From the NCBI GenBank assembly GCA_948444865.1, contig CAOJVE010000001.1, positions 1,372 to 65,371 of the forward strand: a DNA stretch of 64,000 bases, in the 5' to 3' direction. A program made the translations under genes and the position numbers. The notes beneath the pieces were generated by a model, which was not told the DNA's origin, did no database searches, and saw only the letters and a list, made by a program, of their open reading frames with translations. Origin of the DNA: an uncultured Lachnospiraceae bacterium (lineage in GTDB: Bacteria; Bacillota; Clostridia; Lachnospirales; Lachnospiraceae). This document shows positions 1 through 64,000 of this stretch, in pieces; the stretch's first letter is position 1; every line of letters begins with the position of its first letter.

Positions 1-2
1 TC

Positions 3-1535
3 GGCACAGAGATCACTTTGTTCCTGGGCGAATCCAGCGTGGAGTTTTCCAACGAATACCGCGCCCGGGAAGTCCTCGACAAATACTGCTCCTTCATGCC
101 GGTGAACATTTACTTAAGCAAAGCCGGCGGCGAGCAGGAATATGAAACCATCGACGAGGATGAGCTTTTAGACGACGACGTGATCGTGGAGCGCATCCAT
201 GAGGAGGCCAAAACCGAGGAAAAAGAAAACGAAAACGGCGAGAAAGAAACGGTGGAGATTTCCCCGGCCAGGGATCGGGTGAAAATCAACAAACGCCCGA
301 CTTCCATCAGCGAGCCGCAGCCCCTGTGGACCAAGCATCCCAACGAGTGCGCCGACGAGGATTACAAAGAATTTTACCAGAAGACATTTATGGACTTCAA
401 GGAGCCTCTGTTCTGGATTCACCTGAACATGGACTACCCCTTCAACCTGAAAGGAATCCTGTATTTTCCGAAGATTAACACGGAGTACGATTCCATCGAG
501 GGAACCATCAAGCTGTACAACAACCAGGTGTTCATCGCCGACAATATTAAGGAAGTCATCCCGGAATTCCTGATGCTCCTTAAGGGCGTCATCGACTGCC
601 CCGACTTGCCGCTGAACGTGTCCCGAAGCGCGCTGCAAAACGACGGATTCGTGAAGAAAATCTCCGAGTACATCACCAAGAAGGTGGCGGACAAGCTCAC
701 CGGCATGTGCAAGACCCAGCGGGAGGACTACGAGTCCTACTGGGACGACATCAGCCCCTTTATCAAATTCGGCTGCGTCAAAGACGACAAATTCTCCGAA
801 CGGATGATGGACTACATCCTGTTCAAAAACCTGGACGACAAATACCTGTCCTTAAAAGACTGCCTGGAGAAAAACAGCGCGCCGGAAGACAAGGAGGAGA
901 CAGCTTCGGATGAAAAAAAGGACGAGGACGTAAAGAAAACCACGATTTTCTACGTAACCGACCCCGTGCAGCAGAGCCAGTACATCAACCTGTTTAAGGA
1001 GCAGGGCCTGGACGCGGTGTATTTACAGCACAACATCGACAACGCCTTCATCTCCCACATCGAACGCCTCAATGACAAGGTGAAGTTCCAGCGCATCGAC
1101 TCCGATATGACCGAAGAAATCGTAGAAAACGACGCGGACGAGGAGACGACCAAAGCGCTCACCGACCTGTTCCAAAAGGAACTGAATAACGACAAGCTCA
1201 ACGTGAAGGTGGAAAACTTAAAGAACGAAAGCATCTCTTCCATGATCACTCTGGAAGAAGAAAGCCGCCGGATGCAGGAAATGATGAAAATGTACAGCAT
1301 GGGCGGCATGGGCATGGGCGACCCATCCATGTTCGGCGGCAAAGAAACCCTGATCCTCAACGCCAAAAATCCGCTGGTGCAGTATCTGGCCGCTCACGCA
1401 GATTCCGAGCACGCCCATATGATCTGTGAGCAGCTCTACGACCTGGCCATGATCAGCCACAAACCGCTGGCGCCGGAAGCCATGACCAAGTTTATTGCCC
1501 GGAGCAATGAGATTATGATGCTTTTGACGAAATAG
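3..1535 (+). CDS. htpG: Hsp90-family chaperone HtpG; 5' part lies outside the window
   Basis: The frame is open from base 3 (GTEITLFL). It carries the HtpG motifs PLWTK, LKGILYFP and CPDLPLNVSRSALQ. Confidence 0.95.
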   Translation, partial: GTEITLFLGESSVEFSNEYRAREVLDKYCSFMPVNIYLSKAGGEQEYETIDEDELLDDDVIVERIHEEAKTEEKENENGEKETVEISPARDRVKINKRPTSISEPQPLWTKHPNECADEDYKEFYQKTFMDFKEPLFWIHLNMDYPFNLKGILYFPKINTEYDSIEGTIKLYNNQVFIADNIKEVIPEFLMLLKGVIDCPDLPLNVSRSALQNDGFVKKISEYITKKVADKLTGMCKTQREDYESYWDDISPFIKFGCVKDDKFSERMMDYILFKNLDDKYLSLKDCLEKNSAPEDKEETASDEKKDEDVKKTTIFYVTDPVQQSQYINLFKEQGLDAVYLQHNIDNAFISHIERLNDKVKFQRIDSDMTEEIVENDADEETTKALTDLFQKELNNDKLNVKVENLKNESISSMITLEEESRRMQEMMKMYSMGGMGMGDPSMFGGKETLILNAKNPLVQYLAAHADSEHAHMICEQLYDLAMISHKPLAPEAMTKFIARSNEIMMLLTK

Positions 1536-1543
1536 GGAGTGAG

Positions 1544-1576
1544 AAAAAACCGCTGACGGGATGTCGGCGGTTTTTT
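1544..1576. terminator. Bidirectional intrinsic terminator between convergent htpG and the rloB-like gene
   Basis: AAAAAACCGCTGAC-loop-GTCGGCGGTTTTTT: a hairpin with an A-tract on one side and a T-tract on the other. Confidence 0.85.
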
Positions 1577-1582
1577 CCTTAT

Positions 1583-2266
1583 TCACTCATCTAAATACAT
1601 TTTTAACTCCTCCACCAGTTTATGCACCATTGTGCCTGGGTCATATTCCGATGGTTTATATACGCCCTTTTCAAACTTTTCCATTCTGCGCTTCGCATTT
1701 CTGATCGCACTGGCTACGCCGTCATGGATATTAACCAAATTATAAATATCTTCATAGTTTTTCCGATATTTCCCATCCCCTATTTTGTACTGCCTGAAAA
1801 TTTCACTCAGCTTTTTATTCCATTCATCTCTGTGCAATGCAGCATCACTGTAATAAAAATGCAGATATAACCAATACTCAAAAGATTGATTGCTCCATGC
1901 GCACTTATAGCCTTTATCCGCACACGCCTCTATAGCCCAGTCAAAATCCTTAAAATCATCTTTATCAAATACAATCCATACATTTTGATATATGATTTTC
2001 GCTTCCTTTACAATCTGATCGGCATGCGCAATCAGTCTTCCTGGTGAGCATCCCTTACCATAAATATCAATCAATGGCAGCTCAATTACATCCACGTTGC
2101 CCCCGACTTTTTCTTCAATCTTTTTCTGCAATCCTCTAAAATACAATGGTTCGGTGCGCTTTCCCTCCGTCACGATCAAATAAGAGTTCGCCTTGGGCGT
2201 TTTATATTCACAACGCCTTTCCTTCCTGTCTGCCCGCCGCTTTTTAAATAAGTCATCGGAACCCAT
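1583..2266 (-). CDS. RloB-family protein (TOPRIM-like fold)
   Basis: Motifs LIVTEGKRTEPLYF, VFDKDD and SNQSFEYWLYLHF. It abuts the upstream ATPase gene (stop codon immediately followed by ATG). Confidence 0.8.
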   Translation of the reverse strand: MGSDDLFKKRRADRKERRCEYKTPKANSYLIVTEGKRTEPLYFRGLQKKIEEKVGGNVDVIELPLIDIYGKGCSPGRLIAHADQIVKEAKIIYQNVWIVFDKDDFKDFDWAIEACADKGYKCAWSNQSFEYWLYLHFYYSDAALHRDEWNKKLSEIFRQYKIGDGKYRKNYEDIYNLVNIHDGVASAIRNAKRRMEKFEKGVYKPSEYDPGTMVHKLVEELKMYLDE

Positions 2267-3463
2267 CTATTCACCTTCTTTCAGAACGAATTCTTTCAGA
2301 AGCGGAATCCCTCCATATACGCCGGCCAAATAATCTTTTTCAAAAGATGCGTCAGACCGGACTTTGAAATCAGACAGCGCAGTTAATTGAGAATATCCAT
2401 ATTCGTCTTTTTGGACAAACCAAATCTGATCCCTCCGAAAAAACTTTTTGTCCATCAAGGTTGTATCATGGGTGGTATAAATTAATTGCGCCTGGGAATT
2501 ATTATTGTAAAATAAATCTATAATAAATTTTAACAGCAAAGGATGAAGCTTTACATTTAACTCATCCACAAACATAGAACGATCCGTCAAAATTGTGATT
2601 CGCACATATATATACAGCATAATGCTTTTTATGGTTCCCTCTGACTCAAAAAACAGCCCTAAAGGATGCAGTTCTCCATCCTTCCCCAGATGAAACGTCG
2701 TAAACGTCACTTCCTTTTCACGGTCATCGTAAACGATATCCTTTATACCCGAATCAATAGCTTTTAAAAATTCCAACAGTTTTTGTTTCTCCTCGTCTAT
2801 AATATCAGGCAAAAAAGATTCCAATATTCTTGTATCTTCACAAAAATCAGTTGAAACAACCAGCGTATCCATTATTCCTGCATATACACATTTAAAGATT
2901 TTCGTTTTTAATCTTAATTTATTAAAAAAAGACAATGCCAAAGTCTCAACCGGAATCTGCTCTTTATACATCTGACATTCATCCCTCGCCACAGGCCCAA
3001 ATTCCACTGTTTCCGCATTCCTCTCGAAAACAATTGCCTTTCTGTTCGTCCGCAGACTCTTTCTATATAACCATTCTGCTGCGATATGCTCTGCATTGTA
3101 TACAAATCCATAACGATACTCGAACTCTCCCAAGATTTCGACTACTTCAAATTCAGAATTCTCATCCTGATTTTCCTCAAATGAAAACGGTTCATAATAC
3201 CTTTCGATTGCTGTGCTTTTCTCTATGTCATCATTGTTGAATGATTCCATAATAATCGACTGAAAATATTTCATAGCTAACCATAAATTTGATTTTCCGC
3301 TCGCATTCGCTCCATAGATCGCCGCCACCCGAAGAAATTTCTCTTTTGTTCCATTGTCAATCAAATTGCACGCGTGCTCTTTGTATGCGTGAATCGCTGT
3401 CATGTCCAATGTGGTTTCTTCTCTAAACGATAAAACATTTTTCAGCGTAAACTGTACTAACAT
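2267..3463 (-). CDS. ABC-type AAA ATPase (AAA_15/AAA_21, RloA-like)
   Basis: Walker A GANASGKSN, signature-like ESEGT, Walker B FVDEL, HP motif, H-loop TTHD and FRRDQIWFVQK. The sequence is AT-rich. Confidence 0.85.
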   Translation of the reverse strand: MLVQFTLKNVLSFREETTLDMTAIHAYKEHACNLIDNGTKEKFLRVAAIYGANASGKSNLWLAMKYFQSIIMESFNNDDIEKSTAIERYYEPFSFEENQDENSEFEVVEILGEFEYRYGFVYNAEHIAAEWLYRKSLRTNRKAIVFERNAETVEFGPVARDECQMYKEQIPVETLALSFFNKLRLKTKIFKCVYAGIMDTLVVSTDFCEDTRILESFLPDIIDEEKQKLLEFLKAIDSGIKDIVYDDREKEVTFTTFHLGKDGELHPLGLFFESEGTIKSIMLYIYVRITILTDRSMFVDELNVKLHPLLLKFIIDLFYNNNSQAQLIYTTHDTTLMDKKFFRRDQIWFVQKDEYGYSQLTALSDFKVRSDASFEKDYLAGVYGGIPLLKEFVLKEGE

Positions 3464-3501
3464 ATCGCACTATCACCTAATTTCCTATACTTTAACTATA
3501 T

Positions 3502-3529
3502 AGTATAATCATTTCATATCCTATGTCAA
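3502..3529 (-). promoter_or_regulatory. SigA-type promoter for the ATPase-RloB pair
   Basis: TTGACA-16 nt-TATACT on the minus strand, upstream of the start at 3463. Confidence 0.6.
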
Positions 3530-3565
3530 TATTTTTGAGAAAATCCCACAATTTTATTCGTATAA

Positions 3566-4957
3566 TTACAGTTCCAAAATACTCCGCGCCACGCTAATCC
3601 CATTGGCGCTGGCCTGCTGCAGTCCCCGCGTCACCGACGCGCCGTCGCCGATGGCCCGCAGGCCTTTCACATTTGTCTCAAAGCCCGCGTCCACCGCCAC
3701 CTTATTGGAATAGAATTTGACCTCCACCCCGTAAAGCAGGGTTTCATCGCTGGCGATTCCCGGCGTCACCTTATCCAGCGCGAAGATCATTTCCTCGATG
3801 TCCACCATGATCCGGTGGGGGAACGCCAAAGAGAGATCGCCTGGCACTGCGTCTTTTAAGGTGGGAATCAGGTTGTTGCGCCCCAGCCTTTCCTCGGTGG
3901 TGCGGCGGCCTCTGCGGAAATCGCCGAAGGTCTGCACCATGATTTTCCCATCGCAGAGCATATTGCTGAGCCGGGCGATGTGCTTTCCATATTCGATGGG
4001 GCTTTTGAACGGCTTCGTAAAGTTCTTGGACACCAGCAGGGCAAAATTCGTGTTGTCGGTTTTGTATTCCTTGGACTTGTAGGCGTGGCCGTTGACCACC
4101 GCCAGGCCGCCCTCATAATATTCCGTGGCCACTTCCCCCGACGGGTTGGTGCAGAACGTCCGCACTTTGTCGTCGAAGGTGGGCGTATAATAGATCAATT
4201 TCGCCTCGTACAGGTTTTTATTTAAGGCTTCCATCACCTCGTCCCGGACTTCCACCCGCACGCCCACGTCCACGGTGCCCACCCGGGTTTCGATCCCGTG
4301 TTTTAGGCAAATGTGGCTGAGCCATTCCGCGCCTTCCCGGCCCACGGCCGCCACCACCTGGCCCGCGTAATATTTCTGGCCAGCCTGAGTCTGCACCCCT
4401 ATGGCCTGCCCATCCTCGATGAGAATGTCCTCCACCATGGAGTTAAAGAGCATCTCCACCCCTTTTTCCTGGAGGTGGCGCTGCAGCCGCTGGTAAATCT
4501 TATAGCCCTCCTCGGTGCCCAGATGGCGAATAGGGCATTCCACCAGCTTTAGGTTGGCGTTGATGGCCTTGCGGCGGATCTCCCGGATCTCGGCCTCCTT
4601 GCCCACGCCGTACACATGGGCGTCCGCCCCGAATTTCAGGTAAATATCGTCGGATTCTTTTAGAAGCTCCACAGTCTTTTCGTATCCCAGGATTTCCGGC
4701 AGATTGCCGCCCACGTCCGGCGACAGCGACAGCTTTCCGTCGGAAAAAGCGCCGGCCCCCGCGAATCCCGTGGTAATGGAACAGGGCTGACAGCCCACGC
4801 ATTCTTTGGTTTTCCGTTTGGGGCACTGCCGCTTCTCGATGGAACGCCCTTTCTCAATCATCAAAATGCGCATGTCCGGCCGTTTCTCAATCAACTCGTA
4901 CGCGCAGAAAATCGCCGACGGCCCGGCGCCAATCATAATCACATCGTATGCATTCAT
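3566..4957 (-). CDS. NAD(P)/FAD-dependent oxidoreductase (COG2509-like) with a Cys cluster
   Basis: N-terminal YDVIMIGAGP dinucleotide-binding motif, CPKRKTKECVGCQPC, GFAGAGAFSDGK and C-terminal AIGDGASVTRGL. The start was reassigned from the ORF track to 4957 (or 4969) behind an AGAGG/AAAGG RBS. Confidence 0.8.
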   Translation of the reverse strand: MNAYDVIMIGAGPSAIFCAYELIEKRPDMRILMIEKGRSIEKRQCPKRKTKECVGCQPCSITTGFAGAGAFSDGKLSLSPDVGGNLPEILGYEKTVELLKESDDIYLKFGADAHVYGVGKEAEIREIRRKAINANLKLVECPIRHLGTEEGYKIYQRLQRHLQEKGVEMLFNSMVEDILIEDGQAIGVQTQAGQKYYAGQVVAAVGREGAEWLSHICLKHGIETRVGTVDVGVRVEVRDEVMEALNKNLYEAKLIYYTPTFDDKVRTFCTNPSGEVATEYYEGGLAVVNGHAYKSKEYKTDNTNFALLVSKNFTKPFKSPIEYGKHIARLSNMLCDGKIMVQTFGDFRRGRRTTEERLGRNNLIPTLKDAVPGDLSLAFPHRIMVDIEEMIFALDKVTPGIASDETLLYGVEVKFYSNKVAVDAGFETNVKGLRAIGDGASVTRGLQQASANGISVARSILEL

Positions 4958-5042
4958 AATCCCATCCATCCTTTCCTCTTCTTGCCTCCTATTATACCCC
5001 AAAATCGTTTTCGGGAACAGGCCCGCGGACCCATATTTCCCT

Positions 5043-5071
5043 GAATAAAAAAAAGCAAACCGTCCATACTT
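5043..5071 (+). promoter_or_regulatory. Candidate SigG/SigF forespore promoter for the SASP gene
   Basis: GAATA-17 nt-CATACTT resembles the Bacillus SigG consensus and lies upstream of a SASP gene. Confidence 0.4.
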
Positions 5072-5167
5072 TTGATAGCCGATGGAATAAGCGCGGGAAA
5101 TTGCGGGGCTGCCGAAAAGGTCGTCTCGCAATCGCCTGAAGATAACAGATGAAAAGGAGTGTGGATA

Positions 5168-5380
5168 ATGGGTAAAAAAAAGGAAAAGGAAATCAACCTG
5201 AAAGACCTGACGCCCCAGGAGAAGCTGAAGTACGAGATCGCCGAGGAGCTGGGGCTTTTGGATCAGGTTTTGGAAAAGGGCTGGAAGAGCCTGCCCGCCA
5301 AGGACACCGGGCGCATCGGCGGGCTGATGACCCGCCGGAAGAAAATGCTGGAAAACGCCCAGAACGCTCTCAAAAATTAA
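5168..5380 (+). CDS. Small acid-soluble spore protein, alpha/beta type
   Basis: KLKYEIAEELGL...GRIGGLMT matches the SASP pattern. RBS AAGGAG precedes the ATG at 5168. Confidence 0.85.
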   Translation: MGKKKEKEINLKDLTPQEKLKYEIAEELGLLDQVLEKGWKSLPAKDTGRIGGLMTRRKKMLENAQNALKN

Positions 5381-5384
5381 AAAC

Positions 5385-5536
5385 GGCGGCTCTGACAGAC
5401 TGGTATCTATGGAAAACACTACGTATCATAAATAAAAAGTGAAGTGGTTTTTTGTGGAGGAGTTTTCCGTCGCGTGAACTGTTTGTTCAGGCGGTTGCCG
5501 TATTGTTCCCATAGATGCCAGACGGCCAGAACCGCC
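5385..5536. repeat. Imperfect ~32-bp inverted repeat pair (MITE-like or structured 3' UTR)
   Basis: 5385-5417 GGCGGCTCTGACAGACTGGTATCTATGGAAAAC versus the reverse complement of 5505-5536, GGCGGTTCTGGCCGTCTGGCATCTATGGGAAC. Confidence 0.65.
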
Positions 5537-5553
5537 TGTTATGTTTTTAATTT

Positions 5554-6909
5554 TCATGGGCGTTCTGCGCGGCCGCTTTTCCAGTAATAGACCGCCATGC
5601 ACAGAGCCGCCATTCCCCAGGTGACGGGATAGGTAACGGCGATTCCACGGATGTCATGCCACTGGCCCATAAGGACAAACAAAAGTATGGTCCGCAGAAT
5701 ACACATATTGGATAAAATGATTACCATCGGCGGTACGGCTTTCCCTGCGCCCCGCGCCGCGTCCGCCAGCGTTTCCAGGATTACATAGAACCAGTAAAAC
5801 GGGAATGTGATCCGAATGATTTTCATGCCGGCGGCAATGACCGCCGCGTCTTTGGTGAACAAGCCGAACGCCTGGGGGCCGAAAAGCAGCAGAATAATGG
5901 CCGTGGCCACATTCAGGAAAATCCCCATCAGGATACAGCTTTTCACGCCCTGGCGCACCCGTCTGGGCTTTTTCGCTCCGGCATTTTGCCCGGCAAAGGT
6001 GGTCATGGCCTGGCCCAGCGCGATGATCGGGTGGTACAGCAAAAGCTCAATCCGAAAATACGTGGTAAAGGCGCCGATGGCGTCCACCCCCAGACTGTTG
6101 ATGTGATACTGGGCGAACATGTTGGAAAGGGTGATCACCAGATTCTGCACGCCCGCCGGAATCCCGATTTTCACAATTCTAAAAAGAATATCCCTCTGGA
6201 TGCAGATGTTTTTTAAAATAAGCTGGCAATCCCCGCCCCGCTTCATCAGATACCAGAGGCACAAGCCCGCCGCCAGCGTCTGGGAGGCCATGGAAGCCCA
6301 GGCCGCGCTTTCCACCCGCGGGAAATTGCGGATCAATACCGCGTCGGCAATCACGTTGGCGATGCCGCCGGCCAGCTGGGTCAGCATGGGGACGCTGGAA
6401 TTTCCCATGGCGCGGATGATGCCGGAAGCCATGTTGTATGTAATCACCGAGGTCAGGCTCAAAAAATAAATCCGCAGATAGGATGCCGCTTCTCCCAGAA
6501 TACTCACGTCCACGCCCATCAGCCGCAGGAAAAACGGCGCGCCCAGCCAGCCTGCCGCCATCAAGAAAAGTCCGCCCGCCAGGCTTAAGCCTATTGCCGT
6601 GTGGACTCCCGCCTGGGCCGCCTTTTTGTCCCGGCAGCCCACCGCCTGGGAAATCACCACGCCGGCCCCCACCGACATGCCGGTGAAAAATCCCACCATG
6701 CAGTTGATAATCAGAGAGCTTGCGCCCACCGCCGCGTAGGAATTTTTGCTCAGGCAATTTCCCACAAACAGCAGGTCCACCGTATTGTAAAGCTGCTGAA
6801 TCAGGCTGGAGCCCAGAAGCGGCAGCGAAAACAACAAAAGCTGCTTCCAGATCGCGCCTTCCGTCAGATCATAGCCGTTTTTATTTTTTGCCGTCTGCGC
6901 GCGCGTCAT
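5554..6909 (-). CDS. MATE-family efflux transporter
   Basis: LTEGAIWKQLLLFSLPLL, QQLYNTVD and GQNAGAK motifs with about 12 hydrophobic segments. It overlaps the upstream gene by ATGA. Confidence 0.92.
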   Translation of the reverse strand: MTRAQTAKNKNGYDLTEGAIWKQLLLFSLPLLGSSLIQQLYNTVDLLFVGNCLSKNSYAAVGASSLIINCMVGFFTGMSVGAGVVISQAVGCRDKKAAQAGVHTAIGLSLAGGLFLMAAGWLGAPFFLRLMGVDVSILGEAASYLRIYFLSLTSVITYNMASGIIRAMGNSSVPMLTQLAGGIANVIADAVLIRNFPRVESAAWASMASQTLAAGLCLWYLMKRGGDCQLILKNICIQRDILFRIVKIGIPAGVQNLVITLSNMFAQYHINSLGVDAIGAFTTYFRIELLLYHPIIALGQAMTTFAGQNAGAKKPRRVRQGVKSCILMGIFLNVATAIILLLFGPQAFGLFTKDAAVIAAGMKIIRITFPFYWFYVILETLADAARGAGKAVPPMVIILSNMCILRTILLFVLMGQWHDIRGIAVTYPVTWGMAALCMAVYYWKSGRAERP

Positions 6910-8144
6910 TCTCGTCTGCGCTCCTGCGCCTCCTCGCGGGTGTACGCCTCCGTCAGCGCTTTTAATTTCTCAAAGCTTGCCTTTTCGTCGTACGCCTTCA
7001 TCACTGAGCACAAATCTTCGTAATTATAGGCATTTACATAAACGCCCGTAGCCAGCGCATATTGTTCGTTGAACTCTTCTTTGCTTTTGGAAATCCAGAA
7101 TCCCTGGGTCATCTGAAACGCCCGGCCGTCTTCGCGGAATTCTTCCCCATATCCGGTGACGGCGTTGTACATGGCCGCGAACGCCGGGCCGATGGTGGAG
7201 CTGAATTTGCCCGCCACGTAGCACAGAGTTCCGTCGGCGAAAAGCTCTTTGTTGGTCATGCTGTAACAGTCAATCACGCCCTGCTTGATCCCTTCCTTGC
7301 GGAATGCGTCCACGATGTTGTACATGGAAAACATGGAAAGGGCGTAGTCATAGGAATTGTTTTCCAGCTCTTCGATGGCTTTTTTCTCCACGTTCTCCCG
7401 GGTGGTGTAGCCGGGGAAAACCGTCAGCTTCACGTCTCCCAGGGACAATTTAACCGGCTCTTCTGTCAAGGCCAGCGCTTCCACGTCCTGCCCCAGATCG
7501 CCGAATTCTTTTTCAAACACATTCAAAGCACCCACGGAACGGGCGTGGTGCATCTCATTTCCGATGCTGGCGCCTCCGGTGAACAGGATGTAGGATTTCC
7601 CCTGTTTCTCGTGGATAAAATATTCCGCCATTTCCGCGCCGGCCTCGTGCTCAATCTCGTTGCCGGGGCCGATGACGCCCAGGAAATAGGGATCGTCCGC
7701 CACAGATTCGTAGTCTTCCTCGGTCACGCTGCCGGAAGCCAGCACGTAATAAACCCCCTGGGATTTACAGTATTTTACCTCCTCCGGCAAATCGTAAGTA
7801 ATAAAGGACAAAATGCCTTCCACGCCTTCCGCGCAGGCGTCTTCCAGGAACTTCATCTCGTCTTCTTTGCTGCGAATGGCGTAGGAATAGTGAAACTTTA
7901 CTTCTGGAAAACATTTTTCTATATAACTGGTCAGATATTCCCGAAAAGCAATCACTTCGTCGTCTAACACATCGTAAACGGCCACGCCGATTTTGTGATT
8001 CTGTTTATGGGCCTCTTCGCCGCTCTCTTCCGTCTTTGAATCCGGCGCGCTTTTGGAAGCGTCGGACTTTGACGGGGAGCTGCCGCAGCCGCCCATGCCC
8101 AATAACAGCATAGCCGCCATCAGGATGAATGCCAACCTTCTCAC
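6906..8144 (-). CDS. Lipoprotein, probable class I (sugar-type) periplasmic-binding-protein fold
   Basis: Signal peptide with lipobox MGGC and a Ser-rich linker, followed by KIGVAVYD and an alternating beta/alpha pattern. No cognate permease is adjacent. Confidence 0.55.
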   Translation of the reverse strand: MRRLAFILMAAMLLLGMGGCGSSPSKSDASKSAPDSKTEESGEEAHKQNHKIGVAVYDVLDDEVIAFREYLTSYIEKCFPEVKFHYSYAIRSKEDEMKFLEDACAEGVEGILSFITYDLPEEVKYCKSQGVYYVLASGSVTEEDYESVADDPYFLGVIGPGNEIEHEAGAEMAEYFIHEKQGKSYILFTGGASIGNEMHHARSVGALNVFEKEFGDLGQDVEALALTEEPVKLSLGDVKLTVFPGYTTRENVEKKAIEELENNSYDYALSMFSMYNIVDAFRKEGIKQGVIDCYSMTNKELFADGTLCYVAGKFSSTIGPAFAAMYNAVTGYGEEFREDGRAFQMTQGFWISKSKEEFNEQYALATGVYVNAYNYEDLCSVMKAYDEKASFEKLKALTEAYTREEAQERRRE

Positions 8145-8147
8145 TGT

Positions 8148-9119
8148 TTAGTCTCCCTTCTTTCCAAAAATATGACAGGCCACCTCATGGCCCGGCTCCA
8201 TCTGGGCCAAAAGCGGGCGTTTTTGTCTGCAGATTTCCGTACAGTGTCCGCAGCGATCCTGGAAAGGACAGCCGTCCGGCACGTCCAGAGGGCTTGGCGC
8301 CTCGCTTTCGATGCTGGCGATTTTCTTGGAAAAATCCATATGAATGTCAAAGATGGCTCCCATCAGCGCCTTGGTGTAGGGATGCATGGCGCGGGCATTC
8401 AGATCCTCGGCGGGAATCACTTCCACGATGTTTCCCAAATACATCACCGCGATCTGATGGGCGAAGGACTGGATCAGTCCCAGGTCATGGGCGATAAAGC
8501 CGATGGCGATGTTCTTTTCTTTTTGCAGCTTCACCACAAGCTTGATGATGGTCTTCTGCACCGACACGTCCAGGGCGCAGGTGGCCTCATCCATCACCAC
8601 GATCTCCGGCTCCAGCACAATGGCGCGGGCGATGGCGATTCTCTGCCGCTGGCCGCCGCTCATATTGTGGGGATACCGGTTGGCGAAATCCGCCGGCAAA
8701 TCCACCAGTTCCAGATATTTTTTTGCCACCGCGTCTTTTTCGCTCTTTTTGATTCTGCCGAAATTCATCAGCGGCTCGCAGATAATGTCACGAATCTTCA
8801 TTTTCGGATTAAAAGAACCGGACGGATCCTGGAAAACCATCTGAATTTTCTGACGATTTTGCCGCAGGGTTTCCCCCTTCATCTTCGTAATGTCTTTTCC
8901 GTGAAAGAAAATCTCCCCTTCGGTGGGCGCGTCCAGAGAAACCAGAAAGCGCATAAACGTGCTTTTTCCGCAGCCGGATTCCCCCACCAGACCCAGGGTC
9001 TTGCCCTTGTATAATTTCAGATTGACATCGTTGCAGGCCACCAGGGTTCGGTTATTGGAGGCGGGGAATCTGCGCGTCACATGTTTTGCCTCCAAGATCA
9101 TGTCTTTTTCATCAAACAT
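8148..9119 (-). CDS. Peptide/nickel ABC transporter ATP-binding subunit (OppF/DppF-like)
   Basis: GESGCGKST, MSGGQRQR, VMDE and a C-terminal CPFQDRCGHCTEIC extension. The start is placed behind a GGAGGT RBS. Confidence 0.92.
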   Translation of the reverse strand: MFDEKDMILEAKHVTRRFPASNNRTLVACNDVNLKLYKGKTLGLVGESGCGKSTFMRFLVSLDAPTEGEIFFHGKDITKMKGETLRQNRQKIQMVFQDPSGSFNPKMKIRDIICEPLMNFGRIKKSEKDAVAKKYLELVDLPADFANRYPHNMSGGQRQRIAIARAIVLEPEIVVMDEATCALDVSVQKTIIKLVVKLQKEKNIAIGFIAHDLGLIQSFAHQIAVMYLGNIVEVIPAEDLNARAMHPYTKALMGAIFDIHMDFSKKIASIESEAPSPLDVPDGCPFQDRCGHCTEICRQKRPLLAQMEPGHEVACHIFGKKGD

Positions 9120-9894
9120 AGCGTACACCTCCCAGGGACGGCACCGCGTCCAGCAGATTTCTCGTATAGTCGCTTTGGGAATGGTTAAGGATCTGTTCCC
9201 GGTCGCCCGCGTCCACGATTTTCCCGTTTTTCATCACGATAATGGCGTCCGCCATATAGGCGGCCACGCCCAGGTTGTGGGTCACCACGATGATGCTGGT
9301 CCGGTACTCGTCCCGAAGCTCCATCATCTGGCGGACAATCTGCGCCTGGGTGGTCACGTCCAGGGCGCTGGTGGGCTCGTCGGCCAGCAAAAGCTTGGGC
9401 TGAAAGGTCATGGCCATGGCAATGCCCACCCTCTGGCGCATGCCGCCGGAGAGCTGAAACGGGTAGCTTTTCATAATATTGTCGCCGCTTGGCAGGCGCA
9501 TCCGCTCCAGCATCTGAATCCCCATGTCCCAGGCATCCTTTTTCGTCATATTCTTATGGGTGCGGATGTATTCGACGAACTGGTTTCCGATGATCCGGGT
9601 CTGGTTGGTCATGGCCCCGGAGTCCTGGAAAATCATGGAAATATCCGTGCCCCTAAGCTTCCTCCACTGTTCTTTCGTATTGGACAAAAGGGATTTTCCC
9701 TCGAAGAGAATGTCCCCTTTCGTCACTTTGCCGCCGCCGGCCAAAAGCCCCAAAACCGCGCGGATGACGGTGGTTTTGCCGCTTCCGCTCTCGCCCACGA
9801 TACTGCAGATTTTCCCCTGCTTAAGAGAGAGGCTGAAGTCTTTGACCGTTGGGCGTTCTTTATAAGATATGGTCACATCTTTGATTTCCAACAT
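9112..9894 (-). CDS. Peptide/nickel ABC transporter ATP-binding subunit (OppD/NikD-like)
   Basis: GESGSGKTT, LSGGMRQR and LADEPTSALD. Confidence 0.92.
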   Translation of the reverse strand: MLEIKDVTISYKERPTVKDFSLSLKQGKICSIVGESGSGKTTVIRAVLGLLAGGGKVTKGDILFEGKSLLSNTKEQWRKLRGTDISMIFQDSGAMTNQTRIIGNQFVEYIRTHKNMTKKDAWDMGIQMLERMRLPSGDNIMKSYPFQLSGGMRQRVGIAMAMTFQPKLLLADEPTSALDVTTQAQIVRQMMELRDEYRTSIIVVTHNLGVAAYMADAIIVMKNGKIVDAGDREQILNHSQSDYTRNLLDAVPSLGGVRYV

Positions 9895-9909
9895 ATCCGT
9901 TTTCCTCCT

Positions 9910-10731
9910 CTATTCATCTCTGGGGTCCAGAACGTCCCGCAGGCTGTCGCCGAACAGGTTGAAGACCACTACCACAAGAAAGATGGCAAGCCCCGGGAAA
10001 ATCATCAGCCAGGGAGCCGCCGCCATATAGGCGCGGCCTTCGTTGAGCATTAGCCCCCACTCCGGTGTGGGAGCCTGGGCGCCAAATCCCAAGAAAGACA
10101 GTCCCGCCAGCTCCAGCATCATGCCGCCGATATCCGTGGCCCCTGTAATTACCAGCGTGGGCAGCGCGTTGGGCAGCATATATTTCATCAGTATATACGG
10201 CGTTTTCGAGCCGGTAACCACCGCCGCCGCCACGTAATCCCGGTGTCGGATTTTCAAAACCAGGCTTCGCGCCAGCCGGGCGTACTTGGTCCAGCTCACC
10301 ATGGAAACCGCCAGAACCGCGTTCTGGATGCTGGCCCCTAAGATGCCCGCAATGGCGATGGCCAGAACCATGCCCGGAAAGGAGATCATCATATCGGAAA
10401 AACGCATGATTACCGCGTCCGCGATGCCGCCGAAATATCCGGCCAGAATCCCCAGAACCGTCCCGACGGTGAAAATAATTGCCACCACGCTTAAGGCCGC
10501 CGTCAGAGAAGTCCGGGTTCCATAGATGACCCGCGCGAAAATATCCCTTCCCATTTTATCGGTTCCAAACCAGTGCTCGCCGCTTGGTTTTTGCAGGGCA
10601 TTGGCCAAAATTCCTTCTGTTGGGTCCTGTCCTCCGGTCAAAAAGGGAGCAAAGACTGCAACCAGCACGACCAACAGAACCAAAAAGCAAAAAAACAAAA
10701 AAGATTTATTTTTTTTCATAAAATTGTTCAT
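9910..10731 (-). CDS. Peptide/nickel ABC permease (OppC/NikC-like)
   Basis: HWFGTDKMGRDIFARVIYG, an EAA-like loop and LSFLGFGAQAPTPEWG. Confidence 0.92.
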   Translation of the reverse strand: MNNFMKKNKSFLFFCFLVLLVVLVAVFAPFLTGGQDPTEGILANALQKPSGEHWFGTDKMGRDIFARVIYGTRTSLTAALSVVAIIFTVGTVLGILAGYFGGIADAVIMRFSDMMISFPGMVLAIAIAGILGASIQNAVLAVSMVSWTKYARLARSLVLKIRHRDYVAAAVVTGSKTPYILMKYMLPNALPTLVITGATDIGGMMLELAGLSFLGFGAQAPTPEWGLMLNEGRAYMAAAPWLMIFPGLAIFLVVVVFNLFGDSLRDVLDPRDE

Positions 10732-10738
10732 CGCCCGA

Positions 10739-11677
10739 TCACCTCTTCTCTCTCATTCTGGGATCTACAAAGTTATAAGAAATATCCACTATCAGGTTAA
10801 TCACCATATAAATCAGGGCGATCCACAGCACATAGCCCTGAATCAGCGGATAGTCGTAGGACGTAATCGCCGATACCGCCAGGCTTCCCAGTCCCGGATA
10901 AGAGAAAATCACTTCCACCACCGCCGTGCCGCCCAGCAGATTTCCCATGGACAGCCCCAGCATGGTGATCAGTGGAAGCAGGGAATTGGGAAATACGTTC
11001 AGCCATAAAATTTTCCATTCCTTCACCCCCCGCGCCCTTGCGCCTGTTACATAATCCTGGCTTAACTCTTCCAGCACCGCCGTACGAACCTGCCGGGTGT
11101 ATTTGGCAGACATCGCAAAGGCCAGAGTGACAGCCGGAAGAATCATGCTCTTAAAAGTTATGTCCGTAGAAACTACCTGAAGCCATTTCAGTTTTACACA
11201 GAAAAAGGAAATCAGCAAAAGCCCTACCCAGAAATTGGGAACCGATACGCCCAGAAAAGTAAATCCACGAACCAGATTATCGATCCATTTGTTTTTGTTG
11301 ACCGCCGCCAGCATTCCGAAGGGAACGGCCACCAGCAGCATCAAAATCATGGAAAACAGCGACAGCTTCAATGTAGGCCAAAGCCTGGAACCCAGAAGGT
11401 CCAACACCGGCTTTTTCAGGGAGTAGGAATTGCCGAAATCCCCTCTCAGACAACTGGTCAGCCAGTCTGCGTACTGCACCAGGAATGGACGGTTCAGCCC
11501 CATCTCTTCCCTGGTCTGCTGCATCACTTCTTCGCTGGGCACAATGCCCGATGCCGCATACATGGTGCGCACCGGATCGCCGGGCGCCAGATACGTCAAT
11601 AGAAAGGTCAAAAAACTGATGCCGATGAGCACGATGACAATCTGCCCCAGCCTTTTTCCCAACTGTTTTTTTGACAA
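10739..11677 (-). CDS. Peptide/nickel ABC permease (OppB/NikB-like)
   Basis: APGDP, GDFGNS, YVTGARARG and VEVIFSYPGLG. TTG start at 11677 behind a GGAGGAGG RBS. Confidence 0.92.
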   Translation of the reverse strand: MSKKQLGKRLGQIVIVLIGISFLTFLLTYLAPGDPVRTMYAASGIVPSEEVMQQTREEMGLNRPFLVQYADWLTSCLRGDFGNSYSLKKPVLDLLGSRLWPTLKLSLFSMILMLLVAVPFGMLAAVNKNKWIDNLVRGFTFLGVSVPNFWVGLLLISFFCVKLKWLQVVSTDITFKSMILPAVTLAFAMSAKYTRQVRTAVLEELSQDYVTGARARGVKEWKILWLNVFPNSLLPLITMLGLSMGNLLGGTAVVEVIFSYPGLGSLAVSAITSYDYPLIQGYVLWIALIYMVINLIVDISYNFVDPRMREKR

Positions 11678-11750
11678 TTCCTTCCTCCTCCTCTCTATGC
11701 GGGCATACGTCCGGGGGCGGGTCCCCCGCACGCAGCTTTATCTATCCTTT

Positions 11751-13442
11751 TTATTTCGGCGCGATCTCTGTGGACAGCCAGTAGTAGTCTACAGTGTGAA
11801 TGTCGGCGCCGGTTACTTTTGAAGCATTGGAAAGGAATGAACTGTTGTAGTAGCCGTGTACCAATACCGCGCAGTCGTCGATCAGGATCTGCTCCATCTT
11901 GATAACCAGGTCGGCGCGCTCATCCAGATCGGTGGAAGCCATGTACTGGTCATACAGTTTGTCGTACTCGTCGTTCTCGTACCAGCAGTAGTTGGTTCCC
12001 TGGCTGTTCACATAGAATTCGCTTCCTTTGTCGCCGCCGTACCAGTTCTTTAAGAACGCGCTTGGCTCGCCAGTTCCCACGGTCGTCCAGTTGGAGTCGC
12101 ACAGGTCGTACTCGCCTGCCTGCATCATGTTCCACTCGGTGTCGGAGTCTGTGTTTGTCACGTTCACGTCGATGCCGATCTCAGCAAGAGAAATCTGAAT
12201 GGCCTCCGCGAAATCGCTTAAGCATCTGTTTGTGTATGTAATATACTGTAAAGTAATCTTTTCGCCGTCCAGCTCGCGGAATCCGTCGCCGTCGCTGTCT
12301 TTGATGCCCGCGTCGTCCAGCAGTTTTTTCGCGCCTTCCACATCATACTCGAAATCATTTTTCAGTGATTCATAGTCATAGGAAAGGGTGGAGGGCAGTA
12401 CGGCCGGGCCGTAGGTGTACATGCCGCCTACCGTTACGTCGCACAAAGTCTGTCCGTCCACGGCTTTGAAGATGGCCTGTCTTAAGGCTTCGTTTTTGCC
12501 CAGGATGCCGTTGAAGTTCACATAGGCGAAACCGCTTCTCATACCGGGCGTTTTGGATACGTAGAAATTGTCGTCGCCCGACAGTTCTTCCAGATCGCTG
12601 GCGGTTGTGATGTTCTCGGTCAGATCAATGTCGCCGGTTTTTAAAGCGCTGGCCTTGGTGCTGTCATCTTCGATGAAGATTACGGAAATGCTGTCATAGG
12701 GAACTTCCCCGTTCCAGTAGTTTTCGTTTTTCACCAGCTCGGAGCATTTGGTGGTTTCGTCCATGGATTTGATCACATAGGGGCCGGTGCCAATGACGGA
12801 TGTGCTGTCCGCAGTGTAATCATGCTCTGCGTCTGACGTGTCGCCTTCCACGTCGATGATGGCGTAGAATGGGAAGCACAGGATGGATGTGATGTCCGCA
12901 TAGGGCTGTTTGGTCACGATAGTCACGGTGTTGGCGTCCGCGTCCGCAACAATGGAGTCCATTTCCAGATAAGTTTCCGGCGTGGAGCTTTTCTTGTCCG
13001 TTGCGCAGACCGTGTAGAGCCGGTTCAGGGAGTCCGCCACGGCCTGGGCGTTGCAGTCGTTGCCATTGGAGAACTTCACGCCGTCGCGGATATGGAACGT
13101 CCAGGTCTTATTGTCGTCGGACACTTCGTATTTATCGCAAATATTATAATCTACAGTCAGGTCGTCTTTGAATTTAAACAGGCACTCAACAATCCCATGG
13201 CGGGTGCCGTCCCAGGCTGCGTTCTGGTATTCCGCCGGGTCATAGGACGTGGAATATACGTAGCACCCAAAGTTCAGATGCTTGCCGCCTTCGTCCGCCG
13301 CTGCCTCTGTGGCGCTGCCGGACCCGCTGTCCGAACTGGCCTTAGAGTCCGCGCCTTCGCCTCCGCACCCGGTGAGCATTCCCATGGTCAGCGCGCCTGT
13401 CAAACCAAATGCCAGCATTTTCTTCAGTAAACTTCTTCTCAT
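11751..13442 (-). CDS. ABC substrate-binding lipoprotein, family 5 (peptide/nickel/metallophore type)
   Basis: Lipobox LTGC, WTFHIRDGVKFSNG and GTGPY. ATG at 13442 behind GGAGG. Confidence 0.88.
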   Translation of the reverse strand: MRRSLLKKMLAFGLTGALTMGMLTGCGGEGADSKASSDSGSGSATEAAADEGGKHLNFGCYVYSTSYDPAEYQNAAWDGTRHGIVECLFKFKDDLTVDYNICDKYEVSDDNKTWTFHIRDGVKFSNGNDCNAQAVADSLNRLYTVCATDKKSSTPETYLEMDSIVADADANTVTIVTKQPYADITSILCFPFYAIIDVEGDTSDAEHDYTADSTSVIGTGPYVIKSMDETTKCSELVKNENYWNGEVPYDSISVIFIEDDSTKASALKTGDIDLTENITTASDLEELSGDDNFYVSKTPGMRSGFAYVNFNGILGKNEALRQAIFKAVDGQTLCDVTVGGMYTYGPAVLPSTLSYDYESLKNDFEYDVEGAKKLLDDAGIKDSDGDGFRELDGEKITLQYITYTNRCLSDFAEAIQISLAEIGIDVNVTNTDSDTEWNMMQAGEYDLCDSNWTTVGTGEPSAFLKNWYGGDKGSEFYVNSQGTNYCWYENDEYDKLYDQYMASTDLDERADLVIKMEQILIDDCAVLVHGYYNSSFLSNASKVTGADIHTVDYYWLSTEIAPK

Positions 13443-13506
13443 TTTATTTTCCTCCACTTTTTGTGATATTTTTCGCCCATAAGATTCAAAAAGAATCCCC
13501 CACAAC

Positions 13507-13536
13507 AAAAAAGACCAACTGCTTTTACAGTTGATC
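13507..13536 (-). terminator. Intrinsic terminator in the leader of the ABC operon (riboswitch expression platform)
   Basis: Minus strand GATCAACTG-TAAAAG-CAGTTGGTC-TTTTTT, about 65 nt upstream of the SBP start. Confidence 0.7.
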
Positions 13537-13765
13537 TTCACTCTCAAACTAACGATACCTTAATAAAATATACAGAAACATTGGGCCTGCTACATCCTGA
13601 AAAAAACAAACGCTAAAAGCTTCAAAAAGAGAATTTCTGGAAAAACCCTTCTGACACGCTTCATTTACCCTCGATGGCTCACCGATCCGTCTTCTTCTCC
13701 GCTGTACCTAAACCCGGTATGCACTAGCATGAACTCTCTTATCAACCGTAAGATGATTCACCAAA

Positions 13766-13920
13766 GCTATAAGCAGTTCTCCTGACTTAAGGTCATCACT
13801 CGCTGCGCCTTCCCAAAATATACATTTCAGTGACATAGTGCAGTCCGCTCGCTATCACAGTGACGGGATCGTATCAGATTTTAACCGATTTTTCTATTAA
13901 TCCATGTTGGAACTTATAGC
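13766..13920 (-). ncRNA. Cobalamin (B12) riboswitch
   Basis: The minus strand carries TAATAGAAAA-TCGGTTAAAATCTG, CCCGTCACTGTGA, GTCACTG, GGGAAGG and AAGTCAGGAGAACTG in the canonical order, closed by P1 GCTATAAG/CTTATAGC. Confidence 0.88.
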
Positions 13921-13963
13921 CCGCATATATAAATGCTACCAATCTTATGAACTTTTCCTTTAT

Positions 13964-13992
13964 ATTATACTCCCGCTTTTTTTGAATGTCAA
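13964..13992 (-). promoter_or_regulatory. Consensus SigA promoter driving the B12-riboswitch operon
   Basis: Exact TTGACA-17 nt-TATAAT just upstream of the aptamer. Confidence 0.85.
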
Positions 13993-14011
13993 CCAGATTT
14001 TGGGAGAGAAA

Positions 14012-15967
14012 TCACGCGTTTAAAAGAGTCAGAAATTCTTCTTCTGAGATGACCGGCACGCCCAGTTCCCGCGCCTTTTTGTTCTTGGAGGAATTGGACG
14101 CGGCGTTGTTGTTGATCAGATAGGCCGTCTTGCCGGTGACGCTGCTCGTCACCTTGCCGCCCTTGGACTCGATCAGCTCCTTTAGCTCTTTGCGGTTGGC
14201 GAACCGCTCCAGGCTTCCGGTGATCACAAAGGTTTTCCCCTCCAGCTCCGTGCCCGTCGCCTCCGCCACGGCCTCTATATGCAGCTGTCCCTTTAGCCGC
14301 CTCCAGAGGTCTTTATTTCCCTCGTCGGAAAAATACGCGGCCAGGTTTTTCGCCAGCGCCGGGCCGATGCCGTCGATGCCGCTGACTTCCTCCTCGGACG
14401 CTTCCATAATCTGCGCCATGTCCTGGTCGAAATGCCGGCAGATCAGCTTCGCGTTGGCCAGGCCGATGCCCGGAATGCCCAGGCCGTACAGCGCCTTTGG
14501 CAGCGTGGTTGTTCTGGCTTTTTCCAGATTTTCCATCAGATTGTCGTAGGATTTCTGCCCGAAGCCCTCCATCTCCACGATCTCGTCCCTGTGCTGGCCA
14601 AGGAAAAACAAATCCGCGAAGTCCTGCAGAAAGCCCCGGCCGATGAATTTTTCCAGGGTGGCTTCCGAGAGCCCCTCGATGTTTAAAGCGTCCCGGCTGA
14701 CGAACAGGGTGAACGCCTTGATTTTCTTGGCGGGGCACTGGGGATTGACGCAGCGCAGAACCTTCACGTCTTTTTCCTGCTCCACCCGCGCTTCCCCGTG
14801 GCAGGCGGGGCATTCTTTCGGAATCGGCAGTCTTCCGCTTTTGGTCAGGTTTTCGGCAATCTGGGGAATGATCATGTTCGCCTTGTACACCTGAATCCGG
14901 TCGCCGATTCCCAGCTTTAGCTCCTCCATGATGCTGATGTTGTGGACGCTGGCGCGGCTGACCGTGGTGCCCTCCAGCTCCACCGGCGCAAAGATGGCTA
15001 CCGGGTTGATCAGGCCGGTCCTGGACGGACTCCACTCGATTTCCTCAAGAGTCGTCTCCTGCACCTCGTCGGCCCACTTAAAGGCGAACGCGTTCCTGGG
15101 AAATTTGGACGTGGCGCCCAGGGATTCCCCGTAGGAGATGTTGTCGTAGATGGCCACCAGCCCGTCGGAGGGCACCTGGTTTTTCACGACCTGCTGTGAA
15201 AAATACTCCATGGCCGCGTCCAGGGTTTCTGCGGTCACGGCCCGGTATTCCACGGTCTGAAAGCCCTGCTCGTTCAAAAATTCCAGCTCCTTTTCGTGGG
15301 AGTTCTGAAAATCCACATCCGCGGCGCTGACCAGCGCGAATCCGTAAAACCGCACATTCCTTTTGGCGGTGATTTCGTTGTTGAGCTGGCGCACGGAGCC
15401 GCTGCATAAGTTGCGCGGGTTTTTGTACTTGGCGTCCGCCTCCCCCATCTGCTCGTTGATTTTTTCAAAATCCCGGTACGTAATCACCGCCTCCCCCCGC
15501 AGCGCCAGCCGGCCCGCGTAGGGGATTTTCAAGGGTATGTTTGCAAAAACTCGGGCGTTGTTTGTGATGACTTCGCCCACCAGCCCGTTTCCCCGGGTCA
15601 CCGCCTTTATAAGCTCGCCGCCTTCGTAGGTCAAAACGATGGTCAGGCCGTCCAGCTTCCAGGAGAGCAGCGCTTTATGTTCCCCGATGAAGCTGCGCAG
15701 TGTCTCTATATCTTTTGTCTTGTCCAGGGACAGCATGGGGCTTTCGTGGGCCTCCTTGGGCAGCTCGTCTAAAGCTTCGTAGCCCACCGATGCCGTGGGG
15801 CTGCCCGCCAGCGTGACGCCAGTCTGCCGCTCCAGATTTTCCAGTTCTTCGTACAGCCGGTCGTACTCCAGATTGCTGATTTCCTCCCGGTCTTCCTGAT
15901 AATAAGCCCTGGAAGCCTTATTCAGCCTTTCGATCAGCTCTTTCATCCGTTCCAGTTCTGCCGCCAT
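14012..15967 (-). CDS. ligA: NAD-dependent DNA ligase
   Basis: Adenylation motif WKLDG, RNLCSGS, zinc-finger CPACH...C...CP and a C-terminal BRCT domain (FVITG). Confidence 0.97.
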   Translation of the reverse strand: MAAELERMKELIERLNKASRAYYQEDREEISNLEYDRLYEELENLERQTGVTLAGSPTASVGYEALDELPKEAHESPMLSLDKTKDIETLRSFIGEHKALLSWKLDGLTIVLTYEGGELIKAVTRGNGLVGEVITNNARVFANIPLKIPYAGRLALRGEAVITYRDFEKINEQMGEADAKYKNPRNLCSGSVRQLNNEITAKRNVRFYGFALVSAADVDFQNSHEKELEFLNEQGFQTVEYRAVTAETLDAAMEYFSQQVVKNQVPSDGLVAIYDNISYGESLGATSKFPRNAFAFKWADEVQETTLEEIEWSPSRTGLINPVAIFAPVELEGTTVSRASVHNISIMEELKLGIGDRIQVYKANMIIPQIAENLTKSGRLPIPKECPACHGEARVEQEKDVKVLRCVNPQCPAKKIKAFTLFVSRDALNIEGLSEATLEKFIGRGFLQDFADLFFLGQHRDEIVEMEGFGQKSYDNLMENLEKARTTTLPKALYGLGIPGIGLANAKLICRHFDQDMAQIMEASEEEVSGIDGIGPALAKNLAAYFSDEGNKDLWRRLKGQLHIEAVAEATGTELEGKTFVITGSLERFANRKELKELIESKGGKVTSSVTGKTAYLINNNAASNSSKNKKARELGVPVISEEEFLTLLNA

Positions 15968-16682
15968 AATCTCCTCCTATATCCAACAATTTATACAACT
16001 GCATTTTTTCCTTCTGGGTGACTTCCCGGTATTCCCCCGGCTTTAAGCCGTCCAGGCGTATATTCATCACGCGCACCCTTTTTAGCTTCACCACCTGGAA
16101 GCCCAGATATTCGCACATGCGCCGGATTTGCCGGTTTAGCCCCTGGGTCAGCACAATCCGAAAGGATCGGGCGCCCGCTTTCTCCACCCGGCACGGCCTT
16201 GTTACCGTATCCAGGATGGGCACGCCACAGGCCATCGCTTTTAGAAATTCCTCGGATATTTTTTTGTCCACCGTCACCAGGTATTCTTTCTCGTGGCCGT
16301 TTCGGCCGCGCATGATCACGTCGGCCGTCTCCCCCAGGTTCGTCAGCAGCAGAAGCCCCTCCGACTCCTTGTCCAGCCGCCCCACTGTGAAAACCCGGCT
16401 GGGGTATTTCAGGTAGTCCACAATGTTGTTTTTCTCCCGCTTTTCTTCTGTGCACACAATGCCCCGCGGCTTGTAAAAGGCCAGCAGAATGTCCCGCCGC
16501 CTCTCTTTTACTTCTTTTCCCTCGAAGCATACCGTCTGGCCGGGCAGCGCCCGGTCGCCCACTTTCGCCACGCGCCCGTCCACCGTCACCTTCCCGGCCT
16601 CAATGGCCCGGTCCGCCGCCCGCCTGGAGCAGACGCCGCATTCGCTTAAGTATTTGTTCAATCGAATTCCTTTTTCACTCAT
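15918..16682 (-). CDS. rRNA pseudouridine synthase (RsuA/RluF family, S4 domain)
   Basis: RLNKYLSECGVCSRR, catalytic VGRLDKESEGLLLLTN and GLNRQIRRM. The 3' end overlaps the ligA start by 50 nt. Confidence 0.92.
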   Translation of the reverse strand: MSEKGIRLNKYLSECGVCSRRAADRAIEAGKVTVDGRVAKVGDRALPGQTVCFEGKEVKERRRDILLAFYKPRGIVCTEEKREKNNIVDYLKYPSRVFTVGRLDKESEGLLLLTNLGETADVIMRGRNGHEKEYLVTVDKKISEEFLKAMACGVPILDTVTRPCRVEKAGARSFRIVLTQGLNRQIRRMCEYLGFQVVKLKRVRVMNIRLDGLKPGEYREVTQKEKMQLYKLLDIGGDYGGRTGTDERADRKAE

Positions 16683-16750
16683 TTTTTTATTATACTATAT
16701 CCTGTGAAATTTTTCCTGGGTATTTTTTGTGCGCCTGGGGAGGGAATTTT

Positions 16751-16870
16751 CTAGAACGTGTTTGAAAACCGCTTTATGTCAACTGCATGTCACAATTTGT
16801 ACCCACAGGGCAAATATACCACAAAGTGGGGCGTGCAGGTGGCGTAAATGGGTTTTCAAACACGCTCTAG
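16751..16870. mobile_element. 120-bp MITE-like element with 20-bp terminal inverted repeats
   Basis: CTAGAACGTGTTTGAAAACC (16751-70) versus GGTTTTCAAACACGCTCTAG (16851-70) match at 19/20. CTAG is at both ends and there is no ORF. Confidence 0.7.
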
Positions 16871-16876
16871 TAAGAT

Positions 16877-16910
16877 AAAAAAATCAGCCCCCTTATTTGG
16901 GACTGATTTT
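16877..16910 (-). terminator. Intrinsic terminator after the CobW-like gene
   Basis: AAAATCAGCCCC...GGGACTGATTTT hairpin with flanking A/T tracts. Confidence 0.6.
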
Positions 16911-16930
16911 GTGAAAGTTTGCAGAATGCT

Positions 16931-17902
16931 TTATGTCAATCGTATATCGCAATTTATGATTTTTCTCTGCAGCCATTGTATATCCAGTTTTTCGCCAATC
17001 AAAATGAGGACTCCTATTTTTTCCGGGGAAACTGATTCCCGGGGTTCCTGGAAGACCTCGCCGTACGCCACATCCACTTTCTGGACGGCGCCGCCTTCCA
17101 TGGGCAGGTAGCCTTTCACCCGCCAGAGCCGGCAATGCTCCGCATCCTCCAGCAGCGCCAGCAGACGTTTTATTTTTTCCGTGGAAAACGTTTCCTGGAA
17201 TCGAACGGTCCAAGTGAGCAGTTGTTTGACGTTTCTTTTTGCCGGAAGCATTTTCACCGGTTCCTTTGCGGAAACGATTTGAATTGGATTGTTTTTTTTC
17301 GCCGCCTTCCACTCCCCGCCTGAAAATTGGGATTCCCGGAAAGTGTCTTCGTCTATTTCCTCCATGGGCGTGTCCACAATTTCCAGATTCGGGTTGATGG
17401 TTTTTAATTCCTTTTTGATATCCCGTATCTGCCGGGCGTCCAGTTTTTCCGCAAAGTTCAGGTAGACGGTCCGCGCCGTTCGGATCTGGTCGTAGAAAAA
17501 CTCTCCCACGACTTTTAAGAAAACCTGTATTTTCCTGGCGTTCACTGCCAGAATGCAGCGGTTTGGCTCCGCTTCCTCCACCTGCACGCAGGCTTCGATG
17601 ATGCCCCAAAGATCGGCGGCGCCGGTGGGCTCCACGATGATGTAATCGGGGTTTTCCGTCTGCACAAGCGTTCGCACGGCCTCCTGGAAACTGCCTTTTA
17701 CTGTGCAGCACAGGCAGCCGGCGGTCACTTCCCGCACCGAAACAGAATTTTCCGTAAATTCCTCGCTGTCCAAATTGATTTCCCCGATTTCGTTTTCGAT
17801 CACCGCCACCCGGCGCCCGGCGTACGCCGTCTTCAGCATCCGTTTAATCAATGTGGTTTTTCCGTTTCCCAGAAGGCCGCCGTATAGATCCAATTTTGCC
17901 AT
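16931..17902 (-). CDS. CobW/COG0523 G3E P-loop GTPase metallochaperone
   Basis: GLLGNGKTT, ENEIG, GCLCC (CxCC), IVEPTG and a CobW_C-like tail (RVKG). The start was reassigned to 17902. Confidence 0.85.
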   Translation of the reverse strand: MAKLDLYGGLLGNGKTTLIKRMLKTAYAGRRVAVIENEIGEINLDSEEFTENSVSVREVTAGCLCCTVKGSFQEAVRTLVQTENPDYIIVEPTGAADLWGIIEACVQVEEAEPNRCILAVNARKIQVFLKVVGEFFYDQIRTARTVYLNFAEKLDARQIRDIKKELKTINPNLEIVDTPMEEIDEDTFRESQFSGGEWKAAKKNNPIQIVSAKEPVKMLPAKRNVKQLLTWTVRFQETFSTEKIKRLLALLEDAEHCRLWRVKGYLPMEGGAVQKVDVAYGEVFQEPRESVSPEKIGVLILIGEKLDIQWLQRKIINCDIRLT

Positions 17903-18052
17903 GATTATTAACTGTTCAGTCCCTTCACAGTTACGGCAAAAATCCATTAGAAATCGCCTTCGGCGATGGGATTTTTGCTGTGTGTCTCGGGATTTTGCCG
18001 CATTCAGCGGCAAAACACCTCGCGGAATAGTTTCTGCGAAATAGTTACATTA

Positions 18053-19039
18053 TTATTTCTTATAAAAATCCCGCCCATATCTGCCGGCTTCCTCGAAAAT
18101 GGGCATCATCGCTTTCATAACTTCTTCGGGATTGTCCGAATCCACCAGCATGAAGCCGAAGAAAATATAGCTGCCATAGGGCGCGTATGTATCCATGGCC
18201 CGGCGGACTTCCGCCTGGATTTCCTCCGTTGTGGCGGTGGGCTGCGCCGGTTTGCCGTTGGTGTCGTAGCCGCCGATAACCGTCAATTTGTCGCCGTATT
18301 GCTGCAGGATTTTCTCAATGTCGTTGATGGGCTGGGCGGAACTCCAGGCCACATTGCCCTCCTCGATGAAATCCGGGATGATGTCTTCGCATTTGCCGCA
18401 GCAGTGAATCGCCGGAAGTATGCCCATCTGGCGGATAGCGTCGTTGACTTTTTTATGGCTGGGTTTGATCAGACGGCGGTAAACGTCCGGCGCCATGAAA
18501 AGCCCCCGCTCGGTAGCCACGTCATCAAAGGACGTGATCATGTCCGGATGGAAATATTTATGGATGCGCTCCGCCAGACGGATTTTGTAATCAGCGATGG
18601 CATCAAAGAAATCCATGCAGGCTTCCTCGTCCTCCATCATGGCGCACAGCGCGTTTTCAAAACCCATGATATGGGTCATGCGCAGAAACGACCAGTTCCA
18701 GCACTGATATTCCACCAGCTGCGTGTCGGGATTTCCCGCCGAGAGCTGGGCCTTCGCGCTTCCCTCCCAGTCGTACGCGTCCAGATCCGGGAAAACCACT
18801 TTTTCTTTCCACTCGGTGATGTCGTCGAACTGGCTCTGGTTGGGCAGTGGCGTTCCCTGCCCTCCAGAGGAGCTCGTCACCGCCCAGCCCACGCCAAATC
18901 CATCTTTTCCCCCTGTGCGCGGGCCGTTCTCGAAGGTTTCCTCCGCGCCGCCGCACATGAGCATCTCCGAAAATGACGGCACCCACTCCGGTTTTTTATG
19001 CTCCAACGCCAACAAACAATTCTCTTTACTAGTAATCAT
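18053..19039 (-). CDS. Uroporphyrinogen decarboxylase / MtaA-like corrinoid methyltransferase family protein
   Basis: DGFGVGW, MGFENALCAM, FDDVATERGLF and a Zn-ligand-like HCCG motif. Confidence 0.75.
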   Translation of the reverse strand: MITSKENCLLALEHKKPEWVPSFSEMLMCGGAEETFENGPRTGGKDGFGVGWAVTSSSGGQGTPLPNQSQFDDITEWKEKVVFPDLDAYDWEGSAKAQLSAGNPDTQLVEYQCWNWSFLRMTHIMGFENALCAMMEDEEACMDFFDAIADYKIRLAERIHKYFHPDMITSFDDVATERGLFMAPDVYRRLIKPSHKKVNDAIRQMGILPAIHCCGKCEDIIPDFIEEGNVAWSSAQPINDIEKILQQYGDKLTVIGGYDTNGKPAQPTATTEEIQAEVRRAMDTYAPYGSYIFFGFMLVDSDNPEEVMKAMMPIFEEAGRYGRDFYKK

Positions 19040-19174
19040 CTTTTTCTCCCTCTCCCTTTGGTTTTTCGTTTTCTAAATTATAGACAACCCGCCGCTCCTC
19101 TGCTATACTCAAAAAGGAGAATTATATATATAAAAATACTACAAAATGAAGTGTATCAAACCACGGGAGGCATT

Positions 19175-20719
19175 ATGAAATTATCCATGAGCCTATTGTA
19201 TTTCCAGCTTCAAAAAAACCACCATATATCCTACAACCACAAGTCTTTCTCCAGGGAAGCGCCGCTGAAACGCGCCCTGTATTTCACCGGATACGAGCTT
19301 TCCCCCGACTATGTGTACATCACGGATTGCGAAAGCCTGGAGCGCATGACGCGCGTTCCGGACGGCCTGCGCATTCTGTGCCTGGGAACGCCCGCGCGAA
19401 AATACAGCCGCTGCGAGGTCATCGCCGTTTGTGACGACGATCCCTGCCAGGACATCCACAGCCTCCTCAACGAGGCCGCCCTGATTTTCCAGATGTACGA
19501 CGAGTGGGAAGAAGCGCTGGCCGCCCTGGCCTGCGGCAGCCAGGACATCGGGGAAATGTTCCGCGTTAGCGAAAAGATTCTGGAAAATCCCTGCATTCTG
19601 GTGGACGTAAATTTCTCCTATATGGCGCACAGCGCGAATTTTTTCACCGCCGAAAACCAATCTATGCTGGATCGGACCGACCCGTCCAGCGTGCCTTTGG
19701 ATTTTGTAAACGAATTTCGGCTGGACCCGGATTTCAAAAAGCTTACGCGGAAAAAAGGCGTTTTCCTATACAATGAGCACGATAAACTGGAAGAAATGCT
19801 GTGCCACAACCTGACCTACCAGGGCCGGTATTTCGCCCGGCTGCTTATGCCCGCTTTTCATCACCCCTTAACCGAAGCGGACGAACAGCATCTTGCCATC
19901 CTGGCCCGTTTCATCCAGACGATCTTCGACGCCCGCACAGAGTCCCTGACTTTTTCCGGACGGGCCGAAAACGTGCACCAGCTTTTGAAAACCCTGGCCA
20001 TTGAAAACAAACCCGTATCCGAGCTGGACATTGACCGGATTTTGAGCGGAAGCGCCTGGCGCCAAAACAGCCGCTGCCTGGTCATTTATCTGAAACTGCT
20101 GGTCTCCCCCAGCGTCACCGCCAACACGGCCTACCTGTGCGGGAAAATCGAAAAAATGTGGAAAGGCTCCTGCACGTTTCCCTACGAGGAAGGCATCCTG
20201 TGGATTCTGAATCTGGAAATCTACCGGGATTCCCGCGATTATTCCTTTTATGACGCATTCGCCTATTTTCTGCGGGAAAGCCTGTGCCAGGCCGGCGTCA
20301 GCAACGACTACTGCGGCCTCGGCCGCACGGCCCTTTTCGTGCAGCAGGCCAAAATCGCGCTGGAAATCGGCGGCCGGAAGAATCCTACCCACTGGTATCA
20401 TTATTTCAAGGACTATGCCCTGGACTATATGCTCTCCCAGTGCACTCGGCAGTTTCCCGCCCAGGAGCTTGTCCACCCGGCGCTTTTGCAGCTGTCCCGG
20501 CACGACGCGAAAAATCATACGGAATATTGCCGGACGTTAAAATCCTATCTGGAAAATAAATTTTCGGTGACGGAGGCCGCCGACGCTCTGTTCATCCACC
20601 GAACCACGCTGCTCCATCGCCTGAAAAAAATCCAGGGATTGTGCTCCCTGGATTTGGACGACGCGCGGACTATTCGGCATCTGATGATTTCTTTCGCCCT
20701 GTTTGATGAAAACATTTAG
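19175..20719 (+). CDS. PucR/CdaR-family transcriptional regulator
   Basis: C-terminal HTH TLKSYLENKFSVTEAADALFIHRTTLLHRLKKI. RBS GGAGG before ATG 19175. Divergent from the methyltransferase gene. Confidence 0.85.
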   Translation: MKLSMSLLYFQLQKNHHISYNHKSFSREAPLKRALYFTGYELSPDYVYITDCESLERMTRVPDGLRILCLGTPARKYSRCEVIAVCDDDPCQDIHSLLNEAALIFQMYDEWEEALAALACGSQDIGEMFRVSEKILENPCILVDVNFSYMAHSANFFTAENQSMLDRTDPSSVPLDFVNEFRLDPDFKKLTRKKGVFLYNEHDKLEEMLCHNLTYQGRYFARLLMPAFHHPLTEADEQHLAILARFIQTIFDARTESLTFSGRAENVHQLLKTLAIENKPVSELDIDRILSGSAWRQNSRCLVIYLKLLVSPSVTANTAYLCGKIEKMWKGSCTFPYEEGILWILNLEIYRDSRDYSFYDAFAYFLRESLCQAGVSNDYCGLGRTALFVQQAKIALEIGGRKNPTHWYHYFKDYALDYMLSQCTRQFPAQELVHPALLQLSRHDAKNHTEYCRTLKSYLENKFSVTEAADALFIHRTTLLHRLKKIQGLCSLDLDDARTIRHLMISFALFDENI

Positions 20720-20985
20720 AACACGGGAAACGCGCTCCGGTCCCGCCGCACCCCCGCCGCCCGGACGATCTTGTCCAGCCCCACGGAGGCGATGGGCACG
20801 ACGCTCTCCCCGTGTATAAAGTCCGTGGCGCCGGCGTCAAACAGGACGTTGGCCTGCGCCGGAAATTCCTCGTCCCCTTCCCAGAAAAGGAACCGGATAG
20901 GTATGCACGCGAAGGCCCGCAGCTCATAGCCCACGTCGGACCAGGGCAGCTTCACGCCGTTTAATTTTCGGAGGGCTGTCCTGTT
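20716..20985 (-). pseudogene. C-terminal remnant of a DUF3786-like gene, in frame directly after the ureD stop
   Basis: YELRAFACIPIRFLFWEGDEEFPAQANVLFD resembles the DUF3786 C-terminus. The open frame begins at the codon after the ureD TGA and has no clear RBS. Confidence 0.6.
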
Positions 20986-21783
20986 TCAAAAACAGTTTCC
21001 AATCATTTCTTCCAATAATCCCGACAGCCGCTGCGCGCTTCCTCCCAGCGCCCGCACCGCCACATCGCCCCGGTCCGTTCTTGTCACGCCGCCTTCCACG
21101 CCGTCCGCCTCGTCCAGGAGCTTTCGCATCTGGTCTATCCATTCATCTGATCTTGGCACATTGCACAAGACCAGATTTCCCAGATGGGTATATCCCTCGT
21201 ACATGCCCGGGCCGTTCATATCCATCCACCCCGGCTCGTACCGGGTATTGTCCCGGTAAATGATCTTTCCATCCTGCCGGATCGTGACCCGGTTTTGAAA
21301 TCTGCGGTACCCAAACCGCTCCCCATGGGCCGCCCGGCCGCAGGAGAGGATCTCCAGCAGGACGAACTGCGCGTCGTCTCCGAAAAGCTCCGCGTCCAGC
21401 TGGCTGCGGTAGTCAGATCCCTGAAAAGGCATCGTGGGCAAGGGCGTGTAAAACAGGGCCGCGCCAGCCTCCACCTGAATGGACGTCTTTCTGGAGGCAT
21501 ACCCCGCTTCCATCCGGTGGATCTTCTCGTAGGATTGTGAAGTCAGCGCCATCCGTGCGCCCGCATGGACATGGATGCGGAAGTCCTGCCGGTCCCCGGC
21601 CATGATCCCGGCGGAGGCCGCCAGCGCCGTCACGGACATGATCCCTTTTTTTTCGTAAAAAGGACGCATGACCTTATAGGGCGCGGTAAAGGACACATCG
21701 CTTAAGATGGTCTTCCCGTCTTTTACCGAAGCCTCCAAATACAGTCTGGAAGTTTTTCCAAAAGAATTTTCACGATCTTCCAT
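20986..21783 (-). CDS. ureD: Urease accessory protein UreD/UreH
   Basis: APYKVMRPFY, AGIMAGD, TSQSYEKIH and its position after ureG. Confidence 0.9.
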   Translation of the reverse strand: MEDRENSFGKTSRLYLEASVKDGKTILSDVSFTAPYKVMRPFYEKKGIMSVTALAASAGIMAGDRQDFRIHVHAGARMALTSQSYEKIHRMEAGYASRKTSIQVEAGAALFYTPLPTMPFQGSDYRSQLDAELFGDDAQFVLLEILSCGRAAHGERFGYRRFQNRVTIRQDGKIIYRDNTRYEPGWMDMNGPGMYEGYTHLGNLVLCNVPRSDEWIDQMRKLLDEADGVEGGVTRTDRGDVAVRALGGSAQRLSGLLEEMIGNCF

Positions 21784-21787
21784 AGGA

Positions 21788-22396
<609 letters not shown>

Positions 22397-22409
22397 ATCA
22401 AAAAACCTC

Positions 22410-23111
22410 CTATGACATATAGATCCTGGAATACAGTCCCTCGTGCTGCATGCAGCGGATATCAAACCCCGGCGCGGACAGGCACAGGTCTTCCAGGGTC
22501 AGCTCCTCCAACCGGTCCAGGATCTCCGGGAAGATCCCGTGGCTTTTGTACAACAGCCGCTGCCCGTCCGTCTGGCTTAAGGGGATGGTCTTCACGCAGT
22601 TGGTCACCATGGCGGAGGTCTGGGCGAACAGATAGTGGACCATGGCCTCCCCATAGGGGATCCCCGCCGCCGCGCAGAAAACCCCGTAGACGACGGCATG
22701 CTGCGGCGGCCTTTTCCCCAGGCTTTTCCGGTATCTCTGGAAAATATCCGTCTCGTAGGGGATCTCCAGGACGCCCACCGTTTTCATAAAGCGGGAGCCC
22801 AGCTTTTCCCCCGCCTGGCGCACCTCTCTTGGGACCCGGCTGGCTTCCAGCAATCCCTCCAGCTCCAGCAACCTCTCCAGATCCTCTTCCCCGGCATATC
22901 CATAGGCCAGCTTCGCCGCTAGGAATTCACTGTAACAAGATCCGTATGCGAGCCGACTGCGGATATAGTCCCACGCCTCCTTGGCGGATGACGCCAGCCC
23001 TTTTTGGATATACGTCTCCAGCCCGTAGGAGTGGGAGTATGCGCCGATGGGAAACAGCGCGTCGTTCACCTGCAGGAGCAGGAAATATCTGCTCCAGTCT
23101 TCTCTTCTCAT
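22410..23111 (-). CDS. ureF: Urease accessory protein UreF
   Basis: [16 protein letters not shown] and a C-terminal [11 protein letters not shown]. Confidence 0.95.
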
Positions 23112-23123
23112 AATCGCCGTCTC

Positions 23124-23603
23124 CTAATGATGATGATCGTTGACGCTGGAGGAGAGCGCCTGGCCGAAGTCAAAACTCTTTAAGACTTTCTCCCCGGTCA
23201 CCCCGCAGATCCGGTCCACCTTATCCAGCAGCGCCTCATGATACGGCGCGTAAAAGGTATACGCGTCTTCCCCCCGGAACATACTGGTGTGGGTGTTGCC
23301 CACCTCGTAACAAAGCTTGGCGATCTGGTGCGGATGCTCCTTATCCACTGTCATCCGAATGGCCTCGCTGGGCGGAATGCGCACCGCGATCACCTTTTCA
23401 CTGTCCGCGTAAATCACGTCGTTCTGGCGCAGGCCCCTTTTTAGGATCTCGTGGCCCATGCGGATGCCCACGTCCTCCCCCTGCCCGGAGGTCTTCCGGT
23501 GGAGCCGCGTGAAGGCTTCGTGCCACTGGATCTCCACATAGTCCACCGAAAGCCCGGCAAATTTCTCTTCGTACAGACTGCCTAAAATCTTCTCACATAC
23601 CAT
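23124..23603 (-). CDS. ureE: Urease nickel chaperone UreE
   Basis: CYEVGNTH, C-terminal DHHH and operon position. Confidence 0.9.
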   Translation of the reverse strand: MVCEKILGSLYEEKFAGLSVDYVEIQWHEAFTRLHRKTSGQGEDVGIRMGHEILKRGLRQNDVIYADSEKVIAVRIPPSEAIRMTVDKEHPHQIAKLCYEVGNTHTSMFRGEDAYTFYAPYHEALLDKVDRICGVTGEKVLKSFDFGQALSSSVNDHHH

Positions 23604-23646
23604 GATCTCTCTCCTTGATCTCTCTTTTTTGAGTAAACTGAAAAAC

Positions 23647-24153
23647 CTACCATATGCCCAGAAGGAGCATGACTCCCGGGATCCAGGCGGTCACGATCCC
23701 CTCGAAAACCTGCAGGATGGGGACGGATCTCCCCAGCTTGATCCCCATGATGTCCGTCACAAAGGACGAACCCCACAGCACGGCCCACAGCCACCAGATC
23801 GCCGCCCATCTCCAGTCGGGCGAGATATTTAAGGCCGCGCTGCCCGCGACGCCTTCCACATAGCCGAAGACGACCGCGTTGACCGCCACAAAGGTGGAAA
23901 ACCAGGCGAAGGGTTTCCCGTTCAGATCAAAGATGTTCATCACCGCCACGAACAGGTAGGTGAAGCAGAACAAAAGCCCTGTGCCCGCCGCATAATAATT
24001 TCCCTGGACCAGATTTACGAAGTTGATGAACAGAGACAGCCCGCCGGTGAAAATGTTCATGACTGCCGCGGATCTCTTATCCACGTTGGCCAGCGCGCAT
24101 ACGCCATTGTTGATCAGTACGATCCCCACAAATAATAAACAAACGCCTAACAT
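23647..24153 (-). CDS. ureI: UreI/AmiS urea channel
   Basis: MLGVCLLFVGIVLINNG, GTGLLFCFTYL and WWLWAVLW; six hydrophobic segments. Confidence 0.88.
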   Translation of the reverse strand: MLGVCLLFVGIVLINNGVCALANVDKRSAAVMNIFTGGLSLFINFVNLVQGNYYAAGTGLLFCFTYLFVAVMNIFDLNGKPFAWFSTFVAVNAVVFGYVEGVAGSAALNISPDWRWAAIWWLWAVLWGSSFVTDIMGIKLGRSVPILQVFEGIVTAWIPGVMLLLGIW

Positions 24154-24175
24154 ATCCTTCCTCCCAAAATGCGTC

Positions 24176-25897
24176 TTAGAACAAACTGTAAAGCTGGGTG
24201 AGCGGAAGCGTCTCGGCCGGCTTGGATACCAGCTTCACGCCGTCCGCCGTCACCGCGTAAGTCTCCGGGTCCACCTGGATGTCCGGCAGCGCGTCGTTAT
24301 ATTTCATGTGGCGTTTTCCGATGTTCCTGCAATTTTTCACCGGAACCACCGTTTTTTGCAGACCATATTTTTCTTTTACGCCGTTTTCATAGGCCGCTTT
24401 GGAGACAAAAGTGAGGCAGCTCTCATTTTTCGCCATTCCATGAGCTGCGAACATGGGCTGGTACAACACCGGCTGGGTGGTGGGGATGGACGCGTTGGCG
24501 TCTCCCATCTTGGAGGCGATGATCATGCCGCCTTTTATGATCATATCCGGCTTGGCGCCGAAAAAGGCCGGGTCCCACAAGACCAGATCCGCGAATTTTC
24601 CCACTTCCACAGAGCCCACGTAGTCCGCGATCCCGTTGGTGATGGCCGGGTTGATGGTGTATTTGGCCACATAGCGTTTTGCCCGGAAATTGTCGTTGCC
24701 GTTTCCCTCGTCCTCCGGCAGAGGCCCTCTCTCCAGTCTCATCTTATGGGCCGTCTGCCAGGTGCGGGTGATCACCTCGCCGGGCCTTCCCATGGCCTGG
24801 GAATCGGAGCTCATCATGGAGAACACGCCCATATCGTGGAGCACGTCCTCCGCCGCGATGGTCTCCGGGCGGATCCTGGAATCGGCAAACGCGATGTCCT
24901 CCGGGATGTTTTTGTCCAGATGATGGCAGACCATCAGCATGTCCAGGTGTTCGTCCAGAGTGTTCACCGTAAAGGGCATGGTGGGATTGGTGGAGGAGGG
25001 CAGTACGTTCTTCGCCCCCGCCGCCCGGATGATGTCCGGCGCATGGCCGCCTCCGGCTCCTTCCGTGTGAAATGTATGGATGGTCCGCCCGCCGATGGCG
25101 TCCAGCGTGTCTTCCACGCATCCCGCCTCGTTTAAGGTATCGGTATGTATGGCCACTTGTACGTCGTATTCATCGGCCACGTTCAGGCAGTGATGGATGG
25201 CCGCCGGGGTGGAACCGAAGTCTTCGTGGATCTTCATGCCCATGGCGCCCGCCTCGATCTGTTCCGCCAGGGGCTTTTCGTCGGAGCAATTTCCTTTTCC
25301 CATAAATCCCAGATTCATCGGATACTCCTCCGCCGCTTTTAACATCATACGGATGTTCCAGGGGCCCGGCGTGCAGGTGGTGGCGTTGGTGCCGTCCGCC
25401 GGGCCTGTGCCTCCCCCGATCATGGTAGTCACGCCGGAATACAGAGAACAGGGGATCTGCTGGGGCGCGATGAAATGGATGTGGCTGTCGATGCCGCCCG
25501 CGGTGACGATCAGCCCTTCCCCGGCCAGCGCTTCCGTGGACGCTCCGATCGTCATCCCAGGCGTCACTCCGTCCATGATACCGGGGTTCCCGGCTTTTCC
25601 GATCCCGACGATCTTGCCGTCCTTGATCCCGATGTCCGCCTTCACGATCCCCGTGTAGTCCAGGATCAGCGCGTTGGTGATCACCAGATCCAAGTCTCCG
25701 TCTTTGCTGCAGGTCTTCACTGATTGGCCCATGCCGTCACGGATGGTCTTTCCGCCGCCGAATTTTACCTCGTCTCCGTAGATTGTGTAATCTTTTTCCA
25801 CTTCGATGATCAGATCTGTGTCCGCCAAACGTACCTTGTCTCCCACTGTAGGACCGTACATGGCCGCGTATTTTTCACCAGATATTTTATAACTCAT
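24176..25897 (-). CDS. ureC: Urease alpha subunit
   Basis: Ni-ligand motifs [28 protein letters not shown] and SSDSQAMGR. Confidence 0.99.
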
Positions 25898-25924
25898 GTT
25901 TTTTTCGCCTCCTGTCTGAAACTT

Positions 25925-26290
25925 CTATTCCTTGATAAATCCACGTAGCTTCGCGTTCTCTATGGCCTGCGCTTTCGTGGCCGCAGAAGCCTGCATACAG
26001 GTCAGGCCGTTTAAGCCGCAGATCCGGTTGGACCCGCCGTTTTCGGTAAGCCGCACTTCTTTTTCCTCCCCGGGCTCAAAACGGACGGCCGTGCCGGAGG
26101 GGATGTCCAGGTGATATCCGTATGCGGCGGCGCGGTCAAATTCCAGCTGCCGGTTCACTTCAAAGAAGTGAAAATGCGAGCCAACCTGTACGGGCCGGTC
26201 GCCTGTATGTTTCACCAGAAGGGTAACGCACTTTTTTTCTTCATTTAGAATGATCTCCCTGTCTTTGGGGATCACCGCTCCTATCTTCAT
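25925..26290 (-). CDS. ureB: Urease beta subunit
   Basis: [17 protein letters not shown] and [14 protein letters not shown]. Confidence 0.98.
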
Positions 26291-26305
26291 CCTCTTATTC
26301 CTCCT

Positions 26306-26608
26306 CTACTGAATGGGATCATGTACCGTGACCAGTTTCGTGCCATCTGGAAAAGTGGCCTCCACCTGTACTTCGTGGACCATATCCGCCACCCCGTCCA
26401 TTACATCCTCTTTGGTGAGCATTTTTGTTCCCAAAGACATCAGCTCCACCACCGTTTTCCCGTCACGGGCGCATTCCAGCAGTTCGGAACTGATATAGGC
26501 GACGGATTCTACATAATTCAGCCGCAGCCCCCGCTCCTTCCTCTGTTTCGCCAGTTCCCCGGCCATATGAAGCATAAGCTTCTCCTGTTCCTTTGGATTC
26601 AGCCGCAT
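26306..26608 (-). CDS. ureA: Urease gamma subunit
   Basis: [11 protein letters not shown] and [19 protein letters not shown]. Confidence 0.98.
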
Positions 26609-26628
26609 CTATATTCTCCTTTCCCATG

Positions 26629-26728
26629 AAAAAAGGAGCGGACACAGGAAAATTTCTCCCGCATACGCTCCCTTGCGTTGAAGATCAAAAAGAGGTCTGC
26701 GCCGCTATGGGAACAGACCTCTTTGTCT
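26629..26728 (-). promoter_or_regulatory. Urease leader: two tandem intrinsic terminators, each overlapped by an ANTAR-type hexaloop hairpin
   Basis: Hairpins AGAC-AAAGAG-GTCT (26728-26715) and ACGC-AAGGGA-GCGT (26678-26665) both have loop A1/G4. Terminators are AGAGGTCTG/CAGACCTCT-TTTT and GGAGCG/CGCTCC-TTTTTT. Confidence 0.72.
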
Positions 26729-26736
26729 TGGCTTGT

Positions 26737-26765
26737 ATTTTATATGAACTGCATAATTTTGTCAA
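26737..26765 (-). promoter_or_regulatory. SigA promoter of the urease operon
   Basis: TTGACA-17 nt-TAAAAT immediately upstream of the leader. Confidence 0.8.
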
Positions 26766-26854
26766 GTGTTTTTTGTGGCATTCCACTAAATTCTTCAATC
26801 CGCCCATCTTCACGGCGTTTTATCCAAACCAAAAAGGGTTCATCCGCCAGCCTT

Positions 26855-27136
26855 TTATTCCTGGAATAAATCCGCGTGCGTGCCGGTATCCACAAGAGTT
26901 AGCGTCAAAATATCACCCTCGATCAGATAAATCAACAGCCAGTCTGGCTGAATATGACATTCCCTGAATCCGTTCCATTTTCCTTTCAGCGCGTGGTCGT
27001 TGTATTTTCTATCAATTTGAATCCCATTGCCTAATTTCTGAACAACCTCCTTCAACAAAGCTATGTCCAAACCGCGTTTTTGCGCCAGTTTATAATTCCT
27101 TTTGAACTTCCCGCTTCTTTTTACTGTATATTTCAT
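26855..27136 (-). CDS. YafQ/RelE-family mRNA interferase toxin
   Basis: DHALKGKWNGFRECHIQPDWLLIY and TGTHADLF. ATGA overlap with the antitoxin gene. Confidence 0.9.
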   Translation of the reverse strand: MKYTVKRSGKFKRNYKLAQKRGLDIALLKEVVQKLGNGIQIDRKYNDHALKGKWNGFRECHIQPDWLLIYLIEGDILTLTLVDTGTHADLFQE

Positions 27137-27405
27137 GCGTCTAACTCTCTGAACAATTCATCAATATCCGTATAGCCTTTTACATTCGGATCGCGGCTAA
27201 TCCTTTTCGCCTCTTCCATAGCCTCCAAAACTTCCGGCTTGAACTTTGGATATTTCACATCAAAAGGTATCCCGTCATGCAGAACAACCTGTTTCAGAAA
27301 CATATTAATTGCATCCGACAAATTCAAACCCAGCCCTTCTAAAAGTTCCACCGCTTGTTTTTTAGTTGTCTCGTCTATTCTTACTTGCGTTGACACAGTT
27401 GCCAT
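27133..27405 (-). CDS. RelB/DinJ-family antitoxin
   Basis: VRIDETTKKQA...GLNLSDAINMFLKQVV...GIPF ribbon-helix-helix pattern. Confidence 0.9.
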   Translation of the reverse strand: MATVSTQVRIDETTKKQAVELLEGLGLNLSDAINMFLKQVVLHDGIPFDVKYPKFKPEVLEAMEEAKRISRDPNVKGYTDIDELFRELDA

Positions 27406-27429
27406 AATGATAAATCCCCCTTTTCTTTT

Positions 27430-27458
27430 AAAATAACACGATATGTATACATTGTCAA
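27430..27458 (-). promoter_or_regulatory. TA promoter with palindromic operator
   Basis: -35 TTGACA followed directly by the palindrome ATGTATACAT (27443-27452). The -10 (TATTTT) is weak. Confidence 0.5.
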
Positions 27459-27615
27459 CACTCTGATGTTTGTTGTTTTTTCCTTTCGCCGCTGTCCGAT
27501 CCCGCCCGAAGGGTTTTTTATCCTGTAAAACAAAAAAGGCCTGTGCCGTTCACAGACACAGACCTCTCTCTTATAACATAGCGCCAACTGCGCCATAACT
27601 CTCTGAAAATACCAT

Positions 27616-28575
27616 CTACTGAAGCAGATCCTGGTACACATAGCCTACAATGCCGCCGTACTCAATCTGCACCCATCCGTTATCTTCGCCCAACACATTG
27701 ACCATCTCGCCTGCCGGCACTACGGTCACAATATCCGTGCCGGACTCTGCGGCTATACGCACATTGCAGTCATCAAGGGCCGTCATCATGCCTTCTATAG
27801 ACGCGGGCGTCACATCCTGCTGCCCCGCCGCGCCGTTCTCTGACGCGCTTTCCTCTGGCTGAGGCGTTGGCGTGCCGGAATCTTCGCCTCCCAAACTCTC
27901 CAGGAACGCTTTCAACTGGGGGTCCCCGGCCTGCGCCTGGTCATAGGCGGCCTGTATATTGTTGCGAAGCTGTATCACGTCCGCCTGACTCATAACCGTA
28001 CTCACATACGCCTGAATATCGGGATCGACCACAGCGTCCGCTGAAATCCATAATTTTCCTTCTTCATCCGTTACCACATACAGCTGACTTAAAGCCGGCG
28101 CCGGAGTCTCCACGTCTACGCATTTATAGGCGAAACTGGCGAAAACCACATAGGTTCCCTCCTCCATTCCTTTCACCGTGTACACTTCCACATTCTCGTA
28201 ACTCTCTATGTATTTGGTATTGGCAATCTTGCTCTCTTCCGCGGGGTCCAGATCCTTCACCACTTCTTTAAGCGCTTCAATGTCTTTATCCCCCAATGCT
28301 TTATAATAAGCCTGCACCAGCTCGTTCACTTCTGGAATCGCATCTTTTTCCAACGCGCCCACGGAGGCGTTGCCGGATTCTGTCTGATTCCCGGAAGCCT
28401 GCTGATTGTCAGACTCTGTATTCGCCTGATTGGATGACGATGAACCGCCCTTGTCCGATCCAGAACCGGTAAGAGCTCGTACGCCGATAAACAGCGCAAC
28501 CACCACAACGATCCCCACAACCACCAGTAAGATGTAGCGGAGATTATCGGACAGCCATTCTCTGAAATTATCCAC
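27616..28575 (-). CDS. Membrane-anchored protein with C-terminal bacterial SH3 domain
   Basis: N-terminal TM segment, a low-complexity linker and a C-terminal CNVR...VVPAGE.V.VLGEDNGWVQIEYGG.VGYVY. GTG start behind GGGGG. Confidence 0.75.
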   Translation of the reverse strand: MDNFREWLSDNLRYILLVVVGIVVVVALFIGVRALTGSGSDKGGSSSSNQANTESDNQQASGNQTESGNASVGALEKDAIPEVNELVQAYYKALGDKDIEALKEVVKDLDPAEESKIANTKYIESYENVEVYTVKGMEEGTYVVFASFAYKCVDVETPAPALSQLYVVTDEEGKLWISADAVVDPDIQAYVSTVMSQADVIQLRNNIQAAYDQAQAGDPQLKAFLESLGGEDSGTPTPQPEESASENGAAGQQDVTPASIEGMMTALDDCNVRIAAESGTDIVTVVPAGEMVNVLGEDNGWVQIEYGGIVGYVYQDLLQ

Positions 28576-28676
28576 AGCGATTCCCCCTTTCGCTTCCATG
28601 CTCTCTTAAAAGACAGGCCTTTCCCGCGCACAACATTACAGAGGCGGAAAAGGCACATTACATAATAAAGAGGAAA

Positions 28677-28749
28677 CACATCCGGAGGGAATCGAACCCC
28701 CGACACGTGGCACCGGAAACCACTGCTCTATCCCCTGAGCTACGGATGC
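28677..28749 (-). tRNA. tRNA-Arg (anticodon CCG), CCA not encoded
   Basis: Acceptor stem GCATCCG/CGGATGT, D arm GCTC/GAGC, anticodon stem GTGGT/GCCAC with loop TTCCGGT, and T loop GGTTCGATTCC. Confidence 0.96.
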
Positions 28750-28833
28750 CTATATCTCAATTCATACTCATTGATAATAGCACATCCACGGTCTTTTGTA
28801 AAGCCAAGATGAATAATTTTTTTAATTTTTCAT

Positions 28834-29433
28834 CTATTTATGAAATTTTCCTGTGCTTTTTTGGTAGAAATAAACATAATTTGACAGAACTTCCTGTTCC
28901 GGGACCTGCGTCAGATTCACTTCGTATACGATTTTCTCCAATTCACTCTTCGTATATGCGTCGGACATGGGCAGTATGATGCACTCGTGAACGCTGCTGG
29001 GAATAATATAGAAGTCCTCCTGCACGGCATTTCGGATGGAGGGCAGCACCCTTGGGTAAAACAGACAGGCGGCGCCCAGAAACATCCGCACATTCGTAAG
29101 CACGTACATAGGCGGCTGATCCTCCTGCGCCTGCTCCCACAGGCAGAATTTTTGCAGCACATGCTCCATAGAATGAAAAGACGGCGGAAGCAGGCGGGGC
29201 GTATTTTCCATAGCCCACTCTGTGACCTGCTCCTTCGTCACCCCTAAGCGGCGCATCTGCTGGTTGCTCAGTATAAAGGTTCTCTTCTGATGATCTTCGG
29301 TCTCTTCCAGGTAAAAAAACACAAGGGCCAGATCCAGATAGCGCTGATGCGGCGCCTGTTCCAGCAGATCCCGGTTTTTCGTGGCGTTGACCGCTTGAAA
29401 AAGTATCTCGTGTTTTATTTTTTCCGCGTCCAA
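28834..29433 (-). CDS. DUF5688-like protein
   Basis: LEQAPHQRYLDLA, MYVLTN, FYIIPSSVHE and EVLSNYVYFY. TTG start behind AAAGGATGG. Confidence 0.7.
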   Translation of the reverse strand: MDAEKIKHEILFQAVNATKNRDLLEQAPHQRYLDLALVFFYLEETEDHQKRTFILSNQQMRRLGVTKEQVTEWAMENTPRLLPPSFHSMEHVLQKFCLWEQAQEDQPPMYVLTNVRMFLGAACLFYPRVLPSIRNAVQEDFYIIPSSVHECIILPMSDAYTKSELEKIVYEVNLTQVPEQEVLSNYVYFYQKSTGKFHK

Positions 29434-29597
29434 ATTACCATCCTTTCTTTGCTTAATCTTATCTTTTCTGACTCGGGAACATTATGCACGAATGTGCGGA
29501 ATACTTTTAGAAATGTTCTGGATTCATCCTACCATAAAATCCCGGACCTGTAAAGCGCCGCTGGGAAAAGTTTATGCTTTTTTCAGAATCAGGCGAA

Positions 29598-29644
29598 ACA
29601 GGCGGCCAAATCTTCTAAACGAATCTGGCCGCCCTGTCTTTTCT
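29598..29644 (-). terminator. Intrinsic terminator after efp
   Basis: CAGGCGGCCA...TGGCCGCCCTG hairpin flanked by A/T tracts. Confidence 0.65.
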
Positions 29645-29652
29645 TTCTGCAA

Positions 29653-30210
29653 TTATACCCTGGATAAATATTCTCCGCTGCGGGTGTCGATCTTGATTTT
29701 GTCTCCGCGGTCCACGAAAAGCGGCACATACACGGTGGCTCCCGTCTCCACCGTTGCTGGTTTTGTAGCGCCCTGGGCAGTGTCGCCCTTGAAGCCCGGC
29801 TCCGTCTCCGTGATCTCCAGCTCCACGAAAAGCGGCGGCTCCACGGCAAACACGTTGCCATTGTAGGAACACACTTTCACCATCTCATTTTCTCTAATAA
29901 ATTTCAGCGCGTCGCCGATGGTGTCCTGATTTAAGCCGACCTGTTCATAGGTATTGTTGTCCATGAAGTAGAACAATTCCCCGTCGTTGTACAGATACTG
30001 CATATCCACGCGCTCGATCCGCGCCGCCGGGAATTTCTCTGTGGGCCGGAAAGATTTTTCCAAAACCGCCCCTGTAATGATGTTCTTGTACTTTGTGCGC
30101 ACGAAAGCCGCGCCCTTGCCCGGTTTTACATGCTGAAACTCCACGATCTGCACCACGTTCCCGTCAATCTCCAACGTCACGCCATTTCTAAAATCTCCTG
30201 CTGAAATCAT
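29653..30210 (-). CDS. efp: Elongation factor P
   Basis: [21 protein letters not shown] and VPLFV...KIDTR. Confidence 0.98.
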
Positions 30211-30258
30211 CTGTATCTCCTCCTTCTAAGTTCTATAATCTATATGGCAATGCCTTCA

Positions 30259-30807
30259 TTATACATGGCTTTTGCTTTTCAGTAAATATTGGATTTCATA
30301 CTCTTTCCACTTTGCGGCAATTTCCTGCACCAGCTGTGAAAGGGGCTGGTCCCCGGTGATGACCGTGATGTCCGCCAGCTTTTCGTAGATAGGCTCCCTG
30401 GCGGCGAGCATCCGGCGGATTTTGCCTTCCAGATCCGCCCCTTCCAGAAGAGGACGGGTCCGGTCCCCTTCCAGCCGCTTCTTTAAAGTTTCCACAGAGC
30501 CCTTCAGATAGATGATCGCGCCCAACTGCTTTAAGTACTTATGGTTCTGTTTCTGTATCGGAAGGCCGCCGCCCACCGAAATCACCGCGCACTCCTCCAT
30601 CTGCCGCAGCTCCTTAATCGCCTTCGTCTCCAGCGCCCGGAAGAAAACTTCTCCAAAACGGCTGAAGATATCCGTCACGCTCATTTTCATCTCCGTCGTG
30701 ATTTTTTTATCCACATCTATGAATTGGTAGCCCAGCTCTTCCGCCAGACGCTTCCCCGTTTTCGTCTTCCCGGACCCCATAAATCCAATCAGCACAATGT
30801 GTCTCAT
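30259..30807 (-). CDS. aroK: Shikimate kinase
   Basis: LIGFMGSGKT, FRALE, SVGGG and RPLL. Confidence 0.92.
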   Translation of the reverse strand: MRHIVLIGFMGSGKTKTGKRLAEELGYQFIDVDKKITTEMKMSVTDIFSRFGEVFFRALETKAIKELRQMEECAVISVGGGLPIQKQNHKYLKQLGAIIYLKGSVETLKKRLEGDRTRPLLEGADLEGKIRRMLAAREPIYEKLADITVITGDQPLSQLVQEIAAKWKEYEIQYLLKSKSHV

Positions 30808-30808
30808 C

Positions 30809-32188
30809 TTAAAGTTTCCCCCTCTGTATCTTATAAAAATGCAAGACTATCCTCTCCAGGCGTCTTTTTAAAACGATTTGTATTTCTTCTTTTGGATGAA
30901 TGGGTTTTACTAGAATGTTCCGTATCCCGGCCCTTTTGGCGCCATAAATGTCTGTAAAAATCTGATCTCCTATAAACAGCGTATTCCCCTGCGCCGTGCC
31001 CATAAGATCCATGGCCTTTTTGTAGCCCGCCGTCGCAGGCTTATGGGCGTCCTCGATAAAACGGCCGTCGATGGATGCGCCAAAAGGCTCCACCCGCTCC
31101 CGATGGTTATTGGACAAAAGGCAGCTGTGAAATCCAATCCGCCGAAGCCGCCCAAACAGCTCCACCGCCCGGGAATCCGCCGGCTCTCCATGGGGAACCA
31201 GCGTATTGTCAATGTCAAAAAGAATCCCTCTGTACCCCTCTTGGTAAAGTCCTTCATAGTCGATTGCATATGCAGATTCCTCATATGCATCGGGATAAAA
31301 AGCGGCGAACGCCTTCGCAAGAAACGACAGCTTTGTCTCCGCCAGCAGCGCCGCCGCGAACAATAAAGCGCAGCCGACCAGCATGCGGCCTGTCATTCGC
31401 TCTCCCAGCATCAGCGTGGAAAATAACACGCCGAATACGGATTCCGTGGACAAAAGCAGGGAGGCCGTGTTGGGCGACGTATATTTCTGGCACACATTCT
31501 GCAGCAAAAAACCTATCATCGTACTGAAAATTCCCAGATAAAGCATGGCTCCTATGACATCCGTCCGAAACGCGCCGGCCGGAAAAGCGCCGTCCAGAAA
31601 AGGCGCCAGAAGCCAGGAAAACAAGGCCGCAAACGCCAGCTGCAGCGCCGTTAGGACCACCGGGTCCCCCCGCTGCGTGTATTTGTCAATATAGATCATG
31701 TGCAGAGCGAATCCCACCGCGCAGATAAGCGTCAGCACGTCCCCTTTGTTTACGGACAGGTCGCCCTGCAAAGACAGCATCCCCATGCCGGTGATCGCCA
31801 AAACCGCCGCCACCATGCAGCACGCATCCGGCCTCCTTCTGAAAAGCAGCCAGCCCAGAAAAGGCACGATAATCACATACGCCGAAGTCAGAAACGCGTT
31901 CTTGCCCGCCGTCGTGTACTGGCAACCAATGGTCTGCACCAGATAGCTGAAAAAAAGCCAGAAACCGAGAACCGCGCCTTCTTTCAGCGTGCTTTTCTGT
32001 AAGCCTTTCAGCTTCCTGTGGCAAATCACTGCCAGCAAAAGGGCCGCGATGGTAAATCGGAAAGCCAGCATATACGTGGGCGGAACCACATCCAGGGAAT
32101 TTTTCACCACCACAAAGGCGAATCCCCAGATGGCCGCCGCCGAAAGCAGCCCGAAGCCTGCCAGAAGCCCTGTTCTATTCTCTCTCAT
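30809..32188 (-). CDS. Fusion of an EamA/DMT transporter (N-terminal) and a YqeG-type HAD IIIA phosphatase (C-terminal)
   Basis: About 290 aa of DMT (IWGFAFVVVK, GDVLTLICA, STESVF) run without a stop into FYPDAY...GILFDIDNTLVPH...LSNN...KP...IGDQIFTDI. Confidence 0.82.
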   Translation of the reverse strand: MRENRTGLLAGFGLLSAAAIWGFAFVVVKNSLDVVPPTYMLAFRFTIAALLLAVICHRKLKGLQKSTLKEGAVLGFWLFFSYLVQTIGCQYTTAGKNAFLTSAYVIIVPFLGWLLFRRRPDACCMVAAVLAITGMGMLSLQGDLSVNKGDVLTLICAVGFALHMIYIDKYTQRGDPVVLTALQLAFAALFSWLLAPFLDGAFPAGAFRTDVIGAMLYLGIFSTMIGFLLQNVCQKYTSPNTASLLLSTESVFGVLFSTLMLGERMTGRMLVGCALLFAAALLAETKLSFLAKAFAAFYPDAYEESAYAIDYEGLYQEGYRGILFDIDNTLVPHGEPADSRAVELFGRLRRIGFHSCLLSNNHRERVEPFGASIDGRFIEDAHKPATAGYKKAMDLMGTAQGNTLFIGDQIFTDIYGAKRAGIRNILVKPIHPKEEIQIVLKRRLERIVLHFYKIQRGKL

Positions 32189-33051
32189 CGCCGCAAATAC
32201 TCCAAAAGCTTCTCATAGCTTTCCTCCATTAAATCGTAACCGTGCTGGTAAAACGCCGTCAGCGCCTCGTGATTCTGCTCTGTTCTGGATACGGTTTTCG
32301 TCCTTGGGCGGATCACAAACACCTTGCCCTGTGCTTCCCATTTCTCGATGTAGGACAGAGTTTTGTTGTAAATATAGGATCTGCGCAGGATGGCCTTTAC
32401 AAAATTCGGGTATTCTTTGTATTTGGCCATGTAAAGCGCCCTGCTTTTTTTCAGAGGCCGCTTGCGGTACCCGGCCTCCCGGGTGAGCACAAGCACGTTT
32501 TTCTTATTTCCCAGCTTTAAAGAGCGTATGATCGGGATGGAGTCCGCAATGCCTCCGTCCATGTAAGGCGTCCCGTCCACCCGCACCATCGGAGTGGCCA
32601 CCGGCACGCTGCTGGACGCCCTGCAGATGTCCATCAGCCTTTGTTTGTCCGTGCGCTCATCCAGATATTCCGCCCGGCCGGTCAGACAGTTGGTCACAAC
32701 CATCTCGCAGCGCAGCGGCGAATGGAAATACGTCTCGTAGTCAAAAGGGTAAATCTCATTGGGATACCGGTCAAACACCATATCCATATTGAACAAATGT
32801 CTTGTTTTCAATGTATGTTTCAAACTGATATATTTGTATTCTTTTTCTTTCTGTATCATGCAGTCCCTGGTGCGCCCGATCTGCCGGGATACATAGTCCA
32901 CCGCATTGCAGGCCCCGGCGGACACGCCCGCCACATACGGCAGGTACAATCCCCGTTCCATCAGATAATCCAGAACCCCGGAGGTAAATACGCCCCGGGT
33001 GGCCCCGCCTTCCAGCACCAGGCCTGTGCCATGCACGTCTATATCTGTCAT
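32185..33051 (-). CDS. Patatin-like phospholipase
   Basis: LEGGATRG, GVSAG nucleophile elbow and DGG motif. Start at 33051 or 33060. Confidence 0.9.
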   Translation of the reverse strand: MTDIDVHGTGLVLEGGATRGVFTSGVLDYLMERGLYLPYVAGVSAGACNAVDYVSRQIGRTRDCMIQKEKEYKYISLKHTLKTRHLFNMDMVFDRYPNEIYPFDYETYFHSPLRCEMVVTNCLTGRAEYLDERTDKQRLMDICRASSSVPVATPMVRVDGTPYMDGGIADSIPIIRSLKLGNKKNVLVLTREAGYRKRPLKKSRALYMAKYKEYPNFVKAILRRSYIYNKTLSYIEKWEAQGKVFVIRPRTKTVSRTEQNHEALTAFYQHGYDLMEESYEKLLEYLRR

Positions 33052-33063
33052 GCTCCACACTCC

Positions 33064-34425
33064 CTAACGCTCTGATAACATACAATATTCCACAGAGTCC
33101 TGTACGTTCTTATACGCCGGCCGGATAATCTTATCGGTATTAATCAGCTCTTCCATACGGTGGGCGCTCCAGCCCACAATACGGGCAATGGCGAACATCG
33201 GCGTATACAGCTCCATGGGAAGATCCAGCATACTGTACACAAATCCGCTGTAAAAGTCCACGTTGGCGCTGACGCCTTTATAGATATGCCGCTCCTCTCC
33301 GATGATTTTCGGGGCCAGACGCTCCACCATACTGTACAGCTCGTATTCCTCATGCCGGCCTTTTTCCTGGGCCAGCTTCTCCACAAATCCTTTAAATATC
33401 TGGGCACGGGGGTCGGATATGGAGTAGATGGCATGACCGATGCCGTAAATCAGTCCCCGTTTGTCAAAAGTCTCCTTGTGCAGAAGCTTGCGCAGATAAT
33501 CAGACACCTGCTCTTCGTCCGTATAGTCCGTCAGATGCTCTTCCATATGTTTGAACATCTTCACCACTTTGATGTTGGCGCCGCCGTGCTTCGGCCCTTT
33601 TAACGAGCCCAGCGCAGCCGCAATGGCCGAATACGTGTCCGTCCCGGAAGAAGACACCACATGGGTGGTAAAAGTAGAGTTATTGCCGCCGCCATGCTCC
33701 ATATGCAGGATCAGCGCCAGATCCAGAATGGTCGCCTCCAGCTCCGTATATTTTTTATCCGGTCTTAACAAACGCAAAATATTTTCCGCTGTGGACAATT
33801 CGCGGGAAGGGTGATGAATGTACAAGCTCTTCCCCTTGATATAATGATTGTAAGCCTGGTACCCATATACGGACAGCATAGGAAAAACGCTGATTAAATT
33901 CAGACACTGGCGCAAAACATTCTGCAGAGAAATATCTTCCGGATTGCTGTCGTAGGAATACAGCGTCAGCACACTCCTGGACAGGGTGTTCATCATATCC
34001 TTGCTTGGCGCTTTCATAATAACGTCACGGACAAAATTCCGCGGCAGCGAGCGCTGGGAAGCCAGAAGCTGCTTGAAATTATCCAGCTCCGTCGTATCCG
34101 GCAGCCGTCCGAACAGCAGCAGATACGTAACTTCCTCAAAACCCAGCCGCCCATCCTGGATGAATCCCTGGGTCAAATCCTCCACATTGATCCCCCGATA
34201 GTACAATTCGCCTTCGCAGGGAATCTTTTTCCCATCCTCTTCACGGTAGGCCTGCACATTGGAAATTTTCGTAAGTCCTGCCAGAACGCCTTGTCCGTTC
34301 AGATCCCTCAAGCCTCTTTTTACGTCATACTTCCCATACAGTTCCACGGGGATCCGACTGTTTTCAAAGCAGATATCCGTCAAACGTGCAATCTCCGGCG
34401 TTACCTTCATATTGAATCCTGACAT
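33064..34425 (-). CDS. Citrate / 2-methylcitrate synthase
   Basis: LYYRG, HMEHGGGNNST, GPKHGGAN, GIGHAIY and NVDFYSG. Confidence 0.93.
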   Translation of the reverse strand: MSGFNMKVTPEIARLTDICFENSRIPVELYGKYDVKRGLRDLNGQGVLAGLTKISNVQAYREEDGKKIPCEGELYYRGINVEDLTQGFIQDGRLGFEEVTYLLLFGRLPDTTELDNFKQLLASQRSLPRNFVRDVIMKAPSKDMMNTLSRSVLTLYSYDSNPEDISLQNVLRQCLNLISVFPMLSVYGYQAYNHYIKGKSLYIHHPSRELSTAENILRLLRPDKKYTELEATILDLALILHMEHGGGNNSTFTTHVVSSSGTDTYSAIAAALGSLKGPKHGGANIKVVKMFKHMEEHLTDYTDEEQVSDYLRKLLHKETFDKRGLIYGIGHAIYSISDPRAQIFKGFVEKLAQEKGRHEEYELYSMVERLAPKIIGEERHIYKGVSANVDFYSGFVYSMLDLPMELYTPMFAIARIVGWSAHRMEELINTDKIIRPAYKNVQDSVEYCMLSER

Positions 34426-34455
34426 TCAAACACTCCTTTCCGCTTATCCACTCCT

Positions 34456-34746
34456 TTACAGACTGCCCATACTGCTGGATAAGGCTGCCGTAATCGCGGC
34501 TCCAAACAGCATAGAAAATACCAGGCTCAGCACAGTCAGTATGACAAACCAGATCAGATAAGCTTTACAGTAATTCGCCCTTGTCTGGTTTCCCCCTCCG
34601 AAGCCCCACACAAAAAGCATCACAATATTCACGCATGGAATAGACATAACCAGCAGGGTAACCAGCCACTGCCCAATGCCCATCACCGGCTCCATTTCCT
34701 GGGCCGGATAATACCCCTGCGGGTTTTGCATGTTTTTCTCGTCCAT
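34456..34746 (-). CDS. Small membrane protein of unknown function
   Basis: 96 aa with two hydrophobic segments (IPCVNIVMLFVW). GGAGG RBS. Confidence 0.7.
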   Translation of the reverse strand: MDEKNMQNPQGYYPAQEMEPVMGIGQWLVTLLVMSIPCVNIVMLFVWGFGGGNQTRANYCKAYLIWFVILTVLSLVFSMLFGAAITAALSSSMGSL

Positions 34747-34787
34747 CTTTTATCCTCCTCAAAATTTATCGACAGTACAGTATCAGT

Positions 34788-35234
34788 TTAGCATATTTGG
34801 CGTAATTGCGCAACTAATTGCGTCAGAAACGATAACGCGTTGCCCTTAAAATAGACCATCGGCTCCCGATCGGGAAAATATAGGGCCATGCGCCGGCCAT
34901 AAAACGCGATGGCCAGCGTAAGCGCGGCAGGCGCGAAAAAACGCATCCCCGGCGCCGGACGGCCCAGCGCATAGCGGTAAAATGCCGCCAGCAAAAGCAA
35001 AATAAGCAGCGCGTAGAAAAACGGATGCATCCGCCATGCGCCCAGCCAGTCGCCTTTTAGAAAAAGCGCGGCCGCCCGCGTCATGCCGCAGCCCGGACAG
35101 GGCAGGCCCGTCATAAGAACCATCGGACAGACCGGAACGCCAAATGCTCCCACGGATACGTAGAGGACGGCCAGCAGCGCGCCCCGCCCGTAATTTCGGA
35201 CGTCTTCTAAGACGCGCCTTCTGACCTCTCTCAT
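34788..35234 (-). CDS. DUF2752-domain membrane protein
   Basis: CPMVLMTGLPCPGCGMTRA...AWRMHP. ATGA overlap with the upstream aminotransferase. Confidence 0.82.
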   Translation of the reverse strand: MREVRRRVLEDVRNYGRGALLAVLYVSVGAFGVPVCPMVLMTGLPCPGCGMTRAAALFLKGDWLGAWRMHPFFYALLILLLLAAFYRYALGRPAPGMRFFAPAALTLAIAFYGRRMALYFPDREPMVYFKGNALSFLTQLVAQLRQIC

Positions 35235-36448
35235 TTCTGCCAATAGCCGTGCAGGAAATCCCGCAGCCGGCCCACCGCTTTTTCCAGATCCTCCAGACAC
35301 GGAAGATACACAATCCGGAAATGATCCGGCTTCTTCCAGTTGAAGCCGCCGCCGCTGACCAAAAGCACCCGCTTGGATTTCAGGAAATCCAGGGCAAACT
35401 GCTCGTCGTTGGTGATGTTGAACTTCTTCACGTCTATTTTCGGGAAAATATAAAAAGCCGCCTGGGGCTTCACCGCCGTAATCCCCGGTATGTCCGTCAA
35501 AGCCTTATAAATAAACTCCCGCTGCTCATAAATCCGTCCGCCGGGGCGCACATATTCCCGCACGCTCTGGTATCCGCCCAAGCAGGTCTGGATGATGGAC
35601 TGGGCCGGCACGTTGGAGCAGAGCCGCATATTGGAAAGCATCCGTATGCCCTCCATATAGCCCTGGGCCTGCTCTTTCGGCCCGCTCAAAACCATCCATC
35701 CGGCGCGAAAGCCCGCCACCATATGGGACTTGGACAGTCCGTTAAACGTGACGCAGAACCGGTCCGGCGCAAGAGACGCCAGCGAGATATGCTCCTGTCC
35801 GTCGAACACCAGACGGTCATAGATTTCATCGGAAAACAAAATCAGGTCGTGCTCTCTGGCCAAATCCACAATCTGCTCCAGGACGGCCCTGGGATACAGC
35901 GCGCCTGTAGGATTGTTGGGGTTGATGATTACAATGGCCTTGGTGCGGTCCGTAATCTTCTTCTTCATATCCCCAATATCCGGGTACCAGCACGCCTGCT
36001 CGTCGCAGATATAATGCACCGCTTTTCCCCCCGCCAGGTTCGTCGTCCCCGTCCACAGCGGGTAATCCGGCGCCGGAATCAGCACCTCATCCCCATCGTT
36101 TAACAGCGCCTGCATACACAGATTAATCAGCTCGCTTACTCCATTTCCGGTGTAAATATCGTTCATGGTCACGCCCCGAATGCCTTTTAGCTGACAATAC
36201 TGCATAATCGCCTTCCGGGCGGAAAAAATCCCCCTGGAATCCGAATAGCCCTGGCTGGCGCGCACGGAACTCATCATGTCCAGAATCACTTCCTCCGGCG
36301 CCGAAAACCCAAAAGGCGCCGGATTGCCGATATTCAGCTTCATAATCTCCATGCCGTTTTCTTCCATCCGGCTGGCTTCCTCCACCACCGGCCCACGCAC
36401 ATCGTACAATACATTGTCTAATTTTGACGACTTCTCAAAATATCTCAT
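35231..36448 (-). CDS. alaA: PLP-dependent class I aminotransferase, AlaA-like
   Basis: KLNIGNPAPFG, GNGVSELI, INPNNPTG, DEIY and SKSHMVAGFRAGW. Confidence 0.85.
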   Translation of the reverse strand: MRYFEKSSKLDNVLYDVRGPVVEEASRMEENGMEIMKLNIGNPAPFGFSAPEEVILDMMSSVRASQGYSDSRGIFSARKAIMQYCQLKGIRGVTMNDIYTGNGVSELINLCMQALLNDGDEVLIPAPDYPLWTGTTNLAGGKAVHYICDEQACWYPDIGDMKKKITDRTKAIVIINPNNPTGALYPRAVLEQIVDLAREHDLILFSDEIYDRLVFDGQEHISLASLAPDRFCVTFNGLSKSHMVAGFRAGWMVLSGPKEQAQGYMEGIRMLSNMRLCSNVPAQSIIQTCLGGYQSVREYVRPGGRIYEQREFIYKALTDIPGITAVKPQAAFYIFPKIDVKKFNITNDEQFALDFLKSKRVLLVSGGGFNWKKPDHFRIVYLPCLEDLEKAVGRLRDFLHGYWQK

Positions 36449-36608
36449 CCCCTTTTGTCCCTCCTTTTTGCGCAGTTATGACCTCTATAATCTCATATTC
36501 TTTCCAATGTGGCAACCCTCATCTTCCAGATTTTTTTCATAAAAAACTTTTCTTTTTAGGATTTTTCATATATAATAACCTAGAAAAAAATTTAAACAAC
36601 CAAGATAA

Positions 36609-37955
<1,347 letters not shown>

Positions 37956-37972
37956 ATCACCCGCCCACAGAC

Positions 37973-38017
37973 AAAAAGCCGGAGGCGCTCCCCTTAAGGA
38001 GCGGCCCCCGGCCTTTT
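37973..38017. terminator. Bidirectional terminator between gdhA and the diguanylate cyclase
   Basis: AAAAAGCCGG...CCGGCCTTTT hairpin between convergent genes. Confidence 0.7.
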
Positions 38018-38028
38018 ATTCAAGAAAA

Positions 38029-38943
38029 TCATTCACGCCATTGTTCCATCTTTTCATTGGCCCATACGACTCTGTTGCGCCCATATCTTTTGGCGTCATA
38101 CAGCATGGTGTCCGCAATCTTTAAGAAAGCGTCGTAGGAGCTTCCGTTCTGCGGAAGCGCAGTGACGCCCCCGATGCTGATGGTCACCCACTCGGCAGTC
38201 GCCGGATCGTGCGGTATATGAAGGTCCTCCACCGCCTGGCGGATTCTCTTCAAATACGCAAACGCCTTCTGAGGGCTGTCCCCCATAAGAAACGCCACAA
38301 ATTCCTCGCCTCCATAACGGGCCACGAAATCTGTGGTGCGCTGCAGATAGGAAGCCAGCGTCTTTGCCACGCCGGCGATCACTTTATCCCCCGCCGGATG
38401 CCCATAGGTGTCATTATACGCTTTAAAATGGTCAATATCAAACATACAGATGCTAAAGAAAACCTGCAGGCGGGAAGCTTCCTTCCATCTTCTCGCGCTG
38501 TGATAATCATACTGCCGCCTGTTGGCCAGTCCGGTCAGCTGATCGGTCATAGACTGGCGCTCAATCTGCTTTCGATACTGATACAGTTTGATATGCGTAT
38601 TCACTCTCGCTTTTACAATCATCGGATGGAACGGCTTCGTAATGTAGTCAACCGCCCCTAACATAAGCCCTTTATGCTCATTTTCAATGTCTGAAAGGCT
38701 TGTAATCAAAATCACCGGAACGCTCTGTGTGATGATTTTCTCCTGCAATTTCTTCAGCAGCGTAAAACCATCCATTCCAGGCATGACCACATCCAAAAGA
38801 ATCAGAGAATATCCGCCTGCGCTCGCGTATGAAAGACCATCTTCCGGCGTTTGCGCAATGGTAATATCATAATCTTCATCTAAAATAACCTTTAACTGAG
38901 CGGCCTGCAGACAACTGTCATCAACAATCAATATTTTTTCCAC
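38029..38943 (-). CDS. REC-GGDEF response-regulator diguanylate cyclase
   Basis: LIVDDS...LLDVVMPGMDG receiver domain, then DQLTGLANRR, DIDHFKAYNDTYGH, I-site RTTD and GGEEF. Confidence 0.93.
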   Translation of the reverse strand: MEKILIVDDSCLQAAQLKVILDEDYDITIAQTPEDGLSYASAGGYSLILLDVVMPGMDGFTLLKKLQEKIITQSVPVILITSLSDIENEHKGLMLGAVDYITKPFHPMIVKARVNTHIKLYQYRKQIERQSMTDQLTGLANRRQYDYHSARRWKEASRLQVFFSICMFDIDHFKAYNDTYGHPAGDKVIAGVAKTLASYLQRTTDFVARYGGEEFVAFLMGDSPQKAFAYLKRIRQAVEDLHIPHDPATAEWVTISIGGVTALPQNGSSYDAFLKIADTMLYDAKRYGRNRVVWANEKMEQWRE

Positions 38944-39117
38944 ATCTACACACTCCTCACTTACGTTTCACATTCTGCAAATAGACCTAATTGTTTCATT
39001 AACTGCTTGCAGCTCTTTGAAATCGCTGCGCTAAATACAAGTAATATAAAGCATTATACTTTATATTGCCAAATATTAGCAAGGCCTTTTCAAGCCTTTG
39101 GGATATAAATATGCTTC

Positions 39118-40539
39118 TTATCGCATTTTGCGACGATCTCCATGGGACATATAATAGCGCCTCTTATCTTCATACATCCTTTTTTCCGCCGCCTTTACGA
39201 CAGCCGCCACCGCAGTCGTTTTCTCCCCAGAGGCCGCTCCCACCGAGACGTGATAGCCGGCCTTTGAGACTTTCTCCTTCGCCTCGTCCGCCTTTCTTAT
39301 GGCCGTGTCCTCATCTACCTCCGCAAACGCCAGAAACTCATCGCCGCCAATGCGGTAGACCCTTCCCGGGCCAAAGGCTTCTGACAGCGCGTCCGCCACG
39401 CACTGCAGCATCTTATCCCCCGCCTGATGTCCCTGACTATTGTTTAATTCATGAAGGCCATTTGCATCTGCATAAACACAGGTAAGGCATTCTGGACGGT
39501 TCTGCGCATACCGCCCCAACGCCTGCTCATAGGCGTTTCTGTTTTTCAGATTCGTAAGCAGATCTGTAGTCGCCATCTTTTCCTTCGCCTGCACTTCCCT
39601 GCGCGTGTGGACGATATCCCACCATATGTACGCAAGCAGCATCACCGCCTCATAAATCCCCAGCCAGAACAGGACTTTCTTTGCATAAAGCGCCTCTTTT
39701 AAAACAACGCTTTCCGGAACCGTCAGAAGGACAAACCAGTCGTGAATTCCCGCCGGCTCGTAAGTCGTATACAGATATTCCCCAACGCTATTGGAAAAAT
39801 AGGCCGTCACCCCTCCTTTGCCCTGGTCAAAATCCTGCCTGAGCTGTTTTTCACTGTATCCTTTCTTAATCCGCCGGCCACGCATCTCCTCAGAAGTTTG
39901 CACGTCGCTGTGGAGCGTGTCCATAATAAAATTCATATTCTGCACATCCACAATAAAGAGGTTAGCGCTGCCGCCAAAAGTATCTATCTCCATAAAATCA
40001 GAGCTGTCTTTTAAATCGATCACGCCGAAGAGGATGCCCTCTGTCTTCCCCTTTGTCACAATGGGAACATTGCAGAATAAGACCGAATCATCCGGGTTCC
40101 GATTATCCGGCTCCACATTGGTGATAAAAGACCCCTTCTCTTTTAACGCGTCAAAAGTAATCCCGTTCATGGGCTCCGCCAGGGTTTTGTCCTGCTGCAA
40201 AATCCGGTCGTCGGGAAGAAGAATGCCCAGCCGGGACGCTATGTCTGTATCTTCACAGGCGCTCAAAACCATCTTCGCATGCGCGTAATCGTCGGACAGC
40301 CCCTCCTGGCCGATGATGTCCGCCAGCATCTCCAGATTCTTCTGAACCGAGGAAATTCGCTGGTAAATATTGTTTTTCGCCTCCTGCGTTTCCTGCTCCA
40401 GCGTCCCCAGACACATGTCCACCGAATAGGAGCGAAGCAGTCCAAACGCGACAAAAATCCCGATCGCAATGAGCAGCTTTAAGCCCACCGCCGCGAAAAA
40501 ATTCCTGATTCCCTGCCGGGATATTTTCTTAATCTCCAT
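39118..40539 (-). CDS. Membrane sensor (Cache-like) diguanylate cyclase
   Basis: Two TM segments flanking an extracellular domain, then DLLTNLKNR, DANGLHELNN and RIGGDEF. Confidence 0.88.
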   Translation of the reverse strand: MEIKKISRQGIRNFFAAVGLKLLIAIGIFVAFGLLRSYSVDMCLGTLEQETQEAKNNIYQRISSVQKNLEMLADIIGQEGLSDDYAHAKMVLSACEDTDIASRLGILLPDDRILQQDKTLAEPMNGITFDALKEKGSFITNVEPDNRNPDDSVLFCNVPIVTKGKTEGILFGVIDLKDSSDFMEIDTFGGSANLFIVDVQNMNFIMDTLHSDVQTSEEMRGRRIKKGYSEKQLRQDFDQGKGGVTAYFSNSVGEYLYTTYEPAGIHDWFVLLTVPESVVLKEALYAKKVLFWLGIYEAVMLLAYIWWDIVHTRREVQAKEKMATTDLLTNLKNRNAYEQALGRYAQNRPECLTCVYADANGLHELNNSQGHQAGDKMLQCVADALSEAFGPGRVYRIGGDEFLAFAEVDEDTAIRKADEAKEKVSKAGYHVSVGAASGEKTTAVAAVVKAAEKRMYEDKRRYYMSHGDRRKMR

Positions 40540-40688
40540 CCCCCATACCCCTTTCAAAATATATAAAAGCCCATCTGCCGACTGACAGGGCATCTCAACG
40601 CGAAATACATCGCCGTTTTTTTGACAGTATTTATATCATAACATAAATCCGCACAGACTCGAACATTTTTACTGATATGCTATAATTA

Positions 40689-42023
40689 TTACTGTTTCCG
40701 TCCATTTAACAACAGTGACGCACAGAAGACCTGCCCTTCGTATTCAAATCTTGACACGCCGTGATATTTCTCCGTGATATTCAAAACCGACGAGACTCCA
40801 ATCCCTTTGCGCCCTTTTTCCTTCGCGGAAAAAAACGTGCCGTCCGGCGCCCGCCGCACCAGCCCTTCGTAACTGTTCCTGACCAGAATCACCAGAAGGG
40901 ATTCGCTCTGCATCGCCATCTCCAAATCCATAAACCGCTCTGACGATTTCATGCGCCTGCACGCCTCCACCGCATTTTCCAGAAGGTTCCCCAGCACGAT
41001 GCACAGCTCCGTATCCATGACAGGGATTTTTTCAAAAACGCTAATACGCATCGTCACCCGAATCCGCTCCTTTTTCGCCAGGTCCTTATAATACCCCAGC
41101 AAAGCGTTCACCGCCATGTTTTCGCAAAAAACCTCCGTGGGCCGCGACGCGGAAAATACGCCGGCTTTTTCAAGATACCGCTCCACGCCGTCCAGATCCC
41201 TGTTTTTCGCAAGATTTCCCAGAACCAGAAAGTGCTGGCGTATGTCGTGCCGGGCGCGGCGCGTCTCCTGGATATGCGCCTGCAAAAGTTCCAGCTGTTT
41301 TTGCTGGGCGGCGATCTGCATTTCGGTCAAAGAGAGCTTTTCCCGAAACCGGGCGTTTTGGCTGACGGCGATGATTGTCCGCAGAAGAACGCCGTAAGTG
41401 GCGAAAGTCAGCAGGCTCCACAACAACGGCAGGGCCAGAAACTCGCCCCCTGGAAAACGGGTGTAATTGCATACATCCGGCGCCACCGCCAGCGTATAGA
41501 TAAGCGTGTTGCAGATTGGGATTACCCAGATAACCCTCCATATGACCAGAAATCGCGTGTAGTCCAGAGCCGGGCGCACAAGCTTTTTATAAAGCAGGCA
41601 CAGCAGCGGAAACAGGCACAGCGAAAGGACGAGCATAATATATGAAATTGCGGCCACCGGCTCCTTGGGCAGTCTGCCTGTGGCCATAAAATAAATCTGA
41701 TAGGAAAAAAGCCGCACATTTTCAGAATAGTTTTTCACCACAGTTATGATAAACAGGCTCTGGCCAAACGTATAATTGCTGGCCGCGCTGAAAATAAAGA
41801 CGCCCGCAAGCTGGGAAGCCGCCGAGATTACAGTCTTCTCCACGGATGTGTCCGTCTTCAGATAAATGCCGCCCGCGATTAAAGTAATAAAAAGATACAA
41901 AACGGCCGCGGCTGCAACCACTGGCAGACGCGGCCGTTTTATCTGATCCCGAAAAGCCAAGTACAGAAGCAGAAGGCAGGGGCCTACAAAAAGCAGATTG
42001 TTGACTAAATATATGTCTGTCAT
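40689..42023 (-). CDS. Multi-pass membrane GHKL sensor kinase (AgrC/VirS-like)
   Basis: About 6 TM segments, RHDIRQH, LGNLLENAVEAC and GIGVSSV. ATGA-type overlap with the LytTR gene. Confidence 0.85.
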   Translation of the reverse strand: MTDIYLVNNLLFVGPCLLLLYLAFRDQIKRPRLPVVAAAAVLYLFITLIAGGIYLKTDTSVEKTVISAASQLAGVFIFSAASNYTFGQSLFIITVVKNYSENVRLFSYQIYFMATGRLPKEPVAAISYIMLVLSLCLFPLLCLLYKKLVRPALDYTRFLVIWRVIWVIPICNTLIYTLAVAPDVCNYTRFPGGEFLALPLLWSLLTFATYGVLLRTIIAVSQNARFREKLSLTEMQIAAQQKQLELLQAHIQETRRARHDIRQHFLVLGNLAKNRDLDGVERYLEKAGVFSASRPTEVFCENMAVNALLGYYKDLAKKERIRVTMRISVFEKIPVMDTELCIVLGNLLENAVEACRRMKSSERFMDLEMAMQSESLLVILVRNSYEGLVRRAPDGTFFSAKEKGRKGIGVSSVLNITEKYHGVSRFEYEGQVFCASLLLNGRKQ

Positions 42024-42757
42024 CCCACGCTCCCTCTCCTCTGGCGCGCGTGGCTGTCGAATATGTAATCCCCATAGGTCTGCAGAATCTCCCGTTTGCG
42101 GGCAGCCGTGATGGGGAGGCATTCCCCGTTTTTCAGGATGAAGTCCCTGTCTGCGTAGGATTCAATATAATCCATGTTCACCAGACAGTTCCGGTAACAC
42201 CACAGAAAGTTCGGATAGGCGGACAGCATCGGATAGAAATCATTAAACGACATATGGGTGCGTATGACGCAGGAGCCGGTGTGAATCTGAATATAGTGGT
42301 TGGAATAATCCGTGTAAATAATATCCGCAACCAGCACGCGGGTGCGTTCCCTGCCCTCTTTCAGCTCAATATAATGGGCCAGCCTGGCCCCCGACGCTCC
42401 ATAATGATCCAGCGCGTCTTTCAGCTGCTCGTACCCAAAAGGTTTCACCAGATAATCCAGGACGTGAAGCCGGAATGCCATGGTCGCGTATTCCTCACTG
42501 ACCGTGGTGAAGATAATCTGACACCGGGGATCTTTTTTCTGTAGCCGCTTCGCAAGCTGGATGCCGGTCATCCGTTCCATGTAAATGTCAAGAAACGCAA
42601 GCTGGTACGCCGTGACCCGCGCCGCCTCCAAAAACGCCTCCGCATCGGTAAACTTCTCCACATACATATGCACTTTGTGTTCCTGGCCGTACCGCGACAG
42701 GTACCCGCTCAAAAGCTCAATATCCTCCACGGTATCGTCTACAATCGCCGCATTCAT
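42020..42757 (-). CDS. LytTR-family response regulator
   Basis: IVDD, AFLDIYM, DYLVKP and a C-terminal FLWCYRNCLVNMDYI LytTR pattern. Confidence 0.9.
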   Translation of the reverse strand: MNAAIVDDTVEDIELLSGYLSRYGQEHKVHMYVEKFTDAEAFLEAARVTAYQLAFLDIYMERMTGIQLAKRLQKKDPRCQIIFTTVSEEYATMAFRLHVLDYLVKPFGYEQLKDALDHYGASGARLAHYIELKEGRERTRVLVADIIYTDYSNHYIQIHTGSCVIRTHMSFNDFYPMLSAYPNFLWCYRNCLVNMDYIESYADRDFILKNGECLPITAARKREILQTYGDYIFDSHARQRRGSVG

Positions 42758-42805
42758 ATCTCTCCCTCCATCTGAAAAACACGCGCCCGTCCCCTCTCTG
42801 ACGCT

Positions 42806-43690
42806 TTAAAGCATATACCGCTGGAACCGCAGCGCCGCCTCGGCGTCCCTGTCCAAAGCCTCTTCGGAAGTGTCCTCCACCATATCTCTCCAGATGCGAA
42901 TATCCTGACCCACAGTTCCCCCGGGAATCACAAACGGCTCCATCACCGCCGCCCCATTATACTGCACATCCTGAAGCGCGTCGTGGATTTCCCGCCAGGG
43001 CGTTCTTCCCTGTCCCGGAACCATCCGGTTGCATTCGCCTGTGTGGAAATGCCCCAGCAAATCCCCCGCCGTCCTTATGGCGTTTCCAATGCTCTGCTCC
43101 TCAATGTTCATATGGAAGGCGTCCAGCATCACCTTCACGTTGACCGCTTTCGGCTCCAGCGCATGCACCGACTCCACGAACGCTCTGCCTTCCTTGGCCG
43201 TATTGAGCACATGGTTCTCAAACCGGTTTAAAACTTCCATGCCGATGGTCTCAATGCCATAGTCACGCCCGATCCGGCCAAGCTTCGCCATGCCTTCCAC
43301 GCCCCGCTGCCAGTCACCTTTTTTGTCCACCGGCTTGCTGTAATCAATGGGCCAGCAGGAATAGATGGCGCCGCCAATCAGATTGGCATGAATTTTCTCC
43401 ATCCTCTGGAACAAATCCTTGTAAAATTCCAGCGCGTGCGCCCGGACTTTCTCGTCGGCGGAGGCGATGTTGTTCTCCGGCGCGGGCCCATAGCCCACGG
43501 TCAGGCGAATCCCGCTGTCCTCGGCGCATTTTCTAAGCTCCGAAAGCTTATCGTCCGTATACTCCGGCAGCGGCCCCGCAGCGATCTCCAGAATGTCAAA
43601 TCCCAGCCGTGCCGCCTTTTTCACATAATACAGATAATCCCCGCTCCATTCCCGCTCCCAGTATGCATAATAAATCCCGTGCTGTATCAT
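42806..43690 (-). CDS. D-psicose/D-tagatose 3-epimerase-family ketose epimerase
   Basis: HGIYYAYWE.EW, YSCWPIDY, EVLNRFE, LDAFHMNIEE, HFHTGECNR and VMEPF closely follow clostridial D-psicose 3-epimerases, including the Glu/Asp/His/Glu metal ligands. Confidence 0.85.
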   Translation of the reverse strand: MIQHGIYYAYWEREWSGDYLYYVKKAARLGFDILEIAAGPLPEYTDDKLSELRKCAEDSGIRLTVGYGPAPENNIASADEKVRAHALEFYKDLFQRMEKIHANLIGGAIYSCWPIDYSKPVDKKGDWQRGVEGMAKLGRIGRDYGIETIGMEVLNRFENHVLNTAKEGRAFVESVHALEPKAVNVKVMLDAFHMNIEEQSIGNAIRTAGDLLGHFHTGECNRMVPGQGRTPWREIHDALQDVQYNGAAVMEPFVIPGGTVGQDIRIWRDMVEDTSEEALDRDAEAALRFQRYML

Positions 43691-43858
43691 ATTCATTCCC
43701 CTTCCTTTATTCCATCAATCATTTCCGGTTTCAAAACATCCGTCTTCAGCCTCCCGGCGTTCGGCCAAAACAGATTTGCGCCAACGAGGCATAAAAATTG
43801 GGCAAAACAGACCTCGTTTCGTCTATTTTACCCAAACTCGTAACTTTTTGCAACTGTT

Positions 43859-44599
43859 TCACAACCGATAACTCAAGGAAGCCGCAAGCAGGCTCCTGGT
43901 ATACGGATGCCGCGGCTCTTCAAAAATCCGCTCCACATCCCCCTCTTCCACCACCTGGCCTTTCTGCATGACCATCACCCGGTCGCACATCTGGTAAATC
44001 ACATCCAGGTCGTGGGAGATAAATAAATACGACAGCCCCAACTCCTCCTGCAAGGCAAGCATCAGCTCCATAATCTGCCGCTGAATGGTCACGTCCAGCG
44101 CCGACACCGGCTCGTCCGCCAGGATTAACCGGGAACCCTGAATCAGCGAAATGGCGATGCTGACCCGCTGCCTCTGACCGCCGCTTAGATCCCCGGGCCG
44201 CCGATTCAGAAAACTTTTATCCAGCCCCACTTTCGCGAGCATGGCCTCCGCCTTCTCCCGCCGGGCGGCGGCGGGTATTTTCTGCATCCGCAGCGGCTCC
44301 TCCAGAATCCAGCCCACCTTTTTTCCCGGATTCAGGGAACTAAAAGGGTCCTGGAAAACCATCTGGGGACGGCTGGTATGGTGAATCACCTGTCCGCTTT
44401 CCACGGGCACAAAGCCTAAAATGGTCTTGCTCAAAGTGGATTTTCCGCAGCCGCTCTCCCCCACCAGGCCCAGGATTTCCCCCTTGTACAGACAGAAATC
44501 CACGTCGGTGAGAATCCGGCGGTATTTGCGGCCTCTGCCGTACCCGGCGCACACACGCCGCACTTCCAATACAGGTTCTCTCTCCTGCGCTATTTTCAC
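43859..44599 (-). CDS. Peptide/nickel ABC ATP-binding subunit
   Basis: GESGCGKST, LSGGQRQR and DEPVSALD. Confidence 0.9.
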   Translation of the reverse strand: MKIAQEREPVLEVRRVCAGYGRGRKYRRILTDVDFCLYKGEILGLVGESGCGKSTLSKTILGFVPVESGQVIHHTSRPQMVFQDPFSSLNPGKKVGWILEEPLRMQKIPAAARREKAEAMLAKVGLDKSFLNRRPGDLSGGQRQRVSIAISLIQGSRLILADEPVSALDVTIQRQIMELMLALQEELGLSYLFISHDLDVIYQMCDRVMVMQKGQVVEEGDVERIFEEPRHPYTRSLLAASLSYRL

Positions 44600-45411
44600 C
44601 GCCCCCTTTTCTTTCGCAGACGGTTTCCCCTGTGAGGGATGGCCGCCAGCAGTTTTTTGGTGTATTCCGCCTTTGGCGCGGACAGCACATCCGCAACCAG
44701 CCCGGCCTCCACCGTCTGCCCCTGTTTCATCACCGCGACCCGGCTGCAGATGGACTGAATCACCCGCAGGTCGTGGGAGATGAACAAAATAGCGGTTTTG
44801 TATTCCCGGTTCATCTCCTTTAGCAAATCCAGAATCTGCGCCTGGATGGTCACGTCCAGCGCCGTGGTGGGCTCATCGGCCACCATCAGGCTTGGATTTC
44901 CCACCAGCGCCGCCCCAATCATCACCCGCTGGCGCATGCCCCCGGACAACTGATGGGGATAGCAGCCGTAGAGTTTCTCCGGCTGGGAGAGGCCCACCTG
45001 CTCCATCATGGCCAAAGCCCGCGCCTTTCTCGACTTCCCGTCCAGGTTCGTGTGCAGCCGCAGGCTCTCTTCCATCTGCCTGCCGATGGTCAGAACCGGA
45101 TTTAAAGAAGTCATCGGCTCCTGAAAGATCATGCTGATTTCCTTTCCCCGCACGTCCTGCCACTGCCTGGGCGTCAGCGAAAGCAAATCCTTTCCCTTAA
45201 AAACCATAGTCCCCGCCGTGATTTTCGCGTGCCGCTTCAAAAGCCCCAGAAGGGCCAGCGCCGTCATGGTCTTTCCAGACCCCGACTCCCCCACCACGCC
45301 CACGATTTCCCCCGGCTCCATGGACAGGGAAAAATCCTCCACCGCGCGCAGGGGCGGCTTCACATCCTGAAATTCAATGGTCAGCCCACTTATTTCCAAC
45401 ATCTCTGTCAC
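44596..45411 (-). CDS. Peptide/nickel ABC ATP-binding subunit
   Basis: GESGSGKT, LSGGMRQR and DEPTTALD. Confidence 0.9.
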   Translation of the reverse strand: MTEMLEISGLTIEFQDVKPPLRAVEDFSLSMEPGEIVGVVGESGSGKTMTALALLGLLKRHAKITAGTMVFKGKDLLSLTPRQWQDVRGKEISMIFQEPMTSLNPVLTIGRQMEESLRLHTNLDGKSRKARALAMMEQVGLSQPEKLYGCYPHQLSGGMRQRVMIGAALVGNPSLMVADEPTTALDVTIQAQILDLLKEMNREYKTAILFISHDLRVIQSICSRVAVMKQGQTVEAGLVADVLSAPKAEYTKKLLAAIPHRGNRLRKKRGR

Positions 45412-45471
45412 CTCTTAACCGCTTATGCCTTACGTATTTTCCGTCTTATCTGTTTTGACGCAAAATCATAA

Positions 45472-46257
45472 TCAGGCGCTCCAGCCGTCGCTTAAAAGCC
45501 CGAATCCCAACACCATCAGAATCATTGCCAGTCCCGGGAACAGCACGCTCCACGGGGCCGTGAACATATACGCCTGGGTTTCCGACATCATCCGGCCAAT
45601 GCTGGCGTCCGGCGGCTGCACGCCGATGCCCAGATAGCTCATGCCCGCCTCGGAAAGCGCCGCGTTGTTAAATCCAATGGCCAGCGCCGAAAACAGCGTC
45701 CGGCGGATATTGGGCAGGATGTGCACGAACAGAATCCGCAGATGTCCCACGCCCATGAGACGGGCGCTTTTCACATAATCCATGTCTTTATGCACAATCA
45801 CCTGGCTTCGCACAATCCGGGCGAAGCTGGGGATGAACACAATGCCCAGCGCCAGAATCACGTTGTATTTGCCCGGGCCCAGCAGACTGATGAAGATAAG
45901 CGCCAGCAAAATACTGGGAAACGCCACGATCAAATCATTGAACCGCATAATCATCTCATCGGGCCAGCCGCCGAAATATCCGGTAAAAAGCCCCAGAAGC
46001 GTCCCAAGGCCGCCGCCAATGCACAAAGTCCCCGCCGCCACCAGAAAAGTGACGCCGCTTCCCTGCAGCGCCCGGCTTAGCACATCCCTGCCAAACTGAT
46101 CGCAGCCAAACGGGTGGGCAAGGCTGGCAGGCGCAAATTTCATGGACAGGTCCATGGCCTCCGGGTCATAGGGCGTGTAAAAAAGGCCCACCAGCATAAA
46201 AACCGTGACCGCCGCCGCCAGAATCCCGCCAACAATCATATTTCTCTTTTCCACCAT
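45472..46257 (-). CDS. Peptide/nickel ABC permease (C-type)
   Basis: HPFGCDQFGRD and SYLGIGVQPPDASIG. Confidence 0.9.
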   Translation of the reverse strand: MVEKRNMIVGGILAAAVTVFMLVGLFYTPYDPEAMDLSMKFAPASLAHPFGCDQFGRDVLSRALQGSGVTFLVAAGTLCIGGGLGTLLGLFTGYFGGWPDEMIMRFNDLIVAFPSILLALIFISLLGPGKYNVILALGIVFIPSFARIVRSQVIVHKDMDYVKSARLMGVGHLRILFVHILPNIRRTLFSALAIGFNNAALSEAGMSYLGIGVQPPDASIGRMMSETQAYMFTAPWSVLFPGLAMILMVLGFGLLSDGWSA

Positions 46258-46281
46258 CTATATTCCTTCACACCCCACACT

Positions 46282-47223
46282 CTAACGCAAATTCACGCGG
46301 GGATCAATCACTCCATACAACACATCCACCAGAAAATTTATCGCCACCGTCAGTCCGGCCACCAGGACAATCACCGCCTGCACCACCGGATAATCCCGGT
46401 TGGAGATGGACTGCACCAGAAGGGTTCCCAGCCCCGGAATGGTGAAAACCTGTTCCAAAATCACGCTGGACGCCACAATGTCCGCGATGGCCAGCGCCCA
46501 GAAAGTCAGAACCGGCAGCAGGGAATTCTTCAGCACATGGCCGAACAACGCCTGCGTCTGGCTGTTTCCCCGGCTGTAAGCCGTCCGCACGTAATCCTGG
46601 TTCAGCTCGCCAATGACCGAACTGCGCAGAAGCTTCACCCCCATGGCGCATTTGGGCAGCGCAATGGAGACAGACGGGAAAAAAAGATACCCCAGAAAAG
46701 GCCTCCAGCCCTCCTGATAGGAGACGTAGCCGCCCGGCGTGAACCAGTGAAGCGCCAGGCCGAACAGACATGTAATCAAAATTCCCATAAAAAACCCCGG
46801 CACAGACATCACCAGCTGGTTTAAAACCGTCAGAATCCGGTCCGGCAGCCGCCCGGCGAATTTCCCGGCCAAAAGCCCCAGCGGAATGGACACGGCCAGC
46901 ATCCACACAAAAGCCATGCCCGTAATCGCCAGGGTAATCGGCAGTTTTTCCCGAATCAGCCCGGATACAGGGACGGAATATGTGTACGATTCACCCATGT
47001 CTCCTTTAAGAAAACCCTTTAACCAACTGCCATACCGCTCCAGCATCGGGCGGTCCAGGCCCATTTCCCGGCGCAGACTTTCACGTTTTTGCTCCGTGGC
47101 CCCCGTGCCCAGACGGGAGAGGGCCGCGTCGCCGGGAATCACCTGGAAGGCCAGGAACGACAACAGCGAGATAACCAACAATGTTATAATGAGAGTGCAT
47201 ATTTTCTTAATTAAGTATTTCAA
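46282..47223 (-). CDS. Peptide/nickel ABC permease (B-type)
   Basis: IPGD, GDMGES, YVRTAYSRG, EQVFTIPGLG and IDPR. Confidence 0.9.
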   Translation of the reverse strand: MKYLIKKICTLIITLLVISLLSFLAFQVIPGDAALSRLGTGATEQKRESLRREMGLDRPMLERYGSWLKGFLKGDMGESYTYSVPVSGLIREKLPITLAITGMAFVWMLAVSIPLGLLAGKFAGRLPDRILTVLNQLVMSVPGFFMGILITCLFGLALHWFTPGGYVSYQEGWRPFLGYLFFPSVSIALPKCAMGVKLLRSSVIGELNQDYVRTAYSRGNSQTQALFGHVLKNSLLPVLTFWALAIADIVASSVILEQVFTIPGLGTLLVQSISNRDYPVVQAVIVLVAGLTVAINFLVDVLYGVIDPRVNLR

Positions 47224-47247
47224 TGCTGTGTCCTCCTGGCTATCATT

Positions 47248-48816
47248 TTACTCTTCTGCCGGATGCACTTTGGACATATCCAGCGCGTACAGCGGATAAA
47301 ATTCGTAGCCGTCGAACTTCGGGTTCATGGCCACACAGTCCGCCATGTCCTGAATATACACATTGGCGGCGTCCTCGTTTAAAATCTCCTCCATCCGCTG
47401 GTAAAATTTCACCTGCTCAGCGTCATCCGCCGTGCCCAGGGCTTTTTCAAACATTTCATCGTATTCCTGGTTGTTGAAATTAATAAAGTTGCTCTCGTCG
47501 TCGGACACAAACCGGTCCAGCATAGCCCGCGCCGTCAGCGTAGAAGCGTCCACGCCCACCACGGTGGACTGGAATTTCCGGTCCATGTACACGTCGCTGA
47601 GCCAGCTGTCCCACTCGATCAGCTCGATCTTCGCGTCCACGGAGATGGCCTTCAGCTGCTCCGCCAGAATCTGCGCCGCGTCCACATGCTGCTGGTAATT
47701 GGACGGCACAGTGATGGTCATCTCAAACCCATCCTCGTAACCGGCCTCCTTTAACAGCGCCTTGGCTTTCTCCACGTCCTGGGCGTAAACGTCCGCCAGC
47801 TCGGGCATATAATACTTGCCGAAAGCCGGGAACATGCTGGTTCCTATGACCGTGCCCTTTCCGTCCGCCACCATATCCAGCACCTGCTGGCGGTCCACCG
47901 CGTAGCAGAGGGCCTGGCGCACGCGCGCGTCGTCAAAGGGCTTCTCCTTGTTGTTTAAGTACAGCGCCTGCACCAGATTCATGGTTCCCTCGAAAATGCG
48001 GAAATCGTCGCCAAGCCCCGCGATCTGCGTGGCGTTTAAATGGAAGCACATGTCCACAGAGCCGCCTTTTAAGTTGGTCACAACGGCGTTGGCGTCGGTG
48101 AGCACTTTAAAGGTGATTTTGTCCAGTTTGGCCGGCTCCCCCCAGTAGTCCGGATTTTTTTCCATAACGATGTTGTCCTGGGGCGTGCGGGATACGTACT
48201 TAAAAGGCCCAGTGCCCACCGGCTGCGTATCCTGCTGGTCGTAATCTTTGGGGATGATGGCTGTGGTCAGATAGGCCAGAAATTCCGTGTCCGGATTCTT
48301 CAGCACAATCTCCACCGTCTGATCGTCCGGCGTATTCACCTTATCCACAGCAGAAAACGCCGGCACCAGAGGTTCCCCCTCCGAAGCGTCGGCGCATCGT
48401 TCGATCGAATATTTCACGTCATCCACCGTAACCGGCGCCCCATTGTGGAACTTTACGCCCTCACGCAGCGTGAACGCATAAGTCTTATGATCCTCCGAAA
48501 TGGTATGGGAACTGGCCACGGCATCGACAAAATTGCCTTCTGTGTCCGGCTTTACCAAGCCTTCAAAAACATTAAAAAAGATTTCTCTAGTTCCTGCCAT
48601 CTCTGCTTTGTGAGGGTCAAGACTATCCTCAAGATCCTGCGGGATCCCTACTACAATCGAACTCCCTTCTTCCTGGGGAGACTTTGTAGAACTGCTCTGA
48701 GAACTACTTTCTGTCTGAGAATCATCCCCTGCAGTCTTCTCGCCTGCGCAGCCGCCCAGTGCAAGAGCCAAGGTCAACACAAGAGCGCCGACCAATCGTG
48801 CCTGAAATTTCTTCAT
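47248..48816 (-). CDS. ABC substrate-binding lipoprotein, family 5
   Basis: Lipobox LGGC, LDPH, FTLREGVKFHNG, GTGPF and RVRQA. Confidence 0.9.
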   Translation of the reverse strand: MKKFQARLVGALVLTLALALGGCAGEKTAGDDSQTESSSQSSSTKSPQEEGSSIVVGIPQDLEDSLDPHKAEMAGTREIFFNVFEGLVKPDTEGNFVDAVASSHTISEDHKTYAFTLREGVKFHNGAPVTVDDVKYSIERCADASEGEPLVPAFSAVDKVNTPDDQTVEIVLKNPDTEFLAYLTTAIIPKDYDQQDTQPVGTGPFKYVSRTPQDNIVMEKNPDYWGEPAKLDKITFKVLTDANAVVTNLKGGSVDMCFHLNATQIAGLGDDFRIFEGTMNLVQALYLNNKEKPFDDARVRQALCYAVDRQQVLDMVADGKGTVIGTSMFPAFGKYYMPELADVYAQDVEKAKALLKEAGYEDGFEMTITVPSNYQQHVDAAQILAEQLKAISVDAKIELIEWDSWLSDVYMDRKFQSTVVGVDASTLTARAMLDRFVSDDESNFINFNNQEYDEMFEKALGTADDAEQVKFYQRMEEILNEDAANVYIQDMADCVAMNPKFDGYEFYPLYALDMSKVHPAEE

Positions 48817-49154
48817 GATTTCCTCCTTTTTGCCGCCGCATCACAAAAAAGCCGGCGGCGCATACAGATTCATTCTCTCATTATATAATTGTCCTACCCA
48901 TTGTACATGCAATGGCGGATTTTCGCAAGCATTATTTCGTCCGCTTTTCTGCCGTTTGTCCTCACCGGCCCGTTCGGGCTGTCTGCGGTATGCGCCGCCG
49001 GCCACGCACAATTTCTTCTGTCTTATATGGTTGCTAATGCTTTATTTTTTTGATATAATCAGTAACATAAAAATTTGAACGCCGTTTTTTCCAGGCAGCG
49101 TCTTGAAAATACTTTAACAGACAAGTTGCAAAACCAAGGAAAGAGGTATCTTGT

Positions 49155-51701
49155 ATGATCGGAAAAACAAAGAAATTTCTATTTGCCAGTCTGATCGGTC
49201 TGGTTATCTTATGCATTATTATTTTCTCCTGGACCGCCAATGCCATCGGAAAAAAAAGTAAAAACACGATCAATGAAATCGGCACTTTATATATGTCAGA
49301 AATGAGTAAGCAACTTCAGGAAAAATTCGAGGCTCTGATCAATCTCAGGCTTTCCCAGATTGAAGGCATTGCACGGCGCACGCCGCCGGAAGAATGCACT
49401 TATGGGAAAGAAATGCTGGACGACCTCGCCCTTGGCGCCAGCGTCCGCCAGCTCTCTTATCTTGCGCTTTACACAGAAGACTGCGAATCCGAGATCGTTT
49501 ACGGGGATCCGGTGGAGATTCCCAACCGGGAGGAACTGCTGGCCACCATCGCCAACAACGACATTATGGTCACCAGCGCACTGGATAAAGACGGCAAAAA
49601 ACTGCTGCTTTTGTCCGCCCAGGCCAAATACCCGATGAGGAACGGCAAAACCAGCGCCGCGCTTATCGGCGGCATCCCCATGGACTACATCAATGACGCG
49701 ATGGTTCTGGACGACGAAGGCGCCCTGATGCACTCCCACATCGTGCACAAAGACGGCAGCTACGTCATCCGCAACGGAAAGGCGTTTCGCGACAACTATT
49801 TTGAGCGCATCCGGGCCATTGTGGACAAGAATAACGAGAAGGAACCGGAAGAGTATGTCCAGGAGATCCAAGCCGCGCTGGACGGCAACAAGGACTACTC
49901 CACCCTGATCCTGGACGGGGATTCGTATCGTCACCTGTACTGCTCCAGCCTGCCCCACTCCGACTGGTACCTGATCAGCGTCATGCCCTACGGCACCCTG
50001 GACAACGCGCTGGACAATCTGGGCAATCAGCGGATGTTCACGATGCTGAAGGCCTGTGGCGTCATTCTTTTGGGCGTGCTCATCGTCTTCTACATATATT
50101 ACCAGATGTCCCAGCATCAGATGATCGAGCTGGAAAAGGCCCGCGCCGCCGCCGACCGCGCCAATAAAGCGAAGAGCGAATTCCTTTCCAACATGAGCCA
50201 CGACATCCGCACACCCATGAACGGCATTCTTGGGATGACCGCCATCGCTATGACCAACGTCCAGGACCCAGCGAAAGTCCAGGACTGCCTAAAAAAAATC
50301 ACCATGTCCGGCAAGCACCTGCTGGGACTTATCAACGACGTGCTGGATATGTCCAAGATCGAGAACGGGAAGATGACTCTGAACATGGAGCAGCTTTCTC
50401 TGCGGGAAGCCATGGACAGCATCGTCAACATTATCCAGCCCCAGGTCAAGGCCAAGGAGCAGCATTTTGACATTTTTATACAGAAGATCATTACGGAAAA
50501 CATCATCTGCGACAGCGTGCGTCTCAACCAGGTATTGATCAACCTGCTGTCCAACGCGGTAAAATTCACGCCTGTCGGCGGCGCCATCAACGTCTATCTG
50601 ACCCAGGAGCCCTCACCCCAAGGGGATGCTTACGTGCGCTGCCATTTCCGGGTAAAAGACTCCGGCATCGGCATGTCCCCGGAATTTCAGCAGAAGATTT
50701 TCGACACGTTCACCCGTGAAAAGACCACCCAGGTAAACAAGACCGAGGGCACCGGCTTAGGGATGGCCATCACCAAATGCATCGTGGAAGCCATGCACGG
50801 CTCCATTGAGCTTACCAGCGTCCCCGGCCAGGGCAGCGAATTCCACATAACCGTGGACATGGAGAAATCCGAAGAGTCCGCGGAAGACATGACTCTTCCG
50901 CCCTGGAGAATGCTGGTGGTGGACAACAACGAGGACCTGTGCCGCAGCGCCGTGGGAGCCTTGGCGGAGATCGGCGTGACCGCCGAATGGGCGCTGGACG
51001 GCAAGACGGCCATTCAGATGGTGGAAAAATGCCACAACACGCCAAACGCCTACCAGATCATCCTTCTTGACTGGAAAATGCCGGATATGGACGGCCTGCA
51101 CACCACCCGCGAGATCCGCAAGCGCGTGGGCGACGACCTGCCGATCCTTATCGTCTCCGCCTACGACTGGAGCGACATCGAAGAGGACGCCCGGGCCGCC
51201 GGGGCCAACGGCTTCATACCCAAGCCGCTGTTTAAATCCAACCTGTACCTGGGGCTGCGCCGCTTTACCGGGGAAAACATCGTCGAGGCCGAGCAGATCG
51301 ACAAGCCGCTGGAAGAAAAGTTCCGGGGAAAACGCATTCTCCTGGCGGAAGACAACGACCTCAACTGGGAAATCGCCGAAGACATCCTGGCCGACGCGGG
51401 ATTTGAGCTGGAACGGGCGGAAAACGGCCAGATCTGCGTGGACAAATTCAGCCAGGCCCCGTCCGGCTCCTACGACGTGATCCTTATGGACATCCGCATG
51501 CCTGTGATGAGCGGCTACGAAGCCGCCCAGGCCATCCGCGCGCTGAAGCATCCAGACGCCGGGCTGCCCATCATCGCCATGACGGCGGACGCCTTCTCGG
51601 AGGACATCCAGCGGTGCCTGGACTGCGGCATGGACGCGCATATCTCCAAGCCCATCGACGTGAATAAACTTATGGTGCAGTTAAAAAAATATCTGAAATA
51701 A
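49155..51701 (+). CDS. Hybrid sensor histidine kinase with two receiver domains
   Basis: Two TM segments, FLSNMSHDIRTPMN, NLLSNAVKF, GTGLG, and two REC domains (LLDWKMP, LMDIRMP). Confidence 0.93.
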   Translation: MIGKTKKFLFASLIGLVILCIIIFSWTANAIGKKSKNTINEIGTLYMSEMSKQLQEKFEALINLRLSQIEGIARRTPPEECTYGKEMLDDLALGASVRQLSYLALYTEDCESEIVYGDPVEIPNREELLATIANNDIMVTSALDKDGKKLLLLSAQAKYPMRNGKTSAALIGGIPMDYINDAMVLDDEGALMHSHIVHKDGSYVIRNGKAFRDNYFERIRAIVDKNNEKEPEEYVQEIQAALDGNKDYSTLILDGDSYRHLYCSSLPHSDWYLISVMPYGTLDNALDNLGNQRMFTMLKACGVILLGVLIVFYIYYQMSQHQMIELEKARAAADRANKAKSEFLSNMSHDIRTPMNGILGMTAIAMTNVQDPAKVQDCLKKITMSGKHLLGLINDVLDMSKIENGKMTLNMEQLSLREAMDSIVNIIQPQVKAKEQHFDIFIQKIITENIICDSVRLNQVLINLLSNAVKFTPVGGAINVYLTQEPSPQGDAYVRCHFRVKDSGIGMSPEFQQKIFDTFTREKTTQVNKTEGTGLGMAITKCIVEAMHGSIELTSVPGQGSEFHITVDMEKSEESAEDMTLPPWRMLVVDNNEDLCRSAVGALAEIGVTAEWALDGKTAIQMVEKCHNTPNAYQIILLDWKMPDMDGLHTTREIRKRVGDDLPILIVSAYDWSDIEEDARAAGANGFIPKPLFKSNLYLGLRRFTGENIVEAEQIDKPLEEKFRGKRILLAEDNDLNWEIAEDILADAGFELERAENGQICVDKFSQAPSGSYDVILMDIRMPVMSGYEAAQAIRALKHPDAGLPIIAMTADAFSEDIQRCLDCGMDAHISKPIDVNKLMVQLKKYLK

Positions 51702-51746
51702 AAAGACAGCCGTCCGGAGCGCTAAATCCCCCGACGGCTGTCTTTT
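51701..51746. terminator. Bidirectional terminator
   Basis: AAAAGACAGCCGTC...GACGGCTGTCTTTT between convergent genes. Confidence 0.85.
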
Positions 51747-51747
51747 C

Positions 51748-52503
51748 CTAACCCAAAATATGCAAAGCCCATTCCAGCGTCTTTTCCGCAAACGCTCCAT
51801 CCCCCGGCATCCCCACCACATGCCCGGGCAGGGCAAACGCCTTTTTCAGCGCCTGCGGAGCCGCGGCGCAGTCCGCCGCCTCCAGCATGGTAACGTCAAA
51901 TTCACTGTCCCCCGCGGCCAAAACCCGCCCGGCGCCTTTATATTCCCGGAAACGCTCCACGGCTTTTCCCTTTCGCAAGCTTTTGGGAACCACATAGACT
52001 TTCGTGCCGTTGCACAGCACATCCACCGTCCGAACGTCCAGGCTTTTTCGCAGCGCTTCCGCCGCCTGCAGCGGATTTTTGCACTTGGTAAAAACAAACA
52101 TTTCTTCTATGAACCGAACCTCCAGCTCCCGGTCCGGCGCCTTCTCCAAAAGAGCGGCAGCGTCCTTAAGCTGCCGGCCGCATGCCTTTGCCAGCTGCCG
52201 GGAGCGGGCATGCCATTTCTCATCCCTCCTGCCGTTTTCCAGGAGGACGCCCCCATTGCACACCAGCGCAAAGGGCAGCTCTCCGACGCCCAGACGGACG
52301 CGCTCATACTGCTCCCGCGTTCTGGTGGTGGTGGGCACAAGCAGCGCTTTTTCCCTGACCTTTTGCAGCAATTCGTAAGTCCTTTCCGTAATGAACGAGA
52401 TTTCCCTTCCCTGGTAAATCTCCACACACCGCTTTTTCGGACCGATGTTATGCTTATAGGAATAAATCAGGGTGTTGTCCAAATCCACATGAAACACAGC
52501 CAT
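51748..52503 (-). CDS. HAD-superfamily hydrolase (Ter-cluster associated)
   Basis: DLDNTLIYS, PTTTR, NGG, KGKA and AGDSEFD. Confidence 0.82.
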   Translation of the reverse strand: MAVFHVDLDNTLIYSYKHNIGPKKRCVEIYQGREISFITERTYELLQKVREKALLVPTTTRTREQYERVRLGVGELPFALVCNGGVLLENGRRDEKWHARSRQLAKACGRQLKDAAALLEKAPDRELEVRFIEEMFVFTKCKNPLQAAEALRKSLDVRTVDVLCNGTKVYVVPKSLRKGKAVERFREYKGAGRVLAAGDSEFDVTMLEAADCAAAPQALKKAFALPGHVVGMPGDGAFAEKTLEWALHILG

Positions 52504-52513
52504 GGCCGGAAAA

Positions 52514-55174
52514 TCACTTTCCCTGGCCCGTAACCAGCTTCCGGACCATATCCACGGGAATCATCGTCACGGCAAGCAGCACAACCGCAATCCATCCCGC
52601 AATGCCGAAAGGCACGCAGCTGAACATATTTCCAATCCAGGTGAATGCCGTGAAAGGAATCAACGCCGCATTGACAATCAGCGCCTGCACAAGGATGATG
52701 GTGAAAAACACCTTCAAAAATCCGGTGTTCTCATCCAGCCCTCTGAAAATCCCAAACCCGTCATCGCGCACGTTAAAGCCATTAAACAAAGCGCTTACGA
52801 TAAACAGCACGAAATACCCGGTCAAATGCTGCTCATCCGTCTCAAAGAGATTCCGGAAAAAAGGCGCCTTCAGATACACAAAGCTTACAACGGTCAGCCA
52901 CAGCCCCATGACCAGAATCTGCGTCATCATCTTCTTGCTGACAATGCTCTCGTCCCTTCTTCTTGGCTTCTCATCCATATAGATGGCCAGGGCCGGCTCG
53001 TTGCCCAGCATAATCGCGCCCAGACCGTCCATAACCAAGTTCACGAACAGCAGATGGGTGACCTTCAGCGGCTCTTCCACGCCGAAAAACGGCGCGATGG
53101 CGCTGACGATAACCGCCGTCACGTTGATAACCAGCTGGAATTTGCAGAACTTAAGAATGTTGTGGTAAATGGTCCGGCCGTATAAAATCGCGTCCTTAAT
53201 GGACTTAAAGTTGTCGTCCAGGATAACGATTTCCCCGGCTTCCTTGGCCGCCTCCGTGCCGCTTCCCATGGCGAATCCCACGTCCGCCCGCTTAAGAGCC
53301 GGGGAGTCGTTCACGCCGTCGCCGGTCATGCCCACAACCAGGTTCATCTCCTGGCACAGCCGCACCATACGGGATTTATCCGTGGGCAGCGCCCGGGCGA
53401 TGACGCGGATATCCGGGATGATTTTTTTCACTTCCTCGTCGGACATTTCGTTTAGCTGGGCGGAGGTTAAGGCCCGGTCCGTGCCGCCCTTTAAAAGCCC
53501 CGCGTCTTTGGCGATGGCCACGGCCGTCTCCAGCCGATCCCCGGTAATCATAACTACCTGGATGCCGGCGCCCTGCACTTCCTTGATGGCCTCCCTGGCC
53601 TCCGGACGCACATCGTCGCGAATGCCCGCCAGGCCGATAATCACAATGTCGTCCTGGATTTCATTTTCCGCCATAGGCTTCTCGGAGTAACCAAACGCCA
53701 GCACACGCATGGCCTTCTCGGCCAGCGCGTCGATCTTCTGATTCAGCGCCTTTTGATCCATCTCTTTTACGTTTCCGTCCCGGTCCAGATAGCGGGTTGC
53801 CCGCGCCAGCAGTTTCTCCGGCGCCCCTTTATAGAAAGTCCTGCCCAGACTCTCAAGATACGCCTGGCTGAACTTATTAGCGGAATTAAATCCCTGCTGC
53901 TGGGTGACCTGCCATTGCTGGTTGGCTTGCAGCGACTGGAACACATCCTCGCCGATAAACTTCATCAGCGCCTGGTCCGTGGCGTTGCCGCCGATAACCT
54001 TATGGGACGCGTCAAAAAGCGACTGGGTGTTCTTTCCGATGGACAAATCCAGCAGTTCTTTCACCTTCGGATGATCGCCCAGCCGGGAAATCTCAATGGA
54101 GTTTCCGTCGCCAAGGAAAAAGTCAACCACCGACAGAGAGCCTTTGGTGATGGTTCCAGTCTTGTCGCTGAACAAAATATTTAAGGATCCGGCTGTCTCG
54201 ATTCCCTCGGCTTTGCGCACCAGCACATTGTGGTCCAGCATTTTGCTGGTATTCTGCATCAGCACCAGGGAAATCATCAGCGGCAGTCCCTCCGGCACCG
54301 CACAGACGATAATCACCACCGCCAGAGACACGGCTTCCACCACGTCCTGAATCACATTCTGGATGCCCATGGCGAAATATTCGGAAAATCCGCCGGCGTT
54401 TACGATAAAGTACGCAAAATACATAACGGCGATAACGACCGCGCCGATGTAGCCGAAGGTGGAAATCTGGTTGGCCAGCTTGGAAAGCTTCACCTTCAGC
54501 GGAGAATCCGGCTCGTCTTCCTGCATCTCCTCGGCCATCTTGCCCATCATGGTCTTCAGGCCCACCTTGCGCACATCCAGCACGCCCTCGCCGTCGAAGA
54601 CCACCGCTCCCCGAAACAGAGAATGTGCGTCCACGAAAGTGTCGCCGGTAATGTCGTCCGAAAGCTGCACGCTCTCATCCGCCGCCGTCTTCTTACATTC
54701 TTCCGCCTCGCCGTTTAACGCGGAATTGTCCACCCGCAGGGCGCCATCCACTAAGATGCCGTCCGCCGGTATCTTATCCCCCGACTGCAACAGAACCTTA
54801 TCCCCGGTCACTGCGTCGTCCACGTCAATGACCATGACCTGGCCGTCCCGGTAGACCTTACACTTGTCCTTCTCCGTATTGTCTTTAAGCTCCCGGTATT
54901 TCGTGTCACTGGCCACGCCCGTCTTCGCCGACACCACCGCCACAATCAAAATGGCGATGATGGTCCCCATAGGTTCATAGATTTCCGCATAGCCGAAGAA
55001 AAACATCACAATCATCAAAACGGCGATGGCCAGCAGAATCTTTATCATCGGGTCGCCGAACGTCTCCTTAAACTCCTGCCAGAACGTGGTGGGCTCCGAA
55101 TCGGGAATCTCGTTGGAACCGTGTTTCTTCCTGGATTCCTCCACTTCCTGGCCGGTCAAGCCTTTGTATTTCAT
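52514..55174 (-). CDS. P-type ATPase, Ca2+-transporting (PMCA/SERCA-like, P2)
   Basis: VPEGLP, DKTGT phosphorylation site, KGAPE, MITGD, GDGVND and LVMDG. Confidence 0.93.
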   Translation of the reverse strand: MKYKGLTGQEVEESRKKHGSNEIPDSEPTTFWQEFKETFGDPMIKILLAIAVLMIVMFFFGYAEIYEPMGTIIAILIVAVVSAKTGVASDTKYRELKDNTEKDKCKVYRDGQVMVIDVDDAVTGDKVLLQSGDKIPADGILVDGALRVDNSALNGEAEECKKTAADESVQLSDDITGDTFVDAHSLFRGAVVFDGEGVLDVRKVGLKTMMGKMAEEMQEDEPDSPLKVKLSKLANQISTFGYIGAVVIAVMYFAYFIVNAGGFSEYFAMGIQNVIQDVVEAVSLAVVIIVCAVPEGLPLMISLVLMQNTSKMLDHNVLVRKAEGIETAGSLNILFSDKTGTITKGSLSVVDFFLGDGNSIEISRLGDHPKVKELLDLSIGKNTQSLFDASHKVIGGNATDQALMKFIGEDVFQSLQANQQWQVTQQQGFNSANKFSQAYLESLGRTFYKGAPEKLLARATRYLDRDGNVKEMDQKALNQKIDALAEKAMRVLAFGYSEKPMAENEIQDDIVIIGLAGIRDDVRPEAREAIKEVQGAGIQVVMITGDRLETAVAIAKDAGLLKGGTDRALTSAQLNEMSDEEVKKIIPDIRVIARALPTDKSRMVRLCQEMNLVVGMTGDGVNDSPALKRADVGFAMGSGTEAAKEAGEIVILDDNFKSIKDAILYGRTIYHNILKFCKFQLVINVTAVIVSAIAPFFGVEEPLKVTHLLFVNLVMDGLGAIMLGNEPALAIYMDEKPRRRDESIVSKKMMTQILVMGLWLTVVSFVYLKAPFFRNLFETDEQHLTGYFVLFIVSALFNGFNVRDDGFGIFRGLDENTGFLKVFFTIILVQALIVNAALIPFTAFTWIGNMFSCVPFGIAGWIAVVLLAVTMIPVDMVRKLVTGQGK

Positions 55175-55278
55175 AACATCCCTTCTCTCCTAATTTTGAA
55201 CAATTACGAAAACCCGCTCCATAGCCGGATTTGGCGTATGAAATATCCGGTTCGCAATCATCCACAATTCATTTTATG

Positions 55279-55312
55279 AAAAGGAGGAACCATTTTACCG
55301 TCCCTCCCTTTT
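55279..55312 (-). terminator. Terminator-like hairpin between terD and the P-type ATPase
   Basis: Minus strand AAAAGGGAGGGAC-loop-GTTCCTCCTTTT. Confidence 0.5.
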
Positions 55313-55326
55313 TCTTCCATGTATTT

Positions 55327-55914
55327 CTAAAAATATCTGGCCGCCAGCTCTCCCAGTCCCGGGTCGTCGGTCCCCTGGCCGATGGCGTTGAATTTCCACT
55401 CGCCATTGTGCCGGTAGATCTCGCCGAAGACCATGGCCGTCATGCCCGGATAGCTGTCCGTCAGACTGTATTTACACATCTCCTGATTATTCCTGCCGTC
55501 CACAAGACGGATAAACGCATTTTCAATCAGACCAAAATGCTGTTTTCTCTTAACCGCGTGGTAGATGTTCACCACCACCACCAGCCGGTCGTATTCCGCC
55601 GGAACCCGGGACAGGTCAATGACAATCTGCTCGTCGTCCCCTTCTCCGGCGCCCGTCAGGTTATCGCCCAGATGCTGCACGGTCCCGGACTTATGCTGAA
55701 GATTCCCGTAGTACACCAGGTCCGTATTATCCCGCAGTTTGCCGCCCTGCAGCAAAATCACCGACGCGTCACAGTCAATGGGTTCCGGTTTCTTGGAGAA
55801 AAATCCGCCCTTTTGCTTCACCTCGTCCCAGCCAAGCCCCACCAACACCTTCGACAGACCGGCGTTATCCTTGGATAAACTGACCTTCTGCCCTTTCTGC
55901 AAACTTACTGACAT
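55327..55914 (-). CDS. TerD-family protein
   Basis: [32 protein letters not shown] and GEWKFNAIG. Confidence 0.95.
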   Translation of the reverse strand: MSVSLQKGQKVSLSKDNAGLSKVLVGLGWDEVKQKGGFFSKKPEPIDCDASVILLQGGKLRDNTDLVYYGNLQHKSGTVQHLGDNLTGAGEGDDEQIVIDLSRVPAEYDRLVVVVNIYHAVKRKQHFGLIENAFIRLVDGRNNQEMCKYSLTDSYPGMTAMVFGEIYRHNGEWKFNAIGQGTDDPGLGELAARYF

Positions 55915-55928
55915 TTTTTCATCCCCCT

Positions 55929-56510
55929 TTATGCCGCGTCAATCCCGAAGTGACCGCAAAGCGCCGCCAGGCCGCCCTGGAAGCCGCTGCCAATAGCGTT
56001 AAACTTCCATTCGCCGTTGTTTCTGTATAACTCGCCCACCACAATGGCCGTCTCAATGGAGAAATCTTCCCCCAGATCGTAACGGATCATCTCCTCGCCG
56101 GTGGCGCTGTTCACAATGCGGATAAAGGCGTTGGAAACCTGGCCGAAGTTCTGCCGTCTGGCCTCCGCATCGTAGATGGTCACGGTAAAGGCAATTTTCT
56201 CAATATCGGCGGGAACCTGGGACAAGTCAATCTCGATCTGCTCGTCGTCCCCTTCCCCCTCGCCGGTGAGGTTATCGCCCAGATGCTTCACCGCCTGGCT
56301 GGCGTGAACCAGGTTGCCGTAGAAAATAAACTCTTTGTCCGAAGGGCATTTCCCGTCCGCGCCCAGCATAAACGCCGCCGCGTCCAGGTCGAAGTCTCCG
56401 CCGGAATCAAAGGCGTTCACGTCCCAGCCCAACCCGGCCATGATGTTTTTCAGACCCGGATTGCCTTTTGTCAGGTCCACTTTCTGTCCTTTTGATAAAT
56501 TAATTGGCAT
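55929..56510 (-). CDS. TerD-family protein
   Basis: [38 protein letters not shown] and GEWKFNAIG. Confidence 0.95.
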
Positions 56511-56616
56511 AGCGTCCTCCTCTAAATAAATTTAATATAACCAGAAAATAAGAAGAATATCCTCCCTTTTTCCGCCCTCAAATCACTCCTTGATAAAATT
56601 ACGCGATTACTGGATA

Positions 56617-56625
56617 ATTATACCA
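56617..56625 (-). promoter_or_regulatory. Extended -10 promoter for terD-terD-ATPase-HAD
   Basis: TGG-TATAAT on the minus strand, about 110 nt upstream of terD. Confidence 0.45.
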
Positions 56626-56754
56626 TAGTTGCTTGGCAAACACAAGCTGCGTCCAGGCGGAAACGCGCCGTTTACCTCCACTTGCATCCCTTCTTCAAAT
56701 ATATTATATTTATTATATACAATCCGATCGCAAACAATCAAAGGCGGTGATTCT

Positions 56755-56937
56755 ATGGCAGAAAAAGAATTGCTGAAAATGACAGTCGAAGAGTTTTCCA
56801 GGGTGCAGAATTACATGCTGCTGTCCAAAAAAGGCTCGGAAGCTTACAAACTTATGCGTGAAAGATACATTGAGTTAAAAGTGATCCTGACCATATCCGG
56901 CGTGAATCTCACGGAACTGGACAGAATAAAAGAATAA
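56755..56937 (+). CDS. Small (60 aa) hypothetical protein on the opposite strand inside the Ter cluster
   Basis: RBS GGCGGTG before ATG 56755. Upstream TTGCAT-17-TATATT promoter-like sequence and a downstream CGCCCAG/CTGGGCG hairpin. Confidence 0.65.
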   Translation: MAEKELLKMTVEEFSRVQNYMLLSKKGSEAYKLMRERYIELKVILTISGVNLTELDRIKE

Positions 56938-57001
56938 GCCTTCCCGCCAAAATCGCCCAGCCCCTTCCAAAACAGAAGGACCTGGGCGTTGGCGCGCTTT
57001 T

Positions 57002-58138
57002 TTAGCTTTTAGCAGGCATATGGTATTTCTCGTTGAATTCCCGTTTGATGTTCTCCAGACGCGCCTGATCCTCGGCGCGCTTCTTGCGGGCGTCGTCCTG
57101 GATTCGCTTCGTTTCGTCGATGCCGTCCACGATGGTCCGCCAGGTGGTTTCCAGCGTCTCGATCTTAATGGAGCTGCCGGACGCCATCTGCGCCGTCATC
57201 TTAGACTGCTCCACAGTATTTCTGGCATTTTTAATCAGCATTTCGTTGGTCTTTTCATCCAGCGCGGACATGGCCTCCGCCTGAATCCGCTGCCGCTTCA
57301 GCATAATCGCCTGGGCCAGCGCCTGCTTGAACACCGGCAGGGTGATGATAAACGCGGAATTGATTTTCCGCACCAGATTCATGTTGGAAAATTCCATGGT
57401 TTTAATCATAGGGATGGACTGCATGGCCACGCTTTCCGCCGTCCGAAGATCCTGGGTCCGCTGCTCCAGCATCAGCAGCGCTTGGTTTAAGCTCTGCAGC
57501 TCGAACTGGATGGAATTGTCCCCGGAACTTTCCATATCCGCCTGCCGCTTGGCGATGTAATCCTCCAGTTCCCGGCAGCCCTGCTCCCCGGCCAGGATGT
57601 ATTTGACCAGCTCATGATAATAATTCACATTCGCGTCAAACATCTGATCCATCTTCCGGTTGGCCTGCTTGATCTCCGCCTCGTACTGCTTTAACTGCAC
57701 ATAGATTTTATCAATCTCATCCCCCATGGTATGATATTTATTCAAAATCTTATCCAGCTGCTTCTTCATATTCCCGAAGATTTTCTGGAAAAAGTTCGGG
57801 TTCTCCTTAATCTCCTCAATATCGAATTTGTCCATAATCTTCGCCAGCGTATTCAGCATCTCGCTGGAATCGTCCAGCTGGGACATGTTCACGTTATTTA
57901 ACACCACGTCCGACGCCTTGGAGATTTCCTCCGCCGCCTGGGCGCCAAAGGACACAATGCTCTCCAGGTTGAATACCTCGATCGTGCTGGCGATGTCGTC
58001 CACTTCCTTGGAATTTGTCAGCGTCGCGTTCATCTGCTGCCGATCCGCCACTATGTCATACTGCTCCACTGGTTCCAATTCGTTCTTCGCTTCTGGGACA
58101 GCCGCCGGCTGGGCCGCCCTGGTAAAATCTAATCCCAT
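57002..58138 (-). CDS. TelA-family toxic anion resistance protein (YceH/YaaN-like)
   Basis: FGAQAAEEIS, a coiled-coil character, INSAFIITLPVFK and its position after yceG. Confidence 0.88.
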   Translation of the reverse strand: MGLDFTRAAQPAAVPEAKNELEPVEQYDIVADRQQMNATLTNSKEVDDIASTIEVFNLESIVSFGAQAAEEISKASDVVLNNVNMSQLDDSSEMLNTLAKIMDKFDIEEIKENPNFFQKIFGNMKKQLDKILNKYHTMGDEIDKIYVQLKQYEAEIKQANRKMDQMFDANVNYYHELVKYILAGEQGCRELEDYIAKRQADMESSGDNSIQFELQSLNQALLMLEQRTQDLRTAESVAMQSIPMIKTMEFSNMNLVRKINSAFIITLPVFKQALAQAIMLKRQRIQAEAMSALDEKTNEMLIKNARNTVEQSKMTAQMASGSSIKIETLETTWRTIVDGIDETKRIQDDARKKRAEDQARLENIKREFNEKYHMPAKS

Positions 58139-60412
58139 TTATCTACCTCTCTTAAATATTTTATCCATCCACTTCGTGCGCGTCTTCGCGGAAAATCCCT
58201 CCAGATTCGGCGCGCGCAAATCGTAGACGTATTCACCGATCTGGTGTTCTTCCATGATCTTCCCGTTGAAATGCCGCTCGATGGTCTCATAGCCTGTTGG
58301 TATGAAAAATACAATGTCAAAGCCAATCAGATTCAAAAAAACCGTCACGATGGAATCCTCCAGGGAGATCACCGTCTCCCCGGTGTGTATATACAAAAGT
58401 TTCGGGTTCTTTTTGGTGAAATCGAACTTCTGAATCATCCGCACAAGCTCCACGGGCAGATTCAATATGACGGAAACCGCCGTGTATTCCGCGCCGTTTT
58501 CAAACATCCCCCGGATGGCCTTCCGGTTTATGAGCGTCTGCAGCTTTTCCAGGATGTAATCCTGGGATTCCTCCCGCAGATAGCCGTAGGGGTATTTGGG
58601 ATGGCTTTTGATTTTGCTCTTCTGGATCTTGCCGTTTCTCAGAAATTCCGCCGCGTGCGCCTTCATGGGATTTTCCGCGAAAGCGTCTATGAGCGGCGGA
58701 TTTTTCACCACGTACGCGTCTTCCGTGACCAGCTCCCGGATGGACTGCCAGTAGGCGGAAACCTGCCCGTCTTTTACCCCGGAGACTTTGGCGAAAATCA
58801 CCGGGATGTTTACCGTGCCTTCCACGACGCTGAAGTTGGGCCGGTATTTCACCTCTTCGTCCCACAAAAGCTTGATTTCCTCGTACATGGTCCGCAAAAC
58901 CACCGCATTGGCCTTTTCGTACTGCCGCTCCCGATAAACGCCAGAGTCCTGGTACATCAGACTGTCCAGCTCCCGCTCCGCGTGATAAGCCGCCGTGCCC
59001 ATATGAACGCCCGCGTCCTCCCGGGGAAATTCCTGGACGGCCAGGGTCTGTTCATAATGGATTTCGTACAGCAGATCGTCCTTCAGGCAGCATTTCCGAC
59101 CGAGATCCGGCGCAAGGATCAGCACATCTGCCGGAAGCCGCGCCAGGAATTTGAGGAACAGCGCCTCTTTTCCGTCCGCGCAGCCGCCCATGTGGATGAA
59201 GCAGCCTACGTCCGGCGCCTTCCAGCCGCCCAGAAGCGCGCCCTGGTACCGTTTGAGCCAGCACAGCAGATACACCGCCTTATTCATCAGCTGATTCAGA
59301 TTTTCGCCGGAAGCTTTTGCCTCCGCCCGCATTACGTCCAAAAACGCCTGTGCCATCAGCCGCTGCAGCTCTGCATTGGCCGGGCAGGAAATGTTCTGGG
59401 ACAAATCTAGGAGCATCTGCGGCAGATCCGCATAGTTTTTCCGGCGGACGCCGCTGATCTCTTCCATGGAAGGCGGCGGGACGCTGCCGTTTACAATCAC
59501 CGGGTTTCGGCCGGAATTTTTCAACTCCAACTGAAACTGGTATAATTGATTTAAGTAGGTCAGCTTATCTTCCACGCCGCTGACGCGGCAGTAGCAGTTG
59601 TAGAAGAACCGGGAATCTTCCCCCCGCGCCGCTGGAGGCGTCTGTATGTCCTTAAGGATTTTTCCCGAAATCCACGCGTTGGTGCAGGCGGCAATCTGGG
59701 GCCGCTGGCCGTAAAGCCGCTCCATCTGCATCTCCCTCATGATCTCCTCCCGGACTTTTTTCAGGCTGTACCCCTCCGGGAAGCCGGCCATGCCGGGAAG
59801 CTTTAATTCATCCGACAGTTCCGACGCCGGATCCAGCTTTAAGTATTCGCCGTCCCCCGAAGGCAAAAGCAAAACAATGTCGCAGCCGGCGCGGGAGAGG
59901 ACGGACAAAAGCAGCAGCGCATATTGGCTGACCGGGCCCTGGCAGAGAATCTTGGGCGCATCCTCCTCCCCCAGACGGTTTGCGATGCGCTCGAACTTAT
60001 AGTACAGCCAGCACATGAATTTGATGTACGCGTTTTTTAACATATTTTCGTTTTTTCCGGCCCGGCGCAGACCGGAAAGCGTCGCATACATGGCGGCCGC
60101 CACATTTTGCCGCTGAAAGTCATTCATCCGGGGCAGCCATTTTGCCAAGCTGGCCTGCATAAACGCCTCCTCGAACCGGAATTCCTGGCCCATGATCTCC
60201 TGGTAGTAGGCCAGGTTTTTCTCATCGGGATTGGGAATCTTCCCCTCCAGAACGACGCCCGCGCGCGCCGCCGCCTGGTAATACCTGTGGATAAACCGGC
60301 CGACTTCCTCCGAATAGCCGCCGATCCGGTAAAAATACACGCCCCGCCCTGGCCTGCTGCCCAGTTTTTGAAAAAAATCATCCAAACTCTGGATTTTCTT
60401 ATGCTCAAACAT
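58139..60412 (-). CDS. YceG-family protein
   Basis: Repeated KFMCW / FLNLIGFDI modules, TAAYHAERELD and operon context with TelA and TerD as in Bacillus yceC-H. Confidence 0.78.
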   Translation of the reverse strand: MFEHKKIQSLDDFFQKLGSRPGRGVYFYRIGGYSEEVGRFIHRYYQAAARAGVVLEGKIPNPDEKNLAYYQEIMGQEFRFEEAFMQASLAKWLPRMNDFQRQNVAAAMYATLSGLRRAGKNENMLKNAYIKFMCWLYYKFERIANRLGEEDAPKILCQGPVSQYALLLLSVLSRAGCDIVLLLPSGDGEYLKLDPASELSDELKLPGMAGFPEGYSLKKVREEIMREMQMERLYGQRPQIAACTNAWISGKILKDIQTPPAARGEDSRFFYNCYCRVSGVEDKLTYLNQLYQFQLELKNSGRNPVIVNGSVPPPSMEEISGVRRKNYADLPQMLLDLSQNISCPANAELQRLMAQAFLDVMRAEAKASGENLNQLMNKAVYLLCWLKRYQGALLGGWKAPDVGCFIHMGGCADGKEALFLKFLARLPADVLILAPDLGRKCCLKDDLLYEIHYEQTLAVQEFPREDAGVHMGTAAYHAERELDSLMYQDSGVYRERQYEKANAVVLRTMYEEIKLLWDEEVKYRPNFSVVEGTVNIPVIFAKVSGVKDGQVSAYWQSIRELVTEDAYVVKNPPLIDAFAENPMKAHAAEFLRNGKIQKSKIKSHPKYPYGYLREESQDYILEKLQTLINRKAIRGMFENGAEYTAVSVILNLPVELVRMIQKFDFTKKNPKLLYIHTGETVISLEDSIVTVFLNLIGFDIVFFIPTGYETIERHFNGKIMEEHQIGEYVYDLRAPNLEGFSAKTRTKWMDKIFKRGR

Positions 60413-60425
60413 TTGCCCGTCACCT

Positions 60426-61013
60426 TCAATATCTATTCATTTTCTTCTTGTTCATCACATACCCCAGGCCCGCGCCCACGATCCCGCCGAAAATATGGGT
60501 CAGATTGGCCACGTTGTCCTGCAGGAAAATCCCTTCGTAAATCTGCTGGCCCATGTAAATCACCGCCACCAGAATGAACGTAAGGGGAATGCTGCCGCTT
60601 TTGATGCTTGTAAGGGACGCCAGCAAAATAAAGGCGAATACAACGCCGCTGGCCCCCAAAAGCCGCACGCCGGGAAACAAAACACAGTGCGCCACGCCCG
60701 TGACCACGGCCGTGATCAGGATCACAAACAGGATATTCGGGGAGCCGTATTTTTCTTCCAAAAGAGGCCCCACCACCAAAAGCAGCATGATATTCCCGAT
60801 GAAATGGTCCCATCCGGCGTGGCCGAACACATGGCCCACCAACCGGATATACGTTAGGGGGCTTAGAAACGGCGATCGGTATACGCTGAAAAGCAAATTC
60901 GTCGTCGCGTTCCTCGTAAGATACCCCAACAGCAATGTGACAAAACATATGGCCGTAAAGCTTAAGATAACCGGGGAGTTGAACGACACCCCTGGCTTTT
61001 TCCCTTTACTCAT
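60426..61013 (-). CDS. Rhomboid intramembrane serine protease
   Basis: HVFGHAGWDHFIGN, catalytic GASG and THIFG. Confidence 0.88.
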   Translation of the reverse strand: MSKGKKPGVSFNSPVILSFTAICFVTLLLGYLTRNATTNLLFSVYRSPFLSPLTYIRLVGHVFGHAGWDHFIGNIMLLLVVGPLLEEKYGSPNILFVILITAVVTGVAHCVLFPGVRLLGASGVVFAFILLASLTSIKSGSIPLTFILVAVIYMGQQIYEGIFLQDNVANLTHIFGGIVGAGLGYVMNKKKMNRY

Positions 61014-62207
61014 CTACTCCTTTTCCTCTCCCACAAAACTTTTGTCCATGGTAATCAGACACTGGAATCTGGAATCCTTTTCCTGCATGCGCTCCAACAC
61101 CTCAAGCCGCAGCTCATCCTGCTTTTCCTCCCCGTACTCGTAGGGAATCAGCAAGTCGAAGATCAGGTTGATGCACTCTTCCTCCTCTCCGTCCCGCACC
61201 AGATGAAAATCATGGAATTCCAGACGACTGTCGATCTGTCCGATTACCTCTCTTACTTGTTCTTTCACGCCCAGCACCCATGCGTCATGCACTTCCACCG
61301 GGTCCATATGTATCACCAGGTATATGCCCAGCTCCTCCAATACCTTCTTCTCCGCCCGGTCAATGACCGCGTGGGCCTGCTCAATGTCCATGTCTCTGGG
61401 CACCTCCGCGTGGATGGAAGCCATGCTCTTACTGGGGCCGTAATTGTGCACGAGCAGATCGTGGGTTCCCACGATGCCGTCAAAGCTCTCCACCATCTGG
61501 GAAATCTCCTTGTACAGCTGGGGCTTGATAGGCTCGCCGATCAGCGGCTCCAGCGTCTCCTTGGCAATCCCGATTCCCGCCCATATGACCAGCAGCGAAA
61601 CCACCAGGCCCGCGTACGCGTCTATATTCCAGCCGAATACGCCGTACACCAGCGTGGCCGCAATCGTCACCGAAGTGGTGGCCACGTCGCCCATGGAGTC
61701 CGCCGAGGTGGCCAGCATCACTTTGGAGTCGATCCTTTTTCCCAGCTTCCGGTTAAACGCCGCCATCCATATCTTCATCAGAACGGACAGCACAAGGATC
61801 AGAAACGGAACCAGCTCAAAGGAAATCACCTCCGGATGAATAATTTTTTCAAAACTGGATTTCAGGAAAGTGAATCCCACCTCGATAACCAGAAAGGCCA
61901 CGATAAAGGCGGCAATATACTCCATGCGCCCGTGGCCGAAAGGATGTTCCCGATCCGCCGGCTTGCTGGCCATCTTCACGCCCACAAAGCTGATGACGGA
62001 AGAGGCCGCGTCCGTTAAGTTATTGAACGCGTCCGCCATAATCGCAATACTGTGCATGACCATGCCAATCAAAAGCTTGGCTATAAACAGCAGAACATTG
62101 CAGAAGATCCCCACACAGCTGGAAAGCACCCCGTACCGGGTCCGCACCTCCTCCTTGTGCACCTGTTCGTAATCTTTTACAAACTTCCTCACCAAAAAAT
62201 CTGTCAC
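61014..62207 (-). CDS. Cation diffusion facilitator (CDF) transporter
   Basis: ADAFNNLTD, DREHPFGHGRMEY, DSMGD and a C-terminal dimerisation domain (HDLLVHNYG, IHMDP). Confidence 0.92.
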   Translation of the reverse strand: MTDFLVRKFVKDYEQVHKEEVRTRYGVLSSCVGIFCNVLLFIAKLLIGMVMHSIAIMADAFNNLTDAASSVISFVGVKMASKPADREHPFGHGRMEYIAAFIVAFLVIEVGFTFLKSSFEKIIHPEVISFELVPFLILVLSVLMKIWMAAFNRKLGKRIDSKVMLATSADSMGDVATTSVTIAATLVYGVFGWNIDAYAGLVVSLLVIWAGIGIAKETLEPLIGEPIKPQLYKEISQMVESFDGIVGTHDLLVHNYGPSKSMASIHAEVPRDMDIEQAHAVIDRAEKKVLEELGIYLVIHMDPVEVHDAWVLGVKEQVREVIGQIDSRLEFHDFHLVRDGEEEECINLIFDLLIPYEYGEEKQDELRLEVLERMQEKDSRFQCLITMDKSFVGEEKE

Positions 62208-62425
62208 TCAAAAAAACCTCCTTTGTGCTTTCTTTTCATTGTGTATATAGAAGAAAACCTGCAAATCCTCCGTTTCAAGAATCCACAGGCCTCTTTATAT
62301 TTATGGTATAATATTAATTTTATTATATCCTATTTTTCAGGAAAAAACAAGAAAATTCTGAAACTCTATTGAATATGCCAGACGGGAATGGTATCATATC
62401 TACAATAGAATGGAAGGAGTCTGCT

Positions 62426-63895
62426 ATGCAAGCCAATAACCTTACCTTACTGACGGATTTATATGAACTGACCATGATGCAGGGGTATTTTAAGAACCCT
62501 GTAAGCCAGACTGTTATTTTTGACGTGTTCTACCGGGACAACCCTTTTTCGGGAAGTTATGCGATTATGGCCGGGCTGGAACAAGTGATTGATTATATCA
62601 AAAACCTTACTTTCACCGACGAGGACATCCGCTACCTGGATTCCCTGCATCTGTTTCAGGCGGATTTCCTGGAATATCTGCGGAATTTCCGCTTCAGCGG
62701 CGACATCTGGGCCATACCGGAGGGCTCGGTTATTTTCCCCAGAGAGCCTATGATCAAAGTGATCGCTCCGGTGATGGAGGCGCAGCTCATTGAGACGGCC
62801 CTGTTAAACATCATCAACCACCAGAGCCTGATCGCCACCAAAGCTTCCCGGGTGGTCTATGCGGCGGGCGGCGACGGCGTGATGGAGTTCGGCCTTCGGC
62901 GGGCGCAGGGGCCGGACGCGGGCACATACGGGGCCAGGGCCGCTGTCATCGGCGGCTGCATCGGCACCTCCAACGTGCTGGCCGGGCAGATGTTCGGCGT
63001 GCCGGTTCTGGGCACCCACGCCCACAGCTGGATCATGAGCTTCCCCGACGAGTATGCCGCTTTTAAAACCTACGCCCGGATGTACCCGGACGCCTGCATC
63101 CTGCTGGTGGACACCTACGACACCTTAAAGTCCGGCGTTCCAAACGCCATCCGGGTTTTCAAGGAGATGCGCGAAGAGGGAATTCCTCTGAAAAAATACG
63201 GCATCCGCCTGGACAGCGGCGATCTGGCTTACCTCTCCAAACAGGCGCACCAGATGCTCTGCGACGCCGGCTTTCCCGACGCGGGCATTTCCGCCTCCAG
63301 CGACCTGGACGAAAACCTGATCTACAGCCTGAAAACCCAGGGCGCGCGGATCAATTCCTGGGGCGTGGGCACCAACCTGATTACCGCCAAGGGAAATCCC
63401 GCTTTCGGCGGCGTGTACAAGCTGGCCGCCATCCAAGACGAGTCCACCGGCGCCTTTATGCCAAAGATCAAGCTGTCCGAGAACACCGAAAAGGTCACGA
63501 ACCCCGGAAACAAAACCATTTTCCGCATCTACAATAAAGACAACGGCAAGATTAAAGCGGACCTAATCTGCCTGGCAAACGAAACCTTTGACGAGTCCAA
63601 AGACCTGGTCATCTTCGACCCCATCGACACCTGGAAAAGAACCCGCATCCCCGGCGGCAGCTACGCCTTGCGGGAGCTTTTGGTTCCGGTGTTTAAAAAA
63701 GGCGCCTGCGTCTATGAATCGCCCTCCGTCATGGAGCTACGGGAGATCTGCCAAAAAGAGCTTTCCACACTGTGGGACGAATCCCGCCGCCTGGTAAATC
63801 CCCAGGAAGTCTACGTGGACCTGTCGCAGAAGCTCTACGACATGAAAAAGAAACTGCTGGACGAAATCGCCGCGGAGCGGGAAAACGAATTGTAG
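62426..63895 (+). CDS. pncB: Nicotinate phosphoribosyltransferase
   Basis: LLTDLYELTM, EFGLRRAQG, GTHAHS, LVDTYDT, RLDSGD and GVYKL. ATG behind AAGGAG. Confidence 0.96.
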   Translation: MQANNLTLLTDLYELTMMQGYFKNPVSQTVIFDVFYRDNPFSGSYAIMAGLEQVIDYIKNLTFTDEDIRYLDSLHLFQADFLEYLRNFRFSGDIWAIPEGSVIFPREPMIKVIAPVMEAQLIETALLNIINHQSLIATKASRVVYAAGGDGVMEFGLRRAQGPDAGTYGARAAVIGGCIGTSNVLAGQMFGVPVLGTHAHSWIMSFPDEYAAFKTYARMYPDACILLVDTYDTLKSGVPNAIRVFKEMREEGIPLKKYGIRLDSGDLAYLSKQAHQMLCDAGFPDAGISASSDLDENLIYSLKTQGARINSWGVGTNLITAKGNPAFGGVYKLAAIQDESTGAFMPKIKLSENTEKVTNPGNKTIFRIYNKDNGKIKADLICLANETFDESKDLVIFDPIDTWKRTRIPGGSYALRELLVPVFKKGACVYESPSVMELREICQKELSTLWDESRRLVNPQEVYVDLSQKLYDMKKKLLDEIAAERENEL

Positions 63896-63963
63896 TCCCC
63901 TCATAAAACCTTTTGCCCGGCCATAGGATAGATTAAGAAATATCACGGCAGGAGGTTTTTCCC

Positions 63964-64000
63964 ATGCCATCCTATACCCGGCTGGTCAACAAAAGCCATC
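63964..64000 (+). CDS. Start of a gene truncated by the window end
   Basis: GGAGG RBS then ATG (MPSYTRLVNKSH...). Too short to assign. Confidence 0.35.
   Translation, partial: MPSYTRLVNKSH

What the first reader, a model, noticed from the sequence alone, without database searches (positions are those of the whole stretch)
1583..3529. AT-rich ABC-ATPase + RloB/TOPRIM-like cassette: candidate PARIS-like anti-phage system
Seen: two translationally coupled genes (stop immediately followed by ATG) with their own TTGACA/TATACT promoter, visibly more AT-rich than the flanks, placed between housekeeping genes. The ATPase has full ABC motifs. The partner has TEGKRTE plus FDKDD, the Glu and DxD arrangement of TOPRIM nucleases. 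Known: ABC ATPase + TOPRIM effector is the architecture of PARIS (AriA/AriB) and related abortive-infection systems, and RloA/RloB were first noted in restriction-modification loci. Inference: a horizontally acquired stand-alone defence or toxin module whose mechanism is not established.
Basis: partly seen in the sequence, partly recalled or inferred. Interest (0 to 1): 0.62.

Follow-up and report, generated by a model that had tools for sequence, protein, structure and literature searches.

The report
AbiL-type phage-defence cassette in variable slot
This is a foreign, AT-rich two-gene unit (an ATP-driven sensor plus a small nuclease-like partner) of the known but mechanistically unsolved AbiL anti-phage family, and two sister species carry other defence genes at the same spot, so it is a clear but fairly ordinary find.

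Summary
On the minus strand, a 398-aa ABC ATPase (3463-2267) is followed directly (TAG then ATG) by a 227-aa RloB protein (2266-1583). A TTGACA-16-TATACT promoter lies upstream. GC is 37% against 53% for the window, and GC3 is 0.38-0.43 against 0.75-0.77 in the flanking genes.

PADLOC assigns the pair to AbiL (AbiLi 1.7e-84, AbiLii 1.6e-29). Pfam gives AAA_21 and a full-length RloB match. It is not PARIS proper: there is no DUF4435/AriB match, and the AriA model matches only the C-terminal ABC lobe.

The cassette fills exactly the gap between the htpG terminator and the stop codon of an FAD oxidoreductase. Two sister species (HtpG 97% identical) carry a type II restriction-modification pair or a PDC-M33 candidate system within the same borders. 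A more distant genome has the two genes 75 nt apart.

Homologous cassettes (about 75% identical) occur at unrelated loci in other gut Lachnospiraceae and carry the same promoter.

The Toprim assignment rests on the conserved E34 and D101-x-D103, the order of strands and helices in the model, and published analyses. Foldseek found no solved Toprim structure, and my profile-profile test was marginal (P 0.04).

Verdict: a new member of a known defence family, in a small recombinase-free defence hotspot. Interest is modest.

The parts
3530..3562 (-). AT-rich stretch upstream of the -35 box; 5' end of the transferable cassette, starting within a few bases of the oxidoreductase stop codon
   Evidence: It aligns with the same stretch in homologous cassettes at unrelated loci L014 and L017. 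Homology with the sister species resumes only at 3566.
3502..3529 (-). Sigma-70-type promoter TTGACA-16-TATACT
   Evidence: It matches 11 of 12 consensus positions. TCACAAAAATATTGACATA and the -10 box are conserved in L014 and L017.
3464..3501 (-). 5' leader with Shine-Dalgarno sequence AGGTGA 9 nt before the ATG
   Evidence: Read directly from the sequence.
2267..3463 (-). abiLi-type gene: 398-aa ABC ATPase of the AAA_21 / Rad50-SMC class; proposed sensor and antitoxin
   Evidence: PADLOC AbiLi 1.7e-84 and Pfam AAA_21 8e-24. Walker A, signature, Walker B and H-loop are intact and invariant. A low-confidence model matches Rad50, SMC and PtuA heads at E 3e-8 to 1e-4.
1583..2266 (-). abiLii-type gene: 227-aa RloB protein with a Toprim-like N-terminal half (E34, D101-x-D103) and a helical C-terminal half; proposed nuclease effector and toxin
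   Evidence: Pfam RloB 4.2e-42 over the whole profile and PADLOC AbiLii 1.6e-29. The AF2 model has pLDDT 89.9 with b1-a-b2-a-b3-a-b4 and then helices.
1543..1577 (.). Bidirectional intrinsic terminator hairpin shared by htpG (+) and the cassette (-); it belongs to the conserved flank, not to the cargo
   Evidence: Inverted repeat I4. Folding energy is -30.2 and -25.6 kcal/mol, z about -6.7 on both strands. It is conserved in the sister species. The simple terminator scan missed it.
3..1535 (+). Left flank: 3' part of htpG (Hsp90)
   Evidence: 97% identical in G005 and G009; Pfam HSP90 on the called gene in L042.
3566..4969 (-). Right flank: 467-aa FAD-dependent oxidoreductase
   Evidence: 92-95% identical in G005 and G009. 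Same-species metagenome contigs encode the identical protein with the cassette next to it.

Best explanation
The region is a self-contained AbiL-family anti-phage cassette of about 1.98 kb (window about 1586-3562). It consists of its own constitutive-type promoter and a tightly coupled bicistron. The first gene encodes an AbiLi ABC ATPase and the second an AbiLii/RloB protein. The cassette was acquired horizontally into the gap between the htpG terminator and the stop codon of an FAD oxidoreductase. That gap acts as a small recombinase-free defence slot in this group of mouse-gut Lachnospiraceae.

Shown here:
- Family membership by profile.
- Intact ATPase and acidic Toprim-type residues.
- Foreign composition.
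- Exact borders.
- Different defence cargo at the same borders in two sister species.
- Recurrence of the same promoter-plus-two-genes unit at unrelated loci.

Inferred mechanism (about 55%):
1. The two proteins are made in a fixed ratio and form a complex.
2. In that complex the ATPase oligomer holds the RloB nuclease inactive, acting as antitoxin and sensor.
3. A phage product or infection cue, read through the ATP-dependent ABC head, releases or activates RloB.
4. RloB's metal-dependent Toprim site (E34, D101, D103) cleaves nucleic acid and aborts the infection.
Whether the target is tRNA/RNA, as in PARIS, or DNA, as in OLD and Gabija, is open.
For: - Family: PADLOC AbiLi 1.7e-84 and AbiLii 1.6e-29; Pfam AAA_21 and full-length RloB.
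- Architecture: abutting stop and start with an internal Shine-Dalgarno sequence. Tight coupling is kept in relatives L002, L003, L004, L006, L014 and L017.
- Motifs: intact and conserved.
- Foreign origin: GC 0.37 against 0.53, GC3 0.38-0.43 against 0.75-0.77. No orthologue in 9 congeneric species.
- Borders: homology with G005 and G009 ends just after the shared htpG terminator and resumes at the oxidoreductase stop codon.
- Slot contents: G005 holds a D12 methyltransferase plus a type II restriction enzyme (REase_II 6e-118). G009 holds PDC-M33A/B (1e-52, 1.9e-16) plus one unassigned ORF. Both cargos are AT-rich and on the same strand.
- Empty state: L070 has the two genes convergent and 75 nt apart.
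- Mobility as a unit: the promoter is conserved in cassettes located after rpsI (L014) and after an Fe-hydrogenase gene (L017).
- Published support for the mechanism: a Clostridium algidicarnis RloB-like toxin was neutralised by its AAA ATPase in toxicity assays (PMC10440598). AbiL is a validated Lactococcus abortive-infection system grouped with PARIS (PMC13064643). RloB is described as a Toprim superfamily member with E and DxD (PMC12065111).
Against: - No function was tested for this cassette or for any member of its Lachnospiraceae clade.
- Foldseek found no significant solved structure for a confident RloB model. The best E was 0.018 and no Toprim was in the top 50. BFVD gave only another RloB protein, with a DnaG Toprim at E 0.07.
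- My profile-profile comparison with OLD-type Toprim domains is marginal: E 0.041, and 1 of 30 column shuffles scored as high.
- tblastn of the RloB protein listed no Lactococcus plasmid, nor did the listed rows of the ATPase search. Similarity to the founding AbiL therefore rests on PADLOC profiles alone, and the AbiLii profile is matched only over positions 15-89 of 170.
- The PARIS authors state that AbiL and RloAB are structurally distinct from PARIS, so a PARIS-like mechanism is an analogy.
- The ATPase model is of low confidence, pLDDT 61.
Confidence: 0.78

Rival explanations
1. The pair is mainly a toxin-antitoxin addiction module. It stabilises itself in the genome (RloB as toxin, ATPase as antitoxin) and plays no significant part in phage defence.
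For: A RloB-like toxin with an AAA antitoxin was validated as a toxin-antitoxin pair by toxicity neutralisation. A related AAA-neutralised pair gave no hit in an E. coli phage screen (PMC10440598). The cassette appears fixed in the same-species contigs seen.
Against: The same slot holds a restriction-modification system and a PADLOC candidate defence system in sister species. The founding AbiL has an abortive-infection phenotype. Toxin-antitoxin behaviour and defence are not exclusive, since PARIS is both.
Confidence: 0.1
2. It is an RloAB-type accessory of a type I restriction-modification system, as in Campylobacter, acting together with hsd genes.
For: Full-length Pfam RloB match. RloAB lies inside a type I R-M locus in Campylobacter.
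Against: No hsd gene is adjacent; the neighbours are htpG and an oxidoreductase. Homologous cassettes at other loci are also free-standing pairs.
Confidence: 0.05
3. It is a true PARIS (AriA/AriB) system that senses anti-restriction proteins and cleaves tRNA-Lys.
For: Same two-gene ABC ATPase plus Toprim-type architecture. The PADLOC AriA model hits at 5.8e-23.
Against: The AriA hit covers only residues 230-338 and is about 60 orders of magnitude weaker than the AbiLi hit. No DUF4435/AriB match was found even at E 10. AriA is not among the top 50 structural matches. The PARIS authors call AbiL structurally distinct.
Confidence: 0.02
4. It is a housekeeping Rad50/OLD-like DNA repair pair that happens to be AT-rich.
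For: The ATPase model resembles Rad50 and SMC heads.
Against: It is absent from all 9 congeneric species. Codon composition is foreign. It is replaced by R-M or PDC-M33 at identical borders. It has no long coiled coil and no Mre11-like partner.
Confidence: 0.02

Closest known systems
AbiL (AbiLi + AbiLii) of Lactococcus lactis plasmid pND861 (Deng, Liu and Dunn 1999), as modelled in PADLOC
   Same: Two adjacent co-directional genes, ATPase first. AAA_21-type ABC ATPase plus RloB-family partner. Both PADLOC models are matched strongly. It is a free-standing module with its own promoter.
   Different: It is chromosomal, in a gut Lachnospiraceae, not on a lactococcal plasmid. The ATPase is shorter: 398 aa against about 453 aa quoted for AbiLi in PMC13064643. 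No direct tblastn match to a Lactococcus record was listed. The phenotype is untested.
PARIS (AriA/AriB) of E. coli
   Same: An ABC ATPase of the AAA_15/21 group paired with a small Toprim-type effector. Probably toxin-antitoxin-like control of the nuclease by the ATPase. It is placed with AbiL in one ATPase phylogeny.
   Different: The effector is RloB (PF13707), not DUF4435. The ATPase matches AriA only in the C-terminal lobe. The trigger (Ocr for PARIS) and the target (tRNA-Lys for PARIS) are unknown here.
RloA/RloB of Campylobacter type I R-M loci
   Same: RloB family partner with a full-length Pfam match, next to an ATPase.
   Different: It is not embedded in an hsd locus here or in the homologous cassettes examined.
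NetFlax D29 (AAA antitoxin) with D44 (RloB-like TOPRIM_OLD toxin) of Clostridium algidicarnis (PMC10440598)
   Same: A clostridial two-gene AAA ATPase plus RloB-like pair. The toxicity of the small protein was neutralised by the ATPase in an experiment.
   Different: Sequence identity to this pair was not measured here. No phage phenotype was reported for it.
Core-gene-flanked defence hotspots (variable defence slots between conserved genes)
   Same: The borders are identical in three sister species, the defence cargos are different, all AT-rich and on one strand, and no integrase or repeats are present.
   Different: The slot is very small (2.0-3.6 kb, one system per genome). It is seen only in this narrow clade. 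More distant genera have a lipoprotein gene or nothing there.

Membership tests
AbiL (PADLOC/DefenseFinder sense) | AbiLi-type AAA_21 ABC ATPase | tested here: met
   PDLC02335 AbiLi 1.7e-84 over residues 1-393; Pfam AAA_21 8.1e-24.
AbiL (PADLOC/DefenseFinder sense) | AbiLii / RloB-family partner | tested here: met
   PDLC02337 AbiLii 1.6e-29, though only profile positions 15-89 of 170 are matched. Pfam RloB 4.2e-42 over 1-195 of 195.
AbiL (PADLOC/DefenseFinder sense) | The two genes adjacent, on the same strand, ATPase first | tested here: met
   TAG at 2269-2267 is followed by ATG at 2266-2264.
AbiL (PADLOC/DefenseFinder sense) | Direct pairwise similarity to the founding L. lactis AbiLi/AbiLii | tested here: inconclusive
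   tblastn against PLSDB listed no Lactococcus record for either protein at the thresholds used. The founder's sequence was not at hand for a direct comparison.
AbiL (PADLOC/DefenseFinder sense) | Abortive-infection phenotype against phage | not testable with these tools
   Needs cloning and phage challenge.
PARIS (AriA/AriB) | AriB effector with a DUF4435-type Toprim domain | tested here: not met
   No DUF4435 or AriB model matched in Pfam, even at E 10, or in PADLOC.
PARIS (AriA/AriB) | AriA-type ATPase over its full length | tested here: not met
   The AriA model PDLC02980 matches only residues 230-338 at 5.8e-23, against 1.7e-84 for AbiLi. AriA is absent from the top 50 fold matches.
Toprim superfamily | Conserved Glu after strand 1 and DxD after strand 3 of a b-a-b-a-b-a-b core | tested here: met
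   E34 follows b1 (29-33) and D101-x-D103 ends b3 (95-101) in a model with pLDDT 89.9. D101 is invariant and E34 and D103 are at least 90% conserved in 89 homologues.
Toprim superfamily | Significant fold or profile similarity to known Toprim domains | tested here: inconclusive
   Foldseek against PDB: best E 0.018, no Toprim in the top 50. BFVD: DnaG Toprim at rank 16, E 0.07. hhalign against 20 OLD-type Toprim domains: E 0.041 with E and DxD in register, and 1 of 30 shuffles scored as high. Publications assert membership.
RloAB (Campylobacter) | Location inside a type I restriction-modification (hsd) locus | tested here: not met
   The neighbours are htpG and an FAD oxidoreductase.
ABC ATPase, Rad50/SMC-like class | Walker A, ABC signature, Walker B and H-loop | tested here: met
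   GANASGKS 51-58, SEGT 274-277, MFVDE 297-301 and TTHD 330-333, all invariant. Fold matches to Rad50, SMC and PtuA at E 3e-8 to 1e-4 from a low-confidence model.
Type II toxin-antitoxin pair (AAA antitoxin with Toprim-like toxin) | The small protein is toxic alone and is neutralised by the ATPase | not testable with these tools
   Shown only for a Clostridium algidicarnis relative in PMC10440598.

The most novel reading that the evidence does not exclude
The junction between the htpG terminator and the oxidoreductase stop codon is a recombinase-free defence-swap site in a narrow clade of mouse-gut Lachnospiraceae. Promoter-carrying minimal cassettes (AbiL, type II R-M, PDC-M33) replace one another there, with borders exact to within a few bases. 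The Lachnospiraceae AbiL clade is a compact unit: a 398-aa ATPase without a long coiled coil, plus a 227-aa RloB protein whose fold has no significant match among solved structures. It may therefore work differently from PARIS in complex architecture, trigger or target.
Probability: 0.3. Interest if true: 0.5.

Novelty: new member of a known kind. Interest (0 to 1): 0.27.

Why it matters
AbiL-type pairs are abundant. RloB relatives form 3,754 clusters at 50% identity with E up to 0.001, and thousands of the 70-78% identical relatives listed are from gut metagenomes and MAGs. Yet no structure, trigger or target is known for any of them. This copy is a clean, minimal, promoter-complete unit of 1.98 kb that could be cloned as it stands. 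Its setting gives independent support from location: three sister species, one slot, three different defence cargos. It adds no new principle. It does offer a convenient test case for the AbiL mechanism and a small natural example of defence-cassette exchange without a visible mobile element.

Tried and rejected
1. PARIS membership: rejected, see the membership test.
2. Flanking repeats, integrase or transposase as the insertion mechanism: only short chance repeats and the terminator hairpin were found.
3. A link between AbiL cassettes and FAD oxidoreductases, because L017 also has one next to the pair: rejected, the two oxidoreductases are unrelated.
4. Sequence search of both proteins and of the RloB profile against PDB: nothing meaningful.
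5. Foldseek of the RloB model against PDB and BFVD: no Toprim match reached significance.
6. Profile-profile test against OLD-type Toprim domains, with trimmed versions and shuffle and reverse controls: marginal only.
7. ATPase structure: the alignment was too shallow (17 sequences) and gave pLDDT 61. It was used only for class-level assignment.
This was replaced by DNA alignment.
10. More distant congeners (G002, G003, G006, G008) do not share the htpG-oxidoreductase synteny and so say nothing about the slot.
Full report
**Observation**

The minus strand of window 1583-3529 carries two ORFs. One is 398 aa (3463..2267) and the other 227 aa (2266..1583). The first ends in TAG and the next triplet is the ATG of the second. 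GAAGGTGA lies just upstream, inside the first gene.

A TTGACA-16-TATACT promoter lies at 3529..3502. It matches 11 of 12 positions and is the best site in the region. Promoter-like sites as a class are not enriched over shuffles there.

The region is the deepest AT trough of the whole window. GC is 0.374 against 0.529, and the minimum of 0.36 is about 4 SD below the mean. Third-position GC is 0.38 and 0.43 against 0.77 and 0.75 in the flanking htpG and oxidoreductase genes.

**Identity**

Pfam gives AAA_21 (8e-24) for the large protein and a full-length RloB match (4.2e-42, profile 1-195 of 195) for the small one. PADLOC assigns them to AbiLi (1.7e-84) and AbiLii (1.6e-29). The next best ATPase model, AriA of PARIS, covers only residues 230-338 at 5.8e-23. 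No DUF4435/AriB or any other Toprim model matches the small protein, even at E 10. NCBIfam has no model for either protein.

The ATPase has Walker A GANASGKS (51-58), signature SEGT (274-277), Walker B MFVDE (297-301) and H-loop TTHD (330-333). All are invariant in relatives down to 28% identity.

In 89 RloB homologues of 30-57% identity, D101 is invariant. E34, G35, T38, E39, D103, S125, N126, E130, W132 and H136 are at least 90% conserved.

The pair is therefore a member of the AbiL family as defined by current defence-system profiles. It has the PARIS architecture but is not PARIS.

**Toprim question**

An AlphaFold2 model of RloB built on that alignment is confident (pLDDT 89.9, pTM 0.84). 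Its order of elements is b1 29-33, helix, b2 58-62, a disordered loop at 64-71, helix, b3 95-101, helix, b4 121-125, and then a helical C-terminal half. E34 sits right after b1 and D101-x-D103 at the end of b3. This is the Toprim placement described for RloB in PMC12065111.

Other tests were weaker:
- Foldseek found no significant solved structure (best E 0.018, no Toprim in the top 50).
- In BFVD it found only a phage RloB-like protein (1.5e-12). A DnaG Toprim domain came at rank 16 with E 0.07.
- I built a profile of 20 OLD-type Toprim domains from genomes of the same order and compared it with the RloB profile. hhalign aligned E with E, G with G and DxD with DxD, but at E 0.041.
- Trimming improved this to 0.008. 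One of 30 column-shuffled controls scored as high as the real comparison.
- Sequence and profile searches of PDB found nothing.

I therefore treat Toprim as supported by motif, topology and the literature, but not independently proven here.

**ATPase class**

The ATPase model is poor (pLDDT 61, from 17 sequences). It still matches Rad50, SMC and PtuA heads at E 3e-8 to 1e-4. That settles only the class. The part between Walker A and the signature contains no helix longer than about 25 residues, so a long coiled coil is unlikely, with the caveat of model quality.

**Locus**

None of 9 other species of the genus has an orthologue; the best match has E 3.6e-5 and 27% identity. The window's genome has one RloB gene.

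In the two closest species (HtpG 97% identical, oxidoreductase 92-95% identical) the same two core genes face each other with other cargo between them:
- G005 has a D12 adenine methyltransferase and a type II restriction enzyme (REase_II 6e-118).
- G009 has PDC-M33A (1e-52), PDC-M33B (1.9e-16) and an unassigned 257-aa ORF.

Both cargos are AT-rich and on the same strand as the AbiL genes.

Alignments place the borders precisely. Homology runs through the htpG stop codon and a shared terminator hairpin, and is lost within a few bases of the RloB stop codon. It resumes at the stop codon of the oxidoreductase.

The hairpin (1543-1577) folds at -30.2 and -25.6 kcal/mol on the two strands, with z about -6.7. 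It has an A-tract on one side and a T-tract on the other. It therefore serves as a bidirectional terminator for htpG and for whatever cargo sits in the slot. The simple terminator scan missed it.

No integrase, transposase or meaningful flanking repeat is present.

In more distant Lachnospiraceae with the same convergent gene pair, the gap holds a lipoprotein gene of ordinary composition. In L070 it holds only a 75-nt hairpin spacer, that is, an empty site.

Contigs from metagenomes that encode the identical oxidoreductase all carry the cassette wherever they are long enough. It therefore looks fixed in the species but variable in the genus. G005 carries a divergent AbiL pair elsewhere in its genome.

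**The cassette as a unit**

Thousands of protein clusters 70-78% identical to the two proteins exist, mostly from gut metagenomes and MAGs. Those that carry names are labelled Lachnospiraceae, Blautia or Muricomes.

Two such cassettes were read in context. One lies after rpsI, followed by an HD-domain protein and a NUDIX protein (L014). The other lies between an Fe-hydrogenase gene and an unrelated FAD oxidoreductase (L017). Both are free-standing pairs.

Their upstream regions align with the window's from about 60 nt before the -35 box through the promoter (TCACAAAAATATTGACATA, then the -10 box). Similarity stops at the RloB stop codon. The transferable unit is thus the promoter plus the two genes, without its own terminator.

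More distant relatives occur on clostridial and Bacteroidota plasmids, on small enterobacterial plasmids and in a few phages.

**Mechanism**

What is shown is the anatomy. The rest is inferred from relatives.
- AbiL of Lactococcus is an abortive-infection system acting after phage transcription. Reviews and the PARIS papers group it with ABC ATPase plus Toprim systems, but note that it is structurally distinct and mechanistically unsolved.
- A Clostridium algidicarnis RloB-like protein is toxic in E. coli and is neutralised by its AAA ATPase.

My best reading is as follows:
1. The two proteins are produced in a coupled way.
2. They form an ATPase-RloB complex in which the nuclease is held inactive.
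3. The ABC head senses a phage cue and releases or activates RloB.
4. RloB cleaves nucleic acid through E34, D101 and D103.

I give about 55% to this sensor/antitoxin plus nuclease/toxin scheme. I have no basis for choosing between RNA and DNA as the target.

**Comparison and novelty**

This is a new member of a known family in a new host and locus. Notes from this scan on other genomes describe similar AbiL-type cassettes in prophage and island hotspots. They agree with this reading, but they are not independent evidence.

The added value here has three parts:
- The exact borders.
- The three-way cargo swap in sister species, with an empty site in an outgroup.
- The finding that the promoter travels with the genes.

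Interest is modest (0.27).

**Limits**
- There was no direct comparison with the founding Lactococcus proteins.
- The ATPase model is poor.

Noticed in passing
L009 (G009:C40) 1077-4692, minus strand: The sister species G009 fills the same htpG/oxidoreductase slot with a PDC-M33A/B candidate defence pair (664 and 284 aa). It also has an overlapping 257-aa ORF with no match in Pfam, PADLOC or PHROGs. This may be a third component of an uncharacterised system.
   Followed up: partly
L008 (G005:C5) 1504-3643, minus strand: The sister species G005 fills the slot with a D12-class adenine methyltransferase and a restriction enzyme made of DUF6996, DUF6997 and DUF7226 (PADLOC REase_II 6e-118).
   Followed up: partly
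L006 (G005:C7) 278-3177, minus strand: G005 carries a divergent AbiL pair (409 and 221 aa; AbiLi 4.8e-72, AbiLii 1.7e-25) at another locus. It is followed by an overlapping 334-aa ORF with no PADLOC match.
   Followed up: partly
window 5159-5380 (+): A small alpha/beta-type acid-soluble spore protein gene lies next to the oxidoreductase. Pfam SASP is recorded on the called 70-aa gene in same-species contigs. This suggests a spore-forming lifestyle.
   Followed up: partly
window 1537-1590: The outer stem of the shared terminator (GAGUGA paired with UCACUC) overlaps the last codon and stop codon of RloB (GAG TGA). Homologous cassettes elsewhere end in GAA TAG. The recombination junction therefore seems to lie within the last few bases of the gene, at a short stretch of similarity.
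   Followed up: partly
L014 6719-8798 (+): In another Lachnospiraceae MAG the homologous AbiL cassette is followed by an HD plus HD_assoc protein (505 aa, dGTPase-like) and a NUDIX protein. This may be a small defence island located after the rplM-rpsI genes.
   Followed up: no
plasmid hits H4-H18 (E. coli, Klebsiella and Enterobacter plasmids of 4-7 kb): ATPases about 29% identical over their full length to the window's AbiLi sit on very small enterobacterial plasmids. One is annotated as an abortive infection protein.
   Followed up: no

Follow-up and report, generated by a model that had tools for sequence, protein, structure and literature searches.

Organisation of the locus

The window, a stretch of 64,000 nucleotides from an uncultured Lachnospiraceae bacterium, contains between positions 5554 and 13992 a promoter and a cobalamin riboswitch, followed by seven tightly packed genes encoding a substrate-binding protein (SBP), two permeases, two ATPases, a lipoprotein and a MATE transporter. 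All of these elements are on the minus strand, to which every coordinate below refers. They had been described in an initial annotation made from the sequence, and the anatomy given there, a promoter, a riboswitch and seven packed, co-oriented genes, was found in place throughout.

The promoter (13964..13992) is of the sigma-70 type, TTGACA-17-TATAAT, with 12/12 consensus matches read directly from the sequence. It is the sole perfect promoter in the region, in which the overall count of promoter-like sites is not above that of shuffled sequences. The aptamer starts about 30 nt further downstream (13755..13932). Its assignment as a cobalamin riboswitch is confirmed by a full-length match to RF00174 (model positions 1-189) scoring 96.8 bits (E 7e-23), the gathering score of this model being 31.5. 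An intrinsic terminator (13500..13539), part of the expression platform of an OFF switch, follows the aptamer and precedes the start of the binding-protein gene. It consists of a 13-bp stem and UUUUUUGUUGUGG; the hairpin and its U-run (13510..13539) fold with -19 kcal/mol (z = -4.08).

The first gene (11751..13442) encodes a family-5 substrate-binding lipoprotein (Pfam SBP_bac_5, 1e-78) with the lipobox LTGC. Its top NCBIfam matches, Opp5A_nikA and nickel_nikA, both fall under the NikA equivalog cut-offs (216 versus 600 bits and 170 versus 393 bits). An AF2 model (pLDDT 82.7) has a NikA-like fold and matches best the NikA structures of S. aureus, B. suis and E. coli (TM 0.69-0.78), with CntA, SapA and HbpA also among the fold matches. 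Arg137 and His416 of E. coli NikA are replaced by Phe and Ser, respectively, and neither position is conserved. The receptor family has no invariant histidine, its invariant residues being rich in aromatics and arginine.

Both permeases exceed the equivalog cut-offs of NCBIfam nickel ABC transporter permease models. The NikB/Opp2B-type protein (10739..11731; BPD_transp_1 with its N-terminal domain) reaches 403 bits with NF045470 (Opp2B), for which the cut-off is 350, its true start probably lying downstream of the GTG; the NikC/Opp2C-type protein (9910..10731; BPD_transp_1 and OppC_N) scores 329.5 bits against 300 for NF045474 (Opp2C). Two ABC ATPase genes follow, overlapping by 17 nt. The NikD/OppD-like product (9112..9894; ABC_tran) finds its best NCBIfam matches in OppD, CntF and NikD, all under cut-off, and the NikE/OppF-like product (8148..9128; ABC_tran) carries an oligo_HPY C-terminal region.

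The orphan lipoprotein

The sixth gene (6906..8144) encodes a lipoprotein of 412 aa to which Pfam and NCBIfam models gave no match and for which the PDB holds no sequence relative. All 338 of its close homologues are labelled 'hypothetical', and 684 representatives were found at E<=1e-3 among 1.84 billion. The suspicion that this second lipoprotein differs in fold from the first is borne out by the AF2 models: it adopts (pLDDT 86) a class-I periplasmic-binding-protein (PBP) fold, unlike that of family 5, and is extended at its C terminus by an additional helical segment of some 70 residues. Its Foldseek neighbours are sugar-binding class-I PBPs at 10-16% identity, and CUT2 sugar ABC systems use distant paralogues of it (25-32% identity) as their binding proteins. 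It shares the two-lobed fold of RbsB, GGBP and the arabinose- and galactofuranose-binding proteins. The operons of its CUT2-side paralogues contain two BPD_transp_2 permeases, a double ATPase and glycoside hydrolases; the present lipoprotein, by contrast, comes with neither a CUT2 permease nor a CUT2 ATPase, its gene forming part of a Nik-type operon that a B12 riboswitch controls. Most likely it serves as a second extracellular receptor.

Conservation, distribution and neighbouring genes

The block in which the riboswitch is followed by the five ABC genes and the lipoprotein gene, in the order riboswitch-SBP5-permB-permC-atpD-atpF-lipoprotein, was seen across 72 species loci and is kept in about 60 species, mostly Lachnospiraceae. 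The riboswitch is present in 37 of the 37 loci having enough upstream DNA, and the spacing from the second ATPase gene to the lipoprotein gene that follows it is almost always between -4 and +30 nt. Recurring in dozens of species, the gene arrangement is beyond chance. A survey of its conservation had been proposed in the initial annotation. As regards the seventh gene, 22 of 51 loci have a MATE gene that follows the lipoprotein gene at a distance of no more than 6 kb.

Nearly every carrier of the block is a de novo B12 producer: 49 of the 50 carrier genomes encode CbiD, as compared with 78 of 143 genomes of the same family that lack the block (odds ratio 41, Fisher p 7e-10). The frequency of CbiD in the family is 56%. 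CbiM is no rarer in carriers (29/50) than in other B12 producers (about 38/78; p 0.37), and the distribution is therefore not complementary. The genome from which the window derives encodes BtuF-FecCD-ATPase-CbiZ as well as a riboswitch-controlled CbiMNQO-CbiK, and in the isolates G027 and G030 BtuFCD and ECF systems are under riboswitch control, with CbiD present and CbiM absent. Each of the carriers checked has one or two canonical corrinoid importers (BtuFCD or ECF).

In the window the MATE gene (5554..6909; two MatE domains, TIGR00797 199.8 bits versus a cut-off of 147.4) overlaps the lipoprotein stop by 4 nt and is translationally coupled to the lipoprotein gene. The MATE genes tied to the operon in other species stand at differing positions and come from at least five lineages. 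Of 51 loci, 29 have a P1B ATPase gene no more than 6 kb away, often starting 3-30 nt downstream of the lipoprotein gene; the enzyme belongs to the 'cadmium family', of the Zn/Cd type and not the known Co-exporting type. At 20 of the 51 the operon is linked to an AstE/AspA-family hydrolase, and LysR and ArsR/SmtB regulators, a CDF transporter and CbiK also recur. At one locus (L039) the riboswitch directly precedes AstE-MATE-SBP5, and at three others (L033, L048 and L072) the operon adjoins a second riboswitch with BtuF/FecCD genes. The window's genome also has a paralogous Nik-like operon that lacks a riboswitch and includes a LysR regulator and an AstE::methyltransferase fusion. In the window, urease genes are found at a distance of 7-13 kb from the operon; they are not conserved neighbours of the related loci.

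Comparison with known systems

The importer core has precedents. A passage of Zhang et al. 2009 (PMC2667541), citing Rodionov et al. 2006, gives NikABCDE-family members behind B12 riboswitches as predicted to be cobalt-specific, with C. tetani and D. hafniense as predicted clostridial examples. As such operons had been predicted as cobalt transporters by 2006, to call the present one 'non-canonical', as was done initially, is an overstatement. Going by that passage, the C. tetani and D. hafniense operons share with it a cobalamin riboswitch, a five-component ABC importer of the peptide/nickel family and a B12-producing Firmicutes host, and in both cases cobalt is assigned by genomic context only. 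Here, however, an orphan class-I PBP lipoprotein is the constant sixth gene, and MATE, AstE/AspA hydrolase, P1B ATPase and LysR genes are recurrent; the 72 lipoprotein loci include neither C. tetani nor D. hafniense.

NikABCDE of E. coli and NikA/Opp5A with Opp2BCDF of S. aureus take up nickel as Ni-(L-His)2. The five-part architecture is common to these systems and the present one, whose permeases exceed the thresholds for Opp2B and Opp2C and whose receptor model superposes best on NikA; a metal-chelate complex as substrate, and not the free ion, is for this importer a proposal. The receptor nevertheless is only about 22% identical to NikA, scores under the NikA cut-offs and lacks both EcNikA residues, control is by B12 and not NikR, and a lipoprotein and a MATE pump are added.

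The staphylopine system Cnt (Opp1) of S. aureus likewise unites a family-5 receptor, an ABC importer and a dedicated exporter in one locus. Cnt imports a metallophore-metal complex, including that of cobalt, whereas chelate import is here a proposal. The present locus has a MATE protein as exporter where Cnt has the MFS protein CntE, is regulated through a B12 riboswitch and not through Zur or Fur, and contains no CntKLM-type synthesis genes. The loose parallel with Cnt drawn at the outset does not extend to a Cnt-like opine pathway: no chelator synthase was found, nor any NAS/CntL homologue in 8 carrier genomes. An experimentally supported cobalt ABC importer under B12-riboswitch control is reportedly CbtJKL of Sinorhizobium meliloti. 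It is of a different ABC class, combining a FecB/BtuF-like receptor with a FecCD-like permease, and is not known to include a second receptor or an exporter.

A probable role in cobalt uptake

On balance, the operon probably serves B12-repressed cobalt uptake, the metal probably entering in the form of an organic chelate and the lipoprotein acting as a further receptor outside the cell, a reading that we favour with some reserve. Plentiful adenosyl- or other cobalamin would bind the leader aptamer, the 13-bp terminator would form and the operon would be off; when B12 is scarce, readthrough would proceed into the seven genes. The NikA-fold receptor, two permeases and two ATPases would assemble a Nik/Opp2-type ABC importer, its likeliest task being to supply cobalt for de novo B12 synthesis. 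Given an aromatic- and arginine-rich receptor without a conserved histidine, cobalt probably enters as a small organic chelate and not as the bare ion. The lipoprotein, apparently descended from CUT2 sugar-type binding proteins and having lost its own transporter, would most likely capture the ligand or free chelator and hand it to the family-5 receptor. We infer that the MATE pump would export a chelator. In other species the AstE/AspA-type zinc hydrolase would free the metal inside the cell, the LysR regulator would tune expression, and the Cd/Zn-type P1B ATPase would expel surplus or wrong metals.

Cobalt is favoured by the nickel-type permeases, the NikA-like receptor model, the link to CbiD, the metal-handling neighbours and the coverage of corrinoid uptake by other systems in the carriers checked. 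Against it stand the receptor's failure to reach the NikA cut-offs and its lack of Arg137 and His416, the negative result of the search for a chelator synthase, the CbiMNQO-CbiK already in the window's genome together with the non-complementary distribution of CbiM, the Zn/Cd type of the linked P1B ATPase, and the sugar-binding relatives of the lipoprotein, no obvious fit to a metal chelate. Several of these points would suit import of a corrinoid or tetrapyrrole-type precursor (cobinamide, cobyric acid or another cobamide), which we consider rather unlikely; the family-5 receptor would then hold the large ring, and the sugar-type lipoprotein would read the nucleotide loop or trap the corrinoid at the surface. 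B12 riboswitch control is common to BtuFCD, the receptor has many invariant aromatics and lacks the NikA metal-chelate residues, three of the operons adjoin BtuF/FecCD genes, the window's genome already has CbiMNQO for cobalt, and the lipoprotein has sugar-binder ancestry. Family-5 proteins, SapA and HbpA being among the fold matches, can moreover bind tetrapyrroles, as NikA binds heme (PMC2667541). A salvage importer, however, would be expected at least as often in non-producers, whereas nearly all carriers are complete producers; the carriers checked own canonical corrinoid importers, the permeases score as nickel-type, and the typical neighbours are metal-efflux genes and CbiK and not corrinoid-remodelling genes.

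The linked hydrolase could instead mean that the substrate is organic, a peptide-like or N-acyl amino-acid nutrient cleaved by the AstE/AspA-type enzyme, needed when B12-dependent metabolism fails, for example as a methionine source when MetH is idle, with the nearby metal genes an unrelated island; we think this improbable. The AstE fusion in the riboswitch-free paralogous operon makes uptake plus hydrolysis look like a general module, receptor-plus-amidase pairs are known for murein peptides (MppA/MpaA), and the receptor misses the NikA cut-offs. Restriction to B12 producers would nevertheless be unexpected of a bypass for B12 shortage, the P1B ATPase is often co-transcribed, the permeases exceed nickel-type cut-offs and the best receptor fold matches are NikA. 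Just as little credence is given to another metal, nickel or zinc, imported as a chelate or with broad Cnt-like specificity, demand for which would rise at low B12, such as zinc for B12-independent enzymes. The nickel-permease models, the urease genes in the window and the Zn/Cd-type exporter would accord with this, and the Cnt and Nik systems are promiscuous. A clostridial NikZ homologue binds Ni, Co and Cu (bioRxiv 10.1101/820670). Yet control is by B12, not NikR or Zur, at every evaluable locus, the tight link is to the B12 pathway, and urease is not conserved beside the related loci.

As a whole, the interpretation first offered is partly supported. Its general idea, Opp/Nik-type uptake under B12 control, accompanied by an unusual additional lipoprotein and by a MATE linked to it in function, holds up. 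Between the two substrates that it named, cobalt, probably chelated, is favoured over a cobamide by the CbiD association, the metal-efflux and CbiK neighbours and the canonical corrinoid importers. The importer core under a B12 riboswitch was, as the source passage indicates, already predicted years ago as a cobalt transporter; what has so far been undescribed is its constant partner, an unannotated binding lipoprotein, together with its recurrent exporter and hydrolase partners.

Organisation and predicted control of the operon

The operon comprises seven co-oriented genes on the minus strand, with spacings that range from a 17-nt overlap to about 20 nt, and every element listed in the initial annotation is present. 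The first gene (13442..11751) encodes a lipoprotein of the SBP_bac_5 family (Pfam; lipoprotein signal MRRSLLKK...LTGC), here called the family-5 receptor. Two BPD_transp_1 permease genes follow, permB (11731..10739) and permC (10731..9910). Their products score above the NCBIfam cut-offs for Opp2B, annotated as 'nickel ABC transporter permease' (403 versus 350 bits), and Opp2C (329.5 versus 300), and below those of the TIGR models for NikB (316.8 versus 447) and NikC (301.6 versus 358). Next come two ABC ATPase genes assigned by Pfam, atpD (9894..9112) and atpF (9128..8148), the latter encoding an oligo_HPY tail. The sixth gene (8144..6906) specifies a 412-aa lipoprotein without a Pfam or NCBIfam match, and its stop is overlapped by 4 nt by the start of a MATE transporter gene (6909..5554). 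The MATE protein matches MatE in two stretches and TIGR00797 at 199.8 bits against a cut-off of 147.4, and reaches no equivalog model for a named substrate. The receptor, two permeases and two ATPases are the five components of a NikABCDE/Opp2-type importer of the PepT family. BtuFCD, by contrast, combines a class III Peripla_BP_2 receptor with a FecCD permease, whereas the operon pairs SBP_bac_5 with BPD_transp_1.

Upstream of these genes, also on the minus strand, the expected consensus promoter was found as a perfect TTGACA-17-TATAAT at 13992..13964. The proposed cobalamin riboswitch was confirmed by Rfam, RF00174 matching over its full length (13932..13755, model positions 1-189) with 96.8 bits (gathering score 31.5), and its B12-box region, AGUCAGGAGAACUGC, is without variation across 8 aligned orthologous leaders. 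A 13-bp hairpin followed by a U-run (13539..13510; -19 kcal/mol, z = -4.1) is located some 215 nt past the aptamer and upstream of the first gene. In this position the terminator hairpin makes the leader a predicted transcription-terminating OFF switch. Three public runs labelled RNA-Seq cover the region, each by a single assembled 14.1-kb contig whose depth is flat, and thus carry no information on expression or co-transcription.

Two further cobalamin riboswitches in the same genome, outside the window, may be recorded here. The fourth of the genome, on contig C92 (6240-6423, plus strand; 53.5 bits), is followed some 600 nt later by rplU-ysxB-rpmA-obg, and no gene of evident B12 function stands behind it. 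In the region 10215-12274 of contig C10 (minus strand), another (97.6 bits) precedes genes for three small proteins: a cysteine-rich 'zf-like' protein of 92 aa (PF04071), a lipoprotein of 198 aa without a Pfam match and a repeat protein of 170 aa. The three may be surface proteins that bind corrinoids or metals.

Conservation of the block

With each species represented by one genome, scanning identified 72 loci, among which the order of riboswitch, ABC genes and lipoprotein gene recurs. Wherever the contig extends far enough, the gene order is SBP5-permB-permC-atpD-atpF-lipoprotein, with a spacing of mostly -4 to +30 nt between the ATPase and lipoprotein genes; in three deep-branching loci the SBP5 gene is positioned after the lipoprotein gene. 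Scanning 14 loci with Rfam revealed a cobalamin aptamer in 8, those with enough upstream DNA. When the loci were rescanned with a covariance model built from these orthologous aptamers, an aptamer was found before the block in all 37 loci in which SBP5 precedes the lipoprotein gene and upstream DNA is sufficient. In the loci where the distance exceeds 1 kb, aptamer and SBP5 are separated by a LysR gene (four loci), by a P1B ATPase gene (L023) or by an AstE-MATE pair (L039). Four loci have the lipoprotein gene with an incomplete ABC block. One of them (L027) retains two ATPase genes only, and in the others (L040, L042 and L050) there is no ABC gene and a LysR gene adjoins the lipoprotein gene.

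Two receptors of different fold

The family-5 receptor falls below the equivalog cut-offs for NikA (216 versus 600 bits for Opp5A_nikA; 170 versus 393 for nickel_nikA). Its structural model (pLDDT 82.7) finds its best fold matches in NikA of S. aureus, B. suis, B. halodurans and E. coli. The ligand residues of NikA are absent, however, Arg137 of the E. coli protein aligning with Phe and His416 with Ser, and it is only the fold that resembles NikA most, so that filing the receptor as NikA was rejected. Among 47 receptor orthologues there are 85 invariant residues, none of which is a histidine. The absence of a conserved histidine is more in keeping with an organic ligand, or with a metal that is fully chelated, than with direct metal binding.

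The lipoprotein encoded by the sixth gene belongs to a family that is unnamed in Pfam, NCBIfam, the PDB and the literature surveyed. Its 338 close homologues in a collection of 5.8 billion proteins come from Lachnospiraceae and Eubacterium-like MAGs, and every one is unnamed or 'hypothetical'. A profile search of 1.84 billion representatives returned 684 sequences at E<=1e-3, 119 of them at E<=1e-30. A profile search of PDB sequences matched nothing, nor did Pfam or NCBIfam, so that relatives could be recognised by fold alone. An AlphaFold2 model based on 48 sequences (pLDDT 86, pTM 0.82) displays the strand-helix alternation of two Rossmann-like lobes that defines the class-I periplasmic binding protein fold. 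At E<=0.001 Foldseek gave 368 matches in the PDB; sugar binders rank highest, with target-normalised TM scores of 0.72-0.79. These neighbours, at 10-16% identity, include arabinose, galactofuranose, glucose/galactose and ribose binders together with LacI-type domains. The invariant residues (Y57, F114, E165, M198, H199, R202, D292, N298, K313, Q347 and W350) and the nearly invariant D61, S113, N196 and S316 probably map to the C-terminal ends of strands, the site of the ligand cleft in this fold.

The genomic context of a class-I binding protein is missing, in that the operon has no BPD_transp_2 gene. The description of the lipoprotein as an extra component of different fold without a permease of its own is thereby borne out: the fold is class I and there is no CUT2 permease to serve it. 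The most distant relatives detected within the same bacterial family (HHalign probability 100% at 25-32% identity) are ordinary CUT2 receptors for sugar ABC transport, encoded alongside two BPD_transp_2 permeases and a double ATPase. Their operons also contain an AraC regulator and glycosidases of GH3 and GH78, and lack a riboswitch. Given the class-I sugar-binder fold and these CUT2 paralogues, the lipoprotein is a sugar-type receptor which has lost its own transporter and been recruited into a Nik-type operon. Direct docking on the Nik-type permeases seems unlikely, being hard to expect of a CUT2-type protein. One of the sugar-operon paralogues, in a genome without CbiD (G156:C15:20312-21475), has an in-frame TAA and is probably a pseudogene.

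Recurrent partners of the importer

Partner genes were counted over the 6 kb that follow the lipoprotein gene, for the 51 loci with sufficient sequence. A heavy-metal P1B ATPase is encoded in 29, often just 3-30 nt past the lipoprotein gene, a MATE transporter in 22 and a zinc hydrolase of the AstE/AspA family in 20. The P1B ATPases combine E1-E2_ATPase and HMA domains with a CPC motif and score above the cut-off of the 'cadmium family' IB2 model, and some have a long His-rich N-terminus. In the closest relative the ATPase gene that follows the lipoprotein gene (L003:10251-13331) encodes an N-terminus of about 200 residues with HxH/HDH repeats and two HMA domains; its orthologue in the genome of the window (62% identity) is on a separate short contig, C140. 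An ArsR/SmtB metalloregulator, a CDF cation-efflux protein and a class-I methyltransferase also recur nearby, as do the cobaltochelatase CbiK and, preceded by a second riboswitch, BtuF/FecCD genes.

The linked MATE genes form at least five groups with less than 55% identity between groups, and they are found in varying positions: after the lipoprotein, ATPase or hydrolase gene, or before the receptor gene. This diversity of groups and positions points to repeated recruitment of the MATE rather than inherited synteny. Given a dozen or more MATE genes in the 2.7 Mb of the window's genome, chance adjacency would amount to a few percent.

A paralogous Nik-like operon in this genome (contig C52, 4070-14283, minus strand) lacks both the riboswitch and a class-I lipoprotein. 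Its order is permB-permC, a gene for a 481-aa exported protein, atpD-atpF-SBP5, and then genes for a 560-aa AstE/AspA::SAM-methyltransferase fusion and a LysR regulator. With the AstE fusion and LysR recurring in this paralogue, importer, hydrolase and LysR look like a general module.

B12 synthesis and corrinoid supply in the carriers

Of 50 genomes carrying the block, 49 contain CbiD, which marks the anaerobic B12 pathway, compared with 84 of 151 genera sampled from the same bacterial family (odds ratio for carriers versus non-carriers 41, p = 7e-10, with shared ancestry ignored). The lipoprotein was matched in 8 of the 151 genera, just 4 of these matches being close homologues. Homologues in two CbiD-negative genomes (G056 and G156) were rejected as exceptions, since they are distant paralogues in riboswitch-less sugar-transport operons. 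The block is confined to B12 producers and embedded among metal-homeostasis genes.

The genome of the window encodes a canonical corrinoid importer elsewhere, in a BtuF-FecCD-ATPase-CbiZ set, as well as a riboswitch-controlled CbiMNQO-CbiK cobalt system. Two carrier isolates, Hominiventricola filiformis (G027) and Marseille-Q4145 (G030), possess CbiD and lack CbiM. Both have further riboswitch-controlled sets, namely a cbi operon and a BtuFCD operon with an exported CbiK-like lipoprotein, and G027 alone of the two adds an ECF set with a DUF4430 lipoprotein. Hominisplanchenecus faecis is another cultured carrier. CbiM is absent from 41 of the 84 B12-producing genera sampled, and an argument for cobalt by elimination from these isolates is therefore weak, many non-carrier producers lacking it too. 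A complementary distribution of the block and CbiMNQO was likewise rejected, as CbiM is about equally frequent in carriers and in other producers (p 0.37).

The BtuFCD operons of the two isolates (L104 in G030, L106 in G027) open with an exported 418-aa lipoprotein bearing a full CbiK domain, followed by a weakly NEAT-like protein; it is unusual for an operon of corrinoid uptake to encode an extracellular protein resembling CbiK. At two other loci (L105 in G030, L109 in G027) a cobalamin riboswitch precedes genes for five large secreted proteins, one of which, 1052 aa long, combines Cadherin-like, PQQ_2-like and dockerin domains. The five may serve to capture corrinoids at the cell surface.

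Substrate and proposed mechanism

The restriction to B12 producers, the corrinoid uptake already covered by other systems in the carriers checked, the nickel-type permeases, the NikA-like fold of the receptor and the metal-handling neighbours together favour cobalt. Against cobalt speak the receptor's scores below the NikA cut-offs, its Phe and Ser in place of Arg137 and His416, the lack of an invariant histidine, the riboswitch-controlled CbiMNQO-CbiK in the genome of the window and the equal frequency of CbiM in carriers and other producers. Taken as a whole, the operon has slightly better than an even chance of being a cobalt importer active when B12 is low. Of the two options offered in the initial annotation, cobamide uptake and uptake of a cobalt metallophore, the evidence on balance favours cobalt, and the interpretation given in that annotation is partly supported. 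Import of a corrinoid or a precursor is unlikely, since a salvage importer would not be expected to be confined to producers and the carriers checked already have corrinoid importers. An organic nutrient is very unlikely to be the substrate, and another metal is equally so. Nickel supply for a nearby urease was rejected, given that the urease neighbour is not conserved and that B12 governs the operon. The 573-aa ORF at 24176..25897 was taken to be a urease gene. An Rfam 5_ureB_sRNA match (25447-25744, plus strand; 125.9 bits) on its opposite strand is probably due to conservation of the coding region for urease and not to an antisense RNA of the Helicobacter type.

For cobalt import, the roles proposed are, in order of decreasing support, as follows. 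The importer would bring in cobalt when B12 is scarce, and the cobalt would arrive as a small organic complex. The lipoprotein would be a second extracellular receptor passing its ligand to the family-5 receptor. A chelator would be exported by the MATE, the metal would be released by the AstE/AspA hydrolase, and mis-imported Zn or Cd would be removed by the P1B ATPase.

The operon and its recurrent partners could even form a complete B12-gated cobalt-metallophore cycle of a kind undescribed so far, although the full scheme is rather doubtful. In such a cycle unlinked genes would provide a small chelator, perhaps resembling a sugar or an acyl amino acid, and the MATE would secrete it. The free chelator, or the complex it forms with cobalt, would then be bound at the surface by the sugar-type lipoprotein and handed on to the NikA-like receptor, and the complex would enter through the ABC importer. 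Inside, the zinc hydrolase would break the chelator and free cobalt for CbiK, and the co-transcribed Cd/Zn-type P1B ATPase would expel wrong metals entering alongside. It counts against a cobalt chelate that no chelator synthase is visible. The window contains no gene for a nicotianamine-synthase-like CntL or for the opine dehydrogenase CntM, and neither do the 72 loci. Cnt-like opine synthesis was rejected, NAS (PF03059) being absent from 8 carrier genomes in a search whose positive control matched; a search for opine dehydrogenase (PF10100) gave zero matches with its positive control silent too.

Precedent and significance

B12 production by gut bacteria is limited by cobalt supply. A passage of PMC2667541, citing Rodionov 2006, places a B12 riboswitch upstream of NikABCDE-family members in C. 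tetani and D. hafniense, and Table 2 of the same paper (Zhang et al. 2009) lists two cobalt-assigned NikABCDE systems in Clostridia. The core of the operon was thus already known as a prediction, and a literature search found no experimental study of such systems. A NikZ homologue of Clostridium carboxidivorans binds Ni, Co and Cu, helped by histidine, and its operon has two receptors and a cobalamin riboswitch past its terminator (preprint 10.1101/820670).

The core is therefore an old prediction, to which the present analysis adds an orphan receptor that is constant and an exporter and hydrolase that are repeatedly recruited. Together these make a case, open to testing, that gut Clostridia take up cobalt by way of a chelate, and the links to a MATE and an acyl-amino-acid-type hydrolase offer concrete handles in the search for a cobalt chelator, if one exists. 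A relay of two differently folded receptors on one ABC importer would, if true, be new. If confirmed, the operon would represent a second, chelate-based route for cobalt in Lachnospiraceae, give a function to an unannotated lipoprotein family with about 700 representatives at 50% identity, and furnish a test case of a binding protein leaving its own transporter to serve another.

Follow-up and report, generated by a model that had tools for sequence, protein, structure and literature searches.

A urease operon of an uncultured Lachnospiraceae bacterium is preceded by a strong promoter and, between that promoter and the first start codon, by two intrinsic terminators in series. The operon lies on the minus strand of the window, the whole stretch of DNA analyzed (64,000 nt; positions 1,372 to 65,371 of contig CAOJVE010000001.1, assembly GCA_948444865.1), and the source organism is a mouse-gut member of the family. 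A preliminary description of the leader, made without database searches, had proposed that each terminator is gated by a hairpin of the kind recognized by ANTAR antitermination proteins.

Anatomy of the urease leader

The urease operon is complete and occupies positions 20986-26608, as delineated by Pfam matches and open reading frames, and its genes follow one another on the minus strand in the order ureA (26608-26306), ureB (26290-25925), ureC (25897-24176), a ureI/amiS-family channel gene (24153-23647), ureE (23603-23124), ureF (23111-22410), ureG (22465-21788) and ureD (21783-20986). Upstream, on the same strand, is a sigma-70-type promoter (26737-26765) with a -35 element TTGACA (26765-26760), a 17 nt spacer and a -10 element TAAAAT (26742-26737), together giving 11 of 12 consensus matches. 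About 1-4 nt past the expected transcription start begins hairpin 1, AGAC-AAAGAG-GUCU (26715-26728), which has a 4 bp stem and a hexaloop with A in the first and G in the fourth position (A1/G4), and which would lie at the transcript's 5' end. The loop and 3' arm of this hairpin also make up the 5' arm of terminator 1 (26687-26724), an 11 bp stem (AAAGAGGUCUG / CAGACCUCUUU) with a 14 nt loop, a U5 run (26691-26687) and a folding energy of -20.9 kcal/mol, so that hairpin 1 and terminator 1 are mutually exclusive. The arrangement is then repeated. Hairpin 2, ACGC-AAGGGA-GCGU (26665-26678), again with a 4 bp stem and an A1/G4 hexaloop, is separated from hairpin 1 by 36 nt containing the complete terminator 1 with its U-run, and the 5' arm of terminator 2 (26629-26674) begins within the loop of hairpin 2. 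Terminator 2 has a long interrupted stem (AAGGGAGCG...CGCUCCUUU), a U6 run (26634-26629) and an energy of -24.9 kcal/mol. The Shine-Dalgarno region GGAAAGGAG and the ureA ATG (26608-26606) follow at 26606-26624, the start codon lying 20 nt from the end of the terminator 2 U-run. The promoter, both hairpins with A1/G4 in their loops, both overlapping terminators and the distance of about 20 nt to ureA had all been noted in the preliminary description, and all were found on the minus strand where it had placed them. Each of the two hairpins is a proposed NitR/ANTAR site.

Both terminators have the G+C-rich stem-loop, directly followed by a U-run, that defines an intrinsic terminator, and both were missed by a simple terminator scan only because its loop limit was 8 nt. 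The urease leader folds more stably than shuffled versions of itself (z = -3.9; 0 of 200 shuffles as good), its centroid structure consists of the two terminators, and it contains two A1/G4 hexaloop hairpins where shuffles give 0.53 on average. In isolation, hairpins 1 and 2 have energies of only -3.3 and -4.6 kcal/mol, respectively. Such hairpins (-2 to -4.6 kcal/mol) are far weaker than the terminators (-17 to -25 kcal/mol), so a stabilizing factor would be needed for them to prevail; when both urease hairpins are enforced during folding, neither terminator forms. A scan of the leader against Rfam (E up to 10) gave chance-level matches only and no curated cis-regulatory family, the best being bglG-cis-reg (17.8 bits, gathering threshold 80) and Thr_leader (17.7 bits, gathering threshold 55), both with E > 2. 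Four public runs labelled RNA-Seq cover the region, and are stored solely as 10.8 kb contigs of flat depth, which yield no 3' ends and show no step at either terminator.

Two congeners with about 90-92% identity (G151 and G152) keep both modules, each module being a hairpin together with its overlapping terminator, and a covariance model finds hairpins 1 and 2 in each of them. These congeners also conserve the promoter, and their hairpin 2 is invariant; the differences, both substitutions and indels, lie in the linker and the terminator loops, or exchange A-U and G.U pairs within stems. Terminator 1 is retained in G151, G152 and G159, with a C-to-U change that leaves its pairing intact, and G.U pairs in the inner stem of terminator 2 have become A-U in the congeners through G-to-A changes. 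In a third species the urease operon itself is gone, and a decayed promoter and module 1 remain beside the same yafQ gene. The tandem arrangement is genus-specific: module 2 is present only in the focal genus and absent from the ureA leaders of other genera. The comparison also bears on attenuation by a leader peptide, as hairpin 2 contains AAGGGAG and then an AUG from which a 21-codon ORF across terminator 2 could start. This candidate was rejected because the AUG is replaced by AUA in both G151 and G152.

The ANTAR gene and the shared hairpin module

The preliminary description had supposed an ANTAR regulator encoded elsewhere. The assembly (2.68 Mb, 224 contigs) contains exactly one match to the ANTAR family PF03861 (67.9 bits, the cut-off being 27.3), on a different contig (C16) and directly downstream of a gene for type I glutamine synthetase. 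Within locus L002, glnA (9449-8118, minus strand) is followed after 28 nt by the ANTAR gene (8089-7559, minus strand) in the same orientation, and this gene order is the same in relatives. The encoded protein is 176 aa long with a C-terminal ANTAR domain (residues 127-173) that aligns with that of EutV, and residues 17-174 align with the receiver-ANTAR protein Rv1626 (PDB 1s8n). Glycine (Gly53) occupies the position of the phospho-acceptor aspartate, and methionine that of the conserved receiver lysine, so the N-terminal domain is a pseudo-receiver. AmiR likewise has a pseudo-receiver N-terminal domain, whereas EutV has a phosphorylatable receiver and NasR a NIT domain. Small size, a receiver-like N-terminus, a C-terminal ANTAR domain and linkage to glnA, the characteristics of NitR-type proteins, were all found, and on the basis of its domains and the glnA-nitR gene arrangement, the sole ANTAR protein of the genome is assigned to the NitR type.

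The same hairpin, fused to a terminator, is present before glnA and amtB, where the preliminary description had suggested looking for it, and also before glnN. In the glnA leader, a TTGACA-17-TATGAT promoter is followed by GGAC-AAAGGC-GUUC, the loop and 3' arm of which open a terminator. An identical hairpin, with its own terminator, precedes glnN (type III glutamine synthetase), and AAGC-AAAGAC-GCUU lies inside a terminator downstream of the glnN stop codon and upstream of an amtB-P-II fusion gene. A strict genome-wide scan was made for hairpins of the form C-[AG]A[AGT]G[AG]N-G, with a stem of at least 3 bp, that overlap a terminator of -14 kcal/mol or better with a U5 run. An overlapping strong terminator was found for 16 of 768 hairpins, five of these 16 lying outside long ORFs, and the only ones that were both outside long ORFs and followed by a gene were urease module 1, urease module 2, glnA and glnN. 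As all of these are nitrogen-assimilation leaders, the module appears to be specific to leaders of this kind.

In the focal glnA, glnN and amtB leaders, the conserved hairpin is followed by further A1/G4 hexaloop hairpins. Those of glnA leaders mostly consist of the terminator 3' arm and the U-tract, and so could not fold before the termination decision is made. A systematic search of relatives' leaders for a conserved second A1/G4 hairpin found none, and a hidden second ANTAR hairpin as a required element was dropped because it is not conserved in these relatives.

Among 151 Lachnospiraceae genomes, ureA is found in 12, and the 11 relatives in this set have one ANTAR gene each. The ureA leaders of ten relatives, from nine other genera, show a promoter, a single hairpin and an overlapping terminator. 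The hairpin consensus is NGAC-[A/G]A[A/U/G]G[G/A]N-GUCN, with stems that vary (GGC/GCC, AAC/GUU, AGA/CUU). The covariance model gave no match at the two most distant ureA loci (G120 and G111). Across 19 hairpins from ure, glnA, glnN and amtB leaders, found in part with a pattern that includes the stem, the 4 bp helix is paired in 89.5% of cells, compared with 73.7% after shuffling (none of 500 shuffles attains the observed figure) and about 40% in slid controls, and 15 cells are changed on both sides of the helix. C-G closes the loop in 18 of the 19; within the hexaloop, A2 and G4 are invariant (G4 in 19/19) and A1 is present in 17/19, giving the consensus AAAGRC.

The module before glnA is common in the Lachnospiraceae and not universal. 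When 80 named Lachnospiraceae glnA-ANTAR loci were searched with the hairpin covariance model, 53 of 72 matches fell within the glnA leader, on the coding strand and 1.43-1.81 kb upstream of the ANTAR gene, an interval that makes up a few percent of the search space; they represent 51 of the 76 loci with enough sequence. At the amtB and glnN loci of relatives, about 27 of 35 covariance-model matches are in leader position. No hairpin was found directly upstream of glnA at four relatives' loci, and in one of these (G042) a plain promoter is located there. An exact 16 nt glnA box occurs in 19 genomes, against 7 control matches, and in 12 genomes it lies about 2 kb upstream of the ANTAR gene. ANTAR genes are present in 135 of the 151 family genomes, and being near universal in the family, their phyletic co-occurrence with the box cannot discriminate.

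Known ANTAR targets and alternative readings

According to Ramesh et al. 2012 (PMC3369931), the ANTAR substrate consists of two A1/G4 hexaloop hairpins, the second of which overlaps a terminator; A1 and G4 were identified as the determinants by mutation for three ANTAR proteins, and ANTAR regulons center on nitrogen genes, including those for urea transporters and urease. The targets of EutV (eutP, Enterococcus faecalis), NasR (nasF, Klebsiella oxytoca) and AmiR (amiE, Pseudomonas aeruginosa) share with the urease leader a stem of at least 3 bp, an A1/G4 hexaloop, mutual exclusion of hairpin and intrinsic terminator, an ANTAR gene in the genome and association with nitrogen-metabolism genes. 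Of the features that define a dual-hairpin site, the hexaloop, the terminator overlap and the ANTAR gene are thus all found here. The known targets have two hairpins 5-12 nt apart, while the urease leader has one hairpin per terminator and, unlike them, carries a hairpin at the very 5' end of the transcript. Its loop consensus (AARGRN, closed by C-G) is also tighter than that of dual-hairpin targets. The preliminary description had called one hairpin per terminator a non-standard double lock; the single hairpin per terminator holds for this leader, but the one-hairpin module is the norm of the family, judging from the ten relatives' urease leaders. The ANTAR interpretation of the urease leader is supported by these sequence comparisons, and the regulator would be of a kind already known in Clostridia.

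NitR of Clostridium saccharobutylicum NCP262 (Stutz et al. 2007, as cited in PMC6316151 and PMC4676874) is reported to be an ANTAR antiterminator that induces GS/GOGAT genes under nitrogen limitation. Like the protein found here, it is small, and its gene follows glnA directly in a genome of the Clostridia; the hosts differ (C. saccharobutylicum against a Lachnospiraceae gut bacterium), urease is not among the targets given in these two sources, and the RNA site is undefined there. The closest precedent for the leader is in Desulfotomaculum carboxydivorans (NC_015565.1), for which Table S2 of Ramesh et al. 2012 (PMC3369931) records RNA matches at 813893-813941 and 813992-814050 before 'Urea transporter genes; urease subunits', so the earlier suggestion that such control was undescribed for a urease operon went too far. 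For D. acetoxidans the same table has paired matches before amtB and nif operons, and for several Clostridia it has glnA with an ANTAR gene. In both D. carboxydivorans and the present genome, two serial ANTAR-type sites (about 100 nt apart in D. carboxydivorans) precede urea-utilization genes and belong to a wider ANTAR nitrogen regulon (glnA, amtB and nif in that case). The differences are that the D. carboxydivorans matches are 49-59 nt dual-hairpin sites, bioinformatic predictions made with a dual-hairpin covariance model, and precede a urea ABC transporter and urease cluster in a Peptococcaceae genome, whereas here single 14 nt hairpins lie directly ahead of ureA. ANTAR control of urea utilization and serial ANTAR attenuators have therefore already been predicted, with dual-hairpin sites; the present leader is a variant of these, with single-hairpin ANTAR-type attenuators, urease as a probable member of the regulon, and a genus-specific tandem arrangement.

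It might be argued that the leader is one stretched dual-hairpin site, with hairpins 1 and 2 serving as P1 and P2 in a single functional unit, both parts of which must be engaged by a NitR dimer. The urease leader does have exactly two A1/G4 hairpins, ANTAR proteins act as dimers with two such hexaloops as their classical substrate, and a transfer of the protein from P1 to P2 in the course of transcription has been proposed by Walshe et al. (PMC8934654). Antitermination by EutV, the one system known in depth, indeed requires both hairpins (PMC8934654). The linker in eut leaders is 5-12 nt, however, with 3 or 14 nt sharply lowering induction (PMC3369931) and a 20 nt extension abolishing antitermination by EutV (PMC8934654), whereas the 36 nt gap here holds an entire terminator and U-run, and each hairpin overlaps a terminator of its own. 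No short-linker tandem was found: the urease hairpins are 36 nt apart, and relatives' ure leaders, like the glnA, glnN and amtB leaders, contain one conserved hairpin with no conserved second. These single-module relatives make a stretched dual site unlikely.

Equally improbable, in our view, is that some other trans-acting factor, such as an RNA-binding protein or small ligand, recognizes the conserved hairpin and that the ANTAR protein beside glnA is unrelated to it. A metabolite aptamer could not be accommodated in 14 nt, and Rfam contains no matching family, while the loop of the hairpin fits the A1 and G4 determinants established by mutation for three ANTAR proteins, with G4 in all 19 hairpins. 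At 51 of the 76 usable loci, the operon encoding the ANTAR protein also carries this hairpin in its own leader. CsrA was considered as a specific binder and discarded, since it needs GGA in the loop, which only 4 of the 19 homologous loops contain (consensus AAAGRC). What speaks for another binder is that co-occurrence carries no information in a family where ANTAR is this widespread, and that the ANTAR domain departs from EutV at several RNA-contact positions, namely Y164->H, N173->D, R175->G and R177->S, a tentative mapping that assumes a numbering offset of +2.

The hairpin sequences could also be read at the DNA level, as a GAC-N6-GTC inverted-repeat operator for a repressor, with the terminators constitutive or incidental. 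The ure, glnA and glnN leaders do have an inverted repeat at about +1 to +20, and in some glnA leaders it is a perfect palindrome, GAAC-N6-GTTC. Yet several stems pair only as RNA, via G.U (GGAC/GUUC, AGGC/GUCU), the conserved loop AAAGRC is strand-asymmetric, and two copies, urease module 2 and that of amtB, lie inside transcripts and distant from promoters; the G.U pairs, the loop asymmetry and the internal copies led us to discard the operator. The stem also covaries while the half-site changes (GGC/GCC, AAC/GUU, AGA/CUU), and every copy overlaps a terminator arm, all of which makes a DNA operator very unlikely.

In Firmicutes, 5'-terminal hairpins can stabilize mRNAs. Such a role, or chance (short A1/G4 hexaloop hairpins are common, with 768 in the genome and 0.5 expected per leader), combined with terminators that damp expression constitutively, is extremely improbable as an account of these leaders, given that the strict scan restricts the module to nitrogen-assimilation leaders, that the hairpin is conserved across genera with covariation, that two of the five module copies are not 5'-terminal, and that a strong promoter followed by terminators of -21 and -25 kcal/mol would leave the operon nearly silent if antitermination did not occur.

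Proposed attenuation mechanism and its implications

We consider it probable that the urease operon is controlled by two independent, protein-dependent attenuators in series, operated by the sole ANTAR protein of the genome. Transcription would start at a strong promoter of constitutive appearance, and control would come after initiation. Each attenuator would consist of a weak 4 bp hairpin with the hexaloop C-AARGRN-G, the loop and 3' arm of which double as the 5' arm of a strong terminator. Left to itself, the leader RNA would fold into the terminators, with transcription stopping at about 26687 and any escaping polymerases at about 26629. When active, presumably under nitrogen limitation, the ANTAR protein would bind and hold each nascent hairpin as it emerges, and a held hairpin would block its terminator and allow RNA polymerase to continue into ureABC-ureI-ureEFGD. 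The same single-hairpin module would gate glnA-nitR (and so provide autoregulation), glnN and amtB-PII, which suggests that urease belongs to a Lachnospiraceae-wide nitrogen-assimilation regulon. If the two urease modules act independently, their arrangement in series would multiply two read-through probabilities, giving a tighter off state and a steeper response, and a tight gate may suit a costly, ammonia-releasing operon of about eight to nine genes.

To our knowledge, antitermination by a single hairpin has never been demonstrated. In the crystal structure of EutV bound to RNA (Walshe et al. 2022, PMC8934654), the ANTAR dimer touches no more than a single hexaloop at once and the G4 base is flipped out, so the one-hairpin reading is structurally plausible. 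The same authors redefined the minimal ANTAR motif as a single hexaloop, raised the question of how common the use of such motifs is, and called for searches for such sites (PMC8934654); the single-hexaloop sites that they discuss (EutX and mycobacterial 5'-UTRs) involve sequestration or translational control and not antitermination at a single hairpin (PMC8934654). A broader proposal can be put forward tentatively, with slightly more doubt than belief on our part. It holds that a single 5'-proximal hexaloop suffices for antitermination by a non-phosphorylatable, pseudo-receiver ANTAR protein, that this is the standard nitrogen switch of Lachnospiraceae (glnA, glnN, amtB-PII and urease), that the two independent modules stacked on the urease leader of this genus form a multiplicative, ultrasensitive gate, and that the activity of the regulator would depend on a protein partner (glutamine synthetase or P-II, for instance) rather than on phosphorylation.

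Walshe et al. 2022 asked why EutV needs two hairpins when the dimer binds one (PMC8934654). A large natural family of one-hairpin attenuators would be a direct system for asking whether one hexaloop suffices, and the urease leader, with two separable modules, would be especially suited to the question. Since dual-hairpin covariance models miss one-hairpin sites, current annotation of ANTAR targets is likely to under-count the regulons of Clostridia. For the gut, the consequence concerns nitrogen: the urease of gut Lachnospiraceae is a main route by which host urea nitrogen returns to the microbiota, and placing urease within a NitR/ANTAR nitrogen regulon, if true, would predict the timing of ammonia release by these bacteria.

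Genes within and beside the urease operon

Directly upstream of the urease promoter lies a RelB antitoxin/YafQ toxin gene pair (window 26855-27405, minus strand), and inside the operon, between ureC and ureE, is a gene for an AmiS/UreI-family channel (window 23647-24153, minus strand). AmiS, the other namesake of this family, is part of the Pseudomonas ami operon, which is controlled by the ANTAR protein AmiR. The ureG ORF as listed (window 21788-22465, minus strand) begins with TTG and overlaps ureF (22410-23111, minus strand) by 56 nt, and the real start of ureG is probably further downstream.

Four public sequencing runs labeled 'METAGENOMIC RNA-Seq' (X6, X7, X8 and X13) were examined over window 25900-27400, which includes the urease leader. 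The region is present on 10.8-kb contigs, and depth is flat over genes and intergenic DNA alike; these runs are DNA-like, or at least uninformative on expression.

A relic of the urease leader is found in G159, a genome of the same genus as the focal bacterium (locus L041, 700-815). The yafQ gene, a decayed promoter (TCTGAT where TTGACA would be expected) and urease module 1, the first hexaloop hairpin, with its terminator are all kept, and this yafQ is the same gene as that by the focal urease promoter. The urease operon itself is missing behind the leader, and an unrelated pseudouridine-synthase-like gene is found there instead.

The ANTAR protein and a candidate nitrogen sensor

The ANTAR domain of P0001, the single ANTAR protein of the focal genome (residues 127-173), was compared with that of EutV (structure 6wsh), with residues mapped under an assumed numbering offset of +2. 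Residues corresponding to K147, K149, E160 and M172 are retained, while Y164 is replaced by His, N173 by Asp, R175 by Gly and R177 by Ser. These substitutions may mean that NitR-type proteins recognize RNA in a different way. Weak matches to the covariance model of the hairpin occur at the same place within the ANTAR coding sequence of three genomes (L057, L061 and L116, position 3011-3028, plus strand); these are probably coincidental, arising from conserved coding sequence. The ammonium transporter of the focal genome (contig C89, about 4960-3210, minus strand) is a 583 aa fusion protein in which an Amt domain (residues 15-413) is joined to a C-terminal P-II domain (residues 470-573). It is a candidate sensor of, or partner for, the nitrogen signal.

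Leaders of glnA and membership of the regulon

In the focal glnA leader, a second A1/G4 hexaloop hairpin (AAAAG-AGCGCC-UUUUU; L002 9490-9474, minus strand) can be folded from the 3' arm of the terminator plus the U-tract, as it can in the glnA leaders of G090 and L055. Roughly half of the glnA leaders inspected have such a hairpin, which exceeds shuffle expectation. Since these hairpins cannot act ahead of the termination decision, they may either arise from terminator complementarity as a by-product or have a role after read-through.

The glnA gene of another relative, G042, lies beside the ANTAR gene, and no attenuator was found in its upstream region (L028 2389-2450), where a plain TTGACA-17-TATAAT promoter leads directly to the SD. 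The urease leader of the same genome, unlike this region, has the module. Regulon membership therefore differs from genus to genus.
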